Shown: positions 1-64,000 of the stretch, one piece after another
Layout: each line of letters opens with the position of its first letter
Numbering within the stretch: position 1 is the stretch's first letter
DNA from: Micrococcus sp.
GTDB taxonomy: Bacteria > Actinomycetota > Actinomycetes > Actinomycetales > Micrococcaceae
Direction: 5' to 3'
Length of the DNA: 64,000 nucleotides
NCBI RefSeq assembly: GCF_034179925.1
Contig: NZ_JAXFPG010000047.1
Location: forward strand, 6,487-70,486
Position numbers and translations under genes: made by a program
Notes under the pieces: generated by a model
The model's input: only the letters and a program-made list of their open reading frames with translations
Databases searched by the model: none
Told to the model about the DNA's origin: nothing

Positions 1-66
1 GTCCCGGTTCCGCAGGACGGTGAGCTTGTGGGCCACGAGGGGGTGATCGACGACATGAACGCGCAT
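1..66 (-). CDS. upp: Uracil phosphoribosyltransferase, N-terminal 22 codons (runs off window)
   Basis: Reverse strand reads MRVHVVDHPLVAHKLTVLRNRD, the typical actinobacterial Upp N-terminus; TAGCGT lies 7 nt before the ATG (leaderless pattern). Not in the ORF track. Confidence 0.85.
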   Translation of the reverse strand, partial: MRVHVVDHPLVAHKLTVLRNRD

Positions 67-153
67 GCCGCCCACGCTACCGCCCGGGTCCACGGCGCGC
101 CCGGCCCGCGCCGCCGGGCGGGCCGGACTCACCCGGTTGCATACCCTGGCCCG

Positions 154-690
154 GTGAGCAGCCCCCGCACTCCCCCGTCCCCGCCGCCCTCGGCGGCCCA
201 GGAGCACGCGTGGATGGGCCTGGCCCTGGACGCCGCCCGTGCCGCCGGCCGGGCCGGGGACGTGCCCATCGGCGCGGTCCTGGTGGGCGGCGACGGCGAG
301 GTGCTGGCCGCCGTCGGGAACGAGCGCGAGCAGCACCACGACCCCACCGCCCACGCCGAGGTCCTGGCCCTGCGCCGCGGCGCCGCCGCCCGGGCCGCCA
401 CGGGCGCACACGACGGCTGGCGCCTGGCCGACTGCACCCTCGTGGTGACCCTCGAACCCTGCCCCATGTGTGCCGGTGCCCTGCTGCTGGCCCGAGTGCC
501 GCGCGTCGTCTTCGGAGCCTGGGACCCCAAGGCCGGGGCCTGCGGCTCCGTGCTGGACGTGGTGCGCGACCCCCGCTTCAACCACACCGTGGAGGTCCGA
601 GCCGGGGTGCGCGCAGCCGAGTGCGCCGCCCTGCTGACCGACTTCTTCGCCGCCCACCGGGACCCGGGCACGATGCCACCGAACGCCTGA
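154..690 (+). CDS. tadA: tRNA-specific adenosine deaminase
   Basis: HAE...PCPMC zinc deaminase motif and FGAWDPKAGA; GTG at 154 follows TACCCT by 6 nt. Confidence 0.88.
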   Translation: MSSPRTPPSPPPSAAQEHAWMGLALDAARAAGRAGDVPIGAVLVGGDGEVLAAVGNEREQHHDPTAHAEVLALRRGAAARAATGAHDGWRLADCTLVVTLEPCPMCAGALLLARVPRVVFGAWDPKAGACGSVLDVVRDPRFNHTVEVRAGVRAAECAALLTDFFAAHRDPGTMPPNA

Positions 691-740
691 ACCGAGCGGT
701 TTGGGCCGGACCGCCGGGCTCAGGTAGGCTGTGGCGGTCT

Positions 741-831
741 GGTGACGTGTCCGAGCGGCCGAAGGTGCAGCACTCGAAATGCTGTGTACGGTAACCCCGT
801 ACCGTGGGTTCAAATCCCACCGTCACCGCCA
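741..831 (+). tRNA. tRNA-Ser(CGA)
   Basis: Acceptor stem GGTGACG/CGTCACC, anticodon arm CAGCA-CTCGAAA-TGCTG, long variable arm, GGTTCAAATCC T-loop, discriminator G and encoded CCA. Confidence 0.96.
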
Positions 832-836
832 GATGT

Positions 837-873
837 CCGGAAGCCCGGAGGCCTCGAGCCTCCGGGCTTCCGG
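837..873 (+). terminator. Perfect 16-bp hairpin after tRNA-Ser
   Basis: CCGGAAGCCCGGAGGC-ctcga-GCCTCCGGGCTTCCGG. Confidence 0.75.
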
Positions 874-964
874 CGTTCCGGGGCCGCCGGAGCGAGCGAT
901 TCCCCGGGCACAGGCCCCAGCGGGAGGGCTTATCCCGTCCGCCCCCGGTGCCATGATGGATGCC

Positions 965-1423
965 ATGTCCGTCCGGGTGTTGGCCATTGGCAAGAAGCAC
1001 GAATCGTGGGTGTCCGAGAGGATCACCCGCTACGAGAAGCGCCTGAAGAAGCCCTGGGACCTCACCTGGCAGCTGCTGCCCCACTCCTCCCGCCAGGAGG
1101 ATGCGGCCCGCACCGAGGAGTCGGACCGGATCCTCGCGAAGGTCGCCCCCGGCGAACACCTTGTGCTCCTGGACGAGCGCGGCAGGGGCTTCGACTCCCC
1201 CGGGCTCGCCCGGCACCTGCAGACACAGTTCGACGCCGGCCGGGCCGTCGTCGTGGTGATCGGCGGCGCCTACGGGGTGGACGAGCGCGTGCACGCCCGC
1301 GCGGACCGCGTGTGGTCCCTCTCGCAGCTCGTGTTCCCCCACCAACTGGTGCGGCTGATCCTCGCCGAACAGGTCTACCGAGCCCAGGAGATCGCCGCCG
1401 GACGGCCCTACCACCATGCCTGA
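965..1423 (+). CDS. rlmH: 23S rRNA (pseudouridine1915-N3)-methyltransferase
   Basis: VRVLAIGK, LLDERGRGFDS, VIGGAYG, SLSQLVFPHQLVRLILAEQVYRA motifs. Confidence 0.93.
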   Translation: MSVRVLAIGKKHESWVSERITRYEKRLKKPWDLTWQLLPHSSRQEDAARTEESDRILAKVAPGEHLVLLDERGRGFDSPGLARHLQTQFDAGRAVVVVIGGAYGVDERVHARADRVWSLSQLVFPHQLVRLILAEQVYRAQEIAAGRPYHHA

Positions 1424-1443
1424 GCCGGCGCAGGCGTGGAAGA

Positions 1444-1479
1444 GCCCCCCGGTGCTTCTGCGAGAGGCGTCCGGGGGGC
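1444..1479 (+). other. Long hairpin between rlmH and the Abi-like gene (terminator or antitoxin-RNA candidate)
   Basis: GCCCCCCGG/CCGGGGGGC outer stem plus TGCTTC/GAGGCG inner stem with G-U pairs; TATAGT follows at 1485-1490. Confidence 0.55.
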
Positions 1480-1522
1480 ATTCGTATAGTCGACACCATA
1501 CCGGAGGGGACGGCACGACACC

Positions 1523-2662
1523 ATGAGCACACCTGCTGAACGCGTTCTCGGGCTTCTCCCTCCGCGCCGGCTCGCGCCCTATCTGCATCGTTCGCAGGAT
1601 CCGGATGCCGCCCTCGAGTTCTACCGGTGGAGCCACGAGATGGCCTCGGAGTGCTGGACGGTCATCGCCCACTTCGAGGTCCTGCTGCGGCACCGCATCG
1701 ATCAGGCCCTGCAGGCGCACACCAGGGAGAGCAGGACGGGGATCCCGTGGTTCTTCCAGAGTTCGGCCCTGCCCGAAAGCGCACGAGAGCCGCTGCAGAG
1801 ACAGGTCGCACGACTGGAATCGGAGGGGCGACTGGACCGGGACCAGGTCGTCGCCGGCATGACCTTCGGCTTCTGGAAGTCCCTGTTCTCCTCGGACGAC
1901 CTGTGGCGAGAGGCCCTCCACCAGGTCTTCCCGAACCGTTCGGGTCTTCAGCGCAAAGACGTCACCGCCCGGCTGGAGAGCATCCGCAAGTTCCGCAACA
2001 GGGTCGCCCACCACGATTCCCTGCTCAACGTGGACATCCCCCACGAGGTCCGTTCCCTTCTCGAGCTCACCCGTTCCATGGACGAGGACTACGCCGCGTG
2101 GATAGAAGCGAACTCATCGTGGGCGGACCTCTACAGCGAGTCTCCCCATCAGCCCGCCGACACGGTGGTGGTGGCGGCTCGCGACGCCTGGCCCATCTAC
2201 ACCGCACTATGTGCACAGTCGGGCGAGGCGCCTCCCGCCTACATCTGTCAGCCCGGACGGTTCTTCAAACCTGTGGAGCGGCTCGGCTTCTACTCGGATC
2301 AGATGATCCACCAGGAGATCCCCCGCGTGCTCGCCCGGTTCGACAACATCGAGTGGACCCTGCAGAACGCAGGGGTGCTGGCCGCGTCCGCCTCCCGCGA
2401 CGAGAGGAAGATCGCTCGCCTGATCCAGTGGTCGGCGGGCCCGGGAGCCGTGTACTTCGACTTCGACGAGCAGGACGGCCCCGCCGGGCGGTTCCAGGTG
2501 TTCCTGCTCTCCGGCCCCGGCCATCCCCATCACAAGACACTGCCTGCCCCCGTCCCCCACCTCTCGCGAGGGCCGGGCAGCGCTTTCACCCAACGTCAGC
2601 GCTACGTCTCCGCCCACGCACTGGACACCGCACAGACCACCGGATCCCTCACGCATGCCTGA
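1523..2662 (+). CDS. Abi-like HEPN-domain protein with extra C-terminal domain
   Basis: N-terminus RRLAPYL...ALEFYRW...HFEVLLRHRID and MTFGFW fit the Abi-like family; HEPN motif RNRVAH (R-x4-H); RBS GGAGGG; overlaps the lhr start by 8 nt. Confidence 0.75.
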   Translation: MSTPAERVLGLLPPRRLAPYLHRSQDPDAALEFYRWSHEMASECWTVIAHFEVLLRHRIDQALQAHTRESRTGIPWFFQSSALPESAREPLQRQVARLESEGRLDRDQVVAGMTFGFWKSLFSSDDLWREALHQVFPNRSGLQRKDVTARLESIRKFRNRVAHHDSLLNVDIPHEVRSLLELTRSMDEDYAAWIEANSSWADLYSESPHQPADTVVVAARDAWPIYTALCAQSGEAPPAYICQPGRFFKPVERLGFYSDQMIHQEIPRVLARFDNIEWTLQNAGVLAASASRDERKIARLIQWSAGPGAVYFDFDEQDGPAGRFQVFLLSGPGHPHHKTLPAPVPHLSRGPGSAFTQRQRYVSAHALDTAQTTGSLTHA

Positions 2663-5600
2663 CACCCCCGACGCCGACGCCGTCCTCGCACGCTTCAGCG
2701 AGCCCACCCGCACCTGGTTCACGGGGGCGTTCGCCGGACCCACAGCAGCCCAGCTGGGTGCCTGGGATGCGATCTCCTCCGGGCGGCACGCGCTCGTGAT
2801 CGCCCCCACCGGCTCCGGCAAGACCCTCTCCTCCTTCCTCTGGGCGCTCGACTCGTTCGTGCGCGAGCCCGCAGACCCGGACGTCTCCGCCACCCGGGTG
2901 CTCTACATCTCCCCGCTCAAGGCCCTCGGCGTGGACGTCGAGCGAAACCTGCGGGCCCCGCTGATCGGCATCACGCAGACCGCACAACGGATGGGCACCC
3001 CCGTGCCGCGCGTGCGGGTGGGCGTGCGCTCCGGGGACACCCCCGCCGCCGAGCGCCGCCGCCTGCTGCAGGACCCCCCGGACATCCTCATCACCACCCC
3101 CGAGTCCCTGTACCTGATGCTGACCTCGCAGGCCCGCTCGGCGCTGTCCGGGGTGCGCACGGTGATCGTGGACGAGGTCCACGCGGTGGCCGGCACCAAG
3201 CGCGGCGCCCACCTGGCCGTCTCGCTCGAGCGCCTGGACGCCCTGCTGGAGCGGCCCGTGCAGCGCATCGGCCTGTCCGCCACGGTGGAGCCGGCCACGG
3301 AGGTGGCCCGGTTCCTCGGCGGGGTGCAGCCGGTGAGCATCGTCCGGCCGGCGTCCACGAAGCGCTGGGACCTGACCGTGGCCGTGCCCGTGGAGGACAT
3401 GACCGACCTGTCCGCCCCGCCCGCGAGCGCCGCAGCGGCCGAGGGGGTTGCCGGCCCGGAGGCCGGCGCGGTGGGCGGGTCGATCTGGCCTCACATCGAG
3501 GAGCGGATCGTGGATCTGGTGGCCCGGCGCCGCTCCACGCTCGTGTTCGCGAACTCCCGCCGCCTGGCCGAGCGCCTGACCGGCCGGCTCAACGAGATCT
3601 GGGAGGCCCGCCAGGAGGCCGCGGCCGCCGCCCACCACCCGGACCTGGCGCCCGGGTTCCGGGATCCGGCCTCCCCCGGACCGCAGGCGACGGGCGCACC
3701 TGCCCCAACCGACGACGTCGTCCCGCCCACCGCCGGTGAGCTCGTCGCCGACTGGTTGGGCACCGCCGGCGGGGAGACCCCGGCCGGGGCCCCTGAGGTC
3801 CGGCGGGGAACCCGCACCCCGGCGACGGGACCGGCCCAGGTGGCCGGGCAGACCGGCACCGCTTCCGGGACGGTGTCCGACTTCGCCCGCGCCCACCACG
3901 GATCGGTGTCCAAGGAGCAGCGGGCGATCGTGGAGGAGGCCCTGAAGACCGGTCAGATCCGCTGCGTGGTGGCCACCAGTTCGCTGGAGCTGGGCATCGA
4001 CATGGGTGCGGTGGACCAGGTGATCCAGGTGGAGTCCCCGCCGTCGGTGGCCTCGGGGCTGCAGCGGGTGGGCCGGGCGGGGCACCAGGTGGGGGAGGTC
4101 TCCCGGGGCGTGTTCTTCCCCAAGCACCGCGGCGACCTCGTAGACACCGCGGTGGTGGCCGAGCGCATGGTCGCCGGGCGCATCGAGGCACTGCGCATCC
4201 CGCAGAACCCCCTGGACATCCTCGCCCAGCACACGGTGGCGGCCGCGGCCGTGGAGGACCTCGAGGCCGAGGCCTGGTTCGACCTCGTGCGCCGCTCCGC
4301 CCCGTTCTCCGCGCTGCCGCACTCGGCCTACGAGTCCGTGCTGGACCTGCTGGCCGGCAAGTACCCCTCCGACGAGTTCGCGGAGCTGCGGCCCCGGGTG
4401 GTGTGGGACCGCGAGTCCGGCACCCTCGCCGCACGCCCCGGGGCGCAGCGGATCGCCGTGACCTCCGGCGGCACCATCCCGGACCGGGGCCTGTTCGGGG
4501 TGTTCCTGGCCTCCGAGGGGGCACAGGCCCCCGAGGGCTCCGCCTCGGCCGGGGACACCGGGGAGTCCGCCGCGGACGCCGGTTCGGCCCGCTCGGGCGG
4601 GCGCCGGGTGGGCGAGCTGGACGAGGAGATGGTCTACGAGTCCCGCGTGGGGGACGTGATCCTGCTGGGGGCCACCAGCTGGCGCATCGTGGACATCACC
4701 GCGGACCGCGTCCTGGTGCTGCCCGCCTACGGTCAGCCGGGCAAGCTGCCCTTCTGGCGGGGCGACGCGGCGGGCCGCCCCGCGGAGCTGGGCGACGCCG
4801 TCGGGCGTTTCCGGCGTGAGCTCGACGCCGACCCGGACGCCGCCCGCGACCGCCTGGCCGCCGCCGGCCTCGACGAGTGGGCCCGGGAGAACCTGCTCAC
4901 CTACCTGACGGACCAGCGCGAGGCCACCGGGCAGCTGCCCACCGAGCGCACGCTCGTGGTGGAGCGGTTCACGGACGAGCTCGGCGACTGGCGTGTGGTG
5001 CTGCACTCCCCCTACGGGATGGCGGTGCACGCCCCGTGGGCGCTGGCGGTGGGGGCGCGCCTGGCCCAGCGGTACGGGTTGGAGCCGAACTCGGGGGCGG
5101 CGGTGGCCGCGGACGACGGGATCGTGCTGCGCATCCCGCTGATGGACGCCGATCCGCCGGGGGCGGAGCTGTTCGCGTTCGCCCCGGAGGAGCTGGACGA
5201 GATCGTCACCGCCGAGGTGGGCGGGTCCGCACTGTTCGCCGCCCGGTTCCGGGAGAACGCGGCCCGCGCCCTGCTGCTGCCGCGGCGGAACCCGGGCAAG
5301 CGCATGCCCCTGTGGCAGCAGCGGCAGCGCTCGGCCCAGCTGTTGGACGTGGCCCGCCGCTACCCGAGCTTCCCGGTGATCCTGGAGACGGTGCGCGAGG
5401 TGCTCCAGGACGTCTACGACCTGCCCGCGCTGAAGGACCTGGCCGCCCGGGTGGCCTCGCAGGACGTGCGGATAGTGGAGGTCACGACGGCGGCGCCCTC
5501 GCCGTTCGCCCAGTCCATCCTGTTCGGCTACGTCGCCCAGTTCATCTACGAGGGCGATTCCCCCCTGGCCGAGCGGCGGGCCGCGGCGCTCTCCCTGGAC

Positions 5601-7916
5601 CCGGCGTTGCTGTCCGAGCTGCTGGGCACCGAGGAGCTGCGCGAGCTGCTGGACCCGGAGGTGATCGCCCGGGTGGAGGCCGAGCTGCAGCGCACCGCCG
5701 AGGGCCGGCACCTGCGCGGGGTGGAGGGGGTCGCGGACCTGCTGCGGCTGGTCGGCCCGCTCACCCCCGAGGAGGCCGCCGCCCGCGTGGTGGACGAGAC
5801 CTCCGGGGGCGGGGCCGGGGACGAGGCGGGTGAGGCCGGTGGGACGGCCGGGGACGACGCCGGCCCGGCCGCCCACCGGGAGGCCGTCGCCGGGCACCTG
5901 GCCGACCTCGAGCGCACCGGGCGGGCGTTCCGGTTCCGCTCCAGCGGGCAGGAGCGGTTCGCCGCGGTCGAGGACGCCGCCCGCCTGCGGGACACCCTGG
6001 GCGCACCGATCCCCATGGGCGTGCCGGTCGCGTTCCACGAGCCGGTGGAGGACCCTCTCGGGGACCTCGTGCGCCGGTACGCCCGTACGCACGGCCCGTT
6101 CACCGCGGCCGAGGCGGGGGCCGCGCTGGGACTCGGCGGCGCCGTCGTGCTGCCGGTGCTGCAACGCCTGGCCGCCGAGCGCCGCGTCTCCCAGGGCGCG
6201 TACCGCCCGGACGGGACGCCGGGGGCCACCGGCCTGGACGCCGAGTGGATCGACGTGGAGGTGCTGCGCACGGTGCGCCGGCGGTCGCTGGCCGCGCTGC
6301 GGGCCGAGGTGGAGCCGGTGGAGCAGGCCGCCTACGCCCGGTTCCTCGCGGACTGGCAGCACCTGCGGCCCCGCCCCGGGCGGCCCTCCCCCGCCACGCT
6401 CGAGGGGGTAGACGGGGTGGCCACCGTGCTCGACCAGCTGGCCGGGATGCCGCTGCCGGCGAGCGCCTGGGAGTCCCTCGTGCTGCCGGCACGGGTGCGC
6501 GACTACGCGCCGGGGCTGCTGGACGAGCTGCTGGCCACCGGCGAGTACGTGTGGTCCGGGGTGGGGGCCGGTACCGGCAACGACGGCTGGGTGGCCCTGC
6601 ACCCCGCCGACGCCGTGGACCTCACCCTCCGGCCTCCGCAGGCGCCCCCCGAGGACGTCCCCGCGGCGCGCACGGCCCTGAGGGAGGCCGTGCTGAAGGT
6701 GCTCGCCGGAGGCGGGGCCTGGTTCTTCCCTCAGCTTGTCGAACGGGTGCGGGAGGAGGCCGCCCGCCAGGACGCCGCGCCGGAGGGGGCCACCGACCTG
6801 CCGCGCGCCCCCGAGGTGCTCGAGGCACTCTGGGACCTCGTGTGGGCCGGCCGCGTGGGCAACGACACCTTCGCACCCCTGCGGGGCCTGCTCTCCCAGG
6901 GCCGCACCGCGCACCGCACCGGCCGTCAGACCCCGCGGGCCCGCACCGCCCGCACCGGCGGTGGACTCGGCGGGGGCCGCGGCCTGGGCGGCCGGCTGGC
7001 CGGGGTGCGCGGACGCGGCCGGTACGCCGGGCTCACCGCCGGGGACGCCGGCCCCGGCAGGGGCGCGGCCGGCGTCCCCGTGGGCACCGGCGGGCTCTCC
7101 GCGGCCGAGCACGCCCGCGCGGCCGGTCGCTGGTCCCTGCTGCCGGCCCCCGAGCAGGACCCGACCATCCGGGCCCACGCCGCCGCCGAGCTCCTCCTGG
7201 ACCGCTACGGGGTGATCACCCGCGGCTCCGTGGTCGCCGAGGAGGTCCCCGGCGGGTTCGCCGCCCAGTACCAGCTGCTCACCCGCATGGAGGACGCCGG
7301 GCAGGTGCGGCGCGGGCATTTCGTGGAGCGCCTCGGCGGCGCCCAGTTCTCCACCGGCGCCGTGGTGGACCGCCTGCGCTCCTTCCACCGGGACGGCCCG
7401 GACGATGACGCCGACACCCCCGCCCAGGCACCGCCCCCGTACGACGCCGCCCCCCGCCTCGACGTCTTCGGCATGCCCATCGCCCCACCCCCCGGCGCGA
7501 CACCCCGCCCCACGGACCCGGCACCGGCCCCGCCGGCGCTCGCGCTCGCGGCCACGGACCCGGCCAACCCGTACGGGGCCGCCCTCGACTGGCCCGAGCT
7601 GCCGCCCGGCCCGGACGGTGTGGCCCCCACGGGGCACCGCCCGGGCAGGAAGGCGGGGGCCGTCGTCGTGCTGGTGCAGGGCCGGCTGGTGCTGTACATG
7701 GAGCGCGGCGGCCGGACCCTGCTGGGCTTCGAGGAGGACCCCGCCGTGCTGCGTGCGGCCGCGGAGGCGCTCGTGTGGGCGCTGCGCGCGGCCAGGACGG
7801 AGCGGCTGAGCCTCGAGAAGCTCAACGGCGGGCCGATCCTGGGCACGCCGCTGGCCGAGGCGATGCTGGCCGCCGGGTTCTACTCGAGCCCGTCGGGGAT
7901 CCGGTTCCGCAGCTGA
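2655..7916 (+). CDS. lhr: Lhr-family ATP-dependent helicase (large form)
   Basis: APTGSGKT, DEVH, ATSSLELGID, QRVGRAGH and the C-terminal ATDPANPYG motif; 1753 aa. Confidence 0.93.
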   Translation: MPDTPDADAVLARFSEPTRTWFTGAFAGPTAAQLGAWDAISSGRHALVIAPTGSGKTLSSFLWALDSFVREPADPDVSATRVLYISPLKALGVDVERNLRAPLIGITQTAQRMGTPVPRVRVGVRSGDTPAAERRRLLQDPPDILITTPESLYLMLTSQARSALSGVRTVIVDEVHAVAGTKRGAHLAVSLERLDALLERPVQRIGLSATVEPATEVARFLGGVQPVSIVRPASTKRWDLTVAVPVEDMTDLSAPPASAAAAEGVAGPEAGAVGGSIWPHIEERIVDLVARRRSTLVFANSRRLAERLTGRLNEIWEARQEAAAAAHHPDLAPGFRDPASPGPQATGAPAPTDDVVPPTAGELVADWLGTAGGETPAGAPEVRRGTRTPATGPAQVAGQTGTASGTVSDFARAHHGSVSKEQRAIVEEALKTGQIRCVVATSSLELGIDMGAVDQVIQVESPPSVASGLQRVGRAGHQVGEVSRGVFFPKHRGDLVDTAVVAERMVAGRIEALRIPQNPLDILAQHTVAAAAVEDLEAEAWFDLVRRSAPFSALPHSAYESVLDLLAGKYPSDEFAELRPRVVWDRESGTLAARPGAQRIAVTSGGTIPDRGLFGVFLASEGAQAPEGSASAGDTGESAADAGSARSGGRRVGELDEEMVYESRVGDVILLGATSWRIVDITADRVLVLPAYGQPGKLPFWRGDAAGRPAELGDAVGRFRRELDADPDAARDRLAAAGLDEWARENLLTYLTDQREATGQLPTERTLVVERFTDELGDWRVVLHSPYGMAVHAPWALAVGARLAQRYGLEPNSGAAVAADDGIVLRIPLMDADPPGAELFAFAPEELDEIVTAEVGGSALFAARFRENAARALLLPRRNPGKRMPLWQQRQRSAQLLDVARRYPSFPVILETVREVLQDVYDLPALKDLAARVASQDVRIVEVTTAAPSPFAQSILFGYVAQFIYEGDSPLAERRAAALSLDPALLSELLGTEELRELLDPEVIARVEAELQRTAEGRHLRGVEGVADLLRLVGPLTPEEAAARVVDETSGGGAGDEAGEAGGTAGDDAGPAAHREAVAGHLADLERTGRAFRFRSSGQERFAAVEDAARLRDTLGAPIPMGVPVAFHEPVEDPLGDLVRRYARTHGPFTAAEAGAALGLGGAVVLPVLQRLAAERRVSQGAYRPDGTPGATGLDAEWIDVEVLRTVRRRSLAALRAEVEPVEQAAYARFLADWQHLRPRPGRPSPATLEGVDGVATVLDQLAGMPLPASAWESLVLPARVRDYAPGLLDELLATGEYVWSGVGAGTGNDGWVALHPADAVDLTLRPPQAPPEDVPAARTALREAVLKVLAGGGAWFFPQLVERVREEAARQDAAPEGATDLPRAPEVLEALWDLVWAGRVGNDTFAPLRGLLSQGRTAHRTGRQTPRARTARTGGGLGGGRGLGGRLAGVRGRGRYAGLTAGDAGPGRGAAGVPVGTGGLSAAEHARAAGRWSLLPAPEQDPTIRAHAAAELLLDRYGVITRGSVVAEEVPGGFAAQYQLLTRMEDAGQVRRGHFVERLGGAQFSTGAVVDRLRSFHRDGPDDDADTPAQAPPPYDAAPRLDVFGMPIAPPPGATPRPTDPAPAPPALALAATDPANPYGAALDWPELPPGPDGVAPTGHRPGRKAGAVVVLVQGRLVLYMERGGRTLLGFEEDPAVLRAAAEALVWALRAARTERLSLEKLNGGPILGTPLAEAMLAAGFYSSPSGIRFRS

Positions 7917-8004
7917 GGCGGCACCGGTGCCCTCGTCCCCGGGATGTCTAGGCTGTGTGTGGAGGGGGGGCAGGGCAGCCGGACCGACGGAGAAGAGGAG
8001 ACGC

Positions 8005-8253
8005 ATGAAGCGATCACCGTGGGGCCTCGGGCGGATCTGCGTTCTGCTCCTCGCGCTGGGGGTGATGGCGTACACCGTGGGAGGCGTCCTCTCACTGCAG
8101 GAGTACCGCAGCATGCCCGAGGCCGTCCGCGCGGATGCCCCGACCGGACCCGTGGCCGCGACCCTGCTCTGGACGGGTGTCGGGCTGTGCGCGGCGGGCG
8201 GTGCCGCTCTCTGCGTGCTGCTCGTCCGCCGAGTGAGGAGGCTGAGCCGGTGA
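8005..8253 (+). CDS. Small two-TM membrane protein
   Basis: RBS GAGGAG; two hydrophobic segments; stop overlaps the next start (GTGA). Confidence 0.6.
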   Translation: MKRSPWGLGRICVLLLALGVMAYTVGGVLSLQEYRSMPEAVRADAPTGPVAATLLWTGVGLCAAGGAALCVLLVRRVRRLSR

Positions 8254-8492
8254 GGGCGGACGGTCACGTCGTCTCCTGGAACGAGGAGGAGGGCTGGGGT
8301 GTGCTCTCCTCCGAGGCGACCCCCGGCGGGTGCTGGGCGCACTTCAGCGCGCTCGAGGGCGACGGGTTCCGGCAGGCACAGCCCGGGGAGCGGGTGCGCT
8401 TCACCTTCGCCGCCACCGGCCCGCAGGGGCAGGACGGCTTCTCGTACCGGGCGGAGAGGGTCGAATTCCCGGACCGGGCCCGCACCGACTGA
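8250..8492 (+). CDS. Cold-shock (CSD/OB-fold) domain protein
   Basis: GHVVSWNEEEGWGV and WAHFSALEGDGFR resemble RNP1/RNP2 of CSD proteins. Confidence 0.72.
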   Translation: MRADGHVVSWNEEEGWGVLSSEATPGGCWAHFSALEGDGFRQAQPGERVRFTFAATGPQGQDGFSYRAERVEFPDRARTD

Positions 8493-8532
8493 CCGCAGGT
8501 CCGGCACCGGTGCCGCCCGGTAGGTTCGGGGC

Positions 8533-9543
8533 ATGCCCGAAGGTGACTCCCTGGTCCGTGCCGCGCACCGGCTGCGCCCCGTGCTGGCCGGTCGCACGCT
8601 GGCCCACGCGGACCTGCGCGTGCCCCGCCTGGCCACCGCACGCCTGGCCGGGTGGACGGTGGCCGCAGTGGAGCCGCAGGGCAAGTGGCTGCTCCTGCGC
8701 CTGACCCCGCCGCCGGGGTCCGCGGCCGCACCCCACACCCTGGCCTCCCACCTGAAGATGGAGGGCCGCTGGCTCGTCACCGGCCGTCAGGCCCGCTGGG
8801 CGGCCCCCGGCTGGCAGGTGCGGGCCGTACTGGAGACCGGAGAGCACCGGCTGCTCGGCGCCCAGCTCGGCCGTCTCGAACTGGTGCCCACCGCCCACGA
8901 GGACCGGCTGCTCGGCCACCTCGGCCCGGACCTGCTGGACCCGGCCTGGGACGGCGGCGCGCACGGGGCGCGACTGCTGGCCGAGGGGGTGCGCCGCCTG
9001 ACCGCCCGCCCCGAACGGCCAGTGGGCCTGGCGCTGCTGGACCAGTCCGTGGTGGCCGGCATCGGCAACATCTACCGGTGCGAGTCGCTGCTGCTGGCCG
9101 GCCTGGACCCCCACCGGCCGGTCGGCTCCGTCCCGGACGCCCCCGGGCTGCTCACCCTCGCCCGGGACCTGCTGCGCGCGAACGTCCCCCCGGCCGCCCC
9201 CTACGTGAGCTGGCCGCGCACCACCACGGGGGTCCGGGCGGACCCTTCCGGCCCCTACGGGCTGCGGGTGGACGTGGTGGACCGCGGCTTCCCGCCCGGG
9301 CTGCCGGGCACCGCCCTCGACGACGCCGGCACCCCCCTCGACGCCACGCGCCCGGGCCCGGACGCGGGGACCGGCGGGGCGGCGGCCCCGGAGGCGAGGC
9401 CCGCGCGTCGTGCCCAGTACTGGGTGTACGGGCACCGGAACAGCCCGTGCGGGCGCTGCGGCGGGCCCGTGACCTTCGAGGAGTTCGGCTCCCCGCAGGA
9501 TGACGAGCGCCAGCTGTGGTGGTGCCGCACCTGCCAGCGCTGA
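8533..9543 (+). CDS. nei: Fpg/Nei family DNA glycosylase/AP lyase
   Basis: N-terminal MPEG, GKWLL, HLKMEG, H2TH motif DQSVVAGIGNIYRCE and zinc finger CGRC...CRTC. Confidence 0.9.
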   Translation: MPEGDSLVRAAHRLRPVLAGRTLAHADLRVPRLATARLAGWTVAAVEPQGKWLLLRLTPPPGSAAAPHTLASHLKMEGRWLVTGRQARWAAPGWQVRAVLETGEHRLLGAQLGRLELVPTAHEDRLLGHLGPDLLDPAWDGGAHGARLLAEGVRRLTARPERPVGLALLDQSVVAGIGNIYRCESLLLAGLDPHRPVGSVPDAPGLLTLARDLLRANVPPAAPYVSWPRTTTGVRADPSGPYGLRVDVVDRGFPPGLPGTALDDAGTPLDATRPGPDAGTGGAAAPEARPARRAQYWVYGHRNSPCGRCGGPVTFEEFGSPQDDERQLWWCRTCQR

Positions 9544-9588
9544 CCGGGCCGCCGTCGTCGCCGCCGTCGTCGTCCGCCCCCGGCCGCG

Positions 9589-9660
9589 AGATCCGCTGCG
9601 GAAATGACCCCTCTGAGGGCGTCACAAGCACCCGGAAGGGTCGTTCCTGCAGCGGATCCG
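9589..9660. repeat. REP-like palindrome, family A copy 1
   Basis: GATCCGCTGCGGAAATGACCC...GGGTCGTTCCTGCAGCGGATC, imperfect 21-bp stem. Confidence 0.8.
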
Positions 9661-9768
9661 CCCCGTCCCGGTCGCCCGACCCGTGGCATCGGTCACGTCA
9701 GCCGCTAGGTTCTGGGAGAGCACCGGCCCCGACACCGAGCCGGCCCCCGACACCGAGGAGGAACCACC

Positions 9769-11013
9769 ATGGCCGACCCGTTCCCGAACGACCCCGAAGG
9801 CCGCACCGTCGCGCTCGTGCTCGCCGGCGGCCGCGGCAGCCGCCTGGCCCCGCTCACGGACGCCCGCTCCAAGCCGGCGACCCCGCTGGCCGGTCAGTAC
9901 CGGCTGATCGACGTGGTCCTCTCCAACCTCGTGCACTCGGGCCTGGAGGACGTGTGGATCGTGGAGCAGTACCGCCCGTTCACCCTGAACCAGCACCTGG
10001 CCGGCGGCCGCCCCTGGGACCTGGACGGCACCCGCCACGGCCTGCGCCTGCTGCCCCCCGCCCAGGGCCGCACCGAGGAGGGCTTCGCGGAGGGCAACGG
10101 CCACGCGCTCGCCCAGCAGGTGCCGCTGCTGCGCGAGTTCGGCGCGGACACCGTGGTGGTGCTCTCGGCGGACCACCTCTACCAGCTGGACCTGCGGCCC
10201 GTGCTGGAGGGGCACCGGGCCTCGGGGGCCGAACTGACCATGGTCACCACGGTGACGGACGAGGACCCCTCGCGCTTCGGCGTCGTGCAGGTGGACGACG
10301 ACGGCGCCGTCACCGGCTACGACTACAAGCCCGAGGACCCGGAGGGCTCGCTGGTGGCCACCGAGATCTTCGTGTTCGACGTCGACGTGCTGGAGGACGT
10401 GGTGCAGGAGCTCGTGGCCCGGGAGGAGGGTCGACCGGAGGACGACGAGGAGACCGACGACGACGGCGACCCGGTGGCCAGCTCCCTCGGCGACTACGGG
10501 GAGACGATCATCCCGGCGTTCGTGGAGCGCGGGTCCGTGCGGGAGCACCGCCTCGAGGGGTACTGGCGGGACATCGGCACCCTGGACGCCTTCCACCGGG
10601 CGCACCGCGAGATCCTCGACGGCACCGGGCTGCGCCTGGACTCCCCCGGCTGGCCGCTGCTGACCAACCCGCGCCCGGCCCCACCCGCACGGATCGAGCA
10701 GACTGCCCGGATCTCCGGCTCGCTCGTGGGCGCCGGCACCCATGTGGCCGGGGAGGTCGAGGACTCGGTGCTCGGCCCCGGCGTGGTGGTGGAGGAGGGC
10801 GCCCGCGTGCGGAACTCCATCCTCTTCGGCGACGTGACGGTGCCCTCCGGCGCCCTTCTGGACACGGTGATCGCGGACGTGGGCGCGGTGATCCCCGAGG
10901 GGGAGACCGTCGGGTCCACGGAGTCCGCCGAGGACATCGTGGTGCTCGTGCCGGACGTCACCGACCCGGACGCCGACGACGAGACCACCGGCCAGGGCGT
11001 GCACCACGACTGA
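9769..11013 (+). CDS. glgC: Glucose-1-phosphate adenylyltransferase family protein
   Basis: LAGGRGSRL..LT..RSKPA, YRLID..LSN, LSADHLY, YWRDIGT and a C-terminal beta-helix. Confidence 0.8.
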   Translation: MADPFPNDPEGRTVALVLAGGRGSRLAPLTDARSKPATPLAGQYRLIDVVLSNLVHSGLEDVWIVEQYRPFTLNQHLAGGRPWDLDGTRHGLRLLPPAQGRTEEGFAEGNGHALAQQVPLLREFGADTVVVLSADHLYQLDLRPVLEGHRASGAELTMVTTVTDEDPSRFGVVQVDDDGAVTGYDYKPEDPEGSLVATEIFVFDVDVLEDVVQELVAREEGRPEDDEETDDDGDPVASSLGDYGETIIPAFVERGSVREHRLEGYWRDIGTLDAFHRAHREILDGTGLRLDSPGWPLLTNPRPAPPARIEQTARISGSLVGAGTHVAGEVEDSVLGPGVVVEEGARVRNSILFGDVTVPSGALLDTVIADVGAVIPEGETVGSTESAEDIVVLVPDVTDPDADDETTGQGVHHD

Positions 11014-11027
11014 CGGACCGCCCCGGC

Positions 11028-11098
11028 ACATCTGCTGCAGAAACGACCCCTATGGGCGCCTCGAGCAGCCTCAGAGGGGTCGTTTCTGCAGTGGATCT
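11028..11098. repeat. REP-like palindrome, family A copy 2
   Basis: CTGCAGAAACGACCCCT/AGGGGTCGTTTCTGCAG, perfect 17-bp stem. Confidence 0.82.
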
Positions 11099-11151
11099 AC
11101 GCCCGCCGCGCGTTGCCCGCCGCGCGCCACGCGCGGTGACACAATGACGCC

Positions 11152-12216
11152 GTGCCCGTCCCCTCCCCGCTGCCCCCGCGCCACGGCGTCAACGCCACCC
11201 GCCTGCGTCTGCCCACCGTCGGCCCCGGGGAGACCGTCCAGGGGCATGTCCTCCACCGCTTCGGCCACGTGGACCCGGACGGCATCCGCGAGCGCTTCGC
11301 CCGCGGGGAGGTGGTGGACCGGCACGGGCGCCCCATCCCGGCGGACACCCCGCTCGGCGTCCACGAGGACCTCTGGTACTACCGCGACGTCCCCCACGAG
11401 GCGCCCCTGCCGGTGCAGCACACGCTCCTGCACCGGGACGAGCACCTCGTGGTGATCCACAAGCCGCACTTCCTGCCCACCACCCCCGGCGGACGCTTCG
11501 TGCAGGAGACGGCGCTGGTGCGGCTGCGCAACGAGCTGGGCATCGACGACCTCGTCCCCCTGCACAGGCTGGACCGGGCGACGGCCGGCGTCGTGATGCT
11601 CTCCTGCGACCCGGCGACCCGCGGCGCCTACCACCTGCTGTTCGAGCGGCGTGCCGTCACCAAGCGCTACGAGGCCGTCTCCGCGCTCCCCGAGGGTGCC
11701 GATCCGCACGCCTGGCTGGGCCGCTTCCCCCTGACCGTGCGCAGCCGCATCCGCAAGGACAAGGGCGTGCTGCGCTCGATCACCGAGGACGTCCCCGTGG
11801 CCGCCTCCGGCCGACGCGCCGGGGACCGGGTCCGCACCCGCCGGTCCAACATCCCCCACACCGGGGCGAACGCGCAGACGCGGATCGAGGTGCTCGACGT
11901 CGGCCCCTCCGCCGGCACCCTCGCCGGGCGCACGGTGGTGCGGTTCGGGCTCTCCCCCGCCACCGGACGCACCCACCAGCTGCGGATCCACCTGGCCGCG
12001 CTCGGGGCGGGCATCGCGTTCGACCCCTTCTACCCGGACCTGCTGGATGCCGCCGACGACGACCTCTCCCGGCCCCTCCAGCTGCTCTCCCGCTCCCTCG
12101 AGTTCACGGACCCGGTGACCGGCGAGCACCACGTGTTCCGCTCCCCCGCGCAGCTGCAGGAGCGGCCCACGATCGCCGGAGCCGAGGCCACCGGTTCGGT
12201 ACCCTTGCAGGGCTGA
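11152..12216 (+). CDS. RluA-family pseudouridine synthase
   Basis: HKPHFLP, catalytic HRLDRATAGV and TGRTHQLRIH motifs. Confidence 0.88.
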   Translation: MPVPSPLPPRHGVNATRLRLPTVGPGETVQGHVLHRFGHVDPDGIRERFARGEVVDRHGRPIPADTPLGVHEDLWYYRDVPHEAPLPVQHTLLHRDEHLVVIHKPHFLPTTPGGRFVQETALVRLRNELGIDDLVPLHRLDRATAGVVMLSCDPATRGAYHLLFERRAVTKRYEAVSALPEGADPHAWLGRFPLTVRSRIRKDKGVLRSITEDVPVAASGRRAGDRVRTRRSNIPHTGANAQTRIEVLDVGPSAGTLAGRTVVRFGLSPATGRTHQLRIHLAALGAGIAFDPFYPDLLDAADDDLSRPLQLLSRSLEFTDPVTGEHHVFRSPAQLQERPTIAGAEATGSVPLQG

Positions 12217-12264
12217 GACCGCGCACCCGGCGGGTCCGGTCCCGACCGCAGGAGAGGGGAGCTC

Positions 12265-14226
12265 ATGACCACGACCTCCCACAACTCCTCCCCCGACGGC
12301 ACCCCGCCCCAGGGCCGTGAGGACGCCCGTCCCGACGCCGGCCCCACCCCCACCCGCCGCGCGCGCCCCCGCCGGGCGCTCGCCGCCCCCGGCCAGCTGC
12401 CCCCCGAGGCCATCGCCCGCCACACCCGGCTGCTGCGCGGCGAACCGGACACCCCCGAGGCGGCCGCACGTCACCGCCGGGACCTCAGCGACCTGCTCCA
12501 CCGGCTCTCGGGCGCGGCCGCCGGGCAGACCGCCGCCGCGGAGGAGGCCGCCCGCCGGGCCGAACGCGCCGCGGAACAGGAGCGCCGCCGCAAGGCCGCC
12601 CAGCTCGCCCGGCGCCGACGCCAGGAACTGCGCCGCCGCCGGCAGCAGGAGGCCGAGCGCCGCCGTCGTGAGGCCGCCGCCCAACGGGAGCGGGCCGCCG
12701 CCGAAGCCGAACGCCGCCGTGAGGCCGAGCGGGAACGCCGCCACCACGAGGCCGCAGTCGCCGCCGAACGGGCCCGGGTGCAGGCCGAGCGCCGCCGCCG
12801 CGAGGAGGAGGCCGCCGAGGCCGCCCGGCAGGCCCGCGCCCGGGAACGGGCGAGGATCGCCGCCGAACGGGCCGCCGCCGAGGCCGAGCGCCGCCGGATC
12901 GCCGCTGAGGCCGCCCGGACCGCAGCCGAGGCCCGCCGTCGCGTCCACGAGGCCGCCCGCCGATACCCCGCCCAGGCGGCCGAGCGGGCCCTCACCCTGG
13001 CCCGCCTGACCGAGGACCGACGTCGGGAGCAGGCGGCGCAGGAGGCCGCCGAGATCGAGCGCCGCTGGCAGGAACACCGCGCCCGGGAGACCCGGGCCCT
13101 GCTGCGCGCCGCCCGGGAGCTCGACGGGCCCGAAGTGGTCCCCGCCCCCCAGGACAGGCCCCTGCTCTCCACCCCCGAGGAGGACCTGAGCGACGACGCC
13201 CTGCTGGCCCGCGCCCGCGCCGCCCTGCCCGAGTGGAGGCGCCGGGACCGCCTGGCCACGAAGGCCGCCGCCGTGCAGGCCCTCTCCCGCAGGGGCCCGG
13301 CCTCCTCCGCCGCGGCCCGCCGCGCCCTGATCCCCGGCCATGCGGCCGAGGGCGGCGCCGCCGACCCCACCGGTCCGGCCACCGCCACCGACCGCCGCCG
13401 CCAGCTCGCCGTCACCGGTGCCTGGCTGCTGTTCACGCTCTCCAGCGCCTGGGGCCTCGGACTGTTCCGGTTCGTCCCCGGCCTGGACGCCCTGCACGCC
13501 GGCACCTACCGGGCCGCACAGGACGGCCGGTACGGGGCCACCACCACGGTCTTCTCCCTGTTCCCCACGGACCTGCTCGTGTGGCCGGTGCTGTGGGCGG
13601 CGCTCGCGGTGCACATGGTGCACCAGTGGCGGCCGGGCCAGGGCGGGGCGGCCCGTCAGCGCGCCACGGGACTGGACGTGGCCGGAGCCATGACGGCGCT
13701 GGCGCTGTGGTTCCCGCTGGCGATGCTCGTGCCGTGGGGGCTGGACGTGGTGGTCTGGCTGATGGCCCTGGCCCTGATGCTGCGCACGGTGCGCGTGCTC
13801 ACGGCCGTGCCGGCCGGGGACCGGCGCACGGCCACGGCGCAGGACGGCCCCGTGGGTGCCCTGTTCGCCGTGGTGCTCGTGGGCGCGCCCACGGTGCTGG
13901 CGGCCGTGTTCGCCGCCTGGGGTGTGGACCTGCCCTGGTTCCCGAGCGGCCTGGTGGCCACGGTGCTGCTGCTGGTGGTGCTCGCGGTGCTCCTGCGCGT
14001 GGTGCTCACCGGGCGCGGCTGGACGGCACCGGCCCTCACCGCCGCGTGGATGCTGTTGTGCCTGGCCCTGCCGCGGCTGCTGCCCGCCCCGCTGGGGGGT
14101 CGGCCGAGCGCGGCGGTGGGCCTGACGGCGGCCTTCGGTGCGCTGGCACTGCTGCTGGCCGTGGTGGTGCGCCGCTCGTGGATGCGCGAGGTGGAACGGG
14201 GCGCGGGGAACCTCAGCGGGCGTTGA
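12265..14226 (+). CDS. Membrane protein: long E/R/A-rich helical region fused to a TspO-like (tryptophan-rich sensory) TM domain
   Basis: About 150 aa of ERRRRE/AAE repeats, then 7-8 hydrophobic segments that loosely align by eye with the product of 59452..60393. Confidence 0.6.
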   Translation: MTTTSHNSSPDGTPPQGREDARPDAGPTPTRRARPRRALAAPGQLPPEAIARHTRLLRGEPDTPEAAARHRRDLSDLLHRLSGAAAGQTAAAEEAARRAERAAEQERRRKAAQLARRRRQELRRRRQQEAERRRREAAAQRERAAAEAERRREAERERRHHEAAVAAERARVQAERRRREEEAAEAARQARARERARIAAERAAAEAERRRIAAEAARTAAEARRRVHEAARRYPAQAAERALTLARLTEDRRREQAAQEAAEIERRWQEHRARETRALLRAARELDGPEVVPAPQDRPLLSTPEEDLSDDALLARARAALPEWRRRDRLATKAAAVQALSRRGPASSAAARRALIPGHAAEGGAADPTGPATATDRRRQLAVTGAWLLFTLSSAWGLGLFRFVPGLDALHAGTYRAAQDGRYGATTTVFSLFPTDLLVWPVLWAALAVHMVHQWRPGQGGAARQRATGLDVAGAMTALALWFPLAMLVPWGLDVVVWLMALALMLRTVRVLTAVPAGDRRTATAQDGPVGALFAVVLVGAPTVLAAVFAAWGVDLPWFPSGLVATVLLLVVLAVLLRVVLTGRGWTAPALTAAWMLLCLALPRLLPAPLGGRPSAAVGLTAAFGALALLLAVVVRRSWMREVERGAGNLSGR

Positions 14227-14533
14227 GGGGCACGGGCAGCCAGCGCCCGCCCTCACGGCGGAGCACATCGGTACGGCCCACCCCGGCGACGCCGGCCACC
14301 GCCTCCGCCATGCGGGCGGCCACACCGGCGGCCTCCTCGTCCTCGGCCCGGCGGTGGGAGGGAGGCACCGTGAAGCGCAGCACGATGCGTGGCACCCGTG
14401 CGACCACCTCGATGTCCTTCGCGGCCAGCTCGTGGGTGGCCTGCACGGCGGCCTCGGCGGTGTCCATGACCTCCTCCGGCCGGTGGCCGGGCAGCAGGTC
14501 TCCGATCTCCAGGCGGGCACGGTAGGAGGGCAT
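14213..14533 (-). CDS. Hypothetical protein (106 aa)
   Basis: MPSYRARLEIGDL... with GC3-rich codons; fills the gap between neighbours. Confidence 0.6.
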   Translation of the reverse strand: MPSYRARLEIGDLLPGHRPEEVMDTAEAAVQATHELAAKDIEVVARVPRIVLRFTVPPSHRRAEDEEAAGVAARMAEAVAGVAGVGRTDVLRREGGRWLPVPLNAR

Positions 14534-14605
14534 GGCGTCAGCGTAGCCGGGCTGAGCAGTCGTCTCCGGTGTGCCCCGGGGGCCGGCGTCGGTAAGAATG
14601 GGGGC

Positions 14606-15145
14606 ATGAGCGTGCGCACCCCCGACCCCAATCCGGGATGGCTGTCCGAGGAGGACCTCTACGAGGCCCGGCGTCGGCTGCCGATGGTCTATGTGGAGGC
14701 GCTGCCGGTGCGGCTGGATGCCCTCGGCTACGTCTCCGAGATCGGCCTGCTCTACGTGGCGGACGAGGCCGGCCGCTTCCAGCGGACGTTCGTCTCCGGC
14801 CGCGTGCTGTACCGGGAGACCATCCGGGCGGCCCTGATGCGGAACCTGGAGAAGGATCTCGGCCCGCTCGCGTTCCCGCAGCTGCCGCCGTCGATCGTGC
14901 CGTGCGCGGTGGCCGAGTACTTCCCCGCGCCGTCGGAGACGGGCCTCACGGACGAGCGCCAGCACGCCGTCTCCCTGCTGTACGTGGTGCCGGTGACCGG
15001 CGAGTGCAGCCCCCGCCAGGACGCGCTCGAGCTGACCTGGCTCACCCCGGAGGAGGCTCTGGGCCAGGGCGTGCAGGACGAGTTCATCGGCGGCCGAGGG
15101 AACCTGGTGCGCCAGGCTCTGGCCCATGTGGGATGGGGGCGCTGA
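14606..15145 (+). CDS. NUDIX-like hydrolase (DUF4916-type)
   Basis: MSVRTPDPNPGWLS, VSGRVLYRETIRAALMRNLEKDLG and DERQHAVSL. Confidence 0.7.
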   Translation: MSVRTPDPNPGWLSEEDLYEARRRLPMVYVEALPVRLDALGYVSEIGLLYVADEAGRFQRTFVSGRVLYRETIRAALMRNLEKDLGPLAFPQLPPSIVPCAVAEYFPAPSETGLTDERQHAVSLLYVVPVTGECSPRQDALELTWLTPEEALGQGVQDEFIGGRGNLVRQALAHVGWGR

Positions 15146-15146
15146 C

Positions 15147-16034
15147 ATGGCCGGCATCGGTGGATACCTGCGGCACCTGAAGGCCCAGGAGGTGCAGCCC
15201 GGGGACTCGTTCCTCACCCGGCGCGGCGAGGACGCCCCGCCTGTGGCCCGCACCCGCGTGGTGCGGGACGACTTCGGCACTCCCGCGGTGGTGGTGGCCA
15301 CCCTCGAGGGCGGCCGGGACGTCCGCATCGCCTACGGCTCCGTGATCCGGGTGCGCACGGACCGCCCCGAGCCGGTCTCCGCGGCCCCGGACACCACGTT
15401 CTCCCCCGTGGACGCCGGCTCCCCCGAGGCCCGCGTGGTGGCCGTGGGCCAGCGTCACCTGGACGATCTCGAGCTCACGACGACGGCCGCGCGCCTCTCG
15501 CACGGGCTCAACCTGCGCTCCGGGTCCCAGCTGGAGGACCTCTACGGCATGGCCGAGCGCATGTACCTGCTCCACGAGGACACCGAGGGCACCCTCTCCA
15601 CGCTGGGCCTGCTGACCAACCTGCCCTGGGACGGGGCCGTGGGCCGTTGGAAGTCCATCCAGGCGGCGCTCGGGCTGGCCGCGCAGATCCTCCGCGAGGA
15701 GGGCGATCACATCACCGCCGCGAACCTCGGCTCCCGGCTCAAGGAGGCCGACGAGGTCCCCTCCGAGCCGGGCCGGGCCGCGCGCGTGCTGGAGGTGCGC
15801 CAGCGGCAGCTGGACGAGCCGCAGCTCTATGAGCGGGAGATCTCGCGGGCGTTGCAGGCCCGGGATGTGCCGGCCGAGTACCGCTGGCGCCGGGCCCGGT
15901 TCGAGCAGCTGCTGTACCTGCGTGGCCGCGGCGGCTCCCAGACGCTCACGGACGCGGATCTGGACTCGCGGATCGCCCGGGAGCTGGGGACGCTGCGTCA
16001 GCTGGCCCGGACCCTGGACGCGGCCGCCTCCTGA
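15147..16034 (+). CDS. Conserved hypothetical protein (DUF6707-like)
   Basis: Long GC3-biased ORF coupled to the upstream gene; family assignment from memory of similar actinobacterial proteins. Confidence 0.55.
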   Translation: MAGIGGYLRHLKAQEVQPGDSFLTRRGEDAPPVARTRVVRDDFGTPAVVVATLEGGRDVRIAYGSVIRVRTDRPEPVSAAPDTTFSPVDAGSPEARVVAVGQRHLDDLELTTTAARLSHGLNLRSGSQLEDLYGMAERMYLLHEDTEGTLSTLGLLTNLPWDGAVGRWKSIQAALGLAAQILREEGDHITAANLGSRLKEADEVPSEPGRAARVLEVRQRQLDEPQLYEREISRALQARDVPAEYRWRRARFEQLLYLRGRGGSQTLTDADLDSRIARELGTLRQLARTLDAAAS

Positions 16035-17157
16035 GGCCCCGCAGGCCCCTCACTCGGCGCGCCACGCTGCCGGAGGCGAGGGCGGGGTCGCGGGCCGGGT
16101 CCGGGGAGCGGCGCACCCAGCGGCGCCACGCCCACGGGTAGAGCACGCACACGATGCCCACGATCGCGCCGATCACCGTCTCCACGGCGCGGTCGCGCAG
16201 GGAGGCGTGGGCACCGGCGTCGGCCAGGCTCTGTGCGCCGCCCACGGTGACGCCCACCAGCAGGGTGGAGAGCAGGGCCAGCGGCGTCACCACCGTCTGC
16301 GCGATCACGTACTGCCGGGCGATGTAGACCTCCGCGAGCACCTGCAGCACCGCCACGATCAGCACCACCGCCAGCACCGGCGGATCCAGCCACACGATGA
16401 CCGCGGTGAGTCCGAGCCCCAGGAATGTGCCGATGATGCGCTGCAGGCCACGGTTCACCCGGTAGCGGGTGGAGTGCCCCACGAGGGGGACGACGGCGGC
16501 CACCATCGCCCAGTAGTTGTGGTGCACCCCGCGCGGGGCGGCCAGAAGGGTGGCCAGCGCCCCGGCGGCGCCGGCGGCGATCACGTACCACATGGCCTCC
16601 AGCAGGATCAGGCGACACCGGGCCCGGTCGGGGTGGTCCGACGGCGGCCGGGCCAGCGGAGAGCGCCGGCTCGGCACGGCACGGGAGGACAGGCCCATGG
16701 CCATCGCCCAGACGACCACGGCGGCCGCGGTGAGCATGCCCTCCACGGGTGGGGGCTTGACCGGCACGGAGGAAACGGCCGCGAAGGCGAAGATGTGGAA
16801 CAGGGAACCGGCCGGGCGCAGGTTCCACATGCCGGTGACCACGCTGGCGGCCCCGGCCACCACGGTGGTGCAGGCCACGAGCGTCCATGGGGCGGCGTCT
16901 TCGGAGATGCCGAGCTCCCCGGCGAGCGTGGCCGCGGCCAGCACCACGAGCATGAGCGCTCCCGCCCGCGCCTGGGTGCGCAGGCGGACGCTGTGGGGTT
17001 CACCCCGGCCGTAGATCCCCGTGAAGGCCGCGAAGATCACGTAGATCGCCAGGTCCATGCGTTCGGCTGCGAGCAGGAGCAGCAGCGGGGCCAGGATGGT
17101 GACCCCCACGCGCAACCCGACCTCATGGCCCCCGTCCGCAGGGCCGATGGTGAACAT
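15946..17157 (-). CDS. FUSC-family membrane protein
   Basis: Repeated TM blocks, HNYWAMVAAVVPL and RGLQRIIGTFLGL FUSC-like motifs. Confidence 0.78.
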   Translation of the reverse strand: MFTIGPADGGHEVGLRVGVTILAPLLLLLAAERMDLAIYVIFAAFTGIYGRGEPHSVRLRTQARAGALMLVVLAAATLAGELGISEDAAPWTLVACTTVVAGAASVVTGMWNLRPAGSLFHIFAFAAVSSVPVKPPPVEGMLTAAAVVVWAMAMGLSSRAVPSRRSPLARPPSDHPDRARCRLILLEAMWYVIAAGAAGALATLLAAPRGVHHNYWAMVAAVVPLVGHSTRYRVNRGLQRIIGTFLGLGLTAVIVWLDPPVLAVVLIVAVLQVLAEVYIARQYVIAQTVVTPLALLSTLLVGVTVGGAQSLADAGAHASLRDRAVETVIGAIVGIVCVLYPWAWRRWVRRSPDPARDPALASGSVARRVRGLRGLRRRPRPGSGPADAASPAPGRSASPDPRP

Positions 17158-17315
17158 GGCGGGGAACGGGTTCACATCGGACAGACGCACGGGGCGGGGC
17201 TCCCTTCGGAGACGGCGGAGCGGTGGGCGGAGCGGCATCCCATTCTCCCCTGGCCCGGCCCCGCCCACGGAACGGGGGTGTGGCGCATCCGACACCGGCC
17301 TCTAGTCTGTGGGGC

Positions 17316-18152
17316 ATGATCACGCCCGACGCCGCCCCCGGGACGCCCTCCCGCCCCTTCCTCCTGGTCCAGACCCGGCCCGAGGACGACGCCGCCCTCG
17401 CCGAGCTCGAGGCCCTGCGCCGGCTCGGCGGGTTCACCGAGGCCGAGCTGCGTGTGTTGCGCCTGGACCGCGCCGTGGATCGCCACCGCGCCGACCGCCC
17501 CGCGGACGGCGGCCCTGCCCACCGGCCCGCCCGTGACGCCGAGGGGCGCGTGGACTGGGAGGCCGAGCTGGCCGACGTCGCCGGGGTGATCCTGCCCGGC
17601 AGCCCGTTCACTGGATCGGACCCGGAGGAGTCCAAGACTGCCGTGCAGCGGGGCGTGGAAGCCGAGCTGATGCGGATGCTGGACGCCGTCGCGGACGGCG
17701 AGGTGCCGTTCCTGGGGTGCTGCTACGGCGTCGGGACGCTGGGCCGCCACGCCGGCGGCGTCGTGGACACCACCTACCGGGAGCTGCCCGGGGCGATCGA
17801 CGTGACCCTCACCGACGACGGCGCCGCAGACCCGCTCCTGGCGGGCCTGCCGTCCACCTTCGCCGCCTATGTGAGCCACAAGGAGGCCGTGCGCGACCTG
17901 CCCCCGGGGGCGGTGCTGCTGGCCACCGGCGAAGCCTGCCCTGTGCAGATGTTCCGGGTGGGCCGCCACCGCTACGCCACCCAGTTCCACCCCGAACTGG
18001 ACCAGGACGGGCTGATCGAGCGGCTGAGGATCTACGCCCACCACGGCTACTTCCCGGAGGGCGAGGCCGAGGCCACGTTCGCCGTCATCCGCTCCCGCGA
18101 CACCCCCCTGGCCCGGCGGATCCTGGAGAACTTCCGCACCCTGTTCGGCTGA
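17316..18152 (+). CDS. Class I glutamine amidotransferase (GMP-synthase-like)
   Basis: FLGCCYG nucleophile elbow and QFHPE; TAGTCT 7 nt before the ATG. Confidence 0.85.
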   Translation: MITPDAAPGTPSRPFLLVQTRPEDDAALAELEALRRLGGFTEAELRVLRLDRAVDRHRADRPADGGPAHRPARDAEGRVDWEAELADVAGVILPGSPFTGSDPEESKTAVQRGVEAELMRMLDAVADGEVPFLGCCYGVGTLGRHAGGVVDTTYRELPGAIDVTLTDDGAADPLLAGLPSTFAAYVSHKEAVRDLPPGAVLLATGEACPVQMFRVGRHRYATQFHPELDQDGLIERLRIYAHHGYFPEGEAEATFAVIRSRDTPLARRILENFRTLFG

Positions 18153-18198
18153 GCGGTGAGCGAGTCAACACTGGAGCGCACGGGAGGAGACGAGACTC

Positions 18199-18909
18199 TT
18201 GCGCATCTGTTACCTGGACGAGTCGGAGCAGCAGCAGGACGGCATCTATTACGTCGGTTGCCTGGTGGTGGACGCCGAGCAGGTGCGGGCGATCGATCGC
18301 AACCTGGACCAGCTGCATGAGCAGCTGCTGGCGGATCACCCAAACGATGTACCCGATGAACTCGAGTTCCACGGCCATGCCATGTTCCAGGGCGACGAGG
18401 GCTGGTCCGGTCTGGCCCCAGGAATCCGTGCATGGGCCAGTCAGAAGGTTGTCGAGCTCATCTGCAGCCACTCGCCCTGGTTCGGGCTGCAGGGCGTGAA
18501 AACCGAAGGACTGCGCCGACGCCCTGGCTGGGAGGATCGCGAACCCCACCTTGTGGTGTCCAGTCAGCTTCTCAACCGGGTCCACCGACGCCGGAGGCTG
18601 GTCTCAGGAGGCCTGCTGGTGATCGCAGATGACCATCACCTTCGAGAGGACAGCCGCCTGGCCCATCGGCGCATGCGCTCAGAATCAGTGCAGGGCCTGA
18701 CGGACGGCCAGTTGGCCGACCTCCTGGACACGATCTACTTCGGTCCGTCCAACCGGAGCCGGCTCCTCCAGGCGGTCGACGTGCTGACCTACTTCGAACA
18801 ACGTCGGCGGCACGTCCAGGAGATACATCCAGAAGCGAGGCGTCGCATGAAGAACATCGGGACCTCACTGGACACCGTGCTTGCGCACTCCTATGTGTGG
18901 GAACCCTGA
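18199..18909 (+). CDS. DUF3800 domain protein (predicted RNase H-like fold)
   Basis: N-terminal YLDES, ELEFHG, LVIADD and C-terminal SRLLQAVDVLTY match the DUF3800 pattern; TTG start with RBS GGAGGAG; more A/T-ending codons than neighbours. Confidence 0.78.
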   Translation: MRICYLDESEQQQDGIYYVGCLVVDAEQVRAIDRNLDQLHEQLLADHPNDVPDELEFHGHAMFQGDEGWSGLAPGIRAWASQKVVELICSHSPWFGLQGVKTEGLRRRPGWEDREPHLVVSSQLLNRVHRRRRLVSGGLLVIADDHHLREDSRLAHRRMRSESVQGLTDGQLADLLDTIYFGPSNRSRLLQAVDVLTYFEQRRRHVQEIHPEARRRMKNIGTSLDTVLAHSYVWEP

Positions 18910-18914
18910 TCCGG

Positions 18915-18982
18915 ACACACGAAACCCCCGCACGGCGGCGGGGGTTCGGTTGGACGGAAGACGCTCTGGAGCGCGTCCCGTC
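18915..18982 (-). ncRNA. Candidate DUF3800-associated small RNA, convergent to the DUF3800 gene
   Basis: Minus-strand TAGAAT (18988-18993) sits 5-6 nt before hairpin 1 (18953-18982); hairpin 2 (18923-18946) is followed by TTCGTGTGT on the minus strand (terminator-like). Confidence 0.6.
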
Positions 18983-19061
18983 CTGCCATTCTAGCGGCGG
19001 ATGAGCACTTCGGTCCAGGGGCCGGGGATATTGCCACAAGCGGGGCGATACCCTGGACGGC

Positions 19062-19469
19062 ATGGCGGAGACCAGCACGGAGCACAGCAGGACCGAGGGC
19101 GAGCAGGGCGGGGCCGAGGACACCTCGTCCTCCGAGCCCGAGCGCGCCGGCTCCCAGGCCTGGCCCTACGCCGTGGCCGCCCTCCTCTACCTCGTGCTGC
19201 CCCTGCTGCTGGGAACCCTGGCCGCCCCGGCCACCGCCACCGTGCTGCTGCTGGTCGTGCTGATCGGCGGACCCCTCGTGCTCGGGGCGCTGGACGCCGT
19301 CGTGTACCGGCCGGCCTGGACGTTCGCCGTGCTCACCGGCCTGTTCGCCCTCGTGGGCCTGTGGATCTACACCAACCCGGGCACGTGGATCTACGCGATC
19401 GGCGTGGTGCTGCTGACCCGGCTCTCCGGTGCGATCGCCGGCGCCCTCCGCCCGGCCCGGAACCGCTGA
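19062..19469 (+). CDS. Small multi-TM membrane protein
   Basis: Four hydrophobic segments. Confidence 0.65.
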   Translation: MAETSTEHSRTEGEQGGAEDTSSSEPERAGSQAWPYAVAALLYLVLPLLLGTLAAPATATVLLLVVLIGGPLVLGALDAVVYRPAWTFAVLTGLFALVGLWIYTNPGTWIYAIGVVLLTRLSGAIAGALRPARNR

Positions 19470-19472
19470 CCC

Positions 19473-21693
<2,221 letters not shown>

Positions 21694-21814
21694 GAGGTGC
21701 TGAGGGTGACACACCCCTCGCCCATCACAGTCGCCCCGCATGTCCCTCTCACTCGCCTCATCTCAACCCACCCATTCCCACCCCTACTCGCCCCACCCGC
21801 TCGCACTCACCACA

Positions 21815-21881
21815 TCCCGCGAACCAGAGAGTACGGCTGGGAATCCCCGCAGATTCCAGCCGTACTCTCTGGTTCGCGGGA
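21815..21881. repeat. REP-like palindrome, family B copy 1
   Basis: TCCCGCGAACCAGAGAGTACGGCTGG/CCAGCCGTACTCTCTGGTTCGCGGGA, perfect 26-bp stem. Confidence 0.88.
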
Positions 21882-22134
21882 GAGGGGTGGGCCGATGCAC
21901 GCATGGTGTGCGTAGCGCGTGCAGGGAAGAGGAAGAGAAGGAGTGCTTGCGCGTTCCTCTTGCCCCATCGCACCTCACCGCCCCCGCACCTCGCCCCCCT
22001 CGCCATCCCTTTCCCCCACCACCCCGCACCCCCACCCACCTTCACCCCTGCACAGGCCGCCCCAACACCTCGCCCCTCCACAGTTCCGCGCTCCCCCGCA
22101 GCGCCGCACCGGTCCACGCCGCCACGCTGGGGTC

Positions 22135-23073
22135 ATGCCCTCCTCACCCGGCCCCTTGGACGCTCTGCCGCCGCTGTTCACCGTCGCGCAGGCCCGGGAC
22201 CTCGGCGTGTCCCGCGGGCGGCTACGCGGCCGTCACGTGCAGGCACCCGCCCACGGTCTGCGGGTTCGGACCGGCGGGGCCGTCGGACTCCCCGACCTCG
22301 TGCGGGCGCTGCAGTCCCGGGCACCCGGAACCGTCGCCTCCCACACGACAGCCGCGCAACTCTGGGGCATCTGGCTCCCCCGCGAACTCGAGGGCGGCCC
22401 CATCCACCTCTCCCGCCCACGTCAGGCGGGCGGCGCACCCCGGCGCCGCGGCGTCGTCGGGCATGAGATGGATCCGCGTGCGGCCGTCGTGGTGCACCGC
22501 GGCATCCCCCTCACGACGCCGGCCGCCACCTGGGCGGCGCTGGCAGCGGGTGGCCTGGGGCTGGACGACCTCGTGGCCGCCGGGGACAGCCTGCTGCAGC
22601 GGTACGACGGCCCCGCCGGACAGCGGGAGCCCGGTGCTCACCCCCGCTGCACGGTCGAGGAGCTGCGGGCTCTCGTCGAGGAGGCCCGGGGACGCCGCGG
22701 TGCCCGGCGTCTGCGGGAGGCCCTCGACCTCCTCCGCCCCGGTGCGGACTCCCGCCCGGAGACCCTGGTGCGCCTCGCCGTCGTGCAGGCCGGGTTCCCG
22801 GAGCCCGCGGTGAACCCCCTCGTGCGACTGTCTGACGGGTCCTGCATGCCGGTGGATCTGGTGTGGGAGCGGGAGAGGGTCTGCATCCAGTACGAGGGCG
22901 ACCACCATCGCACCGACCCGCGTCAGTGGCGGCGGGACATCGAGCGGGACCGCCGCATGCAGGCCGAGGGGTGGATAGTGCTGCGGGTCACCGCGAGCGT
23001 GCTGGGGCCGGTGGGGCTGGCGCGACTGGTCGATGACCTCGCCCAGTATCTGCCGCGAGCGCTCGACACCTGA
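22135..23073 (+). CDS. AbiEi-like N-terminus + DUF559/Vsr-type PD-(D/E)xK endonuclease
   Basis: ASHTTAAQLWG, DSRPETLVRL, VDLVW...CIQYEGDHH and RDIERDRRMQAEGWIVLRVT; CACGCT 6 nt before the ATG. Confidence 0.8.
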   Translation: MPSSPGPLDALPPLFTVAQARDLGVSRGRLRGRHVQAPAHGLRVRTGGAVGLPDLVRALQSRAPGTVASHTTAAQLWGIWLPRELEGGPIHLSRPRQAGGAPRRRGVVGHEMDPRAAVVVHRGIPLTTPAATWAALAAGGLGLDDLVAAGDSLLQRYDGPAGQREPGAHPRCTVEELRALVEEARGRRGARRLREALDLLRPGADSRPETLVRLAVVQAGFPEPAVNPLVRLSDGSCMPVDLVWERERVCIQYEGDHHRTDPRQWRRDIERDRRMQAEGWIVLRVTASVLGPVGLARLVDDLAQYLPRALDT

Positions 23074-23146
23074 GCCGCGCCCCCACGCTCATCCCACGCA
23101 CGCCCCGCGCACTCATGCCCCCGCTCCCACACGCCCCCATCTCCCT

Positions 23147-23207
23147 CGCGAACCCGAGAGTACGGCTGGAAATCCGCGAAGAATCCAGCCGTACTCTCTG
23201 GTTCGCG
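23147..23207. repeat. REP-like palindrome, family B copy 2
   Basis: CGCGAACCCGAGAGTACGGCTGGA/TCCAGCCGTACTCTCTGGTTCGCG, 24-bp stem with one mismatch. Confidence 0.88.
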
Positions 23208-23337
23208 GGATGAGGGCGGAGTGGGAGAGAGGGGTGGGGAGGGGGCGAGCGCGAGGGGTGGGGTGGGGTGGGAAGGTCAGGCGAGGGATGGGTGGGTGAT
23301 CAGGCGAGGGGTGGGCGCGCTCGGCAGGGGGCGGAGG

Positions 23338-23661
23338 TCAGTCGATCTGCAGCTCGCCCATCGGGCCGAAGCCCTCGGCGTCGACCTGCTCGGAGATGAT
23401 CTGCGGGGTCCGCGCGAGCAGCGGGCGCATGGCCTCCAGGCCCTCTTGGAAGTGTGGGGAGGCCACATGGGCCTCGGCGCCGGAGTCGGTGAAGCCCTCG
23501 ATGAGCAGGAACTCGTTGTCCGTGCCGTCCACGGGGCGGTACCACTCGAAGAAGAGGTTGCCCTCCTCGCCGCGCACGTCCGCGGTGTACGTCGCGACGG
23601 CGTCCATCCACTCGTCGGCGTGTTCGGGCTTCACGGTGAACTTGAGGTTGATGAGGATCAT
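23338..23661 (-). CDS. ABM-family (putative quinol) monooxygenase
   Basis: MILINLKFTVKPE...EEGNLFFEW...AHVASPHF. Confidence 0.8.
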   Translation of the reverse strand: MILINLKFTVKPEHADEWMDAVATYTADVRGEEGNLFFEWYRPVDGTDNEFLLIEGFTDSGAEAHVASPHFQEGLEAMRPLLARTPQIISEQVDAEGFGPMGELQID

Positions 23662-23793
23662 GTGGCCATGCTCGCACCGCGCCTGCGGCCGCGTCCTGCC
23701 CTGATGCGCGGTGCGATCAGCCCCAGGCCCATCACGACGGCGGCCCCGCACCGGCCGGTGTGACGCGCCGGGGCGCTCACTACGATGTCCCCC

Positions 23794-24627
23794 ATGAGCT
23801 CTCCGCAGACCTTCTCCGCCCCCGCGCTCGCCCTCACGATCGCCGGTTCCGAGGCGACCGGCGGCGCCGGTGCCCAGGCCGACCTCAAGACCTTCCAGGA
23901 GTTGGGCGTGCTCGGGATCGTGGCGCTGACGTGCATCGTCTCCTTCGATCCGAAGGACGGCTGGAACCACCGCTTCTTCCCCGTGCCCGCCGAGGTGCTC
24001 GAGGATCAGCTTGAGGCCGTGCAGGAGGACTACCGGGGCCGGCTGCGCACGGTGAAGCTCGGCATGCAGGGCTCCCCGGAGACGATCCGCACCACCGCCG
24101 CGGCGCTGCGCCGCCAGGAGTGGGACCACGTGGTGCTGGACCCGGTGCTGATCTGCAAGGGCCAGGAGGCCGGCCACGCACTGGACACGGACCAGGCGCT
24201 GAAGGCGGAGCTGTTGCCGCTGGCCACGTTCGTCACGCCCAACCACTTCGAGACCGAGCAGCTCTCCGGCATGGCCGTCCGCTCGGTGGAGGACCTCACG
24301 GCCGCCGCCCGCCGCATCCATGAGGTCTCCGGGGCGGCGGTGCTCGCCAAGGGTGGCATGCACTTGCCGGGCCCGGACGCGGTGGACGTGTTCGTGGACG
24401 CCGGCCACGAGGAGGTCCTGGCCGCCCCGAAGGTGGGTGAGGCGGGAGTCTCCGGGGCTGGCTGCTCGCTGGCGGCGGCGGTCACGGCGGAGCTGGCCAA
24501 GGGGGCCGAGCCCCTGGAGGCGGCGCGCCGGGCCAAGGGGTTCGTGGCGGCGGGCATCGCGCAGGCGGTGGAGGGGCGCACCCCGTTCGCGGCCCTGTGG
24601 CAGGGCGGTCTGCGCGCGCAGGGCTGA
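23794..24627 (+). CDS. Hydroxymethylpyrimidine/pyridoxal kinase (ThiD/PdxK family)
   Basis: LTIAGSEATGGAGAQADLKTF, VLDPV, TPNHFE and GAGCSLAAA motifs. Confidence 0.88.
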   Translation: MSSPQTFSAPALALTIAGSEATGGAGAQADLKTFQELGVLGIVALTCIVSFDPKDGWNHRFFPVPAEVLEDQLEAVQEDYRGRLRTVKLGMQGSPETIRTTAAALRRQEWDHVVLDPVLICKGQEAGHALDTDQALKAELLPLATFVTPNHFETEQLSGMAVRSVEDLTAAARRIHEVSGAAVLAKGGMHLPGPDAVDVFVDAGHEEVLAAPKVGEAGVSGAGCSLAAAVTAELAKGAEPLEAARRAKGFVAAGIAQAVEGRTPFAALWQGGLRAQG

Positions 24628-24709
24628 GCACGGGGCTGGGCACCGCGCACGACGGCGGCCGGGCCGCGGCGGTGGAGGCGCGTCCGGGCCGCATGCCAGC
24701 ATGGGAGGC

Positions 24710-25636
24710 ATGGAGACCCCCGCTGACGACGCCCTGACCTTCCGTCCCCGCGCCTGCGCCCCCGGTGGCCGTGTCTACGGGCTGGCGATGGCCGCCCTGT
24801 GGGCCGGGGTGGAGCTGCCGGACCCAAACGCCGGCTCCCCGGCACGCCGGCAGGACGTGCAGCGGCTGGTGGCGGCCGCGGGGGCGGTGTACGGCGGGGC
24901 GGAGCTGCGGGAGCAGCTGCGTCAGGCCCGGGTGGCCTCGGGCCGCGCACCCGGGTGGTGGGGCCGCCGGGGCCTGGACCTGGCCGGGCTGGCCGGGGGT
25001 GCCGCCACGGCGGGGCTGTCCCTCGCCGCCGCGCCGCTGAACCGCCGGGTGGATGCGTGGGCCGTCCGCGCCCTCGCCCGGCTGGGGGTGCCGCGCCCGC
25101 GGTGGGCCCTCGCGGGGGCGAGCGCGCTGCTCATGCTGGCCGCCAACGCTTCCACCCGGGCCGGGGCGCGGCAGGCCGCCGTCGTCGCCGCGCTCACGGG
25201 CCCGGAGGCGGAGGGCACCCTGGAGCTCATGGAGGTGCCCGCGGACGCCCGGGCCGTGATCGCCGCCCTCCTGGACCCCTCCCGTCCGGGGGCGCGGCAC
25301 CTGCCGGGCGGGGCGGAGCTGCGGGGCCAGCTGCCGCATCTGCGCGCCGTGGAGGACAGGCCGGGGGTGACGTTCACGGACTGGCTGGCGCTCGTCGTCG
25401 ACGAGGACGCACCGGTGGAGCGAGCCGTGCCGCACGACTTCACCTGGCCGGTGCGGGCCCGGTTCGTCCATGAGGGGGAGCGGTTCGAGCTGACCCTGCG
25501 CGTGGTGGACGGCGAGCTCGGCGCCCTCGCCCTGGAGCCGCTGGACCCGGCCCGGGACGAGGCATGGGAGGCTCGGGGCACGATCGACCGCTGGCCCACG
25601 ACGGCGGAGCTCACCTGGACGGTGGACGCCCCCTGA
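24710..25636 (+). CDS. Hypothetical protein with central TM segments
   Basis: GC3-rich ORF, leaderless-type start; no family recognised. Confidence 0.55.
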   Translation: METPADDALTFRPRACAPGGRVYGLAMAALWAGVELPDPNAGSPARRQDVQRLVAAAGAVYGGAELREQLRQARVASGRAPGWWGRRGLDLAGLAGGAATAGLSLAAAPLNRRVDAWAVRALARLGVPRPRWALAGASALLMLAANASTRAGARQAAVVAALTGPEAEGTLELMEVPADARAVIAALLDPSRPGARHLPGGAELRGQLPHLRAVEDRPGVTFTDWLALVVDEDAPVERAVPHDFTWPVRARFVHEGERFELTLRVVDGELGALALEPLDPARDEAWEARGTIDRWPTTAELTWTVDAP

Positions 25637-25838
25637 TCCAGGGGCCGGGCAGCGCCGGCGCACGCCGTCACGACAGAAACGCGTCATGCGGCGTTCATGA
25701 ACCGGCCCTCGGCTTTAATGGAGGGCATTCAGCCGATCAGGTGGCAGTGTCCGCCGGTCGCCCGGTCAACGGTGATGCGGATCCGACCGGTGGGCCGCAG
25801 CGCCTGCGGCGCCCTCGCCCTCGCACCGGGAGGTCCTC

Positions 25839-26615
25839 ATGCCCGTCCCTGCCCTCACCGGCACCGTCGATCCCAGCTCGACGGACATCCTCGCCCTCGC
25901 CAACCACCCCCTGCTCTGGCTGTTCGCCCTCGGGGTCTTCGCGATCATCCTGGTCCAGTCCTTCCTGTACGTGCGCGCCGCCCGCCGGGCCGCCCCGGAC
26001 CTGGACATCCCCGCCTCCGAGCTGCGGACCGCGTTCCGCTCGGGTGCGATCGCCTCCGTCGGCCCGTCGCTGGCCGTCGTCATCGTGGCGATCTCCCTGC
26101 TCGCCCTGTTCGGCACCCCCGCGGTGCTCGTGCGCATCGGCCTGATCGGCTCCGCCGCGTTCGAGACGGGCGCGGCCCGGATCGCCGCCGGGTCCGCGGG
26201 TGCCCCGCTCGGCGGGCCCGGCTACGACCAGCACATGTTCGCGCTCGCGTTCATCACCATGTCCCTGGGCGGGGCCGGCTGGATCCTCGCCACCCTGATC
26301 TTCACCCCCCTGCTGCGCCGCGGTTCCGCGAAGCTCTCCGAGGTCAACCCCGTGGTGCTCACTGTGATCCCGGCCGCGGCCGTGCTCGGCGCCTTCGCGG
26401 GCCTCACCTTCGGTGAGCTCGCCAAGCAGAACCCGGGCACGCCCGTCGTGTGGATCACCACCGCCGTGTCCGCAGGGGTGATGCTCCTGCTGCTCCTGAC
26501 CGCCAGGACGCTCCGGGCCGACTGGCTCAAGGAGTGGGCCCTCGGCATCTCGATCCTCGTGGGGCTGGCCGCGGCGTACTTCGCGCACGTCGCCCTGGTC
26601 GCCCCGGCCGCCTGA
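25839..26615 (+). CDS. DUF5058-like membrane protein
   Basis: RBS GGAGG; SVGPSLAVVI, RIGLIGSAAFE and C-terminal WLKEWALGISIL. Confidence 0.7.
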   Translation: MPVPALTGTVDPSSTDILALANHPLLWLFALGVFAIILVQSFLYVRAARRAAPDLDIPASELRTAFRSGAIASVGPSLAVVIVAISLLALFGTPAVLVRIGLIGSAAFETGAARIAAGSAGAPLGGPGYDQHMFALAFITMSLGGAGWILATLIFTPLLRRGSAKLSEVNPVVLTVIPAAAVLGAFAGLTFGELAKQNPGTPVVWITTAVSAGVMLLLLLTARTLRADWLKEWALGISILVGLAAAYFAHVALVAPAA

Positions 26616-26662
26616 GGCGAGCCTCCTCCCCCGCACCCCGCCGCACCCCAGGAGCCCTCCCC

Positions 26663-27421
26663 ATGAGCACCACTGCCCCCGCCGCCCGTCCCAGCGCCGC
26701 CCACCAGGCCGCCCTCACCGGCTTCGTCCGCAGCACCTCCCGCACCGGCATGTGGACCATGCTGGCCGGGCTGGCCCTGTCCCTGGCCGGGCCCGCCTGG
26801 CTCTTCTTCTTCACCGACCTCGGCGTCACCGCCCAGCAGGTCCTCACCGCCTGGATCCTCGTGGCCACCACCTTCGGTGTCCTGTGGGTCGTGGAGCCGA
26901 TCGCCTACTTCCCCGTCCTGGGCTCCTCCGCGATGTACCAGGCGTTCCTGATCGGCAACATCTCCTCCAAGCTCCTGCCGGCCGCCGTCGTCGCCCAGGA
27001 CGCCGTCCGGGCCAGGCCCGGCACGGCCCGGGGGGACGTCGCCGCCGTCATGGCGATCTGCGGCGCCGCCACCGTCCACCTGATCAGCCTGTTCACGTTC
27101 GTGGGACTGCTGGGCACCTGGCTGGTCTCGTTCCTGCCGCAGGACGTCATGCTCGTGGTGGGCACGTACATCCTGCCGGCGGTGCTCGGCGCCGTGACCG
27201 TGCAGGCCATCTGGTCCTACCGGGCCGCGCGCACCACCGTCACCGCGCTGGCCGTGGGTGCCGCCATCGCCTTCCTCGTGGTGCCGGCGCTCGCGCCCCT
27301 GTGGACGCCGTTGTCCTTCCTGGGCACGCCCCTGACGGTGATCCTCACCGTGGTGATCGCCTACCTCGTCCGCCCGAAGGCCACACCCTCCGCGGCCGAG
27401 GCCAGCGAGCTGCACTACTGA
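26663..27421 (+). CDS. Membrane protein, partner of the DUF5058-like gene
   Basis: Multi-TM; VEPIAYFPVLG..AMYQAFLIGNISSKLLP. Confidence 0.68.
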   Translation: MSTTAPAARPSAAHQAALTGFVRSTSRTGMWTMLAGLALSLAGPAWLFFFTDLGVTAQQVLTAWILVATTFGVLWVVEPIAYFPVLGSSAMYQAFLIGNISSKLLPAAVVAQDAVRARPGTARGDVAAVMAICGAATVHLISLFTFVGLLGTWLVSFLPQDVMLVVGTYILPAVLGAVTVQAIWSYRAARTTVTALAVGAAIAFLVVPALAPLWTPLSFLGTPLTVILTVVIAYLVRPKATPSAAEASELHY

Positions 27422-27455
27422 CCCGACCGTCGACCGAACCGACCCTGAGGACACG

Positions 27456-28706
27456 ATGACCGACGTCCGCACCGCCCCCACCCCCCTGCCCGAGTCCCTC
27501 CGCCTGGACGAGGAGCTCACGCAGACCCTGCACGAGGAGTACGTGCACCTGCACCGCAACCCCGAGCTGTCCATGCAGGAGCACCGCACGGCCGAGTGGA
27601 TCGAGGCCCGCCTGGACGAGCTCGGAATCGGGCACGAGCGGGTGGCCGGCACCGGCGTCGTGGGTGTGCTGCGCCACCCGGAGGGCGTGGCCGGGCCCAC
27701 CGTGGCCTACCGCGCGGACTCGGACGGCCTGCCCGTGCAGGAGGACTCCGGCCTGGAGTACGCCTCCACGGCCCGCGGCACCCTGCCGGACGGCACCGAG
27801 GTGCCGGTGATGCACGCCTGCGGCCACGACACGCACGTGGCCATGGGCCTGAGCGCGGCCCGCGTGCTCGCCCGCCACCCCGAGGCCTGGGGCGGCACCG
27901 TGGTGTTCGTGTTCCAGCCCGGGGAGGAGACCGCCGCCGGCGCCCAGGCGATGCTCGACGACGGCCTCTGGGACCGTGTGCCGCGCCCCGAGGCCGTGAT
28001 CGGCCAGCATGTGATGCCCGCGAAGGCCGGCACCGTGCACTACGCGCCCGGGGACGCCATGTGCCTGGCGGACTCGTTCAAGGTGACGTTCACCGGCAAG
28101 GGTGCCCACGGCTCCATGCCGGAGCGCTCGATCGACCCGATCCTGCTGGCCGCCCACGCCGTGACCCGCCTGCAGGGGATCGTGGCCCGTGAGGTGGCGC
28201 CCGCGGACCGTGCGGTGGTGACGGTGGGGACCTTCCATGCGGGGGTGAAGGAGAACGTCATCCCGGACACCGCGGAGATCGCGTTGAACGTGCGCACCCC
28301 CACCCCGGAGGTCCGGGAGAAGGTCACCGCGGCCATCCACCGGGTCCTCGCGGCCGAGGCGCTGGCCTCCGGGGCGCCGGAGCCGGCGGTGGAGCGGTAC
28401 AACTCGTTCCCGCGCATGCACAACGACGCCGAGCTCACCCCCGCGGTGATGGCCTCGATCGCTGCCACCCTGGGTGAGGACGCGGTGCAGCAGATGGCCC
28501 CGCTGATGGGCTCGGAGGACGTGGGCGCCCTGGCCGACGCGCTCGGGGTGCCCCTGGTGTACTGGTTCCTGGGGGGATTCGCGGGCGAGAGCTTCGCGGA
28601 CAACCCTGCGAACCACACCCCGCAGTTCGCCCCGCTCATGGAGCCGACGCTCACCGCCGGCGTCCATGCGGCCCTGGCGGGCCTGCTGCACTTCGTGGGC
28701 CGCTGA
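27456..28706 (+). CDS. M20D amidohydrolase (hippurate-hydrolase-like)
   Basis: HLHRNPELSMQE, MHACGHD, FQPGEE, GKGAHGS and GSED motifs. Confidence 0.9.
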   Translation: MTDVRTAPTPLPESLRLDEELTQTLHEEYVHLHRNPELSMQEHRTAEWIEARLDELGIGHERVAGTGVVGVLRHPEGVAGPTVAYRADSDGLPVQEDSGLEYASTARGTLPDGTEVPVMHACGHDTHVAMGLSAARVLARHPEAWGGTVVFVFQPGEETAAGAQAMLDDGLWDRVPRPEAVIGQHVMPAKAGTVHYAPGDAMCLADSFKVTFTGKGAHGSMPERSIDPILLAAHAVTRLQGIVAREVAPADRAVVTVGTFHAGVKENVIPDTAEIALNVRTPTPEVREKVTAAIHRVLAAEALASGAPEPAVERYNSFPRMHNDAELTPAVMASIAATLGEDAVQQMAPLMGSEDVGALADALGVPLVYWFLGGFAGESFADNPANHTPQFAPLMEPTLTAGVHAALAGLLHFVGR

Positions 28707-28815
28707 CTAGACTGGGCCCGCCCCGTCGGCCGCGTGCCTCGTATCCCAGTGCCTGAGTGCTGAGTGCCGTGGCCTGCCGGAGCGTCCCCCCGCCCTCACT
28801 CCTCGGAGAAGCCCC

Positions 28816-29286
28816 ATGACGACCCCCGCCCCGGTCACCTCCACCGCCCGCGCCCGACGCCGGGCCGCCCGGGCCGACGCCGGCCCCCGGCCCCGCCTGC
28901 AGATGGGGGTGGACGGCTTCCTGGTGGCGTGGCTGCTGCCGAACCTGGTGATGGCGGCGGCGGTGGCGGGACTGTCCTTCCTGCCCACGCTGCAGCAGCT
29001 CGGCAGCCTCACCCCCCTGCTGACGGTGGTGGGGGTGGCCGGGCTGGTGGTGGGTCTGCCGCTGTGCCTGCTGGCGAACCACGCCTTCCGGCATGTGCTC
29101 AACCAGTGGGTGCATGTGCTCGCCTATGCGCTGGTCGGCATGCTGTACGGCCTCGTGGTGCTCACCCAGGGTGCCGGCGGCATCCTGCCGATGCTCATCC
29201 CGGTGATCGGCTTCCCCGCGGCGCTCCTGATGGCCCTGGGGCGGTTGCTGGCCCGCCCGCTGGTGCGTGTGGTGGACGCCGCCTGA
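28816..29286 (+). CDS. Four-TM membrane protein
   Basis: Hydrophobic segments; RBS GGAG. Confidence 0.6.
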   Translation: MTTPAPVTSTARARRRAARADAGPRPRLQMGVDGFLVAWLLPNLVMAAAVAGLSFLPTLQQLGSLTPLLTVVGVAGLVVGLPLCLLANHAFRHVLNQWVHVLAYALVGMLYGLVVLTQGAGGILPMLIPVIGFPAALLMALGRLLARPLVRVVDAA

Positions 29287-29527
29287 GAGCTGCCCTCCGG
29301 GCACCCTCCTCCGGGCGGGTTTCCCCGGACACACCGAAGGACGGCGATCTGTGGATCACCGTCCTTCTCACTCGACTCGTGGCCGGGGCCCGCATCCCCT
29401 CAGGCATGTCTCCCGGCTCGCGAATCGGCTGTGTGCACCGTCTCTGGGCATCTCTGAGTCTAGAGATCCCCTCGGGGGAGCGACAGTGGACAAAAGTACC
29501 GTCCCACCACGCCAAATGTGACGCACC

Positions 29528-30685
29528 TCACATGTCGGACAGCGGCACCGTCGCCCTGACCTGCCAGACCCCATCCTCCGACGGCCCCACCTCGAGGGTC
29601 CCCCCGAACGCCTCGATCCGATCCCGCATGGACCGCAGACCCACCCCCGAGGAGTTCTCCTCGACCCTGCCTCCCCCATGCCCCTGGCCCGGCCCCTCGG
29701 CGGGCACCGTGTTGCACACCTCGAGGACCACCGCCTCCGGGGTCGTGGAGGCCCGCAGCCACGCCCGCTCCCCGGCACCGCCGTGCTTGGCCGCATTGGT
29801 CACCGCCTCCTGCATCACCCGGTAGAGCGCCGCGCGCACGCCCAGGTTCAGGGCCTCGGGCCCGAGGTCGACGTCGCAGCTCACCTCCATGCCCAGCAGG
29901 CGGAGGTCCTCGGCCATCCGCTCGGCGCCCTCACCCAGGCGAGCCACGGTGACGGCGTCGTCCGTCGTCCCTCCGCCGGGCACCGAACCCGACTCGACCA
30001 CGCCCTCCTGCTGGAGCACCGCGAGCATGCGGCGCAGATCCCGCAGGGCGTCCTGCGCGGAGTCTCCGACCACCCGGAGCACGTCCACCGCGGCCTCCGG
30101 GGAGCCCACGTACTGGGCGGTGCGCGCCTGCATCGAGATGATCGTGAGGTTGTGGGCCACGATGTCGTGCAGGTCGCGGGCGAGGATGCGGCGCTCCCGC
30201 TCCGCCGCTTCACGCGCCCGTCGCTCGGCGTCCCGGATGCGCGCGGCGTCGCGGGCCTGACGGAGGCGAGAGCCCCGCATGGTCGCCCCCACACCGAGAC
30301 CAGCCAGGGCGAACACCAGGGTGATCCAGAACATCCCCGCCTCGTCCCAGAGCACCGGCACCAGGCCCACCCAGAGCGCCGTGAACCCCAGCGCTGAGAA
30401 CAAGAAGGCCCGGCTCTGCGCCGTCGCGAACACCTGGGCCAGCAGGAACGGCAGCACCATGGACACCGTCAGCGGATCCACGGCGATGGCCCCGGAGAGG
30501 ACCCCCGCCACCACAAGCATCGCGAACCCGACGGTGGAACGCACCCACTGCCCCAGGAAGGCGGCCGTCGCCACAAGGACCACCGCAGCCTGCCCCAGGT
30601 CACCCTCGGACAGGAACGCCTGAACATCGGAGACTGCGGAGATGAGCAGGACGGCCGACCCCAGGAACAGGTAGATCCGGTTCAC
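29528..30685 (-). CDS. Sensor histidine kinase (HisKA_3 type)
   Basis: H-box ARDLHDIVAHNL, N-box QEAVTNAAKHG, G-box SGVGLRSMRDR; about 5 N-terminal TMs; start uncertain. Confidence 0.88.
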   Translation of the reverse strand: MNRIYLFLGSAVLLISAVSDVQAFLSEGDLGQAAVVLVATAAFLGQWVRSTVGFAMLVVAGVLSGAIAVDPLTVSMVLPFLLAQVFATAQSRAFLFSALGFTALWVGLVPVLWDEAGMFWITLVFALAGLGVGATMRGSRLRQARDAARIRDAERRAREAAERERRILARDLHDIVAHNLTIISMQARTAQYVGSPEAAVDVLRVVGDSAQDALRDLRRMLAVLQQEGVVESGSVPGGGTTDDAVTVARLGEGAERMAEDLRLLGMEVSCDVDLGPEALNLGVRAALYRVMQEAVTNAAKHGGAGERAWLRASTTPEAVVLEVCNTVPAEGPGQGHGGGRVEENSSGVGLRSMRDRIEAFGGTLEVGPSEDGVWQVRATVPLSDM

Positions 30686-30789
30686 CGCGCAGGCATCCCA
30701 GAAGCCCACCTCCCCCGGGGAGCGGCCATCCAGCGGGCACAGCAGCTCCCGGAACAGCGGCCCCCTGCCGGAAGAGCCCCCGGCACGGC

Positions 30790-31026
30790 TCAGCACAGCA
30801 GACCCCACCGCCTGCACAGTGCCGAACGCATGCCCGTGACCATCCCCGTCGGCGCGGCGACCCCCTCCCCCTCCTGCACCCACGGGTCCGCCATGGGCAG
30901 CGGTGCCACCACAGCACCCGAAGGGGGTTCGGCAGCCTGCTCGAGCGGGATGGCGACGGCGGCCGGCGCGCCCGCGAGCGCGGCGGCGCCGAGGAGCAGT
31001 GCGGCGGTGAGGCGGGGGATGACCAT
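30790..31026 (-). CDS. Small secreted peptide (78 aa) ending in C-x6-C
   Basis: Signal peptide MVIPRLTAALLLGAAALAGAPAAVA; C-terminus ALCRRWGLLC. Confidence 0.6.
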   Translation of the reverse strand: MVIPRLTAALLLGAAALAGAPAAVAIPLEQAAEPPSGAVVAPLPMADPWVQEGEGVAAPTGMVTGMRSALCRRWGLLC

Positions 31027-31093
31027 GCGCCGATTTTCACACAGCGAACCGCTTCCCTGCCTGCCGACGACGGCCGGCGTCTACCCTGGGACG

Positions 31094-31783
31094 GTGGCCG
31101 ACACCCCTGATCTTCGCGTCCTGATCGCCGACGACCAGCCCCTCATGAGCGGCGCCCTGCGCCTGCTCGTGGACTCCACGCCGGGACTGAGCTGCGTGGG
31201 CGTGGTGGGGGACGGCATCGAGGCGGTGGAGGCGTGCGCCGCCGTCGAACCGGATGTGGTGCTGATGGACATGCAGATGCCTCGGATGGACGGCGTGGAG
31301 GCCACCAGGCGCATCACCCGGGCCCACCCGGCCACCCGGGTGCTGGCCATCACCACGTTCACCTCCGAGGACTACCTCGTCCCCGCCCTGCGCGCCGGTG
31401 CCGGCGGCTACCTGCTCAAGGACGCCGAACCCGTCGCCGTGGTCAGCGCCATCCGGGCGGTGCACCGGGGTGAGTCGGTGCTCTCCCCCGTGGTGGCCCA
31501 GAAGCTGTTGGCCTCGGTGGAGAGGGACCGGCCGATCGCCGGGCCCACCCACTGCGCGCCCGGGGACCCGGACGGCTCCGACCTCAGCGAACGCGAGCGG
31601 GAGGTGCTGGAGCTGCTGGCCCGGGGCCGGTCCAACCCGGAGATCGCCGCGGCCCTGTGCATCTCCGAGTCCACGGTGAAGACGAACCTGGGGCGGATCA
31701 TGGACAAGCTGGAGGTTCGGGACCGTGTGCAGGTGCTGATCCGTGCCGCGCAGCTGGGCCTGGTGACCCTCAGCCTGGACTGA
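31094..31783 (+). CDS. NarL/LuxR-family response regulator
   Basis: VLIADDQ, DVVLMD, GYLLKD and HTH LSERE...GRSNPEIA...TVKT. Confidence 0.92.
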   Translation: MADTPDLRVLIADDQPLMSGALRLLVDSTPGLSCVGVVGDGIEAVEACAAVEPDVVLMDMQMPRMDGVEATRRITRAHPATRVLAITTFTSEDYLVPALRAGAGGYLLKDAEPVAVVSAIRAVHRGESVLSPVVAQKLLASVERDRPIAGPTHCAPGDPDGSDLSEREREVLELLARGRSNPEIAAALCISESTVKTNLGRIMDKLEVRDRVQVLIRAAQLGLVTLSLD

Positions 31784-31819
31784 GTCTCCGGGGCGGTTCC
31801 CGACGCCGGCGCAGGGACG

Positions 31820-32650
31820 TCAGCGGGCGACGAGCTCGTTGCGCTTCTGGTTGAGGTCCCGCAGCACCTGCATCCCCTTCTCCACGGTGGCATCCGCCTC
31901 CTGCAGCAGCTCATCCTTCGCCGGCCCGTAGGCGAGGTCCGTGAACGTGGCGCGGGAGGGGTCGGTGGCCGCGATGTCCTGACGGACGAGCCGGACGGCG
32001 TCCAGGGCGTCGGCGTACTCCACGGAGCGCTGGTCGATGGCCTGCACGGTGTTGGCCGCGGAGGTGGGCACCTGCTCCAGGGCGAAGGTGGACTCGAAGA
32101 GGCGGTACGGGAGCGTGCACCGCTCCTCCACGCTGTACAGGCCGACCTTCTGGCCCCGGGCCACGGCGTTGGCGTCGGCGATCTGCCGTTCGGTGGAGCG
32201 GTCCACGCCCAGGCCGGTGGGGGCCACCATGCCCTCCTCGGCCATCGCCACGTTCACGGTGTCCCCGGCAAGGGTGAACACCGCGGCCCGGGTGCCCTCG
32301 GGGGCGCCCTCGTCGCTGGTGTCCACGGTGGCGATCGCACCCTGCGGCAGGCGGTCCCGCAGCCAGGCGTAGGCCTGCTCGCCCATGCAGAACTCGGGGC
32401 CCACGCGCATGCCGTCGGGGTTGCGGACCGCGGCCCGGACGCCCGCCATGGTGAGGGTCTCCTGCCGGCCACCGCGGTTCACGACCACCGTGTTGCCGTC
32501 CACCACGGTGACGATCTCCACGGTGGAGTTCTGGCGCGCGGTCTCCCGCAGGACGGTCATCGCGCCGAGCCCCAGGAGCACGGCCGCGATGATCAGGAAG
32601 GCGAGAAGGCCCTTCTTGGGCACGCGGGCCTGGGCGGCGACGTGGGTCAT
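31820..32650 (-). CDS. Membrane-anchored thermonuclease (SNase)-like protein, probably degenerate
   Basis: N-terminal TM, VVDGNTV, FCMGEQAYAWL and VNVAMAEEG; lacks the DGDT/DTPE/DRYGR catalytic set. Confidence 0.65.
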   Translation of the reverse strand: MTHVAAQARVPKKGLLAFLIIAAVLLGLGAMTVLRETARQNSTVEIVTVVDGNTVVVNRGGRQETLTMAGVRAAVRNPDGMRVGPEFCMGEQAYAWLRDRLPQGAIATVDTSDEGAPEGTRAAVFTLAGDTVNVAMAEEGMVAPTGLGVDRSTERQIADANAVARGQKVGLYSVEERCTLPYRLFESTFALEQVPTSAANTVQAIDQRSVEYADALDAVRLVRQDIAATDPSRATFTDLAYGPAKDELLQEADATVEKGMQVLRDLNQKRNELVAR

Positions 32651-32841
32651 GGCGGCTTCCTCGGAGAGACGGAGGCGGGGCGCCTCGGCGGCGCCGCCCG
32701 GGTGGGCCGGGCGGCGGGACTACGGAGGCCGAGTCTAGCGAAGGCCCGGCGCACCGGTTCCCCTCACAGGGGTCCGGGCCCCGCACACAGGTGGGTGCGG
32801 GGCCCGGAGGGGTGGACGGCGGGGCGCAGGCCCCGTCCGAC

Positions 32842-34008
32842 TCAGCGCTTGCGCGAGTAGAACGGCAGGGAAACCACGGTGAAGGGCTCACCCCTGCCGC
32901 GCAGGTCCACCTGCAGCTCGGTGCCCTCCGCGGAGACGGCCCGGTCCACACGGGCCATCGCCACCGGGTGCCCGAGGGTGGGGCTCGGGGCGCCCGAGGT
33001 GACCTCGCCGACCCGGTTGCCCTCGGCGTCGAGCACCGCGTAGCCGTGGCGGGCGGCGCGGCGGCCCTGACCCTTCAGGCCCACGAGGACCTGCTCGACC
33101 TCATCCCTGCCCACGAGCGCGTCCCTGCCCACGAAGTCCGCCTCCTTGGAGGCGGGCACCGCGAAGCTCACACCGGAGGCGTGCGGCTGGTGGGCGGTGT
33201 CCAGCTCGTTGCCGTAGAGCGGCATGCCGGCCTCGAGGCGGAGGGAGTCGCGCGCGGCCAGACCGCACAGGGTCAGCTCGACGCCGGCCACCTCCGCCGC
33301 CTGCGCCACCGCAGTCCACACGGCCGAGCCGCGGTCGCCCGCCTCGGACGGGGAGGAGGCGGGCAGGAACAGTTCGAAGCCGTCCTCACCGGTGTACCCG
33401 GTGCGGGCGACGACGGCGGGCACGGCGCCGGCCGCCGTCGGCAGCTCCAGGCTCACATGGCCGTAGTACGTGAGCCCGGAGAGGGTGTCGGCGTGCTCGG
33501 GGGCCAGGTGTGCCAGCACCTGCTCGGCCTGCGGGCCCTGCACCGCCACGAGGGCGGTGGTGGCGGACTCGTCCTCCACGGTGGCGTCCCAGCCGGAGGC
33601 CCGCTGGGTGAGGGCGGTGACGACGGCGGCGATGTTGCCCGCGTTCGGCACCACCAGGAACACCGGCTCCTCGCCCTCGGCACCGGAGTCCATCCGGTAC
33701 ACGATGAGGTCGTCCAGCACGGTGCCGGCGTCCGTGAGGCAGAGCGCGTACTTGGCGCGGCCCGGCTTCAGCGTGGAGATCACGCTGGACAGGGCGTGGT
33801 CCAGCATGGCGGCGGCCTCCGGGCCGGCCACCCGCACCTCACCCATGTGGGAGAGGTCGAACATGCCGGCCGCGGAGCGCACCGCACGGTGCTCGGCCAG
33901 CTCGGAGCCGTACTTCAGCGGCATGTTCCAGCCGCCGAAGTCCGTGAAGGAGGCCCCGGCGGCCTCGTGGACGGGGTGCAGCGGGGAGTTACGCGTGGTC
34001 TCGGTCAT
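32842..34008 (-). CDS. gcvT: Glycine cleavage system aminomethyltransferase T
   Basis: FGGWNMPLKY, FDLSHMGE, RTGYTGEDGFE and ARDSLRLEAGMPLYG. Confidence 0.95.
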   Translation of the reverse strand: MTETTRNSPLHPVHEAAGASFTDFGGWNMPLKYGSELAEHRAVRSAAGMFDLSHMGEVRVAGPEAAAMLDHALSSVISTLKPGRAKYALCLTDAGTVLDDLIVYRMDSGAEGEEPVFLVVPNAGNIAAVVTALTQRASGWDATVEDESATTALVAVQGPQAEQVLAHLAPEHADTLSGLTYYGHVSLELPTAAGAVPAVVARTGYTGEDGFELFLPASSPSEAGDRGSAVWTAVAQAAEVAGVELTLCGLAARDSLRLEAGMPLYGNELDTAHQPHASGVSFAVPASKEADFVGRDALVGRDEVEQVLVGLKGQGRRAARHGYAVLDAEGNRVGEVTSGAPSPTLGHPVAMARVDRAVSAEGTELQVDLRGRGEPFTVVSLPFYSRKR

Positions 34009-34019
34009 CTCGGGTCCTC

Positions 34020-36968
<2,949 letters not shown>

Positions 36969-37019
36969 GGTGGTACCTCCGAGGGGTCCTGCCGAATGAG
37001 GCGGCGTGGGCTGGTCCTC

Positions 37020-37166
37020 CCCGGTCTGTCATGCGCCGTCGCGTTCCAGAGCGTCATGGCCCCCCACGGTCCGTGTGCCTGAGAGATTCCCGGGGAGGTC
37101 TTGCTCCTTCGGCGGCCGGCGGGCGGCGGGCGCATGCCCCCGCTCCGGCGCTCTCCCGCGCGGGGC
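37020..37166 (-). promoter_or_regulatory. Glycine riboswitch upstream of gcvP
   Basis: Minus strand GCGGGAGAG...CGCCGAAGGAGCAA...AATCTCTCAGGC...CTCTGGAA, the glycine aptamer signatures. Confidence 0.88.
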
Positions 37167-37326
37167 GCTTGTGACGTCGTCGACGACACTAGTCCACCGG
37201 CACCACCGGCACCACCGGATCGCCGGGCCGCGGCCCCTTGAGGCCGGGCCCGGCCGCACCCTTACGGTGGACACGACGGGCGGGGCGTCCGCTCCGCCCG
37301 CCGAGACGAGTCGAGGAGGTCCGAGC

Positions 37327-37698
37327 ATGTTCACCCGCAGCCGAGCCGACGTCGAGAAGGTCCAGTGGGGCGGAGGCACCAGTGAGCGCCTGGTCACCGC
37401 CGACGACGGGATGGGGTTCGCCCTGGCACACACGGTGGTGGCCGCCGGGTCCTCGTCCCGGCTGCAGTACCGCAGCCACCAGGAGGCCTGCTACTGCATC
37501 CGCGGGAACGGGTCCGTGGTGGAGCCGGACGGCACCGTCCACGAGATCTCCCCGGGCACCGTGTACGTGCTGCCCGCCCACGAGAAGCACGAGCTGCGCG
37601 GCGGCACCGAGGACATGCACCTGGTGTCCGTGTTCAACCCGCCCCTCACCGGGGACGAGGTCCACGAGCTCTCCGAGGACGGCTACTCCAGCTACTGA
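37327..37698 (+). CDS. ectC: Ectoine synthase-like cupin (solitary)
   Basis: SERLVTADDGMGFAL, YRSHQEACYCIRG, HELRG and SVFNPPLTGDEVH. Confidence 0.82.
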   Translation: MFTRSRADVEKVQWGGGTSERLVTADDGMGFALAHTVVAAGSSSRLQYRSHQEACYCIRGNGSVVEPDGTVHEISPGTVYVLPAHEKHELRGGTEDMHLVSVFNPPLTGDEVHELSEDGYSSY

Positions 37699-37725
37699 CG
37701 GCCGACGACGCCGGCCCCACCCCCG

Positions 37726-38979
37726 TCAGACGAACGCCGAGACGCCGGTGAGGGCGCGGCCCACGATCAGCGCGTTGATGCTCTGGGTGCCCTCATACGT
37801 GTAGATCGCCTCGACGTCGCCCATGAACCGGGCCATCTCGTAGGAGGCGACGATCCCATTGCCCCCCATGGCATCCCGGGCCAGGGCCGCGGACTCACGG
37901 GCCAGCCGAGTGGAGGTGGCCTTGGCGGCGGCGGCGTGAACCATCTCCAGGGCGCCTGCATCCTGGAGGCGCTGGACCTGCATCATCAGGCCCTCGCAGG
38001 CGGCCAGGTTGCCGGCCACCTGGGCGATGGCGGACTGGACCAGCTGGAACCGGGCCAGCGGTCGGCCGAACTGGGTGCGCTCCAGGGCGTAGTCCCGCAG
38101 TACGCGCAGGATGCCCTGCTGCACGCCCACGCCCTGCCAGCCGACCCACGCGCGGGAGTCGCGCAGCATCTCCCGGGTGGCGTCGAAGGAGCCGGCACCG
38201 GGGAGCAGGGCGTCGGGGCCGAGGCGGACGTCGTCGAACACCATGTCCGCGTTCTGCATGATCCGCAGACCGAGCTTGCCGGTGATCTTGGTGGCGGTGA
38301 AGCCGGGGGTGTCGGTGGGCACGAGGAAGCACTTGACCTCGCCGTCCGTGGTGTCCCGGGCCCACACGAGGGCGACGGCGGCCACTGTGCCCGCACCGAT
38401 CCAGCGCTTGGTGCCCCGCAGGATCCACCCGTCCCCGTCCGGGGTGGCGGTGGTCTCCACGCCGCCGGCGATGTCCGAGCCGTGGTCCGGCTCGGTGAGG
38501 CAGAACGCGCCGAGCGCTTCGAACCGCCGCAGTGCGGGCACCCAGCGTGCCTTCTGCTCCGGGGTGCCGAAGCGTTCGATGGAGCCGATGTTCAGCTCGT
38601 TGTGGATGCCCACGAGTGCGGACAGGGAGAGGTCCACCCGGGCGAGGGCCACGTGGGCGAGGTTCTGGAACAGGCGGGACGCGCCGAGGTGGTCGAGTTC
38701 GCCGAGGCCCACCTCGGCCAGGCCGGGCAGCAGCTCGACCGGGAGGGTCTCGGTGTTCCAGGGCTCAGCCAGGTGGGGGCGGACGTGCTCCTCGAGGTGC
38801 GCCTCGATCCTGGCGAGCCGCTCCTGCTCGTCCGGGGGAAGCAGGGAGCGCAGGTCGAACAGGTCCACATCCGGCAGCGCCGGGGTGCCGGGGGCGGCCG
38901 GGGCGGAGCCGTGCCCGGGGCGGACGGTGACGGTGTCGATCGAGCCGGTGGTGGCGGCGGTCTCGGGCGAGGGGGTCAT
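37726..38979 (-). CDS. Acyl-CoA dehydrogenase (glutaryl-CoA-DH-like)
   Basis: AFCLTEPDHGSD, GTKRWIG, RTQFGRPLA, MGGNGI and YTYEGT. Confidence 0.9.
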   Translation of the reverse strand: MTPSPETAATTGSIDTVTVRPGHGSAPAAPGTPALPDVDLFDLRSLLPPDEQERLARIEAHLEEHVRPHLAEPWNTETLPVELLPGLAEVGLGELDHLGASRLFQNLAHVALARVDLSLSALVGIHNELNIGSIERFGTPEQKARWVPALRRFEALGAFCLTEPDHGSDIAGGVETTATPDGDGWILRGTKRWIGAGTVAAVALVWARDTTDGEVKCFLVPTDTPGFTATKITGKLGLRIMQNADMVFDDVRLGPDALLPGAGSFDATREMLRDSRAWVGWQGVGVQQGILRVLRDYALERTQFGRPLARFQLVQSAIAQVAGNLAACEGLMMQVQRLQDAGALEMVHAAAAKATSTRLARESAALARDAMGGNGIVASYEMARFMGDVEAIYTYEGTQSINALIVGRALTGVSAFV

Positions 38980-39183
38980 GCGACGGCTCCTTCGGCAGAG
39001 GCGGGGGCGACGGCGGAGGGCGCCGTGCGCTGGTCGAGGCGGATGGGGCTGGTGGGGTCGGGGAGACGAAGAAGTCTCTTTACCGACTATCGGATGTCCA
39101 CGTACATTGACAGTGTTCCACATCACATTCCACCAGACCAGGGAGGCCTCGCCCCGAGGCCCGCAGCACCCCCAGGAGGACCG

Positions 39184-40965
39184 ATGACCGACGCCCCCAC
39201 CACCACCGCCGACGCCTCCGTCACCGCCCGCCTCCGGGCGGCCCGGGACCTGCTCGTGGACTGCCAGGAGGACTACGAGCGCGCCCGGTCGGAGTTCATC
39301 TGGCCACGCTTCGAACACTTCAACTTCGGCCTGGACTGGTTCGACCGCCTCGCCGAGGACCCCGCCCGCCGGGACACCCCGGCGCTGATCATCTCCGAGG
39401 CCGGAGGCCCCTCCCTCACCCGCACCTTCGCCGAGCTCGCCGAGTCCTCGAACCGCCTGGCCTGCTGGCTGCGCGAGCGCGGCCTGCGCCGCGGCGACCG
39501 CGTGATCCTCATGCTGGACAACCAGGTGGAGCTCTGGGAGTACATGCTCGCGTGCATCAAGCTGCGCGCCGTCATGGTGCCCACCACCACACAGATGACG
39601 ACGGCGGACCTCACCGACCGCGTGGAACGCGCTGAGGCGCGCTGGGTGGTGGCCTCGGCCGAGAACCTGGCCAAGTTCGCCGGCGTCGGCCAGGGCCTGA
39701 CCCTCGTGCACATCCCGGGCGTGCACGCCGAGGGCGAGGCCCGCCGGGCCCCCGAGGTGGCCGGGCACACTGTACTCTCCGGGGACGAGGCCCGCACCGC
39801 CCCGGCGGAGTTCGTCCCCGAGGGGCCCACCGGCGCGGACGAGACACTGCTGCTCTACTTCACCTCCGGCACCACCTCGAAGCCGAAGCTCGTGGAGCAC
39901 ACCCACACCTCCTACCCCGTGGGGCACCTCTCCACGGTGTACTGGATCGGGCTCGAACCGGGCGACGTGCACCTGAACGTCGCCTCGCCCGGCTGGGCCA
40001 AGCACGCCTGGTCCAACTTCTTCGCCCCGTGGATCGCGGAGGCCACGATCTTCGTGCACAACCCGGGCGGGAAGTTCGACCCGGCCCGGCTCATGGCAGA
40101 CATGGACCGCTTCGGCGTGACCTCCCTGTGCGCCCCGCCCACGGTGTGGCGCATGCTCATCAAGGCGGACCTGTCCCTGCTGCAGACCCCGCCGCGCAAG
40201 ACGATCTCCGCGGGTGAACCATTGAACGCCGAGGTCATCGACCAGGTGCACCGGGCCTGGGGCACCGTGATCCGGGACGGCTTCGGCATGACCGAGACCA
40301 CCCTCCAGGTGGCGAACACCCCGGGGCAGAAGCTCGTGATCGGCGCGATGGGCCGCCCCCTGCCGGGGTTCGACGCCGTCCTGGTGGACCCGCTCACCGG
40401 CGCCGAGGCGGACGAGGGCGAGCTGTGCCTGCGCCTGGACCCCCGGCCCGTGGGGCTGCTGAAGTCCTACTACGGGAACGAGGAGAAGACCGCCGAGGTG
40501 TTCCGCGACGGCCTCTTCCACACCGGGGACATCGCCTCCCGGGACGCCACCGGGGTGCTCACCTACGTGGGCCGGGCGGACGACGTCTTCAAGTCCTCGG
40601 ACTACAAGATCTCCCCGTTCGAGCTCGAGTCCGTCCTCGTGGAGCACCCGGCGGTGATGGAGGCGGCGATCGTCCCCACCCCGGACGAGCTGCGCCTGGC
40701 CGTGCCCAAGGCGTTCGTCACCCTGGCCCCCGGCTACGAGCCCACCGCGGACACCGCCCGGCAGATCCTGCAGCACACCCTCACCCAGCTGCCGCCCTAC
40801 AAGCGGATCCGCCGCATCGAGTTCCTCGAGCTGCCCAAGACGATCTCCGGCAAGATCCGCCGGGTGGAGTTGCGCCGGGCCGAGGTGGAGCGTGCCGAGA
40901 CGGGCGCGGCCCCGGAGGGCTTCGGCGTCGAGCACCGGGAGGAGGACCTCGGCCTGCGCCGCTGA
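39184..40965 (+). CDS. AMP-dependent acyl-CoA synthetase
   Basis: YFTSGTTSKPK, DGFGMTET, TGD, GRADD and LPKTISGKIRR. Confidence 0.9.
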   Translation: MTDAPTTTADASVTARLRAARDLLVDCQEDYERARSEFIWPRFEHFNFGLDWFDRLAEDPARRDTPALIISEAGGPSLTRTFAELAESSNRLACWLRERGLRRGDRVILMLDNQVELWEYMLACIKLRAVMVPTTTQMTTADLTDRVERAEARWVVASAENLAKFAGVGQGLTLVHIPGVHAEGEARRAPEVAGHTVLSGDEARTAPAEFVPEGPTGADETLLLYFTSGTTSKPKLVEHTHTSYPVGHLSTVYWIGLEPGDVHLNVASPGWAKHAWSNFFAPWIAEATIFVHNPGGKFDPARLMADMDRFGVTSLCAPPTVWRMLIKADLSLLQTPPRKTISAGEPLNAEVIDQVHRAWGTVIRDGFGMTETTLQVANTPGQKLVIGAMGRPLPGFDAVLVDPLTGAEADEGELCLRLDPRPVGLLKSYYGNEEKTAEVFRDGLFHTGDIASRDATGVLTYVGRADDVFKSSDYKISPFELESVLVEHPAVMEAAIVPTPDELRLAVPKAFVTLAPGYEPTADTARQILQHTLTQLPPYKRIRRIEFLELPKTISGKIRRVELRRAEVERAETGAAPEGFGVEHREEDLGLRR

Positions 40966-40987
40966 CCCACCCCCTAGGATGGCCGCG

Positions 40988-41509
40988 ATGAGCGCCCACC
41001 AGCCCCTGCCCAAGGACCCGATCGCCGAGGCCCGCCGCAACTGGGAGCGCCACGGGTGGACCACCGTGGCAGCCCCCATGGCGGCGGTCACCTCCATCAT
41101 GCGCGTGCAGCAGCTGCTGCTGGCCCGCGCCCAGGCGACGTTGAAGCCCTTTGGGCTGACCTTCGCCCGCTACGAGCTGCTCGCGCTGCTGGACTTCTCC
41201 CGGGAGCACCGGATGCTGATGTCCCGGGCGAGTGCGCTGCTGCAGGTGCACCCCACCTCGGTGACGAACGCCGTCGACCGTCTGGAGGGGGCGGGGCTGG
41301 TGCGCCGGGAGCCGCATGAGACGGACCGGCGCGCTCTCGTGCTCGTCCTCACGGAGGAGGGCCGGCAGGTGGCGGCGGAGGCCACGGCGGCCCTGAACGA
41401 GGACGTGTTCGGGCAGACCGGCTTCACGGACGAGGACGTCGAGCACCTGAACGAGATCCTCGCCCGTTTCCGGGCCGGGGCCGGGGACTTCGAGGTGTCC
41501 GAGGACTAA
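40988..41509 (+). CDS. MarR-family regulator
   Basis: LTFARYELL, HPTSVTNAVDRLE and DRR...LTEEG; TAGGAT 7 nt before the ATG. Confidence 0.85.
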   Translation: MSAHQPLPKDPIAEARRNWERHGWTTVAAPMAAVTSIMRVQQLLLARAQATLKPFGLTFARYELLALLDFSREHRMLMSRASALLQVHPTSVTNAVDRLEGAGLVRREPHETDRRALVLVLTEEGRQVAAEATAALNEDVFGQTGFTDEDVEHLNEILARFRAGAGDFEVSED

Positions 41510-41554
41510 TCGCGGGGACCCCGGCGCTCAGCTCGCCCAGGGCGCCGCCGCAGA

Positions 41555-41596
41555 CGACCGGCCCCGGATTCCTGCGCAGGGATCCGGGGCCGGTCG
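41555..41596. terminator. Long hairpin at the left edge of the R-M insert
   Basis: CGACCGGCCCCGGAT/ATCCGGGGCCGGTCG, 15-bp perfect stem plus inner pairing. Confidence 0.65.
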
Positions 41597-41708
41597 TGTG
41601 CGCGGGCCGCCTATGCTTCGGCGGCTTCTCCTTCGACGCCCTCCGTACGGTTCCACAGGCGAGAGTGCCAGCCGTAACGTTGTCCGGAGGAGGCCATAGG
41701 GTAGCGGC

Positions 41709-42791
41709 ATGACGCTGACCCAGCCCGTCCTCGACCTCCAGCTACCTCGCGTTGCGCGGGTGGACGCTGCGCTGACGCAAGCACGCTCATACCCGCACCT
41801 GCGCTACATGGGTTCGAAGTATCGACTCCTGCCCGCTCTGGCCGATACTTTCGCGCAGCTAGGGGGTGAGACTGCGCTCGATCCATTCACAGGATCCGGG
41901 GTCGTCTCGTACCTGTTGAAGGCTCAAGGGTTCCACGTCACATCCCGCGACTACCTCAACTTCCCCGTCACTCTGGCCCGCGCGTCCTGCGTAAACCAGA
42001 CCACCATGCTCACCGAGGAGGACGTGGCACGGATTTCGAGTGGCGAGAACCGCGATGGACGAGATTTCATCTCTAGGACGTACGGGGGGCTCTACTTCAC
42101 CTCCGGAGATCTTGCCTTCCTTGACTCCGCGTGGTCACAGATCGCCACCATGGAGGGAGCGCAACAAGACCTTGCCATCGCCTCCCTGGTGCTGGCCGCA
42201 GCACGAAAGCAGCCGCGAGGCGTCTTCACCGTCACCGGCCTTAGGTACGACGACGGACGGGAAAGCCTGCATCTGCCCTTGGCCGAGCAGTTCCGCCGGT
42301 GCGTCGAAGCATGGAACTCCAGCGTATTTGACGGGCCCGCGTGCCAGGCAGAGCGAGGTGACGTGAAGAGCGCAGAGGGGAACTGGGACCTCGTCTACCT
42401 GGACCCGCCCTACGCCCCTCCGCGCGACGACAACGACTACATCAAGCGCTACTGGTTCCTCGAAGGGCTGTCCGACTACTGGCAGGATGGCACTGCCGAG
42501 ATCATGGAGACGACCCGGACCAAGAAGCTCGCCAAACGGGCCACGGCTTTCGGCAGTAAGAGGACCATCGGTGATGCGCTCGCCGCCACGCTCGATCAGT
42601 TCTCCGACTCGTCCATCGTCCTCTCCTACGGATCGAACGCGGTACCCGACCTGGACACCCTCACAGGGCTGATCACCGACGTGAAAGGGAGTCGCCCAGA
42701 GGTGATCACCCTGCGCCACCGTTATCACTTCGGCACCCACGCCTCGGCCACTCGCCGAGAGGCAGAGGAGTACATCCTCGTCGCCCCCTGA
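41709..42791 (+). CDS. D12/Dam-class N6-adenine DNA methyltransferase
   Basis: YMGSKYRLL, motif I DPFTGSG and catalytic YLDPPY in alpha-class order. Confidence 0.9.
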   Translation: MTLTQPVLDLQLPRVARVDAALTQARSYPHLRYMGSKYRLLPALADTFAQLGGETALDPFTGSGVVSYLLKAQGFHVTSRDYLNFPVTLARASCVNQTTMLTEEDVARISSGENRDGRDFISRTYGGLYFTSGDLAFLDSAWSQIATMEGAQQDLAIASLVLAAARKQPRGVFTVTGLRYDDGRESLHLPLAEQFRRCVEAWNSSVFDGPACQAERGDVKSAEGNWDLVYLDPPYAPPRDDNDYIKRYWFLEGLSDYWQDGTAEIMETTRTKKLAKRATAFGSKRTIGDALAATLDQFSDSSIVLSYGSNAVPDLDTLTGLITDVKGSRPEVITLRHRYHFGTHASATRREAEEYILVAP

Positions 42792-42811
42792 GCCTGTGGG
42801 AGACTCCTGGC

Positions 42812-43669
42812 ATGGGGAAAATGACCTTCGAGGAGTACACAGCGTCGCTCGGTCGCCTCACGGCGGCGATCGACCCCACGGCGTCGACGGAAGATGCGGT
42901 GGAGATCCAGCGTGCGGTCGCGTCTTTGGAGGCGCTAGATCAGATCGACGAATCCACACTTTTTGCCTGGGTGTCTGAACACCCGTCGGACTCCTTCGTT
43001 CTCGCGCTCGCAGTGGGACTGAGTCGGGAGAAGCTTAAGAATCAGCTCCGGGATTGGTTCGGCACGGCCAGCTGGGCCAAGGCCGCCAGAGAACATCCTT
43101 CCTCGTTCGTCCAGCGTCTTGACGAGGACTTCGACCTCCTCCGGCTACTGCGTGTTCAACGGAATCAGCAGTACTCGTTCGGCGACCTCCTCGTCGCCCG
43201 CGCGGGAACGAGGGCGACCGCCACCAATGCAGGGGCATCAGGGCGCAAGGTGGAGGACATGCTGGAGGCCATTGCCACCGACCTATTGCTTCCCTACGTT
43301 CCCCGCACTCGCATGGCGGGGCGCCACGGGAAGACCGCACCGGCCGATCTCGCCATCCCTGCAGCGGGCCCAGACTGCGTCATCGCCGTGGCTGCCAAGG
43401 GGTTCGATTCCACGGGCTCCAAGCTGACGGACGCCGTCCGGGAGATCGAGGAACTGGCTGACGCCCGCACCGGCCACCAAGTCGCCCTCGCTGTCGTGGA
43501 CGGAATCGGCTGGAAGGGACGCATGTCTGACCTCAGGCGCATCTATGACCTATACGACACGGGAGCCATCGACGGCCTCTACACCCTTGGCACGCTGGAC
43601 CGCTTCCGTGCAGACCTGGATTCCTTCGCCTCCTTGCGGAGGATCCGCCGCCGACCGACCTCTTCATGA
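42812..43669 (+). CDS. Putative type II restriction endonuclease (DpnII-like)
   Basis: Directly follows the MTase; GRKVE, ADLAI, AKGFDSTGSKL...VVDGIGW echoes the DpnII-family GGSKL...TDG.GW segment. Confidence 0.62.
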   Translation: MGKMTFEEYTASLGRLTAAIDPTASTEDAVEIQRAVASLEALDQIDESTLFAWVSEHPSDSFVLALAVGLSREKLKNQLRDWFGTASWAKAAREHPSSFVQRLDEDFDLLRLLRVQRNQQYSFGDLLVARAGTRATATNAGASGRKVEDMLEAIATDLLLPYVPRTRMAGRHGKTAPADLAIPAAGPDCVIAVAAKGFDSTGSKLTDAVREIEELADARTGHQVALAVVDGIGWKGRMSDLRRIYDLYDTGAIDGLYTLGTLDRFRADLDSFASLRRIRRRPTSS

Positions 43670-43698
43670 GCACTCCTCCGTCTGGCTCCAACGACGGC

Positions 43699-43726
43699 GG
43701 GACATCCTCCCAGGGGAGGATGTCCC
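43699..43726. terminator. Hairpin between the convergent nuclease and SDR genes
   Basis: GGGACATCCTCCC/GGGAGGATGTCCC. Confidence 0.65.
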
Positions 43727-43750
43727 AACCCGCGCCAGCCGCCGCCTGAT

Positions 43751-44548
43751 TCAGCGCGGCTCGAGGCGGACGGCGCCGTCGAGGCGGATGGTCTCCCCGT
43801 TGAGGAACGGGTTGGCGAGGATCTGCTCCACGAGCAGGGCGTAGTCCTCGGGCCGGCCCAGGCGGGCCGGGTGCGGGGTCTTGGTGGCCAGGGACTGCCG
43901 GGCGGTCTCGGGCAGCCCGGCCATCATGGGGGTCTCCATAAGCCCGGGGGCGATCGTCACCACGCGGATCTGGGAGGCGGCGAGCTCACGTGCGGCCGGC
44001 AGCGTCAGGGAGTGCACGGCCCCCTTGGAGGCGGAGTAGGCGATCTGCCCGATCTGCCCGTCGAAGGCGGCCACGGAGGCGGTGTTGACGATCACGCCGC
44101 GGTCCTCGCCCCAGAGTTCCTGCTCCTTCATGGCGGCTGCGGCGTGGCCCATGAACACCACGGTGCCGCCCACGTTGATGGACAGGACCCTCATCAGCGC
44201 GTCCGCAGGCAGCGGGCCGTCCCGGCCGACGAGCTTGCCGGGGGTGGCCACGCCGGCGCAGTTGACGAGCACACGCAGCGGCCCGGCCTCGCAGGCGGCG
44301 GCGACGGCGTCGGCCGCGGTCTGCTCGGAGGTCACGTCCCCGGGGACGAACCGGGCCCGCTCCCCCAGCGCGGCGACGGCGTCGGCGCGGAGGCTCTCGC
44401 CCTCGCGGTCCGGCAGGTCCACCACCACGACGGCGGCACCCGCCTCGGCGAGGCGGCGCGCGGTGGCGTGCCCCAAGCCGGAGGCCCCTCCGGTGATGAT
44501 CGCACTGGTGCCCTGCAGCTGGAGGCCCTGACGGCTGTTCTTCGCCAT
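43751..44548 (-). CDS. SDR oxidoreductase (3-hydroxyacyl-CoA dehydrogenase type 2-like)
   Basis: TGGASGLG, NCAG, NTAS and YSASKG. Confidence 0.88.
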   Translation of the reverse strand: MAKNSRQGLQLQGTSAIITGGASGLGHATARRLAEAGAAVVVVDLPDREGESLRADAVAALGERARFVPGDVTSEQTAADAVAAACEAGPLRVLVNCAGVATPGKLVGRDGPLPADALMRVLSINVGGTVVFMGHAAAAMKEQELWGEDRGVIVNTASVAAFDGQIGQIAYSASKGAVHSLTLPAARELAASQIRVVTIAPGLMETPMMAGLPETARQSLATKTPHPARLGRPEDYALLVEQILANPFLNGETIRLDGAVRLEPR

Positions 44549-44664
44549 GGTTCCGCCCTCTCCGCCTCCGGGGATCCTCCCGAGGCTGATAGTTGCATGT
44601 CCTAGATTCCGGCCCTAGATTACCTCGTGAGTGAACCAGATCACATCCCCCTGAGGAGTCCGCC

Positions 44665-46173
44665 ATGACCACCGACCACCCCGTGATCCCCCACTTCATC
44701 GACGGCGCCCGCACCACCGCCCCCGAGCCCCGCACCAGCGACGTCTTCGACCCCTCCACCGGACGCGTCCAGGCCCGGGTGGCCCTGGCCTCCGAGGACG
44801 AGGTGCGTGCCGCCGTCGACTCCGCCGAGCGCGCCTTCGGCACCTGGTCCGCCCTGAATCCGCAGCGGCGGGCCCGGATCCTCCTGCGCTGGGTGGACCT
44901 GATCAACGAGCACGCCGACGAGCTCGCCCGGACGCTCTCGAAGGAGCACGGCAAGACCTTCCCGGACGCGAAGGGGGACATTCAGCGCGGCGTGGAGGTG
45001 GTGGAGTTCGCCGCCGGCGCCCCCCACCTGCTCAAGGGGGAGTTCTCCTCCGACGCCGGCACCGGCATCGACGTGCACAGCCTGCGCCAGCCGCTCGGCG
45101 TCGTCGCAGGCATCACCCCGTTCAACTTCCCGGCGATGATCCCGCTGTGGAAGGCCGGCATCGCCCTGGCCGCCGGCAACACGTTCGTGCTCAAGCCCTC
45201 CGAGCGGGACCCCTCCGTGCCCGTGCGCCTGGCCGAGCTGGCCCTCGAGGCCGGCATGCCCGCCGGTACCCTCAACGTGGTTCACGGGGACAAGTCCGCC
45301 GTGGACGCGCTCATCGACGACCCGCGCGTGCAGGCCGTGGGCTTCGTGGGCTCGACGCCGATCGCCCAGTCCATCTACGAGCACGCCGCCCGGCGCGGCA
45401 AGCGCGCCCAGTGCTTCGGCGGAGCCAAGAACCACGCCGTGATCCTCCCGGATGCGGACCTCGAGATGGCCGCGGACGCCCTGGTCGGGGCCGCCTTCGG
45501 CTCCGCGGGCGAGCGCTGCATGGCGATCTCCGTGGCCGTGCCCGTGGGCGAGGAGACCGCAGACCGGCTCGTGGCCCTGCTGCGCGAGCGCATCCAGGCC
45601 CTGACCGTGGGGCCCTCGCTCGAGGAGTCCTCGGACTTCGGCCCGGTGGTCTCCGCGCAGGCCAGGGCGCGGATCGAGGAGCTGATCCAGGTCGGCGTGG
45701 ACGAGGGCGCTGAGCTCGTCGTGGACGGCCGGGGTGTGCAGGTGCCCGACCACGAGGACGGCTTCTACGTGGGAGCCACCCTCTTCGACCGCGTCACCCC
45801 GGGCATGCGCATCCACCGCGAGGAGATCTTCGGTCCCGTGCTCTGCGTGGTCCGCGCGAAGGACTACGAGGAGGCCCTGGCCCTGCCCAGCGAGCACGAG
45901 TTCGGCAACGGCGTGGCCGTGTTCACGCGCGACGGCGACGCCGCCCGGGACTTCGCCACCCGGGTGGACGTGGGCATGGTCGGCGTCAACGTGCCGATCC
46001 CGGTGCCGATCGCCTACTACACGTTCGGCGGCTGGAAGGCCTCCGGGTTCGGGGATCTCAACCAGCACGGCCCGGACGGCTTTCGCTTCTACACCAAGAC
46101 CAAGACCGTCACCACGCGCTGGCCCTCGGGCGTGCGCGAGGGCGCCAGCTTCGTGATGCCCGCCGGCTCCTGA
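44665..46173 (+). CDS. mmsA: CoA-acylating methylmalonate-semialdehyde dehydrogenase
   Basis: ITPFNFPAMIPLW, FVGSTP, GGAKNH, AGERCMA and EEIFGPV. Confidence 0.92.
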   Translation: MTTDHPVIPHFIDGARTTAPEPRTSDVFDPSTGRVQARVALASEDEVRAAVDSAERAFGTWSALNPQRRARILLRWVDLINEHADELARTLSKEHGKTFPDAKGDIQRGVEVVEFAAGAPHLLKGEFSSDAGTGIDVHSLRQPLGVVAGITPFNFPAMIPLWKAGIALAAGNTFVLKPSERDPSVPVRLAELALEAGMPAGTLNVVHGDKSAVDALIDDPRVQAVGFVGSTPIAQSIYEHAARRGKRAQCFGGAKNHAVILPDADLEMAADALVGAAFGSAGERCMAISVAVPVGEETADRLVALLRERIQALTVGPSLEESSDFGPVVSAQARARIEELIQVGVDEGAELVVDGRGVQVPDHEDGFYVGATLFDRVTPGMRIHREEIFGPVLCVVRAKDYEEALALPSEHEFGNGVAVFTRDGDAARDFATRVDVGMVGVNVPIPVPIAYYTFGGWKASGFGDLNQHGPDGFRFYTKTKTVTTRWPSGVREGASFVMPAGS

Positions 46174-46211
46174 CCGCCGGCACCCCACCGCTCGACTCGG
46201 AGGAGAACACC

Positions 46212-47126
46212 ATGACCACCGTCCTGTTCCTCGGCCTGGGCCACATGGGCGGCCCCATGGCCGCCAACCTCGTGGCCGCGGGGCACCGCGTGCTGGGCTT
46301 CGACGTCGTGCCCGCCGCCCTGGAGGCCGCCCGCACCGCCGGCGTGGAGGTCGTCGCGGACACCGTCGCGGCCGCCGCGGAGGCGGACGTGGTGCTCACG
46401 ATGCTGCCCAACGGGGCGCTCGTGCACGAGGTCTACCGGGGCCCGGCCGACGGGAGCGCCCCCGGCCTGCTGGCTGCCGCCCGCCCGGGCACGGTGTTCC
46501 TGGACTGCTCCACGATCGACGTCGCCCAGGCCCGGGAGGCGGCCGCGATGGCTGAGCAGGCGGGCATGCGGGCCGCGGACGCCCCCGTCTCCGGCGGGGT
46601 GGTGGGGGCCGAGGCCGGCACACTCGCGTTCATGGTGGGCGCCTCGGACGAGGTGTTCGCCGAGGTCCTCCCGCTGCTGGAGGTGATGGGCCGGCGGATC
46701 GTGCACTGCGGCGGGCCGGGCCTGGGCCAGGCCGCGAAGGTGTGCAACAACATGGTGCTGGGCATCACGCAGATCGCGGTGGCGGAGGCGTTCGTGCTCG
46801 GCGAGCGGCTAGGCCTGGAGCACCAGGCGCTGTACGACGTGATGAGCGAGGCCTCCGGCCAGTGCTGGGCGCTGACCACCAACTGCCCCGTGCCCGGGCC
46901 GGTGCCCGGCTCCCCCGCGAACCGGGGTTTCCAGCCCGGGTTCGCCGGGGCCCTGATGCTCAAGGACCTCACCCTTGCCCTGCAGGCCCTGGACAGCCAG
47001 GGTGTTGAGGGAGGCCTGGGCCGCGCCGCCCAGGCGATCTACGCGGAGTACGCGGCCGGCGAGGGCGCAGGCCGAGACTTCTCCGGGATCATCGAGACCA
47101 TCCGCGCCGCCGAGAAGGAGCACTGA
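46212..47126 (+). CDS. mmsB: 3-hydroxyisobutyrate dehydrogenase
   Basis: FLGLGHMGGPMA, DAPVSGG and AKVCNN. Confidence 0.9.
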   Translation: MTTVLFLGLGHMGGPMAANLVAAGHRVLGFDVVPAALEAARTAGVEVVADTVAAAAEADVVLTMLPNGALVHEVYRGPADGSAPGLLAAARPGTVFLDCSTIDVAQAREAAAMAEQAGMRAADAPVSGGVVGAEAGTLAFMVGASDEVFAEVLPLLEVMGRRIVHCGGPGLGQAAKVCNNMVLGITQIAVAEAFVLGERLGLEHQALYDVMSEASGQCWALTTNCPVPGPVPGSPANRGFQPGFAGALMLKDLTLALQALDSQGVEGGLGRAAQAIYAEYAAGEGAGRDFSGIIETIRAAEKEH

Positions 47127-47129
47127 ACC

Positions 47130-47951
47130 ATGGCCGAGCAGCCCGCCGCACCGCAGACCGACCCCGAGCCCCAGGCCGACCCCGACTCCCCCGTGATCGT
47201 GGAGCAGGACGGCCGGGTGGGCCGCATCCGGCTGAACCGGCCGAAGGCGCTGAACGCGCTGAACGCGGCGACCATGGACGCGGTGGTGGGGGCCGCCGTC
47301 GCCTTCGACGCGGACCCGGAGGTCGGCGCGATCCTGCTGCTGGGCTCCGAGAAGGCCTTCGCCGCCGGCGCCGACATCAAGGAGATGAAGGACAAGTCCG
47401 CAGCCGAGATGTACGCTGCGGACTGGTTCCGCCGCTGGGAGGATCTCACCCGCCTGCGCACCCCGATCGTGGCGTGCGTGCAGGGCTACGCCCTGGGCGG
47501 CGGCTGCGAGCTGGCGATGATGGCGGACGTGCTGATCGCCGCCCGGTCGGCACAGTTCGGCCAGCCGGAGATCACCCTGGGCGTGATGCCCGGCATGGGT
47601 GGCTCCCAGCGGCTGACCCGTTCGGTGGGCAAGGCCAAGGCCATGGACATGGTGCTCACCGGCCGGAGGGTCGGGGCTGAGGAGGCCGAGCGCATGGGTC
47701 TGGTCTCCCGGCTCGTGGAGGATGAGGAGGCGGTGGCCGTGGCCGAGGAGGTCGCCGCCACGATCGCCGGGTTCTCCAAGCCGGCCGCGCAGATGAACAA
47801 GGAGGCGGTGCTCGCCGCGTTCGAGACCCCGCTCACCCAGGGGCTGGTGTTCGAGCGCCGGATCTTCCACGGACTGTTCTCCTCGGAGGACCAGGCCGAG
47901 GGCATGGCCGCGTTCGCTGAGAAGCGCCGCCCCGTGTGGACCCACCGCTGA
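47130..47951 (+). CDS. Enoyl-CoA hydratase
   Basis: [19 protein letters not shown] and FGQPEITLG. Confidence 0.9.
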
Positions 47952-47952
47952 A

Positions 47953-48039
47953 CTCCCGTTCGAGAGACGGGAGCTCCCCCAGGCACTTCCGTTCGAGAAA
48001 CAGGAGGTCTCCGGCCCCTTCCCGTTCGAGAAACTGGAG
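47953..48039. repeat. Intergenic 33-nt-period array of three 21-nt hairpin units
   Basis: CTCCCGTTCGAGAGACGGGAG, CTTCCGTTCGAGAAACAGGAG and TTCCCGTTCGAGAAACTGGAG at 47953, 47986 and 48019. Confidence 0.8.
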
Positions 48040-48081
48040 ACCCCACACCGACGACGACGCCCCCACCCCAGGAGCCCCACC

Positions 48082-49224
48082 ATGACCGACACCCCCCAGC
48101 CCGCCTCCGCCGACGAGATCCTCGTCGAGACCGCCGACGGCGTCGCACTGCTCACCCTGAACCGCCCTCACGCCCTCAACGCGCTCTCCCACGGCATGGT
48201 CGTGGCGATCCGCGAGCGCCTCGAAGACTGGGCGCAGGACGATGCGGTGCGGGCCGTCGTCGTGCGCGGGGCAGGGGAGCGCGGGCTGTGCGCCGGCGGG
48301 GACGTGGTGTCCCTGCGGCAGAGGATCGTGGCCGGCCACCCCGAGGAGGCGATGGAGTACTTCCGGGACGAGTACCGGATGAACCACCTGATCTCCGTGT
48401 TCCCCAAGCCGTACGTGGCGTTCATGGACGGGTTCGTGCTCGGCGGCGGGGTGGGCGTCTCGGCGCACGGCACGCACCGGGTGGCCACCGAGCGCACCCG
48501 CCTGGGCATGCCGGAGACCGGCATCGGCTTCACGCCCGACGTCGGCGGGTCCTGGCTGCTGGCCCGCGCACCGCACCGCCTGGGCCGGCACCTGGGCCTC
48601 ACCTCGGAGTTCGCGACCGGTGCCGACGCCGTGGCCCTCGGGTTCGCGGACGTGCTGGTGCCCTCCGGCTCCCTCGACGCCGTCCTGGCGGACCTGCGCG
48701 CCGCCCTCCGGGACGCGGACGCCGGGCAGGAGACGGCCGACGCTGTGGACGCGGTGCTGGCCCGGCACGCCCAGGACCCGGGTGAGGCCCCCCTGCTGAC
48801 CGCCGCAGCCTGGCTCGAACAGGCCTACGGGCACGACACCGCCGCCGAGGTGATCGCCGCCCTGGAGGCCGTCGCCGCCGAGCATGAGGACGAGGCCGCC
48901 CGCGAGCACGCCCGCACCACCGCCGAGACCCTGCGGGCGAAGTCCCCCACCTCGGTGGCCGTGACCCTCGAGGCGCTGCGCCGGCTCGAGGCACGCACGG
49001 GTGAGGCCGGCCGCCGTGAGGGTGCCCGGCTGGGCCTGGAGCAGGAGTTCGACGTGGCCGCCCACATGGTGCGCGGCCACGACATGCCCGAGGGCATCCG
49101 GGCGCAGCTCGTGGACAAGGACCGCAGCCCGCAGTGGAGCCCCGCCCGGGTGGAGGACGTGACCGCCGAGGACGTCGCCGCACACTTCGCCCCCGCCCCG
49201 GACGGTCCCCTGCGGCTGGGCTGA
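48082..49224 (+). CDS. 3-hydroxyisobutyryl-CoA hydrolase (crotonase family)
   Basis: LCAGGDV, YFRDEY, MDGFVLGGG, MPETGIGF and EGIRAQLVDKD. Confidence 0.87.
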   Translation: MTDTPQPASADEILVETADGVALLTLNRPHALNALSHGMVVAIRERLEDWAQDDAVRAVVVRGAGERGLCAGGDVVSLRQRIVAGHPEEAMEYFRDEYRMNHLISVFPKPYVAFMDGFVLGGGVGVSAHGTHRVATERTRLGMPETGIGFTPDVGGSWLLARAPHRLGRHLGLTSEFATGADAVALGFADVLVPSGSLDAVLADLRAALRDADAGQETADAVDAVLARHAQDPGEAPLLTAAAWLEQAYGHDTAAEVIAALEAVAAEHEDEAAREHARTTAETLRAKSPTSVAVTLEALRRLEARTGEAGRREGARLGLEQEFDVAAHMVRGHDMPEGIRAQLVDKDRSPQWSPARVEDVTAEDVAAHFAPAPDGPLRLG

Positions 49225-49228
49225 GCCC

Positions 49229-50242
49229 GTGGCCCCGCGCCCGGGTACCCTCGGGGTCGTGCCCGAGAACCCCGCCGCCGTCCTGCCCGCCCACGAGACC
49301 GCCGCCGACGGCGATCCCACCATGACCGGCCCACGCCGCCTGCCACTGGGCCACCCGGAGCAGCTCGCAGGCCTGCGGAGGGTGCCGCAGGTGGAGGTGC
49401 TGCCGGACGGGGCGCTGCACCCGGGCGACTGGGAGCTGGGCCCGTGGGTGCAGGACCTGGACGGCCGGCCCACGGGAGCGGCCGCCACCGTGGCGGTGGA
49501 CAACCTCACCGCGGTCACCCTGCACTGGGCGGCCCGCGAGCAGATCCGCTCCGTGGTGACCACGCAGCTGCAGGTGAACGTGCTCCGCCCCCTGCCCGCG
49601 TTCGACCCCGAGGATCCGGCGGACCGCCCGCGGTTGCGGATGCGGGGGGTCCCCCTGATGCACGACGCCCTCGGCGGTGTGGCCCGGGGCCGTCTCGTGG
49701 GCGACGACGGCACGGTGTACGTGGAGGCCACCGGCTGGTTCCAGTCCGTGCCGGACCGCTCGGCGGACGGGGCGGAGACGTTCGTGGCGACGGCGGCCCT
49801 GCCCTTGGAGGACGAGGAGCGGGCCTCGATGGCGGCGCTCACGGCCGTGGTGCCGGAGTCGGTGCCCGTCCCCCGGCCGGGTGAGCGCCCGGTGGTGCAG
49901 CAGACCGCCGCGCCCTCCCTGCGCTTTCGCCCGGAGCCGCGCCTGGACAATGCCGGCGCCATGACGCACGGCGGCATCCAAACGATGCGGGCGGTGCTGG
50001 CCGCGCAGGCCGCTCTGCCGGACCGGCAGGACTACGAGGTGCAGGCGGTGGAGGTGGCCTTCACTCGCCCGGGCCTGGGTGAGCAGGTGGCCCTGACCCG
50101 TGTGCGGCACGCCGGGCGGAGCCTGCGGATCGTGGAGGTGGACCTGGTGGGGCTGGACGTGGCCACCGGGGAGCCGCAGGTGGGCCGCCCCTCGATCCAG
50201 GCGCAGATCAGCTTCCGGGCGGCGGATCGGCCTCGGGGCTGA
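49229..50242 (+). CDS. Double hot-dog fold (PaaI/thioesterase-like) protein
   Basis: HGGIQ motif and two hot-dog-like halves; start uncertain. Confidence 0.6.
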   Translation: MAPRPGTLGVVPENPAAVLPAHETAADGDPTMTGPRRLPLGHPEQLAGLRRVPQVEVLPDGALHPGDWELGPWVQDLDGRPTGAAATVAVDNLTAVTLHWAAREQIRSVVTTQLQVNVLRPLPAFDPEDPADRPRLRMRGVPLMHDALGGVARGRLVGDDGTVYVEATGWFQSVPDRSADGAETFVATAALPLEDEERASMAALTAVVPESVPVPRPGERPVVQQTAAPSLRFRPEPRLDNAGAMTHGGIQTMRAVLAAQAALPDRQDYEVQAVEVAFTRPGLGEQVALTRVRHAGRSLRIVEVDLVGLDVATGEPQVGRPSIQAQISFRAADRPRG

Positions 50243-50339
50243 CGGGTCCGCTCCGGGGACGCTGACACATCCGCTGCAGAAACGACCCTTCTGAGCGGCT
50301 CTCACCGCCTCAGAAGGGTCGTTTCTGCAGCAGATCCGG
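50221..50339. repeat. 119-nt direct repeat copy 1 (contains a family A palindrome)
   Basis: 6 mismatches versus 50806-50924; perfect 23-bp stem GCTGCAGAAACGACCCTTCTGAG/CTCAGAAGGGTCGTTTCTGCAGC. Confidence 0.9.
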
Positions 50340-50377
50340 GCGGGCCATTCCCGTGCTCGGCAGGAGAGGATGGGCAC

Positions 50378-50827
50378 ATGAAGGAGACAGCAATGATGCG
50401 TTTCTGGCGGTGGCGGATCGGGGCGGCCTCCGCGCTCGTGGGGGTGGCCGGCGTCGTCTCGGGGCTGCGCGACCAGCTGGGCCTGGTCTGGGGCCTCGGC
50501 ATGATGGCCGCCGCCGTGCTCGGCGTCCTTCTGGCCCTGCGGGGAGTGCACCACCGGGTGGATCAGGAGGAGGCTCGCCGCCGTCCCTTCTACACGGGCA
50601 CAGGTGCCACGGCGTGGCTGCTGGTGGTACTGCTCGGCACCGGCATACTTCCGGGGGTCCTCGTGGGCCTCCTGCCGGAGGGCTCAGCGCGGTCCCTGGC
50701 GGCGGGGATGATCGGCGTCGGGCTGGCCTCGGCCTCGCACGGCATCCTGGCCGCGACGACGACCCCCGAGCCCCAGCCGCGGCCCGACCCCGTGCCCCTG
50801 GGCCGGGCGGATCGGCCTCGGGGCTGA
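50378..50827 (+). CDS. Small four-TM membrane protein between the direct repeats
   Basis: Hydrophobic segments; AGGAGAGG upstream; ends inside repeat copy 2. Confidence 0.6.
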   Translation: MKETAMMRFWRWRIGAASALVGVAGVVSGLRDQLGLVWGLGMMAAAVLGVLLALRGVHHRVDQEEARRRPFYTGTGATAWLLVVLLGTGILPGVLVGLLPEGSARSLAAGMIGVGLASASHGILAATTTPEPQPRPDPVPLGRADRPRG

Positions 50828-50924
50828 CGGGTCCGCTGCGGGAACGCTGACAGATCCGCTGCGGAAACGACCCTTCTGAGCGGCTCTCACCGCCTCAGAA
50901 GGGTCGTTTTCGCAGCAGATCCGG
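50806..50924. repeat. 119-nt direct repeat copy 2 (contains a family A palindrome)
   Basis: Aligned by eye to 50221-50339. Confidence 0.9.
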
Positions 50925-50977
50925 AACGGGGCGAGGGCAGGGCCCGGCTCAGCGGGGCCCGGCTCAGCAGGGCCGGC

Positions 50978-52342
50978 TCAGCGCCCCACGCGGCCGAACC
51001 GCTCGGCCAGCGGGGAGATGACCGCGGGCTTGAGCAGCAGCCAGGCGGCCGCCGTGACGGCCACAGCCACCAGGAACGCCACCAGGCCCCACCAGTCCGC
51101 GGCCTGCCGGGCCAGGAACATCGCGTTGAGGTTCCGCAGCACGCCGGAGAACAGCACGAGCCCCACATGGATCACCACGAACACGATGAACAGCAGCATC
51201 ACCGGGAAGTGCACCCGGCGGGCCAGCGCCATGGGGAACGCCCGGGAGAGGGCGGCGTTCTCGGCCGGCCACCAGCTGGACATGCGGTAGCCGGTGAGCG
51301 CGGCCAGCGGCGCCAGCACGAACACCACGCCCGCATAGGACACCATCTGCAGCGCGTTGTAGTGCAGCCAGCCGTCGTGGGCGGGCCAGTCGAGCGTGGC
51401 GTACTGCAGGGCCGTGGAGACCATGTGCAGGGGGGTGTCCGGGTCTGTGGGGATGAGTCGGCGCCAGTGGCCGGTGGTCAGGGTGAGCACCACGTACACC
51501 AGGCCGTTGAGCACCCACAGCACGTCCAGCACCTGGTGGATCCAGATGGTCAGGGAGAACGGCCTGCCCGTGCTGCCACGGGGGGCGAACAGGCCCGGCT
51601 TCCTGGGGGTGAAGGTCGCGGGTGGCCGGGCCTCGTGCCGGATCTGCACGCCGGTGCGGATGACCAGCACGAGCAGGAACGCATTGAGGAAGTGCTGCGC
51701 GGCCAGCCACCACGGCACCCCGACGGGTGTGCTCGCCGCGTGCTCGGGCACCCCGGGGTAGCGGGCCACGAAGTCCGCGACGGCCGGCACGGTGATCAGC
51801 CAGCGGGCACCGAGCACGGCAAACAGGGCCACGACGACGGCGGCCCCCACCCCGAGCGCGATGCCTCGCCGACCGGACAGGGCCGGGAAGGAGCGGGCCG
51901 GGAGGGAGCGGCCCTCGCGGGCGCGGTCGGACGTGGAGGGTTCCGGCGCGGACGGCGCCGACGAGGACGGCGCCGACGAGGACGGTGCCGACGAGGACGG
52001 TGCCTGCGTGGGGCGGGGCCGGGTGGCCTCGGCCGGCGCGGCAGCGGGGGAGGCCGAGGCCTCCCCGGTGGCCGCAGTGGCAGCCACATCGGCGGCAGTC
52101 ACCTCAGCGGTGGCCGGCACGGCCGGAGGCCAGGGGGTGCCCCGGAACGGGGTGTAGCCGGCCATGCGGCGGCCCGGGGCCGCCGGCGCGGCAGCGATGT
52201 CCGGCGCGGCAGCCATATCCGGCGCATCGGCGACCACCGGCTCGGGCGGGCTGCCCGCGGCGGCGGGCTCCGGCGTCGTTGTGGTCACGGGCGGCCAGGG
52301 CGTGCCGCGGAACTCGGTGTACCCCTGCATGCGCTGCGGCAT
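50978..52342 (-). CDS. Cytochrome b/b6-like membrane protein with a low-complexity N-terminus
   Basis: QHFLN, WIHQVLD, YNALQ...Y, RRVHF and FVVIHV His-bearing TM motifs; RBS AAGGGGA. Confidence 0.75.
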   Translation of the reverse strand: MPQRMQGYTEFRGTPWPPVTTTTPEPAAAGSPPEPVVADAPDMAAAPDIAAAPAAPGRRMAGYTPFRGTPWPPAVPATAEVTAADVAATAATGEASASPAAAPAEATRPRPTQAPSSSAPSSSAPSSSAPSAPEPSTSDRAREGRSLPARSFPALSGRRGIALGVGAAVVVALFAVLGARWLITVPAVADFVARYPGVPEHAASTPVGVPWWLAAQHFLNAFLLVLVIRTGVQIRHEARPPATFTPRKPGLFAPRGSTGRPFSLTIWIHQVLDVLWVLNGLVYVVLTLTTGHWRRLIPTDPDTPLHMVSTALQYATLDWPAHDGWLHYNALQMVSYAGVVFVLAPLAALTGYRMSSWWPAENAALSRAFPMALARRVHFPVMLLFIVFVVIHVGLVLFSGVLRNLNAMFLARQAADWWGLVAFLVAVAVTAAAWLLLKPAVISPLAERFGRVGR

Positions 52343-52380
52343 GGACTCAGTCCCCTTCCAGGACGGGCGCGGCGGAGGGC

Positions 52381-53376
52381 TCAGCCGCGGCGGGCGGCGA
52401 GCTGCTCCAGGATCTGCGGGACCACGGCGGCCACGTCTCCGACAATGCCGAAGTCGGCGTGATCGAAGATCTCGGCGTCCTCGTTGGAGTCCACCGCCAC
52501 GATGGTCTTGGACGTCTTCATCCCGCACACGTGCTGGATGGCCCCGGAGATGCCCAGGGCGATGTACAGGTCCGGGGCCACGACCACCCCGGTCTGGCCC
52601 ACCTGGCGGTCCGCGGTGGTGAAGCCGTCGTCCACGGCCACACGGGTGGCTCCCACAGCCCCGCCGAGGGCGTCGGCGAGCGGCTCCACGAGGGTGGCGA
52701 AGCCCTCGGCCCCCACTCCGCGGCCGCCGGCCACCACGGTCTTCGCGGTGCGCAGGGCTGGGCGGTCGGTGGCGGCCTCGACCGGCTGGGAGTCCAGGAT
52801 CCGGGCTCCGGCGGTCACCGGGCGGTCGGCGGTCTCCAGTGGGTGCGTCTGCGGTGCGGCCACGGCGGCGGCGCGCTCGTCCACGGAGCCCTGGCGCAGG
52901 GTCACGATGTTCGGCCCGCCCTCCACGGTGGCCTCGGTCTCCAGGTCGCCGCCGAACACCGAGTGGCGCACCACCACCTCGCCGTCCCGCCAGGCCAGGC
53001 CCACGGCGTCGGCGCTCACGGCCCCCCGGGCGCGCACGGCCAGGCGGCCGGCCACGGCGCGGGACTCGGGGGAGTTCGGCAGGATCACGGCGTAGGGGTG
53101 GGTGGCGTCGACGGCGGCGGCGAGTGCAGCCACCTCGGCCGAGCCCATCACGGTGCCGGCCTCGGCGGTGCGGGCGGTGTGCACGGCGACGGCGCCGAGC
53201 TCCCCGAGGCGGGCCACCAGGGGTGCGGGGTCGGTGTCGGAGCCGGTGACGAGCACGGCGTGGGGCACGCCCACGAGGCTTGCGGCGCCGAGGGCCTCGG
53301 CCACAGCCGGGCGGAGGGTGCCGGCGTCGGTCAGCTCGGCCAGCACCAGGACAGGGGTATTCGGGGTGTCGGTCAT
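52381..53376 (-). CDS. etfA: Electron transfer flavoprotein alpha subunit
   Basis: VVAGGRG, GATRVAVD, QVGQTG and GISGAIQH. Confidence 0.92.
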   Translation of the reverse strand: MTDTPNTPVLVLAELTDAGTLRPAVAEALGAASLVGVPHAVLVTGSDTDPAPLVARLGELGAVAVHTARTAEAGTVMGSAEVAALAAAVDATHPYAVILPNSPESRAVAGRLAVRARGAVSADAVGLAWRDGEVVVRHSVFGGDLETEATVEGGPNIVTLRQGSVDERAAAVAAPQTHPLETADRPVTAGARILDSQPVEAATDRPALRTAKTVVAGGRGVGAEGFATLVEPLADALGGAVGATRVAVDDGFTTADRQVGQTGVVVAPDLYIALGISGAIQHVCGMKTSKTIVAVDSNEDAEIFDHADFGIVGDVAAVVPQILEQLAARRG

Positions 53377-53405
53377 GACGTCTCCTGTGGGTCGCGGTCG
53401 AGTCT

Positions 53406-54188
53406 TCAGACGAGGCGGCGCTCGGCGAGGAACGCCACCAGCTGTTCGGCGGCGGTGCCGTCATCCACGACCTTCGGGCCGGCCTGGCGTTCGGGGCGGG
53501 CCGCGGCGGAGACCATCACGCAGCGGCGGTCGGCCTCCACGGGGCCGGCGGTGAGGCCGAGGTCCGCGAGGGAGAGCGTCTCGATGGTCTTCTTCTTCGC
53601 TGCCATGATGTTCTTGAAGTTCGGGAAGCGCGGTTCGGGGGTGCGGTCGGTCAGCGTGGCCACGGCGGGCAGCGGGGCCGCCGCCGTCAGCCGGGCGTGA
53701 TCGGTCACGACGACGCCGCGCACCTCGGCCTCGGTGATCTCCAGTGCCTCCACGGAGGGCAGGATGGGGCGGTCCAGCAGCTCGGCGACCATCGCCGGGA
53801 CCACGCCGGTGGCACCGTCGGTGGAGAGGCCGCCGGCGAGCACCAGGTCCGCGCCGACGCGGTCGAGGGCGGCGGCGAGCACCCGGGCGGTCTGCACGGC
53901 GTCCGAGCCGGCCAGGGCGGCGTCCGTCACGTGCACGGCGGAGTCCGCACCCATGGCCAGCAGCTTGCGCAGGGTCTTGGTGGCGTCCTCCGGGCCCATG
54001 GTGAGGGCCACGATCTCAGCCTCGGCGCCGGCGTCGCGGTGGGCCAGGGCCACCTCCATGACCCGTTCGCTGATCTCGTCGGGGACCGGCTCAGCCGCTC
54101 CGTCCCGGACCACCATGCCGGTGTCCATGTCCAGAGTGCGGGTCTGCCACGTGTCGGGGACCTGCTTGGCCAGAACGACGATCTTCAA
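53406..54188 (-). CDS. etfB: Electron transfer flavoprotein beta subunit
   Basis: KIVVLAKQVPDT, ALTMGP, LAMGAD and EPRFPNFKNIMAAKKK; TTG start with RBS AGGAG. Confidence 0.92.
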   Translation of the reverse strand: MKIVVLAKQVPDTWQTRTLDMDTGMVVRDGAAEPVPDEISERVMEVALAHRDAGAEAEIVALTMGPEDATKTLRKLLAMGADSAVHVTDAALAGSDAVQTARVLAAALDRVGADLVLAGGLSTDGATGVVPAMVAELLDRPILPSVEALEITEAEVRGVVVTDHARLTAAAPLPAVATLTDRTPEPRFPNFKNIMAAKKKTIETLSLADLGLTAGPVEADRRCVMVSAAARPERQAGPKVVDDGTAAEQLVAFLAERRLV

Positions 54189-54332
54189 CGCTCGACTCCT
54201 CCTCGGGTCGCCCGCCGGGTCCCTGAGGGTGTCGGCCACGGCAGGCCATGCACTCCGAGGCTACCGTCCGTGCCTGTGCGCTCGCACCGTGAGGCCCTCC
54301 CGGCCGGCCGCCCGCTCCACTAGCCTCACCCC

Positions 54333-55229
54333 ATGAGCACCCCTGCACTCGCCGCACCGCCGGCCCGGCCCGCGGCCTCCGTGCTGCTCCTGCGGGACGC
54401 GCCGGACGGGCCCGAGGTGTTCCATGTGCGGCGCGCCTCCACGATGGACTTCAGTGCGGACGCCACCGCCTTCCCCGGCGGGGGCGTGGACCCCACGGAC
54501 GCGGGCCTGCCCCTGCACGGCCCCCACGACGCCGGCCCGGACCTGTCCGCCTGGGCCCGGCGCCTGCGCCTGGCCGAGCGCCCGGTGGAGGCCTGCCCGG
54601 GGCAGGCCCCGGCCGACGTCGCCGGCCGTCTGCTGGCCGCGGCGGTGCGGGAGGTGTTCGAGGAGACCGGGGTGCTGCTGGCGCGGGGCTCGGACGGCAC
54701 CGCTGTGGACGCCGCCGCGGCGGCCCGTCTGGGGCGGCACCGGGGTGCGGTGGAGCGGCATGAGACCTCCTTCGCGGACCTGCTGGCCGTGCACGGGCTC
54801 CACGCGGACGTCTCCGGGCTGCGGGCCGTCTCCCGGTGGATCACGCCCGTGGGTGCCTCCCGCCGGTACGACACCGTGTTCTTCCTGGCCCGCCTGCCGC
54901 ACGGGCAGTCCCCGCACCGGCTCAGCGCGGAGGCCGCCGCACACGGTTGGGCGGCCCCGCGCCGGCTGCTCGCGGACTTCCGGCGCGGGCTGGTGCACCT
55001 GATGGCCCCCACCTGGGCGCAGCTGCGCGCGCTGCACGGCGCCCCGGATGTGGCCTCCGCGCTCGCCGGCGCCGAGGCGGCCGGGCCGGTGCCGGTGGTC
55101 CAGGTGGCGGCGGGGGCGAGCCCGGCCGAGCGTGCGGCCGGGTTCGCCCACGCCGAGGAGTACCTGGCGGACCTGGAGAGGTTCCGCGCCCGGGCGCAGG
55201 TGGCCCAGACCCCGGACAACATCCTCTGA
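54333..55229 (+). CDS. NUDIX hydrolase
   Basis: RPAASVLLLRD, AFPGGGVD, AAVREVFEETGV and WITP...RRYDT. Confidence 0.85.
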   Translation: MSTPALAAPPARPAASVLLLRDAPDGPEVFHVRRASTMDFSADATAFPGGGVDPTDAGLPLHGPHDAGPDLSAWARRLRLAERPVEACPGQAPADVAGRLLAAAVREVFEETGVLLARGSDGTAVDAAAAARLGRHRGAVERHETSFADLLAVHGLHADVSGLRAVSRWITPVGASRRYDTVFFLARLPHGQSPHRLSAEAAAHGWAAPRRLLADFRRGLVHLMAPTWAQLRALHGAPDVASALAGAEAAGPVPVVQVAAGASPAERAAGFAHAEEYLADLERFRARAQVAQTPDNIL

Positions 55230-55355
55230 CCCGGTGCCGGCCGCCCCGCTGACAGGTGGGCTGGCCGGCCCTACGCTGGGACGCAGCACTCGATCCCCCG
55301 ACGCGACGGCGCGCCCCGGCGCCCGGCTGGCACGCGCGGAAGAAAGCGAGACCCC

Positions 55356-56777
55356 ATGGCCCTGAGCACCCTGGACCTCTTCTCGATCGGCATCGGCCCC
55401 TCCTCCTCGCACACGGTGGGCCCTATGCGTGCCGCCCGCCGCTTCACCCACGCCCTCGAGCAGGAGGGAACCCTGGAGGCGGTCGCCCGCGTCAAGGGGG
55501 AGCTGTTCGGTTCCCTCTCCGCCACCGGGGTGGGGCACGGCTCGGACATGGCCCTGATCCTGGGCCTGGCGGGCCACGACCCGGAGACCATCGACCCGGA
55601 GGCCGCCGCGCCCGTCGTCTCGGCCTGCGTGGCCGACCGTGTGCTCCCCCTGGCCGGCATGCGCGAGATCCCCTTCGACCGCCCCAAGGACCTCATCCTG
55701 CACATGCGCAGGTCCCTGCCGGGGCACCCGAACGGCATGCGCCTGACCGCGTTCGACGCCGACGGCGGCGTCCTGACCACCCGGGACTACTACTCCGTGG
55801 GCGGCGGGTTCGTGGTGACCGCCGAGGAGCTCGAGGCCGAACTGGACCAGACCCGGGAGATCGCCCGCCACGGTGAGGAGCCGGAGCCGCACCCGTTCTC
55901 CACGGGGGCCGAGCTCGTGGCCCAGTGCGAGATCCACGGCAAGTCCATCGCGGATGTGATGCGCGCGAACGAGGCCGCCCGCGGGGACCTGGCCGAGGTG
56001 GAGGCCAAGGTGCTGGAGATCTGGGACGTGATGCAGGAGTGCGTGCACAACGGCCTGCACCGCACCGAGCCGATCCTGCCGGGCGGGCTGAAGGTCAAGC
56101 GGCGCGCCCCCGGGCTGTACGCCCAGCTGCAGCAGAAGGGCGTTGACGAAGAGGGCAAGGACCCGATGTGGGCGATGGAGTGGGTCAACCTCTTCGCCCT
56201 GGCCGTGAACGAGGAGAACGCCTCCTTCGGGCGCATCGTCACCGCCCCCACCAACGGTGCCGCCGGGATCATCCCCGCGGTGCTCCACTACGTGGACAGG
56301 TTCGTGCTGGGCCCGGACGCGTCGGAGCAGCAGCGGCGGGCCACGGTCTTGGATTTCCTCTTCACGGCGGCGGCCATCGGCATCCTGTACAAGCGCAACG
56401 CCTCGATCTCCGGGGCCGAGGTGGGCTGCCAGGGGGAGGTGGGCTCGGCGTGCTCGATGGCCGCCGGCGCCCTGTGCGCCGTGCTGGGGGGCACTCCCCT
56501 GCAGGTGGAGAACGCCGCGGAGATCGGCATCGAGCACAACCTGGGCCTCACCTGCGACCCGGTGGGCGGGCTCGTGCAGGTGCCGTGCATCGAGCGCAAC
56601 GCGATCGCCTCGGTGAAGGCGATCAACGCGGCCCGTCTGGCTCTCGTGGGCGACGGCGACCACCGCGTCACCCTGGACCAGGCGATCCAGACGATGCGCG
56701 AGACCGGGGCGGACATGAAGTCCAAGTACAAGGAGACCTCCCGCGGCGGCCTTGCCGTGAACGTCATCGAGTGCTGA
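55356..56777 (+). CDS. sdaA: L-serine ammonia-lyase (Fe-S)
   Basis: [37 protein letters not shown] and [10 protein letters not shown]. Confidence 0.95.
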
Positions 56778-56887
56778 CCGGGGCGCCCGCCGGGAGCGCG
56801 CCCCACGCCCGGCACCACGGGACGGGGTCCGGGGCCGTGGGCTAGATTGGGCGGCACCGCGCCTGCCCATCACTCGAGAGGACCACC

Positions 56888-58063
56888 GTGCGCATTCATC
56901 CCGTGGACGCCACCCTGGAGGCCGCCCGGATCGACCCCGAGGAGCGCACGCGCCGCCTCGAGGGCGTGAAGCTGGACGGCTCCGGCTGGAAGTACGCCCT
57001 GACCCGGGCGTTCAAGGAGTTCGGCAACGACGGCGGCACGGACCTCGCCGCGAAGCTCACCTACTTCATGGTCCTCTCCCTGGCCCCGGCCCTGCTGGCG
57101 GTGTTCTCCCTGCTCACCCTGCTGCTGGCCAACAACCGCGGCACGGTGGACGACCTGGTCGTCCAGCTGGCCGCGAACGTGCCCTCGGACTATCAGGGCG
57201 TCGTCACGGACGTGGTGAACACCCTGATGGACCAGGCGGCCTCCGGCGGCGGCTTCATCGCGGCGATCATCGGTATCCTCACGGCCATCTGGTCCGCCTC
57301 CGCCTATGTGCGGGCGTTCAGCCGCTCCGTGAACAAGGTCTACGGCTACGAGGAGGGCCGCGGCTTCGTCCGGGTGACCCTCAACAACCTGGCCACCACC
57401 GTGCTGCTGCTCGTGGGCGTCGTGGTGGTGCTCATCTCCATCGCCCTGAACCGTTCCCTCGTGGACGGCTTCCTGGCCCCCATCGCCGAGCCGCTGGGCC
57501 TGGTCGGCGTGGTGGACTTCCTCTCCGGCACGTTCCTGCCGATCTGGGACTGGGTGAAGTGGCCGTTCGTCATCGCGCTGATGCTGCTGATGATCGCGGC
57601 CCTGTACTTCCTGACCCCGAACGTGAAGAAGCCCAAGGTGCACGTGTTCGGTCCGGGCAATGTGTTCGCCCTGGTGGGCCTCGTAGTCGCCGCTCTGGTG
57701 CTGTCCGTGTACCTGTCGAACTTCGCCGGGTACAGCTCCTACGGTGCCATCGGCGGTGTGATGGCGCTGCTGTTCGTGCTGTGGATCTTCAACATCGTGC
57801 TGCTGCTGGGCATCGAGATCGACGCCGAGGTGGAGCGCGCCAAGCAGCTGGCCGCGGGCATGCGCTCCGAGGAGGCCGTGCGCCTGCCCCCGAAGGACGT
57901 GGACGCCCTCGTGAAGAAGGTGGAGAAGCAGGAGGAGCTCGAGCAGAAGGGCTATGAGCTGCGCGCCACGCATGAGCCCTCCGGGGCCGAGGCGATCGCC
58001 GGGCGCGGCTCTGAGGAGCGCGACGGCGGCTCCCACGCCGCCGGCGAGCGTGCGCGTTCTTGA
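56888..58063 (+). CDS. YihY/BrkB-family membrane protein
   Basis: AAKLTYF.VLSL.P, WSASAY and YGAIGGVMALL. Confidence 0.85.
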   Translation: MRIHPVDATLEAARIDPEERTRRLEGVKLDGSGWKYALTRAFKEFGNDGGTDLAAKLTYFMVLSLAPALLAVFSLLTLLLANNRGTVDDLVVQLAANVPSDYQGVVTDVVNTLMDQAASGGGFIAAIIGILTAIWSASAYVRAFSRSVNKVYGYEEGRGFVRVTLNNLATTVLLLVGVVVVLISIALNRSLVDGFLAPIAEPLGLVGVVDFLSGTFLPIWDWVKWPFVIALMLLMIAALYFLTPNVKKPKVHVFGPGNVFALVGLVVAALVLSVYLSNFAGYSSYGAIGGVMALLFVLWIFNIVLLLGIEIDAEVERAKQLAAGMRSEEAVRLPPKDVDALVKKVEKQEELEQKGYELRATHEPSGAEAIAGRGSEERDGGSHAAGERARS

Positions 58064-58124
58064 CCCGGCGATGATCCGGCACTGACCCGGCGCGGCCGGC
58101 ACGCCGGAGGACGGTCCGGCCGAC

Positions 58125-58163
58125 GACGAGGCCCCCGGAGGATGATCCTCCGGGGGCCTCGTC
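58125..58163. terminator. Perfect 19-bp palindrome between convergent genes
   Basis: GACGAGGCCCCCGGAGGAT-g-ATCCTCCGGGGGCCTCGTC. Confidence 0.75.
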
Positions 58164-58178
58164 ATGCCGGGCCTGGGC

Positions 58179-59306
58179 TCAGCGCTTGGCTGCGCGGTAC
58201 CCGGCGGCCGCCGCCGCGGCGGCGGAGGCGTAGCAGTTGCGGGCGTTGGTCTCGTCGTAGTGCTGCTGACCGGGCACGTGGTAGATGCCGGAGTTGTCGT
58301 TCGCCTTGACCCGGTGGGTCGCGGGGCAGGTGGTGCCCGAGCCGGCCACGGAGCCGCCGGAGGCGGCCGGAGCGGCGGGCGCGGCGGGAGCCGCCGGGGC
58401 CGGTGCCGCAGGAGCTGCCGGCACGGCGGGGGCCGGGGCCACGGGCGCGGCCGGGGCGGCGGGCACCGGGGCGGCCTGGGCCGTCGTCGGGCAGGCACCG
58501 CTGTGCAGGCCGACGCCCTCGGCGGCGGCCTGGTTCCAGGCGGCCTGCACCTCGGGCAGGAAGCGGACATTGCCGTCGTACTGGACGGGCTCGCCCAGGC
58601 CCTTGCGGGCCATCATCGCGTTGACCAGCTGGCCGTCCTCGTACACGCCGGCCAGGAGGCGGCCGTAGCGGTCCTCGCGCACGCGGTCGTACTTGAGCAG
58701 GACGGTGTCCCCGGGGGCGAGGATGGCGGCCATCGCGGCGCTGGCCTCAGGGCCGAGGCACTCCTTGCCGATGGTGGGGTGCTTGGTCTCGGGGGTGTCG
58801 ATGTTCAGCAGGCGCACGCGGGTCTGGGCACCCTGGAGGTCCACCACGATGGTGTCCCCGTCGGTCACCCGCAGCACGGTGGCGACGTCACCGTCGGTGG
58901 CGGCCGGAGCCGCAGGGGCCTGCGCGGTCGCCTGCTGCGTGGTCGGGGCGGCAGCCAGGGCCGCGGGGGCCTGCGCGGTCGCCTGCTGGGTGGTCGGGGC
59001 GGCAGCCAGGGCCTCGGAGGTGGTCGCCGGTGCCGGCGCGGGCGTCGTGACCACGGGGGCAGGCGCGGGGGCCGAGGAGGACGCCGGAGCGGCCTCCGCC
59101 GTGGAGGGTGCGGCGGCCGGCGAGGACGGAGCAGGCTCCGCCGGGGCCGGCGTCGTGACCACGGGGGCGGGCGCGACGGTTTCGGACGTGGACGGGCCGC
59201 CCGTGGCGGGGGCCGGGGCCTCGGGGGCTGCGGTGCAGCCGGCGAGCACCAGGGCGGACAGGCAGGCACCGGCGAGGCAGGCGCGGGTGCGGAGTGCAGA
59301 GGGCAT
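58179..59306 (-). CDS. Lipoprotein thermonuclease with Pro/Ala linker and small C-terminal Cys domain
   Basis: Lipobox LAGC; TDGDT, IDTPET and DRYGRLL catalytic motifs; C-terminal CPATHRVKANDNSGIYH...CY...AGYR. Confidence 0.85.
   Translation of the reverse strand: MPSALRTRACLAGACLSALVLAGCTAAPEAPAPATGGPSTSETVAPAPVVTTPAPAEPAPSSPAAAPSTAEAAPASSSAPAPAPVVTTPAPAPATTSEALAAAPTTQQATAQAPAALAAAPTTQQATAQAPAAPAATDGDVATVLRVTDGDTIVVDLQGAQTRVRLLNIDTPETKHPTIGKECLGPEASAAMAAILAPGDTVLLKYDRVREDRYGRLLAGVYEDGQLVNAMMARKGLGEPVQYDGNVRFLPEVQAAWNQAAAEGVGLHSGACPTTAQAAPVPAAPAAPVAPAPAVPAAPAAPAPAAPAAPAAPAASGGSVAGSGTTCPATHRVKANDNSGIYHVPGQQHYDETNARNCYASAAAAAAAGYRAAKR
58915..59013 (-). repeat. 51-nt coding tandem repeat x2 (ALAAAPTTQQATAQAP)
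   Basis: Units start at 58915 and 58966. Confidence 0.8.
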
Positions 59307-59451
59307 GGGTCTCCTCGGACCAGAGGGGGGATGCGATGGAGGGCCCTGCCGTGCGGCAGAGCCCTCCGGAGGTCTCCATCATTCCGGGCCGGGCCGGGCG
59401 GGGCAAAACAGAGCCCCGTGGCAGGGCAGGCCGGTGGTCCCTCGGCTGCGC

Positions 59452-60393
59452 TCAGCGGGCCGGGTCTGTGCGGCGCACCCCGTCCACCGGGTCGTCGCCG
59501 CCGTCGAGGGCGTCCAGGATCAGGTCCCGGGCCTCGCCGGTGGCGGAGCGGTGCGAGAGCCACAGGGCGGCCAGCCAGCACAGCAGGACGATCACCGCGC
59601 TGCCCCATGCGGTCACGGCGACGGCGCCCGAGTTCGGCCCGGAGCCGTCCGCCCGGCCCACACCGATCCACACCAGCCCCCAGGCCAGCGCGGCCGCCGC
59701 GGAGAGGCGCCCGCCCGAGTACACGGCCGTCACCGCACCCAGGATCACGGCCAGCACGAGCATCACCTGGGCCCAGGTGGTGGGCATGAGCGGGGCGCCC
59801 GTCCACCCGCGGGAGGCCAGCCAGGCGGTGAGGTTCGCGAGCGTCGCCACGGTCACCCAGCCCAGGTGCAGACCCTGCACGCCGTCCACGAGGATGCGGT
59901 CGGCCCAGTGCCGGGGCCGGGCGGTGGTCTCGAGGATCACGAGCACCCGGACCAGCACAGCCGCCAGGAGCAGGATCACCACGACGCTCAGGCCCAGCCA
60001 GCCTGCCTGCACCACCCACAGCCACGCGACGTTCAGCACGAGCGAGGCGAGGATCCACGGGCGCAGGCGCCCCTGGCGTTCGGACTGCGCCGCGGCCAGT
60101 GTCTGCCACACCCCGTAGCCGAGCAGTCCGGCGTAGATCACGGACCAGATGCTGAACGCCGGGGTGGCCGGGGCCAGCCAGGTGGAGTCCGGGCCGAGCC
60201 AGCCGTCGGCGGCCTCCGCCGTGGGCGTCATGCCGGGCAGTACGCCCGAGCCGAGGAACGCCCCCACGAGGGCGGCGACGACGGCGGCCAGCATGAGCAG
60301 CCGACCGGCCGGGGAGGACAGCCCACGGCCGGCGGACGGGCTCGGGCGGGACGGCCGGGCGCCGAGGGGGTCGGCGTCGACGACGTGGCTCAT
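59452..60393 (-). CDS. Tryptophan-rich sensory protein (TspO-like)
   Basis: WLAPATPAFSIWSVIY, LNVAWL and LHLGWVTVATLAN. Confidence 0.78.
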   Translation of the reverse strand: MSHVVDADPLGARPSRPSPSAGRGLSSPAGRLLMLAAVVAALVGAFLGSGVLPGMTPTAEAADGWLGPDSTWLAPATPAFSIWSVIYAGLLGYGVWQTLAAAQSERQGRLRPWILASLVLNVAWLWVVQAGWLGLSVVVILLLAAVLVRVLVILETTARPRHWADRILVDGVQGLHLGWVTVATLANLTAWLASRGWTGAPLMPTTWAQVMLVLAVILGAVTAVYSGGRLSAAAALAWGLVWIGVGRADGSGPNSGAVAVTAWGSAVIVLLCWLAALWLSHRSATGEARDLILDALDGGDDPVDGVRRTDPAR

Positions 60394-60518
60394 GGGACCT
60401 CTTCCCTGGTCGGTGCGGGTGCTCGGGGGCCAGCGTACGTGGTGGCGGCCGGGAGGGCCCTGGAGCGCGTGGCTATCCTGGCCCGATGCACCCCGCCCCG
60501 ACGCCCGCACCCGCCCCG

Positions 60519-60796
60519 GAGCCGCCAGGCGGTACGGGCCCCCATCGGAGCGCCAGCATTCTCGGCCGCATCGCGCAGCAGCCGGTACCCGAACTCGGGA
60601 TCGTTCTGGTGGGCGTCGTGGAGGGCGTTCGCCCGGTGAGCGGCCTCCAGTTCAGCGGTGCTCACCGGGTTCTGGAGCCAGCGGTAGTAGGGCTGGCGGG
60701 CGAGCTTGAGGACCCGCAAGGACACCGCGACCGGGATCTGGTCGGCGGCGAGCTCGGACACGAGCGGGTACATCATTTTTTCGGCAGTCCCGCCTG
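60519..60796 (-). mobile_element. IS3-family remnant (orfA end and orfB start)
   Basis: CAGGCGGGACTGCCGAAAAAATGATGTAC junction (QAGLPKK*/MMYPLV), then ARQPYYRW...DPEFGYRLL...RTAWRL; both ends truncated, no DDE core. Confidence 0.8.
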
Positions 60797-60797
60797 T

Positions 60798-60956
60798 CGC
60801 CTCAGCCCGTCGCTGCGCATCGACCATCTGCAGGGTCCGAAAGAGCCGTTGCTGTGGGTCCCCGACGCGGTGTGCGGTGCGGTCACCACTGCTCGAGTCA
60901 CTAGTGACGAGTACCTGAAGATCTTGGGCGAGCAGGTGGCCATCGTCCAGATCTGA
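60798..60956 (+). pseudogene. 3' remnant of a DUF3800-like (RNase H-like) gene
   Basis: RLSPSLRIDHLQGPKEPLLWVPDAVCGAV...* resembles the C-terminal EPLLW.PD motif I recall from actinobacterial DUF3800-related proteins; its 5' side abuts the IS3 remnant. Confidence 0.5.
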
Positions 60957-60959
60957 CTC

Positions 60960-61043
60960 CGAAGGTGGCGCGAGCCTCGGGCCCTGCCGTCCGGCAGGAA
61001 CTCCCGAAGCTCACTTCCTCGACCCTCGCAAGGGGAGGTTTCA
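60960..61043 (-). ncRNA. Candidate structured RNA convergent to the DUF3800-like remnant
   Basis: Three-segment hairpin GAGC/TCGGG/CCTGCC-gtcc-GGCAGG/CCCGA/GCTC (60972-61012), small hairpin 61017-61038 and minus-strand TATAGT at 61050-61055. Confidence 0.5.
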
Positions 61044-61109
61044 TCACGGACTATACGCCCTATATGAGCACCCGGCTCAGACTTTCTTAGCACTGGAGTA
61101 ACGCAGCCC

Positions 61110-61667
61110 CTACTCCCCCGCTGACCGCTTGAGCGAGGTGTAGAGCGTCTGCCGGCTCACCCCGAACGTGCGTGCCACCTCAGCCTTCGGGATCCCCATC
61201 TCGATCATCATCCGAGCCTGCTCCACGTCGGTGTCCGAGAGCTTCGGGGCCTGCACGTACTTACCTCTCGCCTTGGCCAGGGCGATGCCCTCAGCCTGAC
61301 GCTCCTTGATCCGGCGACGCTCGAACTCAGCGAACGCCTCCAGGATCCCCAGCATCAGCCCGTCCACCGGCGAGGTACCGGACTTGTCCACGGTGATCCG
61401 CTCGGATACGAACTGCACCGCGCACCCCTTGCCAGTGAGCTCGTCCACGATCGCGTACAAATCCCGGGTGTCCCGGCCCAGCCGATCCATGGAGGTGACC
61501 TTCACCAGGTCCCCCTCGCGGACGTACCGCATCAGCTCAGCCAGACCCGCGCGCTTGGCGCGGGAGCTGCCGGAGATCTTGTCCTGGAAGATCCGGTCGC
61601 ACTCCCCCACTGCCTCCAGCTGGCGGTCCAGGTTCTGCTCGGCCGAGCTCACCCGCACGTACCCCAC
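61110..61667 (-). CDS. Serine resolvase/invertase with C-terminal HTH
   Basis: GYVRVSS (catalytic Ser), DKISG, SMDRLGR, EFERRRIKERQAEGI and HTH VARTFGVSRQTLY. Confidence 0.93.
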   Translation of the reverse strand: MGYVRVSSAEQNLDRQLEAVGECDRIFQDKISGSSRAKRAGLAELMRYVREGDLVKVTSMDRLGRDTRDLYAIVDELTGKGCAVQFVSERITVDKSGTSPVDGLMLGILEAFAEFERRRIKERQAEGIALAKARGKYVQAPKLSDTDVEQARMMIEMGIPKAEVARTFGVSRQTLYTSLKRSAGE

Positions 61668-61800
61668 GGTCTATCCAACCATGTCTTAGACCCTCCGTCA
61701 GATGTGTCCAACGGGTCCGAACTGAACCTACTCTGACGTGATGATCTCGTAGGGCCGGGGGATGTGTAAAGGGGTATAGGTGCTATGACGCATAGGCTTG
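61668..61800. promoter_or_regulatory. Putative res site / resolvase promoter region
   Basis: AT-richer stretch just upstream of the resolvase with inverted half-sites CGTCAGA (61696)/TCTGACG (61732) and TGT...-type subsites. Confidence 0.4.
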
Positions 61801-61864
61801 ACCCAGTTCCTCATGAATTACTAGGAGCTTCCCCAGGCGTTCAACCCCATTATGTTTAGCCGCT

Positions 61865-62617
61865 TTAGAACAAGCTAGCCTCGCGCCCGTCTCGGAGCCG
61901 GCGGCGTGACAGGAAAACTCCTGCAAGTCCAAGCACTACCCATGGCAATGTGGTCCAGAGTTCACCAGGTAAAGGACTGCCCCCAGTGCGCATGGCATCC
62001 ACGGTCCAGCTCATGGGAAGCAGCTGGGAGATAGAGCGCAACCAGCCGGGGTAGGCGGCCAGAGGGGCGGCCACGCCGGCCGTCAGGGGCAGCACGCCCG
62101 AGAGCACGTTGGAGACGAGATAGGGGTCCGAGAGGACCAGGGAGAACACTCCCACCGCGAGCCCGATGATCGCCCCGCACACCAGGGCCACGGGGAGCAT
62201 CACCAGCGCTCTGGCCAGGATGTGGGTGTCCCGGGCGGGGTCCATGAAGAACACGGCCCCCAGGCTCATCAGGGAGACGAGTGCAGCAGAGACCAGGGGC
62301 AGCACGGGTTTGGCCACCCAGTAGGCGGGGGTCCCGAAGCGGGGGAACAAGGCGGCGGGCACGACACCGGTGTGCCGTTCGTAGGCCAGGGTCGCGTTGG
62401 TGCCGGACATGACCGAGGTGAAGGCGCTCAGGAGGATGCCGGCGTACACGGCTCCGCGCAGGTCAGTGCCCGGGATGGAACCAATGACGGCGGCGAGCAT
62501 GAGCGTGCTCAGCACAGGGGTGGCCAGCAGGGTGATCACCAGGGTGCGGCGATTGGCGAAGGCCGGCGAGGAGGCCAGTGCGATGGTCAGCGCGGTGCGC
62601 AGGGAGGACAGAGACAT
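61865..62617 (-). CDS. ABC-2-type exporter permease
   Basis: About six TMs; LPLTAGVAAP...PGWLRSISQLLPMSW. Confidence 0.75.
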   Translation of the reverse strand: MSLSSLRTALTIALASSPAFANRRTLVITLLATPVLSTLMLAAVIGSIPGTDLRGAVYAGILLSAFTSVMSGTNATLAYERHTGVVPAALFPRFGTPAYWVAKPVLPLVSAALVSLMSLGAVFFMDPARDTHILARALVMLPVALVCGAIIGLAVGVFSLVLSDPYLVSNVLSGVLPLTAGVAAPLAAYPGWLRSISQLLPMSWTVDAMRTGGSPLPGELWTTLPWVVLGLAGVFLSRRRLRDGREASLF

Positions 62618-62625
62618 CAGGCTCC

Positions 62626-63375
62626 TCAGGTCAGGTCCACGCTGGCGTGCTGGACAGCTCGGCGCACAGCCATTGAGGTCAGAACAGCGGCGACGGCGAG
62701 CCACACGGCGCTGGACGCCACGGTCAGGGCCATGTCCATCCAGAAGGTGGGGAAGAGCCCTGCGGTGCTCACGGCGTGCACGGCGGAGTTCAAGGGCAGC
62801 ACCCGCAATGGCGCGTTGAGGAAGTCAAGCTGTGGCGGCAGTCCGAAGATGCCGCTGAGCAGGATGAGGGGGGCGGCCACCAGGGATTCGTAGACCAGGG
62901 CGTCGGGGTGGTGGGCGAACAGGGCCGCGATCACCAGGGACATGGACAACGAGGCCAGCCAGAACGCGGCGATGGCGAACACCAACGACCAATTAAGACG
63001 GCCCAAAGGCATGCCCAGCACAGCAGCCGCGGCGCCGGCCAATGGGAAGGCGAACAGCCCGAAGGTGGCTGCCGAGCCGACGACCGGCAGCAGTGCGGTA
63101 CGGGCCCCGAGAGGGGAGACGACGTGATGGATGAGCGTTCCCTGGAAGCGTTGGAAGCCGATGAGGCCGGTGGAGACCGCGCACATCGTCCACGTGCCGA
63201 CCATGCCGGCCCGTAGCCATGCCTGTTCCGTGACCTGTGCCCCGGAACTGAATGTGGCGACGTACTGCAGCAGCAGCACGGAGAGAGTGCTGGTCAGCAA
63301 TAGTTGGGCAAAGTAAGAGTTGCGGGCGAACAGGCTTACCTGGAAGGTGAGCATGCGAAGAAAACGCACCATCAT
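62626..63375 (-). CDS. ABC-2-type exporter permease
   Basis: About six TMs; FQRFQGTL and LILLSGIFG; start overlaps the ATPase stop. Confidence 0.75.
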   Translation of the reverse strand: MMVRFLRMLTFQVSLFARNSYFAQLLLTSTLSVLLLQYVATFSSGAQVTEQAWLRAGMVGTWTMCAVSTGLIGFQRFQGTLIHHVVSPLGARTALLPVVGSAATFGLFAFPLAGAAAAVLGMPLGRLNWSLVFAIAAFWLASLSMSLVIAALFAHHPDALVYESLVAAPLILLSGIFGLPPQLDFLNAPLRVLPLNSAVHAVSTAGLFPTFWMDMALTVASSAVWLAVAAVLTSMAVRRAVQHASVDLT

Positions 63376-64000
63376 GCGACCGCCTGCGACTCAGTGCGGA
63401 TGAGCGCGAGGTAGCACTCCTCCAGAGTGGGAGCCCGCTCGAGGAAGTCCTGGGGCAGTGCGCCGGAGACTTCGAGGGTGCGGCGGAAGCGCTCTGCGGC
63501 AGCGGGGTCGTTCCACTGCAGGTGGATGTGGTCGCGGCCGTGGAAGGACTGCACGTCGACGGTGGCCTCCGGGGCTGAGGCAGTCAGGGCGTCCGGGGAG
63601 TGGCTGCCAGGGTTAGCGGAGAAAGTGGTGACGCGGTGCACTCCGCTGGCCTGCTTGATTCCCGTCAGCGGTCCTTGGGCCTGGATTCGACCAGAGCGCA
63701 TCACGATGATCCGGTCTGCCAGGGCTTCAGCCTCGGCCAACTGGTGGGTGGTGAGCAGGATGGCCACCCCTGTGGCGGCGAGGTTCCGGACGAGGTGGCG
63801 CACGATGAGGGAGTTCTCCGGGTCCAGGCCATTGGTGGGCTCATCCAGCAGCAGCAGCTGGGGTCGACCCAACAGCCCGCGCGCGATATGCAGGCGCTGA
63901 CGCATGCCCTTGGAGAGCTCACCGGCTTTGGATTCTGCCTTATCGTCTAGTCCCACGGCCTCCAGTGCCTCGGCCACTCGTGTCTGGCGCTCCCGCGAGG
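63372..64000 (-). CDS. ABC exporter ATP-binding subunit (5' end beyond window)
   Basis: Signature LSKGMRQR, Walker B LLLLDEPT and H-loop LTTH. Confidence 0.9.
   Translation of the reverse strand, partial: SRERQTRVAEALEAVGLDDKAESKAGELSKGMRQRLHIARGLLGRPQLLLLDEPTNGLDPENSLIVRHLVRNLAATGVAILLTTHQLAEAEALADRIIVMRSGRIQAQGPLTGIKQASGVHRVTTFSANPGSHSPDALTASAPEATVDVQSFHGRDHIHLQWNDPAAAERFRRTLEVSGALPQDFLERAPTLEECYLALIRTESQAVA

Follow-up and report, generated by a model that had tools for sequence, protein, structure and literature searches.

Between rlmH and lhr, a 64,000-nt stretch of Micrococcus sp. DNA (the window, here and below) carries an open reading frame for a 379-aa protein, abi (1523..2662, plus strand), which starts after a 99-nt gap behind the end of rlmH (position 1423) and runs into the start of lhr. 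The source annotation leaves the gene unnamed and calls its start too late, at M40. The gap contains a hairpin, and the locus thus raises the question of what the gene encodes, whether the hairpin belongs to it, and how both came to lie between rlmH and lhr. An earlier note, made from the letters of this DNA, had proposed a compact RNA-antitoxin/abortive-infection module translationally coupled to Lhr.

The HEPN protein and its C-terminal domain

A start of abi at 1523 is backed by the conservation of residues 16–36 in homologues. The reading frame is the sole protein gene in the rlmH-lhr interval, where no gene for a protein antitoxin was found, in agreement with the earlier note. Its N-terminal part (1523..2137, residues 1–205) is modeled as an all-helical HEPN domain (AF2 pLDDT 95) and includes the sequence RNRVAH (1994..2011, residues 158–163), which the earlier note had picked out as an intact HEPN R-x4-H motif. 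An alignment of 21 homologues shows this motif to be invariant, with R158, N159, R160, H163 and H164 (RNRxAHH) identical in all of them.

Profile searches and fold comparison point to the same class of proteins. The proposed search with the Pfam Abi_2 profile (PF07751) succeeded for 17 of the 21 relatives (best E = 2.4e-8), and the window protein itself stayed, at 23 bits and E = 1e-4, below the gathering score of 25.6 bits. The PADLOC PD-T4-5 profile matched all 21 relatives over the HEPN core (best E = 7e-16) and the PADLOC AbiD profile 11 of them. Among PDB structures, the top fold match of the N-terminal domain model is PbAbiF bound to its ncRNA (8vz6_A; prob 1.00, TM 0.68), and the remaining matches have TM values of 0.29 or less (0.25 for the second-best). 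PbAbiF was recovered only with the isolated N-terminal domain, as the whole-protein fold search is dominated by the C-terminal part, and a PDB sequence search with the family profile returned nothing useful. Because of the Abi_2 and PD-T4-5 matches among the relatives and the fold match to PbAbiF, we assign the window protein to the Abi_2/AbiF-type HEPN proteins and regard it as a putative RNase, in line with the Abi-like HEPN protein of the earlier note.

That note had overlooked the C-terminal domain (2150..2659, residues ~210–379), which makes up about half of the protein and is predicted to adopt an alpha/beta fold. In Foldseek searches this domain matched the Zymomonas mobilis ASCH structures 5y6c, 5gus and 5guq with prob 0.99–1.0, a TM(target) of ~0.5 and E values from 4e-3 to 4e-2, a moderate score that suggests an ASCH/PUA-like domain. 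It would thus share its predicted fold with ASCH proteins such as the ribonuclease ZmASCH and the ac4C amidohydrolase YqfB of E. coli, and with the PUA-like readers that are fused to defense nucleases, but it has no sequence-level match to them; a Pfam search with the C-terminal domain gave no match, ASCH included. ASCH/PUA-like domains bind RNA or modified bases, and the domain, an add-on found in Actinomycetes, is probably an extra sensor that binds RNA or modified nucleotides. In the literature that we searched, no ASCH fusion to an AbiF-type HEPN domain was found.

A conserved hairpin and its probable RNA next to abi

The hairpin described in the earlier note is present at 1444..1479, where on the plus strand G1444–C1479 folds into 16 pairs with one bulge. 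The 57-nt hairpin stretch reaches z = −4.3 on the plus strand and −4.1 on the minus strand, and chance alone does not come close to explaining the hairpin. With a covariance model derived from homologous loci, the sole match in the window is at 1434..1483 on the minus strand (36.9 bits, E = 4e-9). In the family alignment 96.5% of the cells are paired and 52 cells are changed on both sides; the covariation score is 0.217 compared to 0.061 in shuffles (0 of 500), which bears out the covariation across homologous loci for which the earlier note had called, and slid-alignment controls gave at most 55% paired cells. Apical hairpins are inserted lineage by lineage and differ in sequence and length, and in a distant variant the basal stem is flipped from CCCC/GGGG to GGGG/CCCC, whereas the unpaired bases are near-invariant. 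Judged by this pattern of change, the element is a structured RNA. It matches none of the Rfam families; for the abiF motif RF03085, no match was found on either strand at E values up to 1 in positions 1–3500 of the window or up to 5 in seven family loci. A small ORF within the hairpin (NTG on the plus strand with an upstream purine tract) was rejected as a candidate, because the variable loop length breaks its frame between lineages.

The predicted small RNA gene in the window (1434..1488, minus strand) is ~50–55 nt long and reads 5'-(C)UAUACGAAUGCCCCCCGGACGCCUCUCGCAGAAGCACCGGGGGGCUCUUCC-3', with its 5' end placed from a −10 box at 1495–1500 and its 3' end from the stem and a pyrimidine tail. 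According to folds and the family alignment, the hairpin core (1444..1479, minus strand) consists of a 9-bp stem P1 (GCCCCCCGG/CCGGGGGGC), a P1b stem that in the window copy is CGC/GCA (2 bp and a C·A mismatch), the CUC(U) that is conserved and unpaired and, at the apex, a minimal stem.

The element and abi occur together in many genera and unrelated contexts. In 74 of 80 actinobacterial genome loci, a covariance-model match of 33–70 bits directly adjoins abi, and so do 33 of 39 instances verified by the model in metagenomes; the element is also found on a Rhodococcus plasmid. Within the 764 kb searched, the strongest other matches (25–27 bits) are degenerate second copies in L010 and L062, the only loci with more than one hairpin, and all further matches have 19 bits or less. 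Orphan RNA copies without abi persist. The distant Abi_2 homologues P0071 and P0074 gave no match to the model, and Rhodococcus erythropolis pREC1 carries a diverged variant of the element which the model missed. A 19-nt core pattern used on metagenomes was less specific: 46 of its 85 matches were not the motif, consistent with chance in GC-rich DNA. Homologues of only ~210 aa in Solirubrobacterales, which consist of the HEPN domain, retain the RNA element, and therefore the partner of the RNA is apparently the HEPN domain of the protein.

The promoter geometry of the element points to a minus-strand RNA that is transcribed divergently from abi, with overlapping promoters. On the RNA strand, a TANNNT box ends 10–11 nt before CGCCCC in 80 of 99 loci, compared to 0 of 99 on the other strand, and 61% of loci match the −35 box in at least 4 of 6 positions, versus 11% in shuffles. 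The tail after the stem contains 4.4 T's in 8 nt, compared to 2.65 on the other strand. The earlier note had assumed a plus-strand RNA; this assumption is not supported, since throughout the family a sigma-70-type promoter and a T-rich tail belong to the strand that does not encode abi. The element is divergent from abi in 73 of 77 strong instances, and co-directional only in Micromonospora, Actinoplanes and two metagenome contigs, with a promoter of its own there. Among six co-directional loci, a TTGAC-like −35 and a TANNNT −10 box 17–18 nt apart were read directly in four (L039, L042, L044 and L047). In several lineages, plus-strand C·A mismatches correspond to G·U pairs on the minus strand, and G-U pairs outnumber A-C pairs on the RNA strand by 17 to 9, a weak strand test. 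On the minus strand, the copy in the window contains a C·A mismatch, and its U tail is weak. A thermodynamic comparison did not discriminate between the strands, as both fold equally well.

TATGGT (1495..1500, minus strand) is the likely −10 box of the small RNA in the window, and relatives have TANNNT at its position (TAGAGT in L181, TATCCT in L182 and TATCAT in L001). It is interleaved with the promoter of abi, whose likely −10 box is the TATAGT (1485..1490, plus strand) that the earlier note had seen right after the hairpin; all three relatives have TANNNT at this position as well. From TATAGT, a TSS near 1497 is predicted, which would give a leader of ~25 nt in the window lineage, and a Shine-Dalgarno-like GGAGGGG (1503..1509, plus strand) ends 13 nt 5' of the ATG. 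Among 76 loci across the family, 56 have the abi −10 box 5–9 nt ahead of the start codon (6 nt ahead for the main-family box equivalent to TATAGT), a leaderless spacing which indicates that the abi mRNA is mostly leaderless, so that the hairpin would lie outside it. A simple terminator and sigma-70 scan of positions 600–3000 found neither signal, the actinobacterial TANNNT being tested separately. Among sequencing runs, the window sequence turned up solely in metagenomic DNA of milk, pig and dust; for a Nocardia locus no RNA runs matched. Standard libraries would lose a 50-nt RNA, and strand information is absent from contig-based runs.

A possible type III toxin-antitoxin module and its alternatives

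AbiF-ncRNA systems have been described mainly in Bacillota, Pseudomonadota and Bacteroidota. RNA antitoxins have been shown experimentally for AbiFCd-RCd22 of Clostridioides difficile and for PbAbiF-AbiFr (PMC12373285, PMC12737573), and the structure of PbAbiF was solved with its bound ncRNA (PDB 8VZ6). AbiF and its ncRNA form a type III toxin-antitoxin system, and AbiF is a likely ancestor of Cas13 (PMC12737573). Like these systems, the module combines a single HEPN protein that has the R-x4-H motif and the PbAbiF fold, and no protein antitoxin, with a short conserved hairpin RNA that has unpaired bases and lies immediately beside the gene, and it resides on mobile DNA. In contrast to them, its RNA has no covariance-model similarity to RF03085 and is mostly divergent with its own overlapping promoter, whereas the AbiF RNA is a co-transcribed 5' leader with a terminator. 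Moreover, abi is predicted from its promoter spacing to be mostly leaderless, its product has the extra C-terminal ASCH/PUA-like domain, and the hosts are Actinomycetota. Because the RNA does not match RF03085 and is mostly divergent instead of a 5' leader, we consider the analogy to AbiF as one of function and not of RNA homology.

The best profile match of the protein is PD-T4-5 (PDLC04038), a single-gene Abi_2-type anti-phage system of E. coli; this match spans only ~75 residues around the catalytic helix and aligns no ASCH-like domain. In its logic, an endoribonuclease neutralized by a cis-encoded small RNA, the module would also resemble the type III systems ToxIN, CptIN and TenpIN, which have roles in abortive infection and plasmid addiction. 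However, the toxins of these systems are not HEPN proteins, and their antitoxins consist of tandem repeats, which the toxin releases from a co-directional precursor, whereas the module has a single hairpin with its own promoter. AbiF-type systems are likewise without long antitoxin arrays.

On balance we favor, by a modest degree, an actinobacterial variant of the AbiF-ncRNA type III toxin-antitoxin/abortive-infection system in which the minus-strand RNA is the antitoxin. By analogy with AbiF-RCd22 and PbAbiF-ncRNA, a cis-encoded RNA antitoxin of the Abi protein is the most likely function of the hairpin RNA, and here the earlier note retains the best-supported reading. The minus-strand RNA of ~50 nt would form one hairpin whose G/C-rich basal stem doubles as terminator, followed by bulged U's, a 3-bp inner stem, the unpaired CUC, which is invariant, and an apical stem that varies; the product of the divergent gene would be an AbiF-type HEPN RNase with a C-terminal ASCH/PUA-like domain. 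In a protein dimer, each HEPN protomer would be bound by this abundant but short-lived RNA, whose unpaired bases would plug the composite R-x4-H active site and keep the RNase silent. Upon transcription shut-off or RNA decay, for example during phage infection or after plasmid loss, the protein would become free, cut RNA of the cell or the phage and bring growth to a halt. Since the promoters overlap back to back, RNA polymerase could not occupy both, and such mutually exclusive occupancy would shift the balance in favor of the RNA. What the analysis shows directly is that the element is linked to the gene and has a conserved structure, along with the promoter and terminator signals, the protein folds and the insertion junctions; that the RNA is transcribed and bound by the protein, and that the protein is toxic and acts in defense, we infer.

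Instead of inhibiting the protein, the RNA might bind it as a required cofactor, serving as scaffold, as activator, or as a guide- or sensor-like handle by which the time or the target of cleavage by the HEPN-ASCH protein is set. The extreme conservation of its unpaired bases and 5' half, compared to a protein identity of only 40–47%, would fit such a role, as would the proposed ancestry of Cas13, in which the RNA of AbiF became a guide (PMC12737573). The orphan copies without abi also fit, and a pure antitoxin would allow them, too, without requiring them. However, the element has no variable spacer-like segment besides the short apical stem, there is a single hairpin per locus, and in the closest relative of solved structure the RNA is inhibitory, so we consider a cofactor unlikely. 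In a more specific version, to which we give a slightly lower probability, the hairpin would be the dedicated RNA subunit of a HEPN-ASCH ribonucleoprotein, representing a second AbiF lineage with a coevolving RNA independent of the abiF motif, that senses phage-derived or modified nucleic acid and switches the RNase on. The invariant unpaired CUC, the bulged U's and the ASCH reader would do the sensing, the overlapping divergent promoters would provide a built-in control of the RNA/protein ratio, and the module would be an actinobacterial parallel to the trajectory from AbiF to Cas13.

On the plus strand, the hairpin would be made as part of the abi transcript, either its 5' leader or a cis element, similar to RCd22 in C. 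difficile, and serve as attenuator, antitoxin or both. Known AbiF ncRNAs are co-directional leaders (PMC12373285). In the window copy, the plus strand folds more stably (−33.4 compared to −26.3 kcal/mol) via G-U pairs; read-through from rlmH is plausible in the lineage with the rlmH-lhr insertion, where a short reading frame from a relic lhr start spans the hairpin and ends on the abi start. These G-U pairs are peculiar to the window lineage and unconserved. Against a leader, several lineages have C·A on the plus strand where the minus strand has G·U. The conserved upstream promoter is absent from the plus strand, the abi −10 box generally lies between hairpin and start codon, and even the element of Micromonospora and Actinoplanes, inverted relative to abi, has its full promoter on the other strand. 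Together, these points make a leader improbable. Still less probable is that the element acts as a DNA or transcription signal (an operator or cruciform, or an insulating bidirectional terminator) with no role as free RNA. In most loci it sits roughly between −35 and −80 of the abi promoter, and its shape is that of a G/C stem with T's behind it. On the other hand, the module encodes no DNA-binding regulator; compensatory apical hairpins, bulges and invariant unpaired bases fit a folded single strand and not a duplex operator; a terminator would not conserve its loop sequence across classes; and inverted copies of the element still carry a promoter of their own.

That the hairpin simply terminates rlmH, or is an inverted repeat that arose by chance and has no relation to the reading frame, as suggested by the position right after the rlmH stop and by the many hairpins of GC-rich DNA, can be dismissed almost entirely: the nearest relatives without abi have no hairpin after rlmH, which refutes the terminator, the hairpin adjoins abi in unrelated contexts, and a consensus scan finds no terminator. 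The reading under which the earlier note would have been given up thus fails, and the hairpin evidently belongs to abi.

With the antitoxin as our preferred reading, the module adds to AbiF a widespread actinobacterial branch with at least 509 matches among species-representative genomes, characterized by an RNA partner absent from Rfam, a divergent layout, an ASCH-like domain and a ~210-aa HEPN-only form in Solirubrobacterales. It offers an RNA family to curate and a compact RNA-protein pair for structural work.

Insertion of the module between rlmH and lhr

The window module (1424–2662) appears to be a compact, horizontally mobile unit of two genes that entered as a 1.2-kb insertion between rlmH and lhr, into which the earlier note had already seen it wedged. 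It is flanked by a 9-nt direct repeat, CATGCCTGA. At the left insertion junction, the copy at 1415..1423 contains the rlmH stop together with a relic lhr start, and at the right junction, the copy at 2654..2662 contains the abi stop and the functional lhr start. In the empty sites L175 and L176 there is one copy, in which the rlmH stop overlaps the lhr start, and in all four empty sites of the closest relatives without abi (L175–L178) rlmH overlaps lhr directly and the hairpin is absent.

The 8-nt overlap of abi with the lhr start, as reported earlier, is indeed present (lhr ATG at 2655, abi stop at 2660–2662). However, the earlier note had taken it for a newly gained translational coupling to Lhr. 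Since the rlmH-lhr overlap pre-exists in the empty sites, the abi-lhr overlap is this older overlap, duplicated as the direct repeat upon insertion, and the apparent link to Lhr is an insertion scar and not newly evolved. The relic lhr start opens a 36-codon ORF (1416..1526, plus strand) that spans the hairpin and stops on the abi start (ATGA). The same arrangement recurs in L181 and L001, and in L182 the ORF is fused in frame to abi; its significance is uncertain.

We found no evidence of a phage-borne subfamily, because the RNA core pattern had 0 matches in viral contigs and tblastn against phage genomes returned only distant HEPN-domain matches. The module is a candidate for phage defense or plasmid addiction in its carriers Nocardia, Rhodococcus, Corynebacterium, Rothia, Amycolatopsis and Micromonospora; M. 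luteus GCA_900453025 and R. pyridinivorans SB3094 are among the carrier strains. Other genomes harbor it without any link to lhr; its contexts include plasmids and the interior of one BREX locus, and in most genomes it is surrounded by housekeeping genes and not by defense islands.

The rlmH-lhr insertion

All genes found in the first part of the window (positions 1-9000) lie on the plus strand: a tadA-like deaminase gene (28-690), rlmH (965-1423), with tRNA-Ser (741-828) placed between the two, the 379-aa abi ORF (1523-2662), and a long lhr gene (2655-7916) whose ATG shares 8 nt with the abi stop. The features described in the earlier note were all found in their places, namely the ORF with its RNRVAH motif (residues 158-163), the strong hairpin (1444-1479) in the 99-nt gap before abi, the TATAGT that follows it (1485-1490, plus strand), and the lhr overlap. 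The source gene call, P0001, comprises only 340 aa starting at M40 and omits positions 1523-1639. Because abi residues 16-36, including R16, D26, A30, Y34, and W36, are kept in the alignment of homologues, the start is better placed at 1523. Downstream of lhr, an ORF at 8533-9543 was judged from its N-terminal sequence to encode an Fpg/Nei-type glycosylase; the gene called at the corresponding position in Micrococcus luteus (L001) has Fapy_DNA_glyco/H2TH domains.

In the nearest relatives by RlmH identity, Micrococcus sp. ACRRV (86%) and another group (82%), rlmH directly overlaps lhr, and both abi and the hairpin are absent. The empty site of locus L175 reads ATGCGTGA, with an 8-nt rlmH-lhr overlap, and loci L176-L178 have a 4-nt overlap, ATGA. 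The inserted block in the window is exactly 1424-2662 and is flanked by the direct repeat CATGCCTGA (1415-1423 and 2654-2662). The empty sites and the flanking repeat thus indicate that the overlap of abi with lhr derives from the ancestral stop/start overlap of rlmH and lhr, which was duplicated when the block inserted, so that the earlier proposal of a newly acquired coupling of abi to Lhr does not hold. The assignment of the hairpin to the abi module is borne out, as no hairpin follows rlmH in the relatives lacking abi. The insertion is also present at this site in three more relatives (L181, 80% protein identity; L182, 62%; M. luteus L001, 57%).

From a relic lhr start at the rlmH stop, an ORF runs through the hairpin (window 1416-1526, plus strand; L181 536-646; L001 5864-6001; L182 312-1433). 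This ORF ends on the abi start codon as ATGA in the window and L181 and as TGATG in M. luteus, and is fused in frame to abi in L182. It may relay translational coupling from rlmH via the uORF to abi and lhr across the insertion, or it may have arisen by chance, since an open 36-codon frame is not rare in DNA of 72% GC.

A conserved structured element beside abi

The homologue search gave 81 database clusters and at least 509 confirmed matches in species-representative genomes, of which the best 80 loci were retrieved. Homologues occur in Micrococcus, Arthrobacter, Nocardia, Amycolatopsis, Rothia, Corynebacterium, Kocuria, Micromonospora, Bifidobacterium, Solirubrobacterales, and others. Their genomic settings vary, e.g., downstream of ychF in Nocardia or, in Arthrobacter sp. 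UM1, amid genes for the catabolism of sugars and aromatics; chromosomal sites are mostly ordinary intergenic regions. Full-length copies are also borne by Rhodococcus and Arthrobacter plasmids. In Bifidobacterium cuniculi (L048, 154-8737) the RNA and abi lie between the BREX genes brxC and pglX(-type methyltransferase), a slot that is a classic site of accessory defence genes.

Despite these differing contexts, nearly all abi loci share an element of ∼45-55 nt just upstream of the gene, which on the abi strand consists of an A-rich stretch, AGCCCCRGGCGC, a variable part, and CAGAGGCGACACYGGGGCGTTC. A covariance model built from the element of homologous loci (R1) detects it beside abi at 33-70 bits in 74 of the best 80 of the at least 509 loci, and more weakly in two others; the remaining four comprise two loci truncated by contig ends and two with C-terminally degraded proteins. 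Over 764 kb, the strongest matches apart from the main copies are degenerate second copies at 25-27 bits, located just upstream of the main copy (L010, 3803-3852; L062, 155-186), and all others score at most 19 bits. The window contains one strong match (1434-1483, minus strand; 36.9 bits, E = 4e-9), which is among the lowest-scoring of the family, and the rest of the 64 kb a single marginal one (58127-58167; 15.8 bits, E = 0.08). A scan of metagenome contigs with a 19-nt core yielded 85 loci, 39 of them with the full motif, and a HEPN gene adjoins 33 of these 39; the remaining pattern matches are consistent with chance. Searches of the window and seven family loci against Rfam, including the abiF motif RF03085, gave no match, and we consider the element a new candidate RNA family.

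The derived structure comprises a basal stem (GCCCCRG/CYGGGGC), two bulged U's, an inner stem (CGC/GCG), an unpaired CUC(U), and a G-C pair closing a variable apical stem. In an alignment of 63 distinct copies, standard pairs fill 96.5% of cells (88.1% in shuffles) and 52 cells carry changes on both sides (12.7 in shuffles), whereas only 29-55% of cells pair when partners are slid by 1-3 columns. The covariation that the earlier note had proposed to look for is evident, with a score of 0.217 compared to 0.061 in shuffles, none of 500 shuffles reaching the observed value. Compensatory switches include A-U to G-C at columns 11/47 (35, 24, and 4 sequences), C-G to G-C, U-A, or G-U at columns 16/44, and, at the pair closing the apical stem, G-C to C-G. 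An independent RNAalifold prediction gives identical helices, and several lineages carry inserted apical hairpins of unrelated sequence and perfect pairing, such as GACUC...GAGUC, CCGC...GCGG, ACUUC...GAAGU, and CAUUG...CAAUG. Judged by this comparative evidence, the element is a structured RNA. Its 5′ half, GAACGCCCCRGUGYCGCCUCUG, is near-invariant even where the proteins of different genera share only 40-47% identity, which points to sequence-specific recognition.

Several loci depart from this arrangement. Orphan RNA motifs of 58-62 bits without a recognisable abi nearby (L096, 1438-1488, and also L110, L123, L153, and L160; L103, 554-603) may be remnants after toxin gene loss or free-standing RNA genes. 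At L019 (2540-4001), ∼1.4 kb of inserted DNA, probably a mobile element disrupting abi, parts the RNA and first abi codons from the rest of the gene. Homologues in Marinactinospora (L071) and Streptomonospora (L076) have low-complexity tails in place of the lost ASCH-like half and no RNA motif; they resemble genes in decay. On the Rhodococcus erythropolis PR4 plasmid pREC1 (L173, 2880-3010), the element upstream of a 31% identical homologue is diverged, with a flipped basal stem, GGGGCCCGA...TCGGACCCC (GGGG.../...CCCC), and two CAGAGGCGG boxes. R1 misses this element, so the model does not capture the full breadth of the RNA family.

Predicted strand and promoters of the RNA

As the element folds about equally well on either strand, flanking signals were used to assign its strand. 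On the strand opposite abi, 80 of 99 distinct loci have a TANNNT whose end lies exactly 10-11 nt ahead of the C of CGCCCC, whereas upstream of the hairpin on the abi strand TANNNT is enriched at no position (0/99 loci). A −35 hexamer agreeing with TTGACA in at least four of six positions, mostly TCGAC[AG], lies 16-19 nt upstream of this −10 box in 61% of loci, compared to 11% in shuffles. The 8 nt past the stem contain 4.4 T's on the strand opposite abi and 2.65 on the other; the ratio of G-U to A-C pairs in the model-based alignment (17:9) lends weak strand support. Taken together, these signals make it quite probable that the RNA is read from the minus strand in the window. In six loci (Micromonospora L039, L042, and L044; Actinoplanes L047; L097; L125) the element is inverted and co-directional with abi. 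Reading the Micromonospora and Actinoplanes loci by eye, we observe a TTGAC-like −35 and a TANNNT −10 box, 17-18 nt apart and 7-9 nt before ACGCCCC, a T-rich tail after the element, and a separate −10 box of abi beyond it.

The abi gene has a −10 box of its own: TANNNT, mostly TAGCAT, precedes the in-frame start by 5-9 nt in 56 of 76 distinct loci (exactly 6 nt in 44), usually without a Shine-Dalgarno sequence. This spacing indicates that the abi mRNA is mostly leaderless and would not include the hairpin. The −10 boxes of abi and the RNA overlap in back-to-back orientation. Codons 2-6 of abi encode a conserved MPxV(D/E) (..GTCGA..; e.g., L009, ∼3975-3990) and give TCGAC[AG] on the other strand; this lies 16-19 nt upstream of the RNA −10 box, with 18 nt the commonest distance. 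The start of the abi coding sequence thus seems to serve also as the −35 box for the divergent RNA. Overlap of the divergent promoters suggests that initiation at one excludes the other, which would tip the balance towards the RNA.

The layout in the window lineage differs slightly. Here the abi −10 box TATAGT (1485-1490, plus strand) predicts a leader of ∼25 nt containing GGAGGGG (1503-1509, plus strand), and the RNA −10 box TATGGT (1495-1500, minus strand) would place the RNA 5′ end near position 1488. L181, L182, and M. luteus retain TANNNT at each of the two boxes. On the proposed minus strand, the inner stem of the window copy contains a C·A mismatch and its U tail is weak, and read-through from rlmH may also yield the plus strand in this insertion lineage.

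A putative AbiF-like toxin with a proposed RNA antitoxin

In the HMM search proposed earlier, the window protein scores 23 bits against Pfam Abi_2, under the 25.6 cut-off; across the family, Abi_2 matches 17 of 21 members (best 2.4e-8), AbiD 11, and the PADLOC model PD-T4-5 all 21 (best 7e-16). AlphaFold2 models the protein with a pLDDT of 87.6 (95 for the N-domain alone). The all-helical N-domain (1-205) has a single meaningful match in the PDB, 8vz6_A, "PbAbiF dimer bound to ncRNA" (prob 1.00, TM 0.68), all others having TM ≤0.29. Within the Abi_2/AbiF fold family, the abi protein is divergent. The C-domain (∼210-379) is modelled as an alpha/beta domain, over which no Pfam family was found in the family members searched; its best fold matches are Zymomonas mobilis ASCH-domain structures (prob 1.0, E = 4e-3, TM ∼0.5 by target), with E. 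coli YqfB matching more weakly, so that we call it ASCH-like with moderate confidence. It may add recognition of RNA or modified bases. Solirubrobacterales homologues of ∼210 aa consist of the HEPN domain alone.

Among characterised systems, the AbiF-ncRNA pairs come closest. The HEPN homodimer of PbAbiF binds two ncRNAs, and its RNase is inhibited by bulged bases (PMC12737573); in Clostridioides difficile AbiF, toxicity is lost in R and H mutants (PMC12373285). A similar logic here is suggested by the PbAbiF-like fold, by the absence of a protein antitoxin from the module, and by a structured RNA that is strictly linked to the HEPN domain, HEPN-only proteins included, and whose unpaired bases are invariant. 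By this analogy, abi and the hairpin RNA most likely form a type III-like toxin-antitoxin or abortive-infection module with the RNA as antitoxin; occurrence on plasmids and within BREX fits an addiction or defence role. In contrast to the AbiF-ncRNA pairs, this module has an RNA other than the Rfam abiF motif and a different gene layout, the toxin mRNA is mostly leaderless by promoter spacing, and an ASCH-like domain is added. Our literature searches found neither an actinobacterial system of this kind nor a HEPN-ASCH fusion described, and the Abi_2/AbiF family is reported mainly from Bacillota and Pseudomonadota (PMC12373285).
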